In this document: one piece after another, positions 1 to 4,169 of the stretch | Layout: each line of letters begins with the position of its first letter | Position numbering within the stretch: the stretch's first letter is position 1 | Translations under genes and position numbers: made by a program | IMG/VR virus record: IMGVR_UViG_2541047428_000007 | Origin: a virus | Lineage: Duplodnaviria > Heunggongvirae > Uroviricota > Caudoviricetes | Strand: one strand, 5' to 3' | Length of the DNA stretch: 4,169 bases | Notes under the pieces: generated by a model | Told to the model about the DNA's origin: nothing | The model's database searches: none | Seen by the model: only the letters and a program-made list of their open reading frames with translations

Positions 1-463
1 GATGACTGAACAGCAAATCCGGCAGGTCTGCCGTCAGTGCATGGACCGCTGCCGGGCGGGTGAAACGTGGCCTCCGGACCTGGCTGAGTTTGTGGCGTTG
101 ATTTCGGAGAGCGGGGCAAATCCATTTGGCCTGACGGTGGATGCCGTGATGGAGGAGTACCGTCGCTGGAGGAATGAATCCTGGCGGTACGACGGGAGTG
201 ATAAATACCCGTGGCCACAGCCGGTGCTGTACCACATTTGCCTCGAGATGCGTGACAGAGGGATTGAGCGGCAGATGACGGAAGGTGAGTTAAAACGACT
301 TGCAGAACGGCAACTGACGAAATGGGCAAAGCAAGTTGGTAACGGGATGAGTATTCCCCCGATCCGGAGACAACTCGCATCGCCGAAGTGCCCGCAAGGG
401 CCAACGCCAATTGAATTACTGAAACAGGAATACGAGCGCCGGAAGGCGGCTGGTTTTGTTTGA
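1..463 (+). CDS. Phage replication protein P-like (DnaB helicase loader), C-terminal part; gene probably begins upstream of the window
   Basis: Open frame from position 2 to TGA 461-463 (153 aa). From memory, the sequence aligns with the C-terminal half of lambda P (e.g. ...YPWPQPVLYHI..., ...GELKRLAERQL...). Lambda P is about 233 aa, so the ATG at 2-4 is probably an internal Met and the 5' end lies off-window. Not verified by search. Confidence 0.65.
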   Translation, partial: MTEQQIRQVCRQCMDRCRAGETWPPDLAEFVALISESGANPFGLTVDAVMEEYRRWRNESWRYDGSDKYPWPQPVLYHICLEMRDRGIERQMTEGELKRLAERQLTKWAKQVGNGMSIPPIRRQLASPKCPQGPTPIELLKQEYERRKAAGFV

Positions 464-496
464 ATCTGAGAAACGATTTTGTCGGAGGAAATTTTA

Positions 497-1213
497 ATGG
501 AAACCGTATCTGACGCACTGAAAGCACTGAAAAGAGCCTCTTCACATGTGGTGGCAGCTCGCCTTGGAATTAGTCGTGAAGAGGCTGTCAACGAACTGTG
601 GAAACTGAAACGCCGTGGAGAAGCGGATAACAAGGGGGCGATATGGTGGCTGACTCAGGCTGGTGAAAGTGAACCGGTGTCACCGGTACCGAAAGTGACG
701 GCGCAAATGCTGACAGAGGCGATTGAACAACATGGCCCACAAACGGCGGATGAACTGGCATTGATGTTCGGAATTACCTCCCGCCGGGCGAATTCATCGC
801 TGGCAATGGCAATCAGCAAAGGGTGTCTGATTCGCGTGAATCAGGATGGTAAATTTCGTTACTGCATACCGGGCGTTGATTTACCGGCAGAGCCGAAAGC
901 AGCATCCGTAGCTGAAACGGAGGGTAAAGCCCTTCCTCAGCCAGCTGGTGTTGCGTTACCAGTCCAGGAAACGGCTGCACAGGAAGAAATTAAAACAGAA
1001 GCGGTGGAGGACATTGTGAAGTTGCAGCAATCGTTCACTGAAGCGAAAGCAGATGACCTGATTCTACCATCGCTGCATGTGGCTAACCGCGAGCTGCGCC
1101 GGGCGAAAAGTAATGTTCAGAAGTGGGAGCGAGTCTGTGCTGCGCTACGGGAACTGAACAAACACAGGGATATTCTCCGGGATATTACCGCCACCAGAGA
1201 GCAGCAGCGGTGA
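497..1213 (+). CDS. Prophage protein with N-terminal winged-helix-like region and C-terminal coiled-coil (DUF1627-like)
   Basis: ATG at 497 is preceded by GGAGG (484-488) with an 8-nt spacer; the ORF-track start at 479 is TTG with no RBS. Stop TGA 1211-1213. Two HTH-like segments ([18 protein letters not shown]; [26 protein letters not shown]) and a charged, heptad-like C-terminus. The DUF1627 assignment is from memory. Confidence 0.75.
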
Positions 1214-1527
1214 GTGGCTGGAAGAAGTGGCGCTGGGCTGAAATCCTGATACTCCGGCAGTGTGCGGGAACGATGAGAGTCGAAAGCATCGGTTATCTGA
1301 TTGGCCGTAGTGAGTCAGCCGTCAGGACGAAAGCGCGGGAACTGGGTATCAGCATGATGTTACGGGGTGATTATCACCAGTCAGCCAAATGTTCACAGCG
1401 TGATATTGAGCTGGCGTGGCAACTGCATCAGCGTGGTGTACCCCGACGGGAAATTGCCGAAAAGTTTGGGATGAAGTTGGGCGCAGTGAATAACTACGTT
1501 TATTTCGACAGGAGGGTTCAGGAGTGA
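1210..1527 (+). CDS. Small DNA-binding protein with two helix-turn-helix-like motifs
   Basis: GTG at 1210 overlaps the upstream stop (GTGA), suggesting translational coupling; an alternative start is ATG 1273. The track start at 1123 is a GTG deep inside the previous gene and is rejected. HTH-like segments [23 protein letters not shown] and [19 protein letters not shown]. Stop TGA 1525-1527. Confidence 0.6.
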
Positions 1528-1826
1528 GGGTGAGGGTTTATATCGCCGGTCCGATGACGGGATATGAAAATTTTAACCGCGAGGCATTTCACAAAACGGA
1601 AGAGGTGCTGAAACGGGAAGGGCATACCGTTTTAAACCCGGCAGTACTTCCGGACGGGCTGACTCAGCCACACTACATGGATATTTGCATGGCAATGCTC
1701 CGTTGCGTGGATGCGGTTTACATGCTGAAAGGCTGGCAGCAGTCGGCAGGTGCAGGGGCTGAGCTGGCACTGGAGGAGAAACCGGGCCATGCGGTGATTT
1801 TTCAGGAGGTGGGCAGTGAATATTGA
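1524..1826 (+). CDS. DUF4406-like protein (nucleoside 2-deoxyribosyltransferase-like fold)
   Basis: GTG 1524 overlaps the upstream stop (GTGA) and is preceded by GGAGG 1511-1515; alternative start GTG 1530. N-terminal motif VYIAGPMTG followed by ...GHTVLNPA..., which I recall as typical of about 100-aa DUF4406/NDT-like proteins common in phages. Stop TGA 1824-1826. Confidence 0.75.
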   Translation: MRVRVYIAGPMTGYENFNREAFHKTEEVLKREGHTVLNPAVLPDGLTQPHYMDICMAMLRCVDAVYMLKGWQQSAGAGAELALEEKPGHAVIFQEVGSEY

Positions 1827-2133
1827 CCCGGCGATAACGATTGATATGGCCCTGAACGCCGGCCTGGCACTTCTTGGTTATTTCTACATTATGTTCTGCA
1901 GCGGACGATGGCTGTCACTGTTGTTCATGAAAAAATGGAATAAACGCCGTAAGCAGGAGCAACGCCAGAAGGCAATGGATGCATTTTTCGAAGCCTTCGG
2001 AATTGACGGCATGGAACCAGGGGATCCAGCTCGCGCAATCAGCAGAGGGGGTGTAGTAATCCTTGTATATCGGAGTGAAGAGAAAAATGACGATCACAAA
2101 ACAACGTGTAGAAGAAATCATATCCCGCATTGA
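1816..2133 (+). CDS. Hypothetical small membrane protein (one N-terminal TM helix followed by a K/R-rich segment)
   Basis: GTG 1816 with GGAGG 1805-1809 (6-nt spacer) overlaps the end of the DUF4406 gene. Hydrophobic stretch ALNAGLALLGYFYIMFCSGRWLSLLF followed by KKWNKRRKQEQRQK (positive-inside). The 3' end overlaps the next gene by 47 nt if that gene starts at 2087. Weaker than its neighbours. Confidence 0.45.
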   Translation: MNIDPAITIDMALNAGLALLGYFYIMFCSGRWLSLLFMKKWNKRRKQEQRQKAMDAFFEAFGIDGMEPGDPARAISRGGVVILVYRSEEKNDDHKTTCRRNHIPH

Positions 2134-2404
2134 AATGTATGGACATGGTGCAGGGTATATCGCAGACGAGGTTAATGATCTGGCTATACTGGCGCTGAAT
2201 TTATCAAATATCGCGAACCTGAAGCGATACGAGCTTGATATGGGAGGTTGCGACTCGTGCGGTCAGGATTGTGGCGCTGATATGACTGAAGATCCTGATG
2301 GTGATTATGTCCTGTTTGATGACGTGGTTAAGTTGTTTGAATTTGATACAACCACTCAAAAGTTAGAAATCCCGGCAAAGGAGGCAGCCAGTGGGCAAGA
2401 TTGA
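2087..2404 (+). CDS. Hypothetical phage protein, acidic C-terminal half
   Basis: ATG 2087 with GGAG/GAAGAGA upstream; the ORF-track start at 2063 is TTG. Continuous frame to TGA 2402-2404. Acidic Cys-containing segment DMGGCDSCGQDCGADMTEDPDGDY. No family recognised. Confidence 0.6.
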   Translation: MTITKQRVEEIISRIEMYGHGAGYIADEVNDLAILALNLSNIANLKRYELDMGGCDSCGQDCGADMTEDPDGDYVLFDDVVKLFEFDTTTQKLEIPAKEAASGQD

Positions 2405-2828
2405 CTATCAGGCACTGCGTGAGGCAGCACAAAACTATCAATCGACGCTGGCGTGGTATCAGGCTACCCCGGACAGCCCAAATGCTGAACGGGATTGTGA
2501 TGCGGCTCTTGCTGCGTTTAAGCGTCACATCCGTCATCGGGAAGCGGATATTATCGCTGATTTGCTGGATGGACTGGAAGAAGCAAAATCACAACTCAAC
2601 GAGCAGCGTGAGTATTACGAAGGCGTTATCTCTGATGGGAGCAAGCGTATTGCTGAACTGGAAGCGCGGGAAGTTCAATTACCGACTCGCTACGACCTTC
2701 GATATGGACACCCGATAAATGCAGATGAGCGACATGTCATGATACCTAAAGAAAATGGCAGTTGGCTTTACCTGATTGACCTAGAACACGCATTACGCGT
2801 CGCTGGCATTCGCATCAAAGGAGAGTGA
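2391..2828 (+). CDS. Hypothetical phage protein (145 aa), predicted helical / coiled-coil middle region
   Basis: GTG 2391 preceded by AAGGAGG (2377-2383, 7-nt spacer); overlaps the upstream gene by 14 nt. Stop TGA 2826-2828. No family recognised with confidence. Confidence 0.7.
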   Translation: MGKIDYQALREAAQNYQSTLAWYQATPDSPNAERDCDAALAAFKRHIRHREADIIADLLDGLEEAKSQLNEQREYYEGVISDGSKRIAELEAREVQLPTRYDLRYGHPINADERHVMIPKENGSWLYLIDLEHALRVAGIRIKGE

Positions 2829-2829
2829 G

Positions 2830-3021
2830 ATGAACGGACAAATATCAATTGTTCGACCAGGAGCATGTGACGATCGCGAAATACGAATGATTATTCGTCT
2901 GGCGATGGGGAAAACAATAACTGCTCTCATTACTCCAGAAAATCTCGCATTAGCATTAACAGGAAAGTCAGACATGCCAGTAGAGCTAAAGCTGCGAAAT
3001 GTTGAGATTAAGGTGAAATAG
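2830..3021 (+). CDS. Hypothetical small protein (63 aa)
   Basis: ATG 2830 lies 1 nt after the upstream stop, with AAAGGAGAG at 2816-2824. Stop TAG 3019-3021. Fits the compact operon. Confidence 0.55.
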   Translation: MNGQISIVRPGACDDREIRMIIRLAMGKTITALITPENLALALTGKSDMPVELKLRNVEIKVK

Positions 3022-3023
3022 CT

Positions 3024-3581
3024 ATGACCACTATTACCAAAGATCGACTGCTGACAATCCAGCATTGGCGCGAAACATACGGACCGGGTAGCAACGTTGT
3101 GCTTCCAGCAGAAGAAGCGGAAGAGCTGGCACGGATTGCGCTGGCATCACTGGCAGCAGTATCGGATGAACGAGCAGCCTATGAATTATTTATGGAGAAG
3201 CGTTTCGGAGAATCTGTAGATCGCCGCAGAGCAAAAAATGGCGATAGAGATTACATGGCATGGGATATGGCGCTTGGCTGGATTATCTGGTGTCACCGCG
3301 CCGCCATGCTTCAGGCTGGAAACTTTCGGGAAAATAAGGGTTCGTCAACCAATAATTTTCGGATAATCTCGGAAACGTCAACCAACTCTCCGGCAATCCC
3401 TGATGAGGTGTTGTCCGCAATCCTGAAGGTCGCCAGGCTTCGTGCAGATTTCGATGCTTCTGAAGTGGACAGGCGAGGTATCGGTAGTTGTCTGGATGAG
3501 GCCGAGCAAGAACTTATCGTTACCATTAACGAATACGCCAGTCAGATCGCAGTAGAAGCGACACAGGGGGAGAACCAATGA
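3024..3581 (+). CDS. Hypothetical phage protein (185 aa)
   Basis: ATG 3024 lies 2 nt after the upstream stop, with AAGGTGA 3010-3016 as RBS. Stop TGA 3579-3581. Contains a short low-complexity S/T/N stretch (GSSTNNFRIISETSTNSP) encoded by an imperfect DNA repeat (CGTCAACCAA at 3343-3352 and 3376-3385). Confidence 0.7.
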   Translation: MTTITKDRLLTIQHWRETYGPGSNVVLPAEEAEELARIALASLAAVSDERAAYELFMEKRFGESVDRRRAKNGDRDYMAWDMALGWIIWCHRAAMLQAGNFRENKGSSTNNFRIISETSTNSPAIPDEVLSAILKVARLRADFDASEVDRRGIGSCLDEAEQELIVTINEYASQIAVEATQGENQ

Positions 3582-3655
3582 GCCGGCCAGATGCATTTGC
3601 AGGCGTTGCTATAGCTATTGCTTTTCTAGTATATGTTATTTGTCGGTGGGGGTAA
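3578..3655 (+). CDS. Candidate micro-ORF encoding a 25-aa hydrophobic peptide (MSRPDAFAGVAIAIAFLVYVICRWG)
   Basis: ATG 3578 overlaps the upstream stop (ATGA) and is preceded by AGGGGGA (3565-3571, 6-nt spacer). One predicted TM-like stretch. Stop TAA 3653-3655. Too short for the ORF track. Confidence 0.35.
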   Translation: MSRPDAFAGVAIAIAFLVYVICRWG

Positions 3656-3690
3656 AAACGTTCGCCGGGATTCACACCAAGGGAGGGAAT

Positions 3691-3795
3691 ATGTCGGATG
3701 ATATTTCACTGGTAATGGAAGGCGCTCTGGCTGTTATTGCTGTTGTGGGTGTTTACTGCCTGGTTGTGTTTTTGATGGAGCGCCTGGGGAACTGA
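3691..3795 (+). CDS. Candidate micro-ORF encoding a 34-aa hydrophobic peptide (MSDDISLVMEGALAVIAVVGVYCLVVFLMERLGN)
   Basis: ATG 3691 preceded by AAGGGAGGG (3679-3687). Single TM-like helix between an acidic N-terminus and a charged C-terminus. Stop TGA 3793-3795. Too short for the ORF track. Confidence 0.45.
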   Translation: MSDDISLVMEGALAVIAVVGVYCLVVFLMERLGN

Positions 3796-3805
3796 ATTCA
3801 TTCCG

Positions 3806-3821
3806 TATGGGAATTCCCATA
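3806..3821. promoter_or_regulatory. 16-bp perfect palindrome TATGGGAATTCCCATA, candidate operator for a dimeric DNA-binding protein
   Basis: Read directly from the sequence: positions 3806-3821 are perfectly self-complementary. It sits between the stop of the 34-aa ORF and the putative -35 of the hok-locus promoter. Confidence 0.4.
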
Positions 3822-3835
3822 TCGGGCAAAACGGT

Positions 3836-3863
3836 TTGCTGTAAAGCGAGAGTTAAGTAGAAT
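3836..3863 (+). promoter_or_regulatory. Putative sigma70 promoter for the hok/mok transcript
   Basis: -35-like TTGCTG (3836-3841), 16-nt spacer, -10-like TAGAAT (3858-3863). Sits in the only sizeable non-coding gap, about 175 nt upstream of the hok ATG, consistent with the long leader of hok mRNAs. Sequence-only prediction. Confidence 0.3.
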
Positions 3864-3881
3864 TGCTGCGGGTGCTTGAGG

Positions 3882-3917
3882 CTGTCTGCCTCGGGCATGC
3901 CACCGTAAGGCAGACAG
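3882..3917 (+). promoter_or_regulatory. Stable stem-loop in the hok mRNA leader (10-bp stem, 16-nt loop)
   Basis: CTGTCTGCCT (3882-3891) pairs perfectly with AGGCAGACAG (3908-3917). The loop contains the 8-bp palindrome GGCATGCC (3894-3901). No downstream U-tract, so not a typical intrinsic terminator; more consistent with the folded leaders known for hok-family mRNAs. Confidence 0.4.
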
Positions 3918-3929
3918 AGAAAAGCCCCA

Positions 3930-3995
3930 GTTAACATTACGCGTCCTGCAAGACGCTTAACATTAATCTGAGGCCCAATCTATGCTTCACAAACG
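3930..3995 (-). ncRNA. sok: Putative Sok-like antisense RNA covering the mok translation-initiation region (approximate bounds)
   Basis: By analogy with characterised hok/sok loci, Sok is transcribed antisense across the mok SD/start. A weak candidate promoter on the minus strand is -35 TTGCCT (complement of 4020-4025) and -10 TAACCT (complement of 3997-4002), 17-nt spacer, which would put the TSS near 3990. The -10 is poor and the ends are not determinable from sequence. Confidence 0.2.
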
Positions 3996-4169
3996 TAGGT
4001 TAGCCTCTTACGCGCCGAAAGGCAAGGAGAAGCAGGTTATGAAGCAGCAAAAGGCGATGTTAATCGCCCTGATCGTCATCTGTTTAACCGTCATAGTGAC
4101 GGCACTGGTAACGAGGAAAGACCTCTGCGAGGTACGAATCCGAACCGGCCAGACGGAGGTCGCTGTCTT
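3982..4169 (+). CDS. mok: Mok-like reading frame: in-frame 19-codon N-terminal extension of hok (3' end off-window)
   Basis: ATG 3982 preceded by GAGG (3970-3973) and in frame with hok ATG 4039 (57 nt apart). Extension MLHKRRLASYAPKGKEKQV. As I recall it, E. coli mokC is likewise an in-frame N-terminal extension of hokC. Confidence 0.45.
   Translation, partial: MLHKRRLASYAPKGKEKQVMKQQKAMLIALIVICLTVIVTALVTRKDLCEVRIRTGQTEVAV
4039..4169 (+). CDS. hok: Hok/Gef-family type I toxin (small membrane peptide), 3' end truncated by the window
   Basis: ATG 4039 preceded by AAGGAGA (4024-4030, 8-nt spacer). Translation MKQQKAMLIALIVICLTVIVTALVTRKDLCEVRIRTGQTEVAV matches the Hok/Gef signature (TM helix, then ...RKDLCEV.IRTGQTEVAV) and is essentially identical over the visible part to my recollection of E. 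coli HokD (RelF) and Gef. A full Hok is about 50 aa; 43 codons are in the window. Confidence 0.88.
   Translation, partial: MKQQKAMLIALIVICLTVIVTALVTRKDLCEVRIRTGQTEVAV

Follow-up and report, generated by a model that had tools for sequence, protein, structure and literature searches.

The window analysed here is a stretch of 4,169 nucleotides from a tailed-phage record (IMG/VR IMGVR_UViG_2541047428_000007), and it belongs to a lambda-like prophage of E. coli O157:H7. Between a DUF1627 gene and a DUF4406 gene lies a small gene for a protein of 105 amino acids (aa), whose ends overlap both neighbors. The genes and junctions discussed below are these:

497 to 1213, + strand: the upstream gene, DUF1627 (YdaW-like; Pfam PF07789, E = 6.8e-82)
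1210 to 1213, + strand: upstream GTGA junction, where the GTG start of the 105-aa gene (1210–1212) overlaps the TGA stop of the DUF1627 gene (1211–1213)
1210 to 1527, + strand: coding sequence of the 105-aa double helix-turn-helix (HTH) protein (318 bases; the RefSeq coordinates are the same)
1510 to 1515, + strand: AGGAGG, the Shine-Dalgarno (SD) sequence of the DUF4406 gene, inside the 3′-end of the 105-aa coding sequence
1524 to 1527, + strand: downstream GTGA junction, where the TGA of the 105-aa gene (1525–1527) overlaps the GTG of the DUF4406 gene (1524–1526)
1524 to 1826, + strand: the downstream gene, DUF4406 (nucleoside 2-deoxyribosyltransferase-like; Pfam PF14359, E = 2e-33)

The product of the central gene is identical in sequence to WP_000017339.1, which RefSeq names "hypothetical protein," and to ECs1512 of the Sakai prophage Sp6. 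It is a basic protein of 12.3 kDa (pI 10.0). A 551-base query around the gene (window positions 1100–1650) matches many O157 chromosomes at 100% identity. In O157 genomes the gene is present in two intact copies and one decayed copy, to which Sakai adds a Mu-like relative. In strain TR01, the prophage adjoins potC, and its genes run in the order cI/cro-like genes, a YdaT-like gene, a DnaT-like initiator, a P-like loader, DUF1627 and the 105-aa gene, followed by DUF4406, DUF4752, several unknowns, hokD, DUF968, and RusA. When the 105-aa gene is compared pairwise with alleles at 70–92% identity, dN/dS is 0.11–0.45. The ORF at 1210–1527 is a genuine conserved gene, far beyond a chance ORF. A megablast of the phage collection found no match, and a search of the literature for WP_000017339 and ECs1512 found no mention of them. 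In a review of the regulators encoded by O157 islands, 16 are characterized; none is assigned to the prophage present here or matches the 105-aa gene.

Three candidate starts were compared: GTG 1123, GTG 1210, and ATG 1273. The gene starts at GTG 1210, and the earlier note was right to place it there rather than at ATG 1273. Codons 2–21, which separate these two starts, carry most of the evidence. They hold W7, which is nearly invariant in a 32-member alignment reaching down to 27% identity, and the first helix of the first HTH unit (unit A; residues 9–18 in the AlphaFold2 model). Every stand-alone member of the family begins a few residues ahead of W7, and in the close family residues 14–20 and 22 are nearly invariant across genera. 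The dN/dS of codons 2–21 is 0.12–0.26, like that of the remainder of the gene, which indicates purifying selection; against phage D6 it is 0.15 at a dS of 1.7. In relatives from other genera, the long form is preceded by a strong SD (with ATG or GTG) or by an ATGA overlap. The upstream candidate, GTG 1123, was rejected: in allele L047, a stop in frame comes between the positions that correspond to 1123 and 1210, and GTG 1123 has no SD.

That only an 84-aa product is made from ATG 1273, with 1210–1272 left untranslated, is extremely unlikely. The SD of GTG 1210 is indeed very weak, and gene callers have picked ATG starts in many alleles, giving rise to the 93-aa and 84-aa clusters. Against this stand the purifying selection on codons 2–21 and the location within them of W7 and helix 1. 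Because helix 1 comprises residues 9–18, a product from Met22 would be without that helix of unit A. On the conservation and dN/dS of these codons, ATG 1273 was rejected as the sole start. Its SD is also poor (duplex of -4.3 kcal/mol), at an unusable spacing of 2 nt. RefSeq holds 105-, 93-, and 84-aa versions of one gene, and by their sequences the two shorter forms are differences in start calling. An allele annotated as encoding 84 aa (L100) retains the GTGA start, with a GAGAGGA SD ahead of it, and the 93-aa form is confined to alleles that have an ATG at codon 13.

The GTGA stop/start overlaps at the two ends of the gene, described in the earlier note, are read directly in the sequence, and the RefSeq coordinates agree. 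They had been taken to mean translational coupling to both neighbors and stoichiometric co-expression. The first of these claims survives at the upstream junction, where an SD is missing and the overlap is conserved, but downstream, where the next gene has its own AGGAGG, no coupling is needed. The second we give up, since the 105-aa gene without an SD is probably translated by reinitiation and the DUF4406 gene has a strong SD of its own. The best anti-SD duplex at GTG 1210 is -2.9 kcal/mol, and no usable SD lies upstream. Among the eight other starts used in the window, seven have SD duplexes of -6.1 to -11.8 kcal/mol; the remaining one, ATG 3024, is also weak (-4.8 kcal/mol). Termination-reinitiation classically takes this form, a GTG start that lacks an SD and overlaps the stop of the gene before it. 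The upstream junction carries the sequence marks of a coupled pair: overlap of stop and start, no independent SD, and conservation in relatives. Of 101 related loci, 80 keep it, even though the DUF1627 alleles diverge to 61% identity; locus counts here and below are not numbers of independent events because closely related E. coli prophages dominate the sample. In allele L053, the junction reads GTTA, so that stop and start are destroyed together. As GTG 1210 is almost without an SD and overlaps the DUF1627 stop, translation of the 105-aa gene probably reinitiates after the DUF1627 gene.

At the downstream junction, AGGAGG lies within a 9-nt duplex, ACAGGAGGG at 1508–1516, with a free energy of -10.8 kcal/mol and a spacing of 7 nt. 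With so strong an SD of its own, the DUF4406 gene can start independently. As far as the sequence tells, coupling is plausible at the upstream junction and unnecessary at the downstream one, and neither overlap implies equal amounts of protein. No promoter- or terminator-like sites above chance were found within the gene block. In three of four RNA-seq runs, a single assembled contig covers 541–3327, at low depth and with DNA carry-over possible, which fits, weakly, one transcript.

The protein is predicted with good confidence to consist of two three-helix HTH units joined by a linker. The AlphaFold2 model, built with a 45-sequence alignment, has a mean pLDDT of 86.4 and a pTM of 0.57. Its helices span residues 9–18, 24–31, and 35–45 in the first unit, and 63–74, 79–86, and 90–99 in the second. 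An earlier AlphaFold2 model from a shallower alignment has the same outline. The parts of the protein map to the window as follows:

1234 to 1344, + strand: HTH unit A (residues 9–45), Myb/SANT- or GcrA-N-terminal-like, as judged from AlphaFold2 and conservation
1345 to 1395, + strand: linker (residues 46–62, 17 residues), pLDDT about 79
1396 to 1506, + strand: HTH unit B (residues 63–99), homeodomain-like or sigma-70 region-4-like

Since the pTM is only 0.57, the relative orientation of the domains is undefined. A pTM of this size would be expected of two units held together flexibly. By hhalign, units A and B align in register (probability 87.7%, E = 3.4e-6), so the protein is an internal duplication and its units are homologous. 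Unit A has basic residues (R33, R39, K41, and R43) within and close to its predicted recognition helix (35–45), and the C-terminal tail is basic as well (R101, R102). The linker carries the most conserved motif of the family, L51-x-G53-D54-x-H56-Q57-S58-x-K60 (also written L-R-G-D-x-H-Q-S-x-K), where G53 is nearly invariant, distant relatives included. In the fold search, the N-terminal HTH of IstA superposes on unit B to 0.7 Å over 38 residues. The earlier proposal of two HTH segments in about 105 aa is borne out by the pLDDT of the model, by the internal repeat, and by Pfam HTH matches below threshold; structure prediction returns the HTH fold, in two three-helix units.

No Pfam or NCBIfam model reaches its cut-off for the 105-aa protein, and NCBIfam gave nothing useful. 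The best Pfam match is Sigma70_r4_2 (PF08281), at 21.2 bits vs. a threshold of 25.7 and over residues 76–98 only; HTH_23 and HTH_7 score 16.2 and 16.0 bits (thresholds 24.6 and 23.8). The sub-threshold HTH matches fall at residues 61–98, that is, in the second unit, and unit A has no Pfam match at E ≤ 1. Some relatives carry a precomputed Sigma70_r4_2 hit. The HTH had been expected to prove either sigma region-4-like or Fis/NinH-like. The former keeps its below-threshold match, while the latter falls away: NinH and Fis gave no Pfam hit at E ≤ 1, and the 50 best PDB fold matches of each model include neither.

Homologues are numerous. A word-indexed search found 158 at E ≤ 1e-3, in Escherichia, Salmonella, Citrobacter, Pantoea, Enterobacter, and Pluralibacter, most of them bearing the RefSeq name "DNA-binding protein"; a second such search, with alignment A3, added almost nothing new. 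An exhaustive profile search turned up hundreds of remoter relatives; repeat proteins (P0128 is a TPR protein) inflate its total of 1218 representatives at E ≤ 1e-3. By our own count, roughly two-thirds of its top 150 match across both units. The BFVD viral structure library holds 24 matching proteins at E < 1e-3, nearly all of them uncharacterized phage proteins of ~100 residues, encoded by temperate as well as virulent phages. Among the weaker matches there (E 1e-3 to 4e-3) are some proteins with an endonuclease annotation. The 105-aa gene is an ordinary member of a widespread, uncharacterized family of small, putatively DNA-binding phage HTH proteins.

DUF1627 immediately precedes the gene in 80 of 96 loci, practically all from E. 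coli, and DUF4406 immediately follows it in 80 of 101. A fixed module of DUF1627, HTH, and DUF4406 was considered and rejected, as it holds only in the lambdoid prophages of E. coli. Elsewhere the neighbors are others:

Citrobacter, Franconibacter, and Superficieibacter: homologue directly after a P-like loader
Pluralibacter: homologue after a DnaC-like ATPase
P1-like phage D6: homologue (orf90, 71% identical) after a DUF4406 fusion protein (DUF4406 is upstream instead)
Vibrio phage: homologue after a small wHTH protein at a divergent promoter region
Salmonella prophages: homologue in the leftward early operon, between the recE/271-aa gene pair and xis-int
P2-like Vibrio prophage: homologue directly before a gpA homologue
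Mu-like prophages: early-region homologue of three units, with gam on one side and the annotated regulatory genes on the other (ECs4956 in Sp18)

As the neighbors change outside E. coli, the gene behaves like an autonomous early accessory module.

The best explanation, and one that we hold to be reasonably probable, is that the gene encodes a bipartite double-HTH DNA binder, an early accessory regulator translated by reinitiation. The gene would be transcribed together with the delayed-early genes that follow the replication genes. Ribosomes would reach GTG 1210 by termination-reinitiation from the DUF1627 stop, and the 105-aa protein would be made only if DUF1627 is, and in smaller amounts. 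A single molecule would set its two recognition helices (about 35–45 and 90–99) into neighboring major grooves and span the gap with the conserved linker. The site read in this way would be composite and asymmetric instead of palindromic, and the protein would serve as an early accessory regulator (of transcription or of DNA) for genes of the phage or the host. We infer DNA binding, bipartite recognition by a monomer, and the regulatory role, as well as reinitiation. A bipartite reader of an asymmetric site is not expected to target a perfect palindrome. The one at 3806–3821, once proposed as its target, has its 14-bp core within 5 kb in 9 of 69 related loci, and we no longer connect it with the protein. 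Control of late genes had been suggested too; nothing was seen to indicate it.

The protein might act differently. The gene repeatedly adjoins DNA-metabolism genes in unrelated phage layouts, which would suit an accessory factor that binds DNA in replication or recombination (at an origin or initiator site, say, or on recombination intermediates) and does not regulate transcription. Its immediate upstream neighbor is a P-like loader in L086, L091, and L092 and a DnaC-like ATPase in L090, and its immediate downstream neighbor in the Vibrio prophage is the P2 gpA homologue. In Salmonella prophages it directly follows the 271-aa gene (no Pfam hit) that comes after recE, and in Citrobacter (L089) it follows a 365-aa gene that, judged by eye, looks RecT-like. 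However, early operons accumulate accessory genes at such places anyway. In E. coli, the DUF1627 gene stands between P and the 105-aa gene, and phage D6, Serratia phage Parlo, and the Mu-like prophage offer no replication neighbor. We consider such a role unlikely. Quite unlikely, too, is a conflict factor serving superinfection exclusion or counter-defense by binding foreign DNA or a defense regulator. Lambda Ren is an exclusion or conflict factor in the ren slot. The 105-aa gene stands one gene past that slot, which DUF1627 fills, and homologues occupy the slot itself in L086, L091, and L092. The DUF1627 neighbor weakly matches a Ren-like PHROG (phrog_142, E = 7.7e-5), and the spread of the family over many temperate and virulent phages, in highly variable contexts, also favors a part in conflict. 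Yet PADLOC models run against the gene and its seven downstream neighbors matched 0 families at E ≤ 0.01, and the protein has no known anti-defense homologue and no toxin-like or enzymatic feature.

HTH folds are also capable of contacts between proteins, and the units may be used in this way, as in a sigma region-4 or GcrA-like adaptor of RNA polymerase, and not for sequence-specific DNA binding. This we judge highly unlikely. The best Pfam match is Sigma70_r4_2, and relatives with repeated A units match GcrA, which also binds sigma-70, but the Pfam matches are below threshold and cover the generic HTH core only. What we take to be the sigma-binding region of GcrA is absent from the 105-aa protein. 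The conserved basic residues near the recognition helix of unit A, the basic tail (R101/R102), and the pI of 10 fit contact with DNA instead. A long shot, in our estimate, is that the protein represents a large family of phage "paired-like" DNA readers that Pfam leaves unclassified. Such readers would consist of a Myb/GcrA-like HTH, a linker with an invariant G-[DEK]-x-H, and a homeodomain-like HTH, and would exist in three-unit forms and long arrays of the same unit as well; expressed early, they might reprogram chromosomal genes of the EHEC host and read the minor groove specifically with their conserved linker. The prophage factors Cro, Pch, and RgdR reprogram host chromosomal genes in enterohaemorrhagic E. 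coli. RgdR (ECs1581), an O157 prophage regulator considered for the RGD of the linker, proved unrelated to the 105-aa protein (BLASTP E = 13); its RGD motif is at residues 20–22, in surroundings of unrelated sequence.

Whichever role applies, and we continue to prefer the early double-HTH regulator, the value of the analysis is mostly in annotation. The start codon is fixed among the 105-, 93-, and 84-aa versions in RefSeq, a protein labeled "hypothetical" is given a fold and a family definition, and a tempting link to the palindrome beside hok is removed. If the family binds specific DNA, it would add one more prophage regulator modulating gene expression in O157:H7 and define a common phage DNA-binding module outside Pfam. 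The result would not surprise a phage biologist; what is new is the correction of the start codon and the clearer description of the domains.

How does the protein compare with named systems? In the PDB, the whole model has no significant fold match. The best one by Foldseek (E = 0.016, probability 0.97, TM 0.31) is 2LVS, which also heads the profile search with hmmsearch (E = 4.5e-4, including the linker and the second HTH). The title of 2LVS is "CRISPR repeat binding protein," and we take it to be a protein of the Cbp2 type. It likewise has 105 aa in an HTH-linker-HTH layout, but it is archaeal, it shares 18–21% identity at the low TM just given, and a CRISPR context is absent at the 105-aa gene. 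The paired-like domains of Tc3 (1U78) and Pax (1K78/1PDN/6PAX) rank 2, 6, 8, and 44 in the fold search, with E values of 0.1–0.8 and identities of 14–20%. The paired domains of Tc3 transposase, Pax5, Pax6, and Prd have two three-helix HTH subdomains and a linker, as does the 105-aa protein, which, unlike them, has no transposase or other catalytic partner. Domains of this paired-like type contact two adjacent major grooves, and their linker lies in the minor groove. The likeness to Cbp2, Tc3, and Pax is best taken as an analogy of architecture and mechanism only and not as membership.

For unit A, the likeness is to the N-terminal part of GcrA and to Myb/SANT, with which it has in common the pattern W-x2-E-x3-L ... 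I-A-x2-L-G-R-[ST]-x2-A-V. Relatives with repeated A units match PF07750 (GcrA), PF00249, and PF13921 (Myb/SANT) at 1e-8 to 1e-5, whereas the 105-aa protein itself has no GcrA or Myb hit at E ≤ 1 and lacks the C-terminal half of GcrA. The comparison with lambda NinH and the other small DNA binders of the nin region, drawn in the earlier note, holds for position (a ren/nin-like slot in the accessory region past the replication genes), for size, and for presumed DNA binding. It does not extend to kinship, as neither sequence nor fold is similar to that of NinH or Fis, and the position itself differs in the Salmonella members, which sit in the leftward early operon. Residues 5–104 match PHROG 323 (annotation "transcriptional regulator, D5-like") with E = 1.8e-24 (87.9 bits), covering positions 147–248 alone of the 319 in the profile. 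In the RefSeq "DNA-binding protein" clusters, members at 60–91% identity share both length and motifs with the 105-aa protein.

The HTH gene appears in RefSeq and GenBank in versions of 105, 104, 93 and 84 aa (protein clusters P0080, P0019 and P0010). Since the GTGA start is intact in both alleles read, one annotated in the 84-aa form (locus L100) and the other in the 93-aa form (locus L047), the short versions look like start-calling choices favoring ATG. The loci considered here other than the window's own gene include the following:

L100:2941-3255, allele of the HTH gene, annotated 84-aa form
NC_002695.2 1767502-1767690 and NZ_CP033605.1 1689441-1689629, decayed third copy, 58 % identity
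L107:2864-3415, three-unit form, Sakai ECs4956 in the Mu-like prophage Sp18
L002:4788-5339, three-unit form in a Mu-like prophage
L109:2854-3306, 150-aa homologue in the P2-like Vibrio prophage 10N.286.54.E4_PE001

In one allele the GTGA of window 1210-1213 is replaced by GTTA (L053:1141). This single change abolishes the DUF1627 stop codon and the HTH gene's start codon together, and the DUF1627 protein, its stop lost, is longer by 13 codons. The allele offers a naturally occurring test of the coupling model, in which termination at the GTGA is followed by reinitiation into the HTH gene.

Three of four RNA-seq assemblies have a single contig that covers exactly window 541-3327; in the fourth, it is interrupted near 1920 and 2010. 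The contig ends at 541 and 3327 probably reflect repeats common to sister prophages, not transcript ends. Further along, window 3870-4044 gives a full-length match to the Rfam sok antitoxin (114.9 bits) within the hok/mok/sok cassette, where the RNA-seq contigs are 100 to 10,000 times as deep as over the accessory operon.

The O157 genomes hold a second intact copy of the HTH gene in a different prophage (79 % identity), and the decayed third copy is broken internally by one TGA and one TAG. Beyond these, the family extends to a 183-aa member with three units (A-A-linker-B), which Mu-like prophages encode in their early region, between gam and the annotated regulatory genes. The long proteins P0150 (409 aa), P0158 (301 aa), P0129 (791 aa) and P0143 (623 aa) are Myb/GcrA-like repeat arrays, in which the same HTH unit, W-x2-E...LGR[ST]-x2-V, recurs in tandem about five to nine times. 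The raw match counts for the family are inflated, because the exhaustive profile search, by summing many weak stretches, also recovered TPR repeat proteins (P0128); PINS/LGN TPR proteins were likewise among the matches in PDB searches.

The homologues also occur in other prophage settings. Directly downstream of the 150-aa Vibrio homologue lies a replication gene of the P2 gpA type. In Salmonella enterica prophages (L095-L098) the homologue belongs to a leftward early operon, in the order recE (Exonuc_VIII), a 271-aa gene, the homologue and then xis-int, whereas the E. coli copies occupy the opposite prophage arm.

Follow-up and report, generated by a model that had tools for sequence, protein, structure and literature searches.

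A DUF4406 gene in the early operon of a Rac-like prophage of Escherichia coli O157:H7 and its possible role as a nucleoside monophosphate N-glycosidase

Introduction

The described enzymes that serve best for comparison with the DUF4406 protein include MilB, BcmB, and BlsM, which are CMP and hydroxymethyl-CMP N-glycosidases with lengths of 150–185 aa. In MilB, Sikowitz and co-workers reportedly noted in 2013 a Phe at the position of the triad Tyr and linked it to a preference for ribonucleotides.

The core triad of DNPH1 (Rcl), a 2′-deoxynucleoside 5′-phosphate N-hydrolase with known structures (PDB 8qhq and 2khz), comprises Y24, D80, and E104. E104 forms a covalent ester with the sugar phosphate, D80 protonates the leaving base, and the phosphate is held by S98 together with S128′ of the partner subunit (PMC10603095). 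The triad Tyr excludes ribo-substrates, and the lack of Asp or Asn at the 5′ pocket is a mark of phosphorylated substrates (PMC12884076).

Judged by analogy, DmtZ is the closest experimentally characterised phage analogue of DUF4406. This NDT-like enzyme from Gordonia phage Ghobes and Arthrobacter phage Wayne, phages with 2-aminoadenine DNA, hydrolyses dAMP, the product of the pyrophosphohydrolase DutZ that is encoded next to it or fused to it, and it also transfers deoxyribose 5-phosphate to another base (PMC12884076). According to its authors, DmtZ matches no Pfam model (PMC12884076), and it is thus not a member of DUF4406. For DUF4406 (PF14359), literature searches returned no functional data and no measured activity. 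Here, one DUF4406 gene of a lambdoid prophage was compared with these enzymes in terms of family membership, fold, catalytic positions, and gene neighbourhoods.

Results

Gene and Prophage Setting

The window, i.e., the whole stretch of 4,169 nucleotides that was analysed, matched a Rac-like lambdoid prophage located beside potC in E. coli O157:H7 (99% identity over 95–96% of the window). At least 80% of the window was covered in 278 complete genomes. The gene order in strain SS52 was RacR repressor, HTH gene, YdaT, DnaT-like gene, P, DUF1627, and a 105-aa HTH-like gene, followed by DUF4406, DUF4752, a hypothetical gene, an Ea22-like gene, a 63-aa gene, DUF551, and hokD. Downstream of hokD, the prophage of SS52 carried Nin-type, lysis, and head genes. 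Within the early operon of this prophage, DUF4406 was an accessory gene that lay between the replication gene P and hokD. The features around the gene were as follows.

1210..1527, + strand: upstream gene with weak HTH or sigma-70 region 4-like character, 105 aa from GTG 1210, a PGAP coding sequence in SS52, translationally coupled to DUF4406
1510..1515, + strand: AGGAGG, resembling a ribosome-binding site, 8 nt 5′ of the GTG at 1524, read from the sequence
1519–1522, + strand: GGAG, which could serve the alternative GTG at 1530, read from the sequence
1524..1826, + strand: DUF4406 coding sequence for 100 aa (the GTG start counted) with its TGA stop at 1824–1826, given by the ORF list, Pfam, and PGAP
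1816..2133, + strand: downstream gene of the DUF4752 family (Pfam PF15944, E = 7.5e-39), with an 11-nt overlap with DUF4406

The GTG start of DUF4406 overlapped the stop of the upstream gene as GTGA (1524–1527), and its 3′ end shared 11 nt (1816–1826) with the next ORF. With another in-frame GTG, at 1530, the protein would begin with “MRVYIAGP,” as in many homologues, so the start was ambiguous by two codons. The upstream 105-aa gene showed Pfam matches below the cut-off and a match to PHROG 323.

Ten or more genes in the window lay on the same strand, with stops and starts that overlapped or abutted. The overlaps comprised GTGA at 1210–1213 and 1524–1527, 11 nt at 1816–1826, and 14 nt at 2391–2404; these serial overlaps suggest translational coupling along the whole accessory operon. 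Promoter and terminator scans of the window gave no excess over shuffled sequences. The window and SS52 diverged around 3024–3581, and the 95–96% coverage fell into two pieces. The 185-aa ORF at 3024–3581 had no Pfam match at E ≤ 0.1, and the SS52 gene in the same place was annotated as DUF551. At the end of the window, a hok/sok type I toxin–antitoxin locus occupied 3870–4169. The Rfam sok match (114.9 bits) spanned 3870–4044 (+ strand), and the hokD ORF (MKQQKAMLIALIVICLTVIV...) began at 4039 and continued past the window end.

Family Membership and Distribution

The protein matched Pfam PF14359 over nearly the full model (positions 2–90 of 91; E = 2e-33; 115.1 bits against a cut-off of 22), and the sole other Pfam match was to DUF1937, below the threshold. 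PHROG 355, labelled “nucleoside 2-deoxyribosyltransferase,” matched with E = 4e-43, and NCBIfam gave no match. The initial annotation, made from the letters alone, had described a gene of about 100 aa at 1524–1826 with an N-terminal VYIAGPMTG motif, had called it DUF4406-like, and had placed it in an accessory operon. The ORF (+ strand) and motif (residues 5–13) were confirmed, the hmmscan result put membership far above the cut-off, and the operon proved to be the early operon described above.

PGAP annotated the protein as WP_001310212.1, and the same gene was found in strain SS52. The identical protein was named “DUF4406 domain-containing protein” on at least 1000 public contigs, and the gene was 100% identical in other O157:H7 genomes. 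Like other members of PF14359, which are about 95–100 aa long and occur in phages and prophages, the window protein kept G9, F22, P43, G76, and E80, and the near-invariant family residues Y6, N18, P39, Y51, and S74 were also all present. It differed from the family in carrying Glu at the near-invariant Ala84, a conserved feature of DUF4406 and not a defining one, and Pro at Leu87.

Exhaustive phmmer searches found 9087 cluster representatives (50% identity) at E ≤ 0.001. At ≥80% nucleotide identity, the gene was present in 1115 of 5426 complete E. coli genomes (about one fifth), with up to four copies per genome. Across 51 distinct alleles of the gene on prophage contigs of E. coli, the median pairwise dN/dS was 0.077. 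The family matches, wide occurrence, and low dN/dS indicated a real and constrained protein-coding gene. The window gene is an ordinary, already-annotated member of a known, uncharacterised phage family.

The stand-alone DUF4406 domain was labelled variously in the databases, as MazG-like pyrophosphatase, deoxycytidylate deaminase, hydrolase, CMP N-glycosidase, or nucleoside deoxyribosyltransferase (examples include L002 3004–3372, L084 2980–3354, and L087 2474–2854). Pfam found DUF4406 alone, with or without PF05014, in those differently labelled proteins that were tested. Milly gp55 carried an N-terminal extension of about 150 residues (L085 2548–3000) on its DUF4406 domain, which had no Pfam match, and other long family representatives likewise had extensions that matched no Pfam domain. 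A scan of 20 longer representatives for fused domains found no second Pfam domain. Three sequences represented a predicted DUF4406–DUF4752 fusion (P0008, 169 aa), which probably arose through a frameshift or an assembly error where the two genes overlap by 11 nt and is unlikely to be a real fusion.

Fold

The AlphaFold2 model of the DUF4406 protein was confident (pLDDT 91.2, pTM 0.84) and consisted of four strands and four helices in alternation. The three-layer alpha/beta fold with a parallel sheet, as in the NDT superfamily, was present. Foldseek searches with this model returned NDTs at the top, together with DNPH1, MilB, and BcmB, at TM 0.70–0.79 on the query length. PDB sequence searches found nothing relevant, whether the query was the protein alone or a shallow profile. 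A profile of 61 diverse members reached the nucleoside 2-deoxyribosyltransferase of T. brucei (TbPDT, 2a0k) with E = 1.1e-4, and gave weaker matches to the CMP glycosidases BcmB, BlsM, and MilB. A distant homologue, gp28 of Arthrobacter phage Tweety19, passed the thresholds of both DUF4406 and PF05014 (29.2 bits for PF05014); on these profile matches, it is a bridge between the two families. The profile, the model, the Foldseek matches, and Tweety19 gp28 together supported the assignment to the NDT fold, and the NDT-like fold named in the initial annotation was borne out by the structure comparison.

The closest structure was DUF1937 (PF09152; PDB 1t1j, from P. aeruginosa), which has no known function, shared 17% identity with the window protein, and lay below the Pfam threshold. 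DNPH1 shared about 20% identity, with no significant sequence match, and its shielding loop and E55/H56 helical element had no recognisable counterpart in DUF4406. In the model, the chain stopped about 7 residues past strand beta4. Because it ends so soon, the protein lacks the C-terminal extension that closes the active site of the partner in DNPH1 and the NDTs. The dimer-completing extension equivalent to residues 128′–133′ of DNPH1 was not found in the model, and with this helical part absent, there would be no partner S128′.

Catalytic Positions

The positions that correspond to the catalytic residues of the NDT superfamily were as follows.

1536..1562, + strand: VYIAGPMTG, residues 5–13, strand beta1 and Gly-rich loop, from the model secondary structure and alignments
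1539–1541, + strand: codon of Y6, which aligns with the triad Tyr (Y24 of human DNPH1; Tyr of TbPDT)
1686..1688, + strand: codon of Cys55, at the position of the catalytic Asp/Asn in the NDT superfamily
1743..1763, + strand: S74-A-G76-A-G-A-E80 (S-x-G-x-x-x-E motif), predicted phosphate-binding Ser and Glu nucleophile

Alignments with TbPDT, BcmB, BlsM, and human DNPH1 were concordant on Y6, E80, S74, G76, and C55. The hhalign comparison with the single DNPH1 sequence gave a sensible alignment at negligible probability and was used only as one of the four concordant alignments. E80 aligned with the catalytic Glu of TbPDT, BcmB, BlsM, and DNPH1 (E104), which opens the helix after the [S/D]-x-G loop. 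S74 aligned with the Ser of BcmB, BlsM, and DNPH1 (S98), but with an Asp in the nucleoside transferase TbPDT. Cys55 took the place of N53 of TbPDT, the Asp of BcmB and BlsM, and D80 of human DNPH1; the Asp was likewise found in the MilB group as a whole. DUF4406 has Tyr at the triad Tyr position, unlike MilB with its reported Phe. DmtZ, which was compared by its published description, is longer (about 145 aa) and has the triad Tyr6/Asn77/Glu103.

Conservation was counted over 150 family representatives, with gaps lowering some denominators. Position 6 was Y in 123 and F in 19 of the 150. G9 was found in all 144 non-gap representatives, S74 and G76 each in 139 of 140, and E80 in 137 of 139. Position 55 was far more variable (C 101, D 19, T 8, A 8, G 6, and S 3 of 150). 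Six actinophage members were aligned, and four of them had Asp at position 55, within the motif Y-[LM]-R-R-D-L; the other two had Gly and Ala, respectively. Because actinophage members carry this Asp, position 55 was supported as the triad site and the Cys as a change within a subfamily. The neighbouring D53 was rejected as the catalytic Asp; it was variable (D in 69 of 150), and all alignments gave position 55. The initial annotation had pointed to the catalytic Glu/Asp positions of NDT enzymes. The outcome was mixed: E80, the nucleophile, was conserved, as was Y6, but the Asp position was occupied by Cys55.

Gene Neighbourhoods

The IMG/VR scan yielded close E. coli relatives only, which were the basis for neighbour variation and dN/dS and not for distant context. 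Among 79 close loci in viral contigs, the upstream neighbour was DUF977 in 49 and the HTH-like gene of the window type in 30, both of the DNA-binding type. A DUF4752 homologue was detected by tblastn in just 7 of 80 close loci. DUF4752 was the immediate downstream ORF in 10 of 68 close loci, and at least nine unrelated types of downstream gene were observed. As these downstream types were many and unrelated, DUF4406 had no fixed partner. In Enterobacter prophages, the lysis cassette preceded DUF4406 and the terminase gene followed it, and in a Vibrio prophage DUF4406 lay beside the integrase. These varied positions indicated that DUF4406 behaves as a free accessory module in Proteobacteria.

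In phages of Actinobacteria, DUF4406 was found inside the replication and recombination module. Milly gp55 (DUF4406) was directly followed by gp56 (PF18909; L085 2548–3932). In Mycobacterium phage Toto, gp109 (DUF4406) was followed by gp110 (PF04447, dATP/dGTP pyrophosphohydrolase) and gp111 (PF18909; L088 2435–3706), and in Optimus, gp161 (DUF4406) was followed by gp163 (MazG/PRA-PH-like) and gp164 (PF18909-like; L087 2474–3805). In BirksAndSocks, a MazG gene was located four genes from DUF4406. No pyrophosphohydrolase was found near DUF4406 in 6 of 10 sampled distant phages, so the association is real but partial. In the window and 80 close E. coli loci, tblastn with actinophage seeds, a search of low sensitivity, detected no pyrophosphohydrolase genes.

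Toto, Optimus, and Milly shared a recurring cassette of DUF4406, a DUF550 or MazG-like gene, and DUF5664 (dATP/dGTP pyrophosphohydrolases). We know of no 2-aminoadenine DNA in the phages of this cassette. This arrangement in mycobacteriophages parallels that of DmtZ, which is likewise a phage enzyme of the NDT superfamily.

A DUF4406-like fold (TM 0.83–0.87) was seen in two entries of a library of viral structures that bear the PF18909-derived name “dATP/dGTP diphosphohydrolase N-terminal domain-containing.” The protein names and fold match suggest that DUF4406–PF18909 fusions exist. Local phmmer searches with pyrophosphohydrolase seeds against the 266 collected proteins gave no match.

The annotation of Optimus gp164 (L087 3320–3805) as “endolysin; inhibits RNA polymerase” is probably wrong; in tblastn, this gene resembled those for PF18909 in Milly and Toto (E = 8e-6). 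DNA methyltransferase genes adjoined or lay near DUF4406 in unrelated phages (Ayotoya gp67, L089 2869–3582; Brujita gp55; and L095–L098, about 2110–3246), a proximity that may be due to chance within accessory regions.

The O157:H7 Allele

The window allele carried two substitutions in and just past the helix that follows the catalytic Glu.

1773..1784, + strand: A84E (1773–1775) and L87P (1782–1784)

Position 84 was Ala in 131 of 139 representatives, none of which had Glu there, and position 87 was mostly Leu (84 of 139). E84 and P87 were found only in the O157 allele (L004 and L005) among the 80 close loci, and T25 and G78 were likewise unique to it. These changes may weaken the O157:H7 allele, and they may indicate relaxed constraint in a defective prophage. 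A somewhat unlikely explanation, compatible with any other reading of the family, is that the window copy is decaying or inactive. The substitution to a Glu never seen at position 84 and the three other allele-specific residues would fit it, and so would the dN/dS against the nearest relatives (0.4–0.7, compared with the family median of 0.077) and the three pseudogenes annotated in the prophage (an exonuclease, RusA, and a DUF6645 gene). However, the reading frame was intact and identical in 278 genomes, all catalytic positions were kept, and the AlphaFold2 model was still confident, a method that is insensitive to point changes. The elevated dN/dS rested on small counts (7–13 differences), and dN/dS is inflated between very close sequences.

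Discussion

It is quite possible, if slightly short of probable, that DUF4406 is a (deoxy)nucleoside 5′-monophosphate N-glycosidase that edits or cleans the nucleotide pool. We infer the activity, the preference for a 5′-phosphate and a 2′-deoxy sugar, and the biological role from the conserved Glu, Tyr, and Ser, the gene neighbourhoods in actinophages, and the precedents of DNPH1 and MilB. Glu80, oriented by Tyr6, would attack C1′ and form a covalent deoxyribose-5-phosphate ester, and Ser74 and the Gly-rich loop after beta1 would hold the 5′-phosphate. The intermediate would then be released by water or handed to another base. Such chemistry would be that of DNPH1, MilB, and phage DmtZ. Several observations stand against this N-glycosidase reading. 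Cys replaces the triad Asp in the window protein, as it does in roughly two thirds of family members, and the C-terminal extension of the DNPH1 type is missing. The low-sensitivity tblastn search detected no pyrophosphohydrolase gene in the window or the 80 close E. coli loci, and 6 of 10 sampled distant phages had none near DUF4406. In Gammaproteobacteria, the gene sits at varied accessory positions, namely behind replication genes, behind the lysis cassette, or next to the integrase. The window allele also carries E84 and P87 in place of the Ala and Leu of the family.

The other explanations were weighed against the same evidence. It is improbable that DUF4406 is a nucleoside 2′-deoxyribosyltransferase that swaps bases between deoxynucleosides for salvage, as PHROG and many annotations name it. 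The label of PHROG 355, the NDTs at the top of the Foldseek list, and the profile match to TbPDT all speak for a transferase. However, the window protein had no PF05014 match at E ≤ 0.1, and it carries Ser74, as in nucleotide hydrolases, where transferases such as TbPDT have the Asp that binds the 5′-OH. In addition, the C-terminal part of the NDTs is missing, and the neighbours in actinophages make dNMPs and not nucleosides.

The initial annotation had supposed that such an enzyme could act on nucleotide pools, or conceivably degrade nucleotide-derived immune signals. The first half was the better supported, because the neighbours in actinophages point to nucleotide-pool metabolism; the adjacency to dNTP pyrophosphohydrolases would, by analogy, fit this role. 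The second half found no support, as PADLOC gave no match for the DUF4406 protein, no functional paper was found, and DUF4406 was not mentioned in a survey of viral sponges. An anti-defence protein, which destroys or sequesters immune signals such as cADPR isomers and cyclic oligonucleotides or detoxifies nucleotides made by defence systems, would agree with the fold shared with TIR and SLOG domains and with the accessory behaviour of the gene. However, the literature and database searches showed no link of DUF4406 to defence, its motifs are of the NDT/DNPH1 type and not of the TIR or SLOG type, and a metabolic role explains its proximity to house-cleaning pyrophosphohydrolases more simply. 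We therefore hold a defence role to be hardly probable. A bolder version of this idea, and a very doubtful one, is that DUF4406 proteins are minimal counter-defence “nucleotide sanitisers” of the NDT fold, which irreversibly destroy toxic or signalling nucleotides made by the immune systems of the host (chain-terminating or deaminated dNMPs, and signals derived from ADP-ribose), with Cys for Asp and an open active site as adaptations of the proteobacterial subfamily.

Most improbable of all is a non-catalytic nucleotide-binding protein or a DNA-directed glycosylase, whose open, lidless active site would admit a larger ligand: the replacement of the triad Asp by Cys, the missing C-terminal extension, and a closest structure (1t1j, DUF1937) without known function would agree with it, but the near-invariance of the Glu nucleophile and of the S-x-G motif argues for catalysis, and four of the six sampled actinophage members keep Asp at position 55.

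As an N-glycosidase, DUF4406 would be expected to be co-transcribed with the phage replication genes from the early operon, and its task would be to edit or clean the pool of nucleotides while the phage DNA is replicated, for example by irreversible destruction of an unwanted or non-canonical dNMP. In other phages, a neighbouring dNTP pyrophosphohydrolase might supply such dNMPs.

DUF4406 is a large phage family, and in the majority of its proteobacterial members, a Cys stands where a catalytic Asp is usual. A dNMP N-glycosidase acting downstream of dNTP pyrophosphohydrolases is a cheap and concrete hypothesis for this family. If true, it would mend the inconsistent annotations of its members as MazG-like proteins, dCMP deaminases, hydrolases, or deoxyribosyltransferases, and it would add a step to the known management of nucleotide pools by temperate phages.

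Follow-up and report, generated by a model that had tools for sequence, protein, structure and literature searches.

Does the DNA that lies directly in front of a prophage hok locus hold two genes encoding peptides of only 25 and 34 amino acids and, if so, what might these peptides do? The question is raised by a 4,169-nucleotide stretch of DNA from a virus of the Caudoviricetes (IMG/VR record IMGVR_UViG_2541047428_000007), the whole of which we refer to as the window. An earlier note, made from the sequence alone, had described two micro-ORFs of these lengths at positions 3578-3795, immediately upstream of hok, each with a Shine-Dalgarno (SD) site and each encoding a single hydrophobic helix, with the first coupled to the preceding gene by an ATGA overlap. 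The coordinates, both SD sites, the overlap and the position in front of hok were all confirmed in the sequence (Table 1), and the two frames are called ORF1 and ORF2 below.

The replication gene P occupies positions 2-463 of the window and, in the matching genome, Q lies ~2.3 kb downstream of the ORFs; ORF1 and ORF2 are thereby placed in the early region, between P and Q. The 185-aa ORF, whose last codons carry the SD site of ORF1, gave no Pfam match in a profile search, and its counterparts in PHROGs (14306, 660 and 60) are all of unknown function. It lies outside the homology common to the other loci, as similarity stops before it in the locus alignment. On the other side, sok was recognized as Rfam RF01794 (114.9 bits, E = 1.4e-26) and the ORF starting at 4039 as Pfam PF01848, HOK_GEF (E = 2.1e-20). 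The hok/sok locus is a neighbour of the micro-ORFs, both of which lie outside it. The segment with the putative hok promoter is common to all hok-linked loci, whatever the upstream sequence; it was missed by a consensus scan because the -35 hexamer matches at only 3 of 6 positions. A scan of the window for terminator-like sites found none on either strand.

Table 1. Positions of the two micro-ORFs and of the features around them in the window
Feature	Position	Strand	Details
Upstream 185-aa ORF	3024..3581	+	From the ORF list; TGA stop at 3579-3581 overlaps the ORF1 ATG
ORF1 Shine-Dalgarno site	3566..3572	+	GGGGGAG, 5 nt before the ATG
ORF1	3578..3655	+	ATG 3578, TAA 3653-3655; 25 aa, MSRPDAFAGVAIAIAFLVYVICRWG
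Direct repeat, copy 1	3650..3660	+	11 nt, GGGTAAAAACG; spans the last ORF1 codon and the stop
ORF2 Shine-Dalgarno site	3679..3687	+	AAGGGAGGG; GGAGG core 3682-3686, 4 nt before the ATG
ORF2	3691..3795	+	ATG 3691, TGA 3793-3795; 34 aa, MSDDISLVMEGALAVIAVVGVYCLVVFLMERLGN
Near-perfect palindrome/hairpin	3803..3825	.	Core TATGGGAATTCCCATA at 3806-3821; directly after ORF2
Direct repeat, copy 2	3824..3833	+	Degraded, GGGCAAAACG
Putative hok promoter	3835..3863	+	TTTGCT, 17 nt, TAGAAT; inferred start of the hok module
hok/sok locus	3870..4169	+	sok 3870-4044; hok CDS starts at 4039 and is truncated at the end of the window

By length alone, neither ORF1 nor ORF2 is significant, as ORFs of at least 20 aa number 67 in the window; it is their conservation that lifts them above chance. 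We estimated omega from minimum-spanning-tree counts, a crude estimator, over those codons that the search pattern left free (the ends of the ORFs are set by the pattern). Omega was 0.39 for the ORF1 family (62 distinct DNAs) versus 0.94-1.71 in four of the other frames, and 0.38 for the ORF2 family (35 distinct DNAs; 0.30 over all codons) versus 0.57-1.55 in the other five. Taken together, dN/dS in the proposed frame of either ORF is about 0.4, and it rises to about 0.6-1.9 in the other frames, save one antisense frame of ORF1. Changes in the ORF1 family are concentrated at third codon positions (105, compared with 50 at first and 36 at second positions). Conservative replacements are confined to the proposed frames, the mean BLOSUM62 score being +0.45 for ORF1 and +0.79 for ORF2, versus -1.35 to +0.16 in other frames. 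The start, stop and length of ORF1 are kept across 63 distinct DNAs, and the sole indel between aligned loci is 6 nt long and in frame. Moreover, ORF1 is full-length in 50 of the 53 loci found through ORF2, and ORF2 is intact in all 24 loci found through ORF1. Conservation of the frames had been named in the earlier note as a check on its proposal, and both frames proved to be conserved. Each ORF shows purifying selection on a reading frame with a conserved start, SD site and stop, and the comparative data indicate that both are protein-coding. The exceptional antisense frame shares its wobble positions with the sense frame of ORF1 and has an omega of 0.32; antisense coding over ORF1 was rejected only because the replacements in this open frame are non-conservative (-0.60) and its ends vary between loci.

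Beyond what the earlier note had described, ORF1 belongs to a large family that extends over many phage types, and it is separable from ORF2. Members of the family are 27 aa long, with the pattern MxWPEAF…CRWG, and the commonest variant occurs on 79 contigs. The copy in the window is divergent (W3R, and two residues shorter than its 27-aa relatives); given the loss of the otherwise invariant Trp3 and of two residues, it could be a decaying copy, and this 25-aa variant is absent from a collection of 15 billion proteins. Among complete E. coli genomes, about 30% have DNA of the ORF1 family, with up to 7 copies per genome in polylysogenic Shiga-toxin-producing strains, and its carriers include lambdoid and Stx phages, a P1-like plasmid and virulent Vequintavirinae. 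Relatives lie in accessory early regions of many phage types, such as the early-left stretch of Stx phages, close to xis and int, and nin-like regions.

The way in which ORF1 is joined to its surroundings is nearly invariant. We assembled 130 contexts of the family, comprising IMG/VR contigs from a pattern scan and loci fetched earlier, which together span 40 distinct upstream 20-mers. The start codon overlaps the stop of the preceding gene in 129 of them (ATGA in 107, TGATG in 22), and 129 of the 130 have an SD core between -16 and -4 (GGAGG in 114). The genes that are overlapped have at least six unrelated C-termini, in addition to the one in this window, and homology between loci begins at the SD site and ATG of ORF1, behind three different upstream genes. 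Similarly, in five phage records and one phage-plasmid, the annotated upstream CDS ends 0-3 nt past the first base of the ORF1 ATG, and in the plasmid and the two Vequintavirinae phages among them, the space left before the next annotated gene is taken up exactly by ORF1. ORF1 appears to lack transcription signals of its own. It would be made by re-initiation at the overlapping ATG (ATGA or TGATG) once ribosomes have completed the upstream gene, presumably aided by the GGAGG site within the last codons of that gene. With either type of overlap, ORF1 is necessarily in the -1 frame relative to the upstream gene. A programmed -1 frameshift that would give the upstream protein a C-terminal membrane anchor was considered and rejected, as no conserved slippery heptamer was seen in the upstream sequences of the ORF1 contexts. 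A fusion of ORF1 to DUF551 was likewise discarded: the 121-aa DUF551 proteins that share a 90% cluster with the 27-aa peptide lack its sequence, and the link is a clustering artefact.

The description of both ORFs as unannotated holds for ORF1 in the RefSeq loci inspected, in none of which it is annotated, but not for ORF2. The ORF1 family was not found in RefSeq, Pfam, PHROGs or NCBIfam. Homologues of 27 aa are scattered through GenBank submissions under the names "hypothetical protein" or "bacteriophage protein" (e.g., AOM45384.1, ASL59396.1, and ETI78407.1; these entries include MTWPEAFTTVGIAMAVALVVYSICRWG); none of them has been curated into a family or carried into the RefSeq loci inspected. 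In contrast, ORF2 is identical to RefSeq WP_001278460.1, the coding sequence at 6292-6396 of locus L001 corresponding to window positions 3691-3795 at 100% identity, and in all E. coli loci inspected PGAP has it as a hypothetical protein of 105 nt. Its cluster comprises WP_001278460.1 and WP_001278450.1 (UniRef A0A0K4ZJX7 and A0A0J2ETP2); the search for protein homologues used a 51-aa upstream-extended frame as the query. The SD site of ORF2 is kept in 55 of 55 loci of subfamily A, as AGGAGGG or GGGAGGG, 4 nt before an ATG or GTG.

A homologue of ORF2 in prophage Sp6 of E. coli O157:H7 Sakai, XECs145 (now ECs_5710), was found to be translated by RIBOseq (Hücker et al., 2017; PMC5597208), which bears out ribosome occupancy for the ORF2 homologue. 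It differs from ORF2 at two residues (V8A and E30D), and its context is like that of the window, with ORF1, a 35-nt spacer, ORF2, the palindrome and hok. In LB, the RIBOseq RPKM of XECs145 was 346 versus 79 for RNA, with a ribosomal coverage value of 4.35 and a coverage of 0.99; the ribosomal coverage value was 1.14 in BHI and 0.01 under stress, and the product was predicted to be an inner-membrane protein (PMC5597208). The signal could include multi-mapped reads from paralogous prophages. As published, XECs145 has a 20-codon N-terminal extension from a non-canonical start, unlike the 34-aa ORF2, and so defined it overlaps the last ~20 nt of ORF1. Since the SD site and ATG are conserved, the 34-aa form is the likely product, which would be started from its own strong SD site in uninduced lysogens. 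ORF1 was outside that study because only ORFs of at least 30 aa were taken in (PMC5597208). Neither peptide is present in the supplements of "The Cryptic Bacterial Microproteome" (PMC11188072) or of the EDL933 translatome (PMC4765031), and a literature search with the ORF accession numbers and peptide strings gave no match.

ORF1 and ORF2 are separable modules rather than a fixed pair. ORF2 directly follows ORF1 in only 24 of the 130 ORF1 contexts, and ORF1 lies upstream in only 5 of 66 loci of ORF2 subfamily B, which has about 50% amino-acid identity to subfamily A and a different upstream context. In two loci (L006 and L007), an IbrB-like gene stands in place of hok and both ORFs are retained. 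All 49 subfamily-A loci have the palindrome, 10-11 nt after ORF2, and none of the 55 subfamily-B loci has it; in locus L004 its arms are perfect (11+11 nt), and a 61-nt RNA of the palindrome region folds at -18.5 kcal/mol (z = -2.8). We rejected it as an intrinsic terminator, as it is followed by no U-tract on either strand. In most subfamily-A loci, the 11-nt repeat brackets the spacer, ORF2 and palindrome; where there is a single copy of the repeat, ORF1 passes straight into the hok promoter region. That ORF2 and the palindrome form an independently mobile element was also rejected, as ORF1 lies upstream in all 53 loci with enough upstream sequence (one of these 53 copies has a premature stop). 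Given that the cassette is never found away from ORF1, recombination or deletion between the 11-nt repeats is the simpler reading.

Each peptide has one hydrophobic stretch of 17-19 residues, and the single helices that had been proposed are borne out by Kyte-Doolittle means over the best 17 residues of 2.66 (ORF1) and 2.95 (ORF2). On the Hessa biological scale, the ORF2 helix is clear (-3.0 kcal/mol), and ORF1 is marginally hydrophobic (-2.1 kcal/mol for the copy in the window and roughly 0 to +1.2 for common variants). The N-termini are acidic (E/D5 in ORF1; DD…E in ORF2, ahead of its one strongly hydrophobic helix) and, together with helices rich in small residues and an Arg near each C-terminus, they suggest an N-out/C-in orientation for both peptides.

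Small single-pass inner-membrane regulator proteins are well known in enterobacteria, among them AcrZ, MgtS, MgrB, KdpF and CydX. Like these, ORF1 and ORF2 are of no more than 50 aa with one predicted transmembrane helix, charged termini and purifying selection; they have small-xxx-small motifs (G9xxxA13 and A11xxxA15 in ORF1, an Ala/Gly-rich face in ORF2), and peptides of their size have been missed by annotation in the same way. Unlike the known regulators, which are encoded in the core chromosome, they are phage-borne, multi-copy and mosaic, and sequence similarity is lacking, with only sub-threshold matches in Pfam and NCBIfam (e.g., OadG_rel_small, E = 0.022). Searches of Pfam, PHROGs, NCBIfam and PADLOC revealed no homology of either peptide to characterized proteins. 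We consider it probable that ORF1 and ORF2 are genuine, independently evolving phage micro-genes from the early-right, nin-like part of a lambdoid prophage of E. coli, which encode predicted single-pass inner-membrane accessory peptides. What is demonstrated in support is the frame conservation, the SD and overlap architecture, the hydrophobic helices, the distribution and the published ribosome occupancy of the ORF2 homologue; for both peptides we infer membrane insertion, topology, the binding of a partner and a biological role. Most likely, they would be accessory microproteins and, through helix-helix contacts, would bind a membrane protein that belongs either to the host or to an incoming phage, bulk damage to the membrane being less likely.

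A bolder version of the accessory-peptide reading, which we regard as a tentative possibility, concerns ORF1 only. In it, the family would be an unrecognized, very widespread "hitch-hiker" microprotein of coliphages: a portable cassette of SD site plus ORF, joined by the stop-start overlap to unrelated early genes and acting on one conserved inner-membrane target of the host, for example to prevent superinfection or to block a host process or a membrane-bound defence. The presence of ORF1 in temperate as well as virulent phages suggests a common host target.

The earlier note had also raised the idea of toxins, and Hok/Gef proteins (PF01848) are indeed similar in being small, prophage-borne and targeted to the inner membrane by one hydrophobic helix, which is N-terminal. 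However, the statement that neither peptide is Hok-like proved correct, as there was no HOK_GEF match to either even at E<=10. Both are about half the length of Hok and lack its C-terminal periplasmic domain and conserved Cys. Whilst hok/sok has an overlapping mok frame and the Sok RNA, no mok-like frame or Sok-like RNA accompanies ORF1 or ORF2, the sok match beginning only in the hok locus itself; and the SD site of ORF2 is strong and exposed and its homologue translated in growing cells, unlike Hok. One or both peptides might still be membrane-damaging toxins of type I or of the phage "kil" type, lethal or growth-arresting when over-produced but normally restrained by low expression or by an antisense RNA that has escaped notice. 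Their small size (<60 aa), single hydrophobic helix and charged ends fit the general look of type I toxins, they adjoin a bona fide type I system, and a weak promoter-like site on the minus strand lies inside the 3' end of ORF1 (3656..3628, 9/12 matches). However, from sequence reading, this site is not kept in other ORF1 subfamilies, and terminator-like sites are absent from both strands. In Sakai cells in exponential growth, XECs145 ranks with the better-translated novel ORFs, which would be unexpected for a silenced toxin, and ORF1 is coupled within tightly packed operons rather than being a unit with a structured leader. Neither ORF is the stand-alone, translationally repressed unit that is a trait of type I toxins; moreover, neither matches a toxin family in Pfam or NCBIfam, and the multiple copies of ORF1 in single genomes also speak against toxicity. 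A toxin thus fits poorly, and we regard it as unlikely.

Somewhat more doubtful is a functional tie between ORF2, with or without the palindrome, and hok/sok, whereby transcription and translation that continue into the hok promoter would modulate hok or sok expression upon prophage induction, or the peptide would contact the transmembrane helix of Hok. The immediate downstream neighbour of ORF2 is hok in 45 of 49 loci of subfamily A and 48 of 55 of subfamily B. The stop codon of subfamily B lies about 30 nt before the hok -10 element, and in phage mEp460_ev081 the pair of ORF2-B and hok comes after an oppositely oriented gene, as though it were a self-contained unit. However, this linkage is explicable by synteny alone, given that lambdoid phages tend to keep their gene order. 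Hok shows no co-divergence with ORF2, its sequence being essentially the same next to A and next to B, and ORF2 is kept where the IbrB-like gene replaces hok. Furthermore, ORF2-A is missing from most hok loci: a total of 10,997 places in 4,726 genomes have hok-like DNA, yet only 367 genomes show the complete ORF1-ORF2-hok arrangement, and not one of 79 phage records that include hok extends over the ORF1-ORF2 part of the query. A second novel reading, in which ORF2 would be a protein-coding third part of the hok loci of prophages, is less likely than the hitch-hiker reading of ORF1.

A role of the peptides as superinfection-exclusion or anti-defence factors, blocking the DNA entry of other phages or a membrane-bound host system directed against them, is a sub-case of the accessory-peptide (membrane-modulator) reading, and taken by itself it is improbable to a like degree. 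The accessory early regions in which ORF1 relatives reside in many phage types would suit such factors, and the ORF2 homologue is expressed from an uninduced prophage, as exclusion genes typically are. Against this, the PHROGs matches were only sub-threshold (best E = 0.0065), with families that are unannotated or described just as "membrane protein", and PADLOC returned nothing apart from a spurious Cmr5 at E = 0.027. To our knowledge, exclusion proteins are larger than ORF1 and ORF2, and the occurrence of ORF1 in strictly lytic phages speaks against a function confined to lysogens.

We think it very unlikely that the ORFs are incidental, with the DNA kept as a recombination "linker", for RNA structure or for hok promoter-proximal elements, and with no functional ORF1 peptide: ORF1 does sit exactly at mosaic junctions, the direct repeat around the ORF2 cassette shows recombination activity, chance small ORFs are as abundant in the window as counted above and one antisense frame of ORF1 has a similarly low omega, but the third-position changes and conservative replacements of the proposed frames, the preserved ends, length and in-frame indel of ORF1, the SD sites kept behind unrelated upstream genes and the ribosome footprints over the ORF2 homologue (PMC5597208) all argue otherwise. 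The suggestion of holin-like modulators was rejected, as holins and antiholins belong to the late lysis cassette by the endolysin and spanin genes, are typically at least 60 aa long and have dual starts or more than one transmembrane domain, whereas the two peptides are small, have one helix each, are encoded early, upstream of Q, and match no PHROG holin.

If ORF1 and ORF2 are accessory micro-genes, as we favour, what they add differs between the two. The value of ORF2 is mainly corrective, as it is annotated and the translation of its homologue has already been published, although its persistent place before hok promoters offers a testable link to a classic toxin-antitoxin system. Current concepts are unchanged; two uncharacterized families are added to the known small membrane proteins of phages. 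The invariant stop-start coupling of ORF1 behind unrelated genes provides a clean model for the spread of micro-genes through phage mosaics and, if the family is expressed, it would represent a conserved membrane peptide in about 30% of complete E. coli genomes that is unreported by the NCBI pipeline in the RefSeq loci inspected.

The window represents the early-right (nin-like) part of a lambdoid prophage carried by Shiga-toxin-producing E. coli. Positions 3400-4169 occur with 100% identity in many O157:H7 and O26 chromosomes, and no complete genome in the collection matched the whole 4.2 kb from end to end, the best covering 95-96% at 99% identity. After the replication protein P gene, Pfam searches identified, in order, DUF1627, a helix-turn-helix protein, DUF4406, DUF4752 and an Ead/Ea22-like protein; in a matching genome, the genes that come next are hokD, DUF968, RusA and Q. 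Stop-start overlaps (GTGA or ATGA) or short overlaps occur at nearly all gene junctions in the window (1210-1213, 1524-1527, 1816-1826, 2391-2404 and 3578-3581), and genes throughout this operon seem, as a rule, to be translationally coupled, ORF1 being no special case. The 105-aa DUF4752 protein (1816-2133), an uncharacterised putative membrane protein of the same early operon, has a hydrophobic N-terminal segment (…LALLGYFYIMFCSGRWLSLLF…).

Features of the window discussed in the text
Feature	Position	Details
Replication protein P, C-terminus	2-463	Pfam
ORF1	3578-3655 (+)	25 aa; ATG overlaps the TGA of a 185-aa ORF (3024-3581) as ATGA; GGGGGAG 5 nt upstream
11-nt direct repeat GGGTAAAAACG	3650-3660 and 3824-3833	Second copy degraded
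ORF2	3691-3795 (+)	34 aa; GGAGG 4 nt upstream
Near-perfect palindrome	3803-3825	EcoRI site at centre; core TATGGGAATTCCCATA
sok/hok RNA element	3870-4044	Rfam, 114.9 bits
Hok/Gef toxin	ORF from 4039	Pfam; far end of window

The earlier note had described two micro-ORFs with Shine-Dalgarno (SD) sites, the first coupled to the preceding gene, and each encoding a single helix-like stretch. The observation is real, and each peptide contains a single hydrophobic segment, 17-19 residues long, with a Kyte-Doolittle mean of 2.66 for ORF1 and 2.95 for ORF2. On the Hessa scale, the ORF1 helix is marginal and that of ORF2 is clear. Since the window contains 67 ORFs that are 20 aa or longer, length alone is uninformative, and the case for both ORFs rests on comparison with related loci.

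For each family, the distinct DNAs (62 for ORF1 and 35 for ORF2) were joined in a minimum spanning tree, along which substitutions were counted only at the codons that the search pattern left free. The resulting omega (dN/dS), a crude estimator, was 0.39 for ORF1 and 0.38 for ORF2 (0.30 over all codons) in the proposed frames, which contained no stops, although the pattern searches themselves fix the ORF ends. Mean BLOSUM62 scores of replacements were +0.45 and +0.79, respectively, compared to -1.35 to +0.16 in the other frames of both families, and ORF1 changes at codon positions 1, 2 and 3 numbered 50, 36 and 105. Omega in the other frames was 0.57-1.55 for ORF2 and 0.94-1.71 for ORF1, apart from antisense frame -1 (0.32), which shares wobble positions with the sense frame. 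Antisense coding was rejected, because replacements in that frame are non-conservative (-0.60) and the ends of the open frame vary between loci. When each ORF was located through its neighbour, ORF1 was full-length at 50 of 53 loci (two lacked the last two residues and one had an early stop) and ORF2 was intact at all 24. For all the crudeness of the estimators, the coding indicators for both ORFs agree in direction.

Both ORFs had been considered unannotated. This holds for ORF1 at every RefSeq locus inspected, including Sakai, where it occupies the gap between ECs_1518 and ECs_5710. It does not hold for ORF2, which all RefSeq E. coli loci opened list as a hypothetical protein of 105 nt (WP_001278460.1 for the window version; five variant accessions were seen). 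The homologue in Sakai prophage Sp6, ECs_5710 in the current record, was listed as XECs145 by Hücker et al. (2017; PMC5597208). In LB, it had a RIBOseq RPKM of 346.1 versus 79.1 for RNA, a ribosomal coverage value of 4.35 and coverage of 0.99; the ribosomal coverage value was 1.14 in BHI and 0.01 under cold and osmotic stress. The authors placed the protein in the inner membrane by prediction, and their classifier labelled the ORF "real" (PMC5597208). Ribosomes occupy the homologue in uninduced lysogens, and ORF2 is a hypothetical protein whose translation is already known. XECs145 as published is 20 codons longer at its N-terminus, beginning at a non-canonical start (PMC5597208); the conserved SD and ATG point instead to the 34-aa form as the product.

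All ORF2 sequence homologues found were from E. coli, and their UniRef clusters are labelled Enterobacteriaceae. The 124 matches from a pattern scan fall into two subfamilies, A (MSDDISL…LGN, the window copy) and B (…VLVLKCALAIAAVMAIYCLAVVLMDRLSD). The likely start is an ATG 4 nt after AGGAGGG/GGGAGGG in A, and a conserved GTG 5 nt after AGGAGG/GGGAGG in B. An intact ORF1 lies upstream in 47 of 53 A loci (at ~35 nt) and 5 of 66 B loci, and a 16-22-bp palindrome follows 10-11 nt downstream in 49/49 and 0/55, respectively. Subfamily B, unannotated in phages mEp460_ev081, Tritos and Evi, sits directly before hok promoters, usually without ORF1 (IMG/VR loci L134-L231; phage LR597641.1, L236, 2001-2084). 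In mEp460_ev081, the ORF2-B and hok pair follows an opposite-strand gene, an arrangement that suggests its own promoter. hok lies within 700 nt downstream of ORF2 in 45/49 A and 48/55 B loci, with the same Hok proteins in both contexts, and the linkage seems to reflect conserved synteny or repeated association, not co-divergence. Nor is hok required, as an IbrB-like gene takes its place at two E. coli loci (L006 and L007). The palindrome has no U-tract and was rejected as an intrinsic terminator; it may stabilise RNA 3′ ends or serve as an operator bound by a protein. In most subfamily-A loci (locus L004 and about 40 IMG/VR loci), the 11-nt repeat brackets a ~170-nt segment of spacer, ORF2 and palindrome, and at loci with one copy (e.g., L011) the hok promoter region directly follows the ORF1 stop, so that the segment behaves as an insertion/deletion cassette. 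ORF1 and ORF2 are separable modules, given that ORF2 directly follows ORF1 in only 24 of 130 ORF1 contexts (among the matches listed and the earlier loci).

These 130 contexts came from a degenerate-pattern scan of IMG/VR (at least 120 stretches) plus loci fetched earlier, and comprise, among the matches listed, 39 peptide variants and 63 distinct DNAs with the consensus M-x-W-P-E/D-A-F-x3-G-x12-C-R-W-G. Among the same matches, the ORF1 start overlaps the stop codon of the preceding gene in 129 of 130 contexts (ATGA 107, TGATG 22), behind at least six unrelated C-termini plus the window's own, and a GGAGG-type SD precedes it in 129 of 130, over 40 different upstream 20-mers. In seven aligned E. 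coli loci, homology begins at the SD and ATG of ORF1 behind three different upstream genes, all ending ATGA; the 25-aa and 27-aa forms differ by a 6-nt in-frame indel. The window's 25-aa sequence was absent from a collection of 15 billion proteins, and 27-aa homologues appear as hypothetical proteins in a few GenBank submissions. Searched by tblastn, a 27-aa form matched 92 phage records, in 90 cases over nearly its full length. Among them are Stx phages (where the match lies by xis and int in the early-left region), lambdoid phages, one phage with a recorded Actinobacillus host and the virulent Vequintavirinae Av-05 and TH18. In each of the five phage records opened, ORF1 lacks an annotation, and the annotated CDS before it ends 0-3 nt past the first base of the ORF1 start codon. 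By BLASTN, ORF1-family DNA was found in 1,616 of 5,426 complete E. coli genomes, at up to seven places per genome, with 164 places on plasmids; on a P1-like plasmid, ORF1 takes up exactly the 82 nt that separate two annotated genes. A strict pattern, searched in one representative each of 185,579 species, matched only E. coli and Shigella flexneri. "Actinobacillus phage vB_Apl-pPE4" (PP818812.1, L011) has both an ORF1 homologue and a hok locus with 95% identity to that of E. coli, and its recorded host may deserve a second look. A 90%-identity cluster joining a 27-aa homologue to 121-aa Shigella DUF551 proteins is an artefact, as the latter do not contain the peptide sequence, and it could mislead automated annotation transfer.

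ORF1 would be made by termination-reinitiation from whatever gene precedes it. Acidic N-termini and an Arg near each C-terminus suggest that both peptides would insert N-out/C-in, and their small-residue-rich helix faces may bind a membrane protein. We rank such an accessory modulator, possible exclusion functions included, above a toxin, because growing cells translate the ORF2 homologue well, ORF1 lies within operons, and neither a terminator nor a conserved antisense promoter was found. A weak sigma-70-like site on the minus strand in the 3′ end of ORF1 (3656..3628; TTTACC, 17 nt, TATACT; 9/12 matches) would drive transcription antisense to ORF1; other ORF1 subfamilies apparently lack it, and the match is probably fortuitous. 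The holin-like role raised in the earlier note fits neither the position nor the size of the ORFs. Neither peptide matched a curated family; genes for small phage membrane peptides are of a familiar kind. Of the two, ORF1 holds more interest: the window carries a divergent copy, with Trp3 changed to Arg and two residues fewer, of a common but uncurated phage micro-gene family.

What the first reader, a model, noticed from the sequence alone, without database searches (positions are those of the whole stretch)
3806..4169. Hok/Mok/Sok-type type I toxin-antitoxin locus in the prophage nin-like region (partial, runs off the window)
The last ORF encodes a Hok/Gef-family toxin. An in-frame upstream ATG (3982) with its own RBS gives a Mok-like 19-codon extension. 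A roughly 175-nt leader carries a predicted promoter (3836-3863), a 10-bp stem-loop (3882-3917) and a 9-bp direct repeat TTAACATTA (3931-3939 and 3957-3965) flanking a small GCGTC/GACGC hairpin. These are hallmarks of the hok mRNA architecture, in which leader folding and antisense Sok control mok/hok translation. Unlike K-12 hokD, which as I recall sits downstream of relBE, this copy has no relBE upstream and follows a run of phage accessory genes. It may therefore be a self-contained hok/sok module acting in prophage maintenance or abortive infection.
Basis: partly seen in the sequence, partly recalled or inferred. Interest (0 to 1): 0.55.

Follow-up and report, generated by a model that had tools for sequence, protein, structure and literature searches.

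The report
Prophage hok/mok/sok toxin-antitoxin module
This is a complete, ordinary copy of the well-known hok/sok RNA-controlled toxin-antitoxin cassette carried by a lambda-like prophage of enterohaemorrhagic E. coli, nearly identical to the experimentally studied hokW-sokW locus of Shiga-toxin phage 933W/Sp5, so it is real but not new.

Summary
Window 3835-4169 is the 5' three-quarters of a self-contained hok/mok/sok type I toxin-antitoxin cassette. It runs to window-equivalent ~4290 in identical EHEC chromosomes.

Evidence:
- Rfam sok model: 114.9 bits (threshold 59).
- Pfam Hok/Gef: 82.9 bits.
- An intact 51-codon hok, identical to K-12 hokD.
- An in-frame 19-codon mok extension, as in annotated mokC and mokW.
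- An antisense Sok gene (3990 to 3920/3914, minus strand) with its own promoter.
- Predicted RNA folds that reproduce the canonical tac/fbi to tac/ucb switch.

The "9-bp direct repeat" is really the two arms of the Sok stem-loop.

The same cassette (92.5% identical) is annotated mokW/hokW/sokW in phage 933W. Takada et al. 2021 showed it to be a working type I TA that helps lysis and phage release after induction. Hok enrichment in prophages is also published.

Verdict: already known; low interest. One side observation deserves a look: a 20-nt hypervariable island at the Sok recognition tail.

The parts
3835..3863 (+). hok/mok mRNA promoter (-35 TTTGCT 3835-3840, 17-nt spacer, -10 TAGAAT 3858-3863)
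   Evidence: Ends 6 nt before the inferred +1 at 3870. Aligns with TATAAT of K-12 hokC and TAGGAT of hokB. Conservation of the cassette among 62 distinct loci begins at about 3856. Not called by the generic scanner; inferred.
3870..3881 (+). hok mRNA 5' end = tac (translational activator) element, GGGUGCUUGAGG
   Evidence: Rfam sok model position 1. Pairs with fbi (L001 12645-12657) in the full-length fold and with ucb in the truncated fold. Covaries with fbi between Escherichia and Photorhabdus.
3882..3917 (+). Leader hairpin 1 (10+3 bp) enclosed by the tac/ucb stem
   Evidence: Its 5' arm also forms the metastable hairpin with tac in the nascent 40-mer.
3922..3928 (+). ucb / anti-SD box (AAGCCCC)
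   Evidence: Pairs with the mok SD in the full-length fold and with tac in the 3'-truncated fold. Zero entropy among 62 loci.
3914..3990 (-). Sok antisense RNA gene (5' end 3990; 3' end 3920 by SokW annotation or 3914 by SokC/SokB annotation; 71-77 nt)
   Evidence: Annotated sokC and sokB of K-12 both map to 3990->3914. Annotated sokW of 933W (71 nt) maps to 3990->3920. Folds at -33.2 kcal/mol, z -5.3, followed by a GGGGCUUUUCU tail. SokW RNA was detected experimentally in the 92.5%-identical cassette (PMC8621323). No transcript data for this copy.
3926..3968 (-). Sok stem-loop; contains the two TTAACATTA copies and the GCGTC/GACGC inner hairpin
   Evidence: 92% of cells paired across 15 variants against 35-47% with slid partners. 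Only 2 compensatory pairs, a level reached by 21/500 shuffles. More stable on the - strand. It is an insertion relative to the Rfam consensus (16 nt in the Rfam alignment) and to SokC/SokB (18 and 20 alignment columns).
3970..3974 (+). mok Shine-Dalgarno (GAGGC)
   Evidence: 8 nt before ATG 3982. Sequestered by ucb in the full-length fold, paired with dcb in the truncated fold. Invariant in 24 diverse sequences.
3976..3995 (.). Hypervariable island: inner stem and loop of the mok-start hairpin, which equals the 5' single-stranded tail of Sok
   Evidence: Mean entropy 0.58-0.87 bits against <=0.15 in neighbouring bins. 15 discrete alleles. Co-resident copies differ in 3 of 4 genomes.
3982..4169 (+). 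mok reading frame: 19 codons (MLHKRRLASYAPKGKEKQV), then in frame into hok; runs off the window
   Evidence: The mokC start and the mokW start map exactly to 3982. Annotated mokC and mokW are likewise in-frame 19-codon extensions sharing the hok stop. Translation.
3997..4025 (-). Sok promoter (-35 TTGCCT 4025-4020, 17-nt spacer, -10 TAACCT 4002-3997; +1 G at 3990)
   Evidence: Read from the sequence. The +1 is 7 nt after the -10 and coincides with the transferred SokC/SokB/SokW 5' ends. It adjoins dcb, as reported for R1, where the pSok mutation lies in dcb (PMC9841398). Not called by the scanner; inferred.
4003..4007 (+). dcb (GCCUC), partner of the mok SD in the processed mRNA
4024..4029 (+). 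hok Shine-Dalgarno (AAGGAG)
   Evidence: 9 nt before ATG 4039. Homology with K-12 hokD begins here.
4039..4169 (+). hok toxin ORF, first 43 complete codons of 51 (the window ends 2 nt into codon 44)
   Evidence: Pfam HOK_GEF 82.9 bits. PHROG 251 'MokW-like host killing' 114.7 bits. CDS identical to K-12 hokD. PGAP annotates hokD, WP_000813254.1. Outside the window, in window-equivalent coordinates: rest of the ORF to 4194, TadA motif TACG 4177-4180, 3'-UTR stem-loop, fbi 4244-4256, terminator 4263-4290.

Best explanation
The region is a complete hok/mok/sok type I toxin-antitoxin cassette of about 430 bp, of the hokD/hokW type. It is inserted as a self-contained unit in the early-right (nin-like) region of a lambdoid prophage integrated next to potC in EHEC.

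Mechanism (the canonical hok/sok scheme, predicted here and not measured):
1. A constitutive promoter makes a ~420-nt mok-hok mRNA.
2. In the full-length mRNA the 5' end (tac) pairs with fbi near the 3' end, and ucb masks the mok ribosome-binding site. This form is stable and silent.
3. Slow 3' trimming removes fbi. tac then pairs with ucb, and the mok SD moves into a hairpin with dcb. This form can be translated, and it can also be bound by Sok.
4. Sok is a 71-77-nt unstable antisense RNA made from its own promoter on the opposite strand. Its 5' tail covers the mok start.
5. While Sok is being made, it blocks mok translation and, through translational coupling, hok. It also marks the duplex for RNase III.
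6. When Sok synthesis stops, the stable mRNA pool is translated and the 51-aa Hok peptide depolarises the inner membrane.

Biological role (inferred by analogy with the 92.5%-identical hokW-sokW cassette). The most likely role is Hok production after RecA-dependent prophage induction, which advances lysis and increases phage release. Prophage addiction and exclusion of other phages are possible additional or alternative roles.
For: Family identity:
- Rfam RF01794 114.9 bits against a gathering score of 59.
- Pfam PF01848 82.9 bits against 22.
- PHROG 251.
- PGAP annotates hokD.

Completeness:
- Intact 51-codon ORF and terminator.
- mok start, Sok 5' end and Sok 3' end coincide with the annotated mokC/sokC, sokB and mokW/sokW.

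RNA switch:
- Full-length fold, z -6.7, has tac 1-12/fbi 375-387 and ucb/mok-SD.
- Truncation to L001 12632 or 12640 gives tac/ucb and mok-SD/dcb.
- The nascent 40-mer forms the metastable tac hairpin.
- These match the published R1 scheme (PMC9841398).

Comparative evidence:
- tac/fbi covariation across genera.
- Cassette boundaries at the promoter and the terminator, and strong internal conservation, in 62 distinct contexts.
- 71 of 80 viral contigs carry the full leader.

Function of the near-identical hokW-sokW: toxic HokW, neutralising SokW, SokW loss and HokW synthesis on induction, halved phage yield in the deletion (PMC8621323). HokD peptide is toxic on expression (bioRxiv 10.1101/2025.08.07.668861).
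Against: - There are no expression, processing or toxicity data for this particular copy.
- Both promoters deviate from consensus, and a generic scanner missed them.
- Structural support is mostly thermodynamic prediction. Covariation is clear only for tac/fbi. It is weak for the Sok hairpin (2 pairs; 21/500 shuffles as good) and was not demonstrable for the inner mok-start stem.
- One truncation end-point (L001 12626) gave tac/ucb but not mok-SD/dcb. Another (12644) kept a closed form. The true 3' processing site is unknown.
- Intact-looking chromosomal hok loci (hokA of E. coli C, hokB of K-12, hokC of ECOR24) failed to mediate post-segregational killing in earlier work (cited).
- This copy sits in the nin region, whereas hokW sits near the right end of 933W. 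It also differs from hokW in the recognition island and in the Hok C-terminus, so the role may not transfer.
Confidence: 0.9

Rival explanations
1. Silent relic. The cassette looks intact but is functionally inactive in its host, like the chromosomal hok loci of K-12. It persists only by hitch-hiking in the prophage.
For: [quoted passage not shown] The promoters are non-consensus. EHEC genomes carry a median of 2 and up to 10 hok places, so any single copy may be dispensable.
Against: All regulatory elements are present and predicted to work together. The cassette is far more conserved than its flanks across 62 contexts, with a near-invariant toxin. There is no IS, frameshift or stop. The 92.5%-identical hokW-sokW is active from its native prophage position. 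R1 hok is toxic in single chromosomal copy (PMC9841398).
Confidence: 0.08
2. Prophage addiction. The main role is post-segregational killing of cells that lose the prophage. The stable hok mRNA outlives the unstable Sok after excision or loss.
For: This is the established role of hok/sok on plasmid R1 (PMC9841398). The 933W record's own note says 'prophage maintenance'. PPompW phage records call the homologue 'phage maintenance protein'. The RNA architecture needed for delayed killing (a stable, closed full-length mRNA) is predicted here.
Against: No experiment shows it for any prophage hok. The annotations are inferences by homology. Deleting hokW-sokW had no growth effect without induction, and its measured phenotype concerns induction. 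[quoted passage not shown]
Confidence: 0.25
3. Abortive infection or exclusion. A superinfecting lytic phage shuts off host transcription, Sok decays, and Hok kills the cell before the invader matures. This protects lysogen kin.
For: R1 hok/sok on a high-copy plasmid reduced T4 plating efficiency by 42% and plaque size by about 85% (Pecota & Wood 1996, as cited in PMC8621323, and PMC10305079). The location among prophage accessory genes and the PHROG 'moron' category fit a lysogen-benefit gene.
Against: The R1 effect was modest and obtained at high copy number. hok is not enriched near defence systems. Nothing has been tested for a single-copy prophage cassette.
Confidence: 0.15

Closest known systems
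hokW/mokW/sokW of Shiga-toxin phage 933W and Sakai prophage Sp5 (GenBank AF125520, AP000422; Takada et al. 2021, PMC8621323)
   Same: 92.5% nucleotide identity over 94% of the cassette. Same promoter, tac, hairpin 1, ucb, extended Sok stem-loop with both TTAACATTA arms, mok SD, dcb, Sok promoter and fbi. mok is an in-frame 19-codon extension. Annotated SokW (71 nt) starts 9 nt inside mok, at the position equivalent to window 3990. Both lie in lambdoid prophages of EHEC.
   Different: Position in the phage genome: nin-like region here, near the right end next to late and accessory genes in 933W. The 20-nt recognition island differs (CCCAATCTATGCTTCACAAACG against CTCAATCCATGCTGAACACATG). The Hok C-terminus differs (…FTAYEPEE against the translated …FVDYESEK). 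933W lacks the same terminator hairpin.
hokD (relF) of the Qin cryptic prophage, E. coli K-12
   Same: The toxin CDS is 100% identical. The hok SD, 3' UTR, fbi and terminator are nearly identical (3 mismatches). The downstream neighbours are of the same kind (DUF968/ydfU, Q-like). K-12 hokD mRNA is A-to-I edited at the TACG Tyr codon, which is also present here (PMC5630033).
   Different: K-12 lacks everything 5' of -13: promoter, tac, ucb, Sok gene, mok start and dcb are replaced by relE. K-12 hokD is therefore a truncated derivative driven from relBE. This copy is the intact form. The relE-hok junction is the rarer arrangement (2 of 80 viral and 3 of 53 genomic loci).
hokC(gef)/mokC/sokC and hokB/mokB/sokB of E. 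coli K-12
   Same: Same order of elements. The leaders are alignable from +1. mokC is also an in-frame 19-codon extension. The Sok ends map to the same columns.
   Different: About 82% (HokC-type) or lower protein identity. Their Sok RNAs are 59 and 57 nt and lack the 18- and 20-nt stem extension. mokB is out of frame with hokB. K-12 hokC has IS186 beside it.
hok/mok/sok (parB) of plasmid R1, the prototype
   Same: Same regulatory logic and named elements: tac/fbi, ucb, dcb, 19 mok codons before hok, Sok promoter overlapping dcb, 3' processing (PMC9841398; predicted here). Same Pfam family.
   Different: The toxin is distantly related (HokW, a close relative of this Hok, is 44% identical to R1 Hok). 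R1 mok (70 aa against a 52-aa Hok) is a separate overlapping frame, whereas here mok reads in frame into hok. R1 is plasmid-borne with a plasmid-stabilising role.

Membership tests
Hok/Gef toxin family (Pfam PF01848) | Small (~50 aa) hydrophobic peptide matching the HOK_GEF profile above the gathering score | tested here: met
   82.9 bits against a cut-off of 22, profile 1-42/42. PHROG 251, 114.7 bits. 51 aa, intact stop.
hok/sok type I TA locus | Leader RNA matching the curated covariance model (Rfam RF01794) | tested here: met
   114.9 bits against a gathering score of 59, full model 1-157, + strand 3870-4044. The model matches the sense (hok leader) strand.
hok/sok type I TA locus | mok reading frame that starts upstream of hok, has its own SD and overlaps the hok start (translational coupling) | tested here: met
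   ATG 3982 with GAGG 8 nt upstream, 19 codons, reads into hok. It coincides with the annotated mokC and mokW starts. Coupling itself was not tested.
hok/sok type I TA locus | cis-encoded antisense Sok gene with its own promoter, overlapping the mok translation start, ending in a stem-loop and U-run | tested here: met
   By position: -35/-10 at 4025-3997, +1 at 3990. Stem-loop -33.2 kcal/mol, then GGGGCUUUUCU. Matches annotated SokC, SokB and SokW. Transcription was not measured.
hok/sok type I TA locus | Long-range tac/fbi pairing that closes the full-length mRNA | tested here: met
   12 bp with one bulge in the MFE and centroid structures, z -6.7. Compensatory changes between Escherichia and Photorhabdus.
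hok/sok type I TA locus | Alternative pairings ucb/mok-SD (closed) and tac/ucb + mok-SD/dcb (open) after 3' truncation | tested here: met
   Predicted for truncations ending at L001 12632 and 12640. Partly so for 12626, and not for 12644. The Rfam consensus structure shows the open form. This is prediction only.
hok/sok type I TA locus | Sok is unstable, hok mRNA is stable and 3'-processed; the duplex is cleaved by RNase III | not testable with these tools
   Shown for R1 and in part for hokW-sokW, not for this copy.
hok/sok type I TA locus | Toxicity of Hok and its neutralisation by cognate Sok | not testable with these tools
   The HokD peptide (identical sequence) is reported toxic on expression. 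HokW/SokW was demonstrated.
relBE-hokD (relBEF) operon arrangement of K-12 | relB and relE immediately upstream, with hok lacking its own leader | tested here: not met
   There is no relE similarity upstream. A full leader is present instead.

The most novel reading that the evidence does not exclude
The cassette is otherwise almost invariant across dozens of prophages. The 20 nt that form Sok's single-stranded recognition tail and the loop of its target hairpin (3976-3995) exist as at least 15 discrete alleles, and copies sharing a genome usually carry different alleles.

The most novel reading the evidence allows is that this island is under diversifying selection. Each prophage's Sok would then neutralise only its own hok mRNA. 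Multiple hok/sok cassettes in one EHEC genome would be insulated from each other, so loss or induction of one prophage would still trigger its own toxin. An incoming related phage could not disarm a resident cassette.

An equally simple alternative is relaxed constraint. The Mok amino-acid sequence is reported not to matter, and loops drift freely.
Probability: 0.3. Interest if true: 0.45.

Novelty: already known. Interest (0 to 1): 0.15.

Why it matters
It matters little as a discovery. The cassette type has been annotated in phage 933W, was characterised experimentally in 2021, and is covered by a 2025-26 census reporting hok in thousands of prophages and phages.

Its practical value is for annotation. 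RefSeq marks only the hokD CDS here and omits mok and sok, and the name hokD hides the fact that this copy, unlike K-12's, has its full regulatory region. It also shows directly that K-12 hokD is the 3' remnant of a cassette like this one.

If the recognition-tail island turns out to be a specificity determinant, EHEC with up to 10 copies would be a natural system for studying insulation among paralogous type I TA modules.

Tried and rejected
- **Generic promoter/terminator scan.** It found the hok terminator but neither the hok nor the Sok promoter. Its one promoter-like hit (+ strand, window 3957-3986, TTAACA/TATGCT) is within chance expectation (0.5 expected) and has no homology support, so I rejected it.
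- **RNAalifold on 24 diverse mok-start hairpins.** It recovered only the invariant GAGGC/GCCUC stem, because indels scramble the inner stem in the MAFFT alignment. Inner-stem covariation therefore remains unproven, although each sequence folds into it individually.
- **Covariation test on the Sok hairpin.** Pairing is conserved, but the covariation score is no better than shuffles. The hairpin is too conserved in the extended type to be informative.
- **Other Rfam matches.** ceN48 snoRNA (E 0.97) and rsmX (E 0.21) are noise. isrK (27 bits against 50) is sub-threshold and driven by the terminator.
- **First extraction regex.** It found nothing. It was a pattern error, corrected.
- **The TTAACATTA pair as a true direct-repeat element (transposon scar or binding-site pair).** Rejected in favour of hairpin arms, because of the strand asymmetry of folding energy and the position inside annotated SokW.
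- **Listing all hok copies within one EHEC genome.** The similarity search reports one place per record, so the co-residence test rests on only four genomes.
Full report
**1. What is in the sequence**

- A hok-like ORF starts at ATG 4039.
- An in-frame ATG lies at 3982, 19 codons upstream, with GAGG 8 nt before it.
- Promoter-like hexamers are TTTGCT (3835-3840) and TAGAAT (3858-3863).
- A 10+3-bp stem-loop lies at 3882-3917.
- An exact 9-bp direct repeat TTAACATTA lies at 3931-3939 and 3957-3965, flanking GCGTC/GACGC.

The window ends inside the ORF. Window 3600-4169 is 100% identical to many EHEC chromosomes. I used one of them, NZ_AP018808.1, fetched as L001, to read on (window x = L001 x + 8401). 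The ORF closes after 51 codons. It is followed by a 3' UTR and a strong intrinsic terminator (AACCCGCTTCGGCGGGTT + T-run, L001 12664-12691). There is no frameshift or premature stop.

**2. Family identity**

- The Rfam covariance model RF01794 ("sok") matches 3870-4044 over its full length: 114.9 bits against a gathering score of 59, E about 1e-26. The match is on the + strand and ends at the hok AUG. The model therefore describes the hok mRNA leader, inside which Sok is encoded antisense.
- The peptide matches Pfam HOK_GEF at 82.9 bits (cut-off 22) and PHROG 251, "MokW-like host killing", at 114.7 bits.
- PGAP annotates the CDS as hokD, but annotates no mok and no sok.

**3. Genomic context**

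The locus lies in a lambdoid prophage integrated beside potC. The gene order is: integrase, excisionase, exonuclease, dicB, repressor/cro-like, ydaT, DnaT-like and P-like replication genes, seven short genes of unknown function, hok, then DUF968, RusA, DUF1133, tRNAs, holin, lysozyme and terminase (PHROG matches).

**4. Comparison with K-12 hokD**

K-12 does carry relB-relE-hokD in the Qin prophage. Aligned with this locus, identity is essentially complete from 13 nt before the hok ATG (AGGAGAAGCAGG) to the terminator T-run, including a 100% identical CDS. Homology vanishes 5' of that point, where K-12 has relE. K-12 hokD is thus the 3' remnant of a cassette like this one. This copy retains the promoter, leader, mok start and sok.

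Among relatives collected through the Hok protein:

| Source | Full leader | Partial leader | relE upstream | Neither |
|---|---|---|---|---|
| 80 viral contigs | 71 | 7 | 2 | 0 |
| 53 genomic loci | 22 | 25 | 3 | 3 |

**5. mok and Sok by transfer from annotated loci**

- K-12 mokC shares its stop with hokC and starts 19 codons upstream, so it is in frame. 933W mokW has the same relation to hokW. mokB is out of frame.
- In pairwise and three-way alignments, the mokC and mokW starts fall exactly on window 3982. The 5' ends of annotated SokC, SokB and SokW all fall on window 3990 (minus strand).
- The 3' ends fall on 3914 (SokC, SokB) or 3920 (SokW, 71 nt).
- Seven nucleotides upstream of 3990 on the minus strand lies TAACCT (4002-3997). 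Seventeen nucleotides beyond that lies TTGCCT (4025-4020). This promoter adjoins the GCCUC box, as reported for R1, where the Sok-promoter mutation lies in dcb (PMC9841398).
- Neither promoter reaches the threshold of the generic scanner. Both rest on position and homology.

**6. The direct repeat reinterpreted**

- On the minus strand, 3991-3914 folds at -33.2 kcal/mol (z -5.3) into one long stem-loop followed by GGGGCUUUUCU. The same interval on the plus strand reaches only -19.2 kcal/mol.
- The two TTAACATTA copies are the arms of that stem. TTAA is self-complementary, and the central positions are G.U pairs in Sok but C.A mismatches in the hok strand.
- Relative to the Rfam consensus (16 nt) and to SokC/SokB (18 and 20 alignment columns), the inner GCGTC…GACGC hairpin is an insertion. 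That accounts for a Sok of 71-77 nt against 57-59 nt.
- Across 15 variants, 92% of cells pair, against 35-47% with slid partners. Only two pairs show compensatory change, a level reached by 21 of 500 shuffles. Covariation is therefore weak.
- Loci with an identical Hok protein can carry one of two shorter, unrelated stem-loops at this position.

**7. The RNA switch**

The 421-nt full-length transcript (L001 12271-12691) folds at -174.9 kcal/mol (z -6.7).
- *Full length:* nucleotides 1-12 (GGGUGCUUGAGG, tac) pair with 375-387 (CCUCAACGCACCC, fbi). The ucb box (55-59) pairs with the mok SD (101-105).
- *Truncated:* removing the 3' end up to L001 12632 or 12640 switches the prediction. tac 1-8 pairs with ucb 53-59, and the mok SD 101-105 pairs with dcb 134-138.
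- *Nascent:* the 40-mer forms a hairpin of tac with the sequence just downstream.

These are the three conformations described for R1 hok mRNA (PMC9841398). Two other trial end-points behaved less cleanly. At 12626 the SD/dcb stem was lost, and at 12644 the RNA stayed closed. The real processing site is unknown.

The tac/fbi pairing covaries. Escherichia has GGGUGC…GAGG with CCUC…GCACCC. Photorhabdus has GGGCGC…GAGA with UCUC…GCGCCC. The outer SD/dcb stem is invariant in 24 diverse sequences. RNAalifold could not align the inner stem, although all 43 distinct variants fold into it individually.

**8. What is already known**

- Phage 933W (AF125520) and VT2-Sakai (AP000422) annotate mokW, hokW and sokW on a cassette 92.5% identical over 94% of this one.
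- Takada et al. 2021 (PMC8621323) reported the following:
  - HokW is toxic.
  - SokW from its own promoter neutralises it, partly dependent on RNase III and Hfq.
  - Both RNAs are present in the lysogen.
  - SokW disappears after mitomycin C.
  - HokW then appears in the inner membrane in a RecA-dependent way, about 1 h before the endolysin.
  - Deleting the locus delays growth arrest by about 40 min and halves Sp5 release.
- A 2025-26 survey (bioRxiv 10.1101/2025.08.07.668861) counted Hok in 3,852 prophages and 2,501 phages and found about four-fold enrichment in prophages. It reported HokD toxic and stated that the function in prophages remains to be studied. It deliberately did not analyse mok, Sok or mRNA elements.
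- Bar-Yaacov et al. 2017 (PMC5630033) showed that K-12 hokD mRNA is A-to-I edited at a TACG Tyr codon. That codon (Tyr47) is present here just beyond the window (window-equivalent 4177-4180) and is predicted to be mostly unpaired.

**9. Mechanism and role**

The molecular mechanism given under Best explanation is the canonical one. Every sequence element it requires is present, and the folds agree. The steps themselves (transcription, processing, Sok decay, coupling, toxicity) are inferred, not shown, for this copy.

For the biological role, the only direct evidence on a near-identical prophage cassette favours assistance of lysis and release upon induction. The T4 effect of R1 hok/sok was modest and obtained at high copy number.

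**10. Side observation**

Across 62 distinct loci of this type, conservation begins at about 3856 and ends at about 4285. Flank entropy is above 1.3 bits, which marks a discrete mobile cassette. Within the cassette, entropy is at most 0.15 bits around one island, 3976-3995, where it reaches 0.58-0.87 bits. That island is the inner part of the mok-start hairpin and equals the 5' tail of Sok.

It occurs as 15 discrete alleles. Co-resident copies differ in three of the four genomes I could examine. The fourth pair is identical over the whole 485-nt locus and may be a duplicate. This could reflect selection for Sok/hok specificity among co-resident copies, or simply relaxed constraint. The sample is too small to decide, and I found no discussion of the point in the papers read.

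**11. Verdict**

The kind of system is already known, and the gene is already annotated in RefSeq. Interest is low.

Noticed in passing
window 3976-3995 (both strands): A hypervariable island sits inside an otherwise near-invariant cassette: 0.58-0.87 bits against <=0.15 nearby, 15 discrete alleles. It coincides with Sok's predicted 5' tail, the loop of the mok-start hairpin and mok codons 1-5. Co-resident copies differed in 3 of 4 genomes.
   Followed up: partly
window 3926-3968 and the equivalent position in L075, L086, L088, L116, L126, L136, L016-L023: Loci encoding an identical or near-identical Hok carry one of three unrelated Sok stem-loops at the same position: the extended TTAACATTA type, a CACTTCGATTTATAGTCGGGTG type, and the hokC-type CGGGTTGATGGTAAAATATCACTCG. 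This suggests cassette-like exchange of the Sok terminator hairpin.
   Followed up: partly
L001 12578-12581 (window-equivalent 4177-4180, just beyond the window): The Tyr47 codon of hok lies in the TadA recognition motif TACG and is predicted mostly unpaired (P(paired) 0.08-0.39). K-12 hokD, which has an identical CDS, is known to be A-to-I edited there, recoding Tyr to Cys (PMC5630033).
   Followed up: partly
window 3691-3795 (+): A 34-codon ORF (MSDDISLVMEGALAVIAVVGVYCLVVFLMERLGN) has a strong SD (AGGGAGGG) and one hydrophobic helix. PGAP annotates it as a hypothetical protein. It has no Pfam or PHROG match and lies outside the conserved hok cassette.
   Followed up: partly
window 3806-3821: A perfect 16-bp palindrome TATGGGAA/TTCCCATA lies between the small ORF and the hok promoter, in the variable flank just outside the conserved cassette. 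Its purpose is unknown.
   Followed up: no
window 3870-4044 (+): The Rfam family named 'sok antitoxin' (RF01794) matches the sense strand, from the hok mRNA +1 to the hok AUG, and not the antisense Sok RNA. Strand calls from this model should not be read as the Sok gene's strand.
   Followed up: yes
window 3983-3992 and 4037-4046: A 10-nt inverted repeat, 90% complementary (TGCTTCACAA / TTATGAAGCA), links this allele's mok codons 1-4 with the hok start codon region. Other alleles of the island do not obviously keep it, so it may be chance.
   Followed up: no
L001 12604-12685 (hok 3' UTR): A sub-threshold Rfam match to isrK, a Salmonella prophage sRNA (27.2 bits against 50, E 0.0014). It covers the 3'-UTR stem-loop and the terminator and is probably driven by generic hairpin-plus-terminator features.
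   Followed up: no
L029 (Kluyvera sp. CHPC 1.2972), L045, L008, L089, L093: The relE-hok junction typical of K-12 also occurs in a Kluyvera genome (relE 96.9% identical, next to a Hok only 70% identical to HokD) and in two viral contigs. The relBE-hok fusion is therefore not a K-12 peculiarity.
   Followed up: no
L019, L024, L057; hit H42: Near-identical E. coli-type hok cassettes occur on very short contigs labelled Acinetobacter idrijaensis and Xanthomonas pisi, on a 3-kb contig of a Candidatus Scatousia MAG, and in a record named Actinobacillus phage vB_Apl-pPE4. These most likely reflect contamination or mislabelling rather than true hosts.
   Followed up: no
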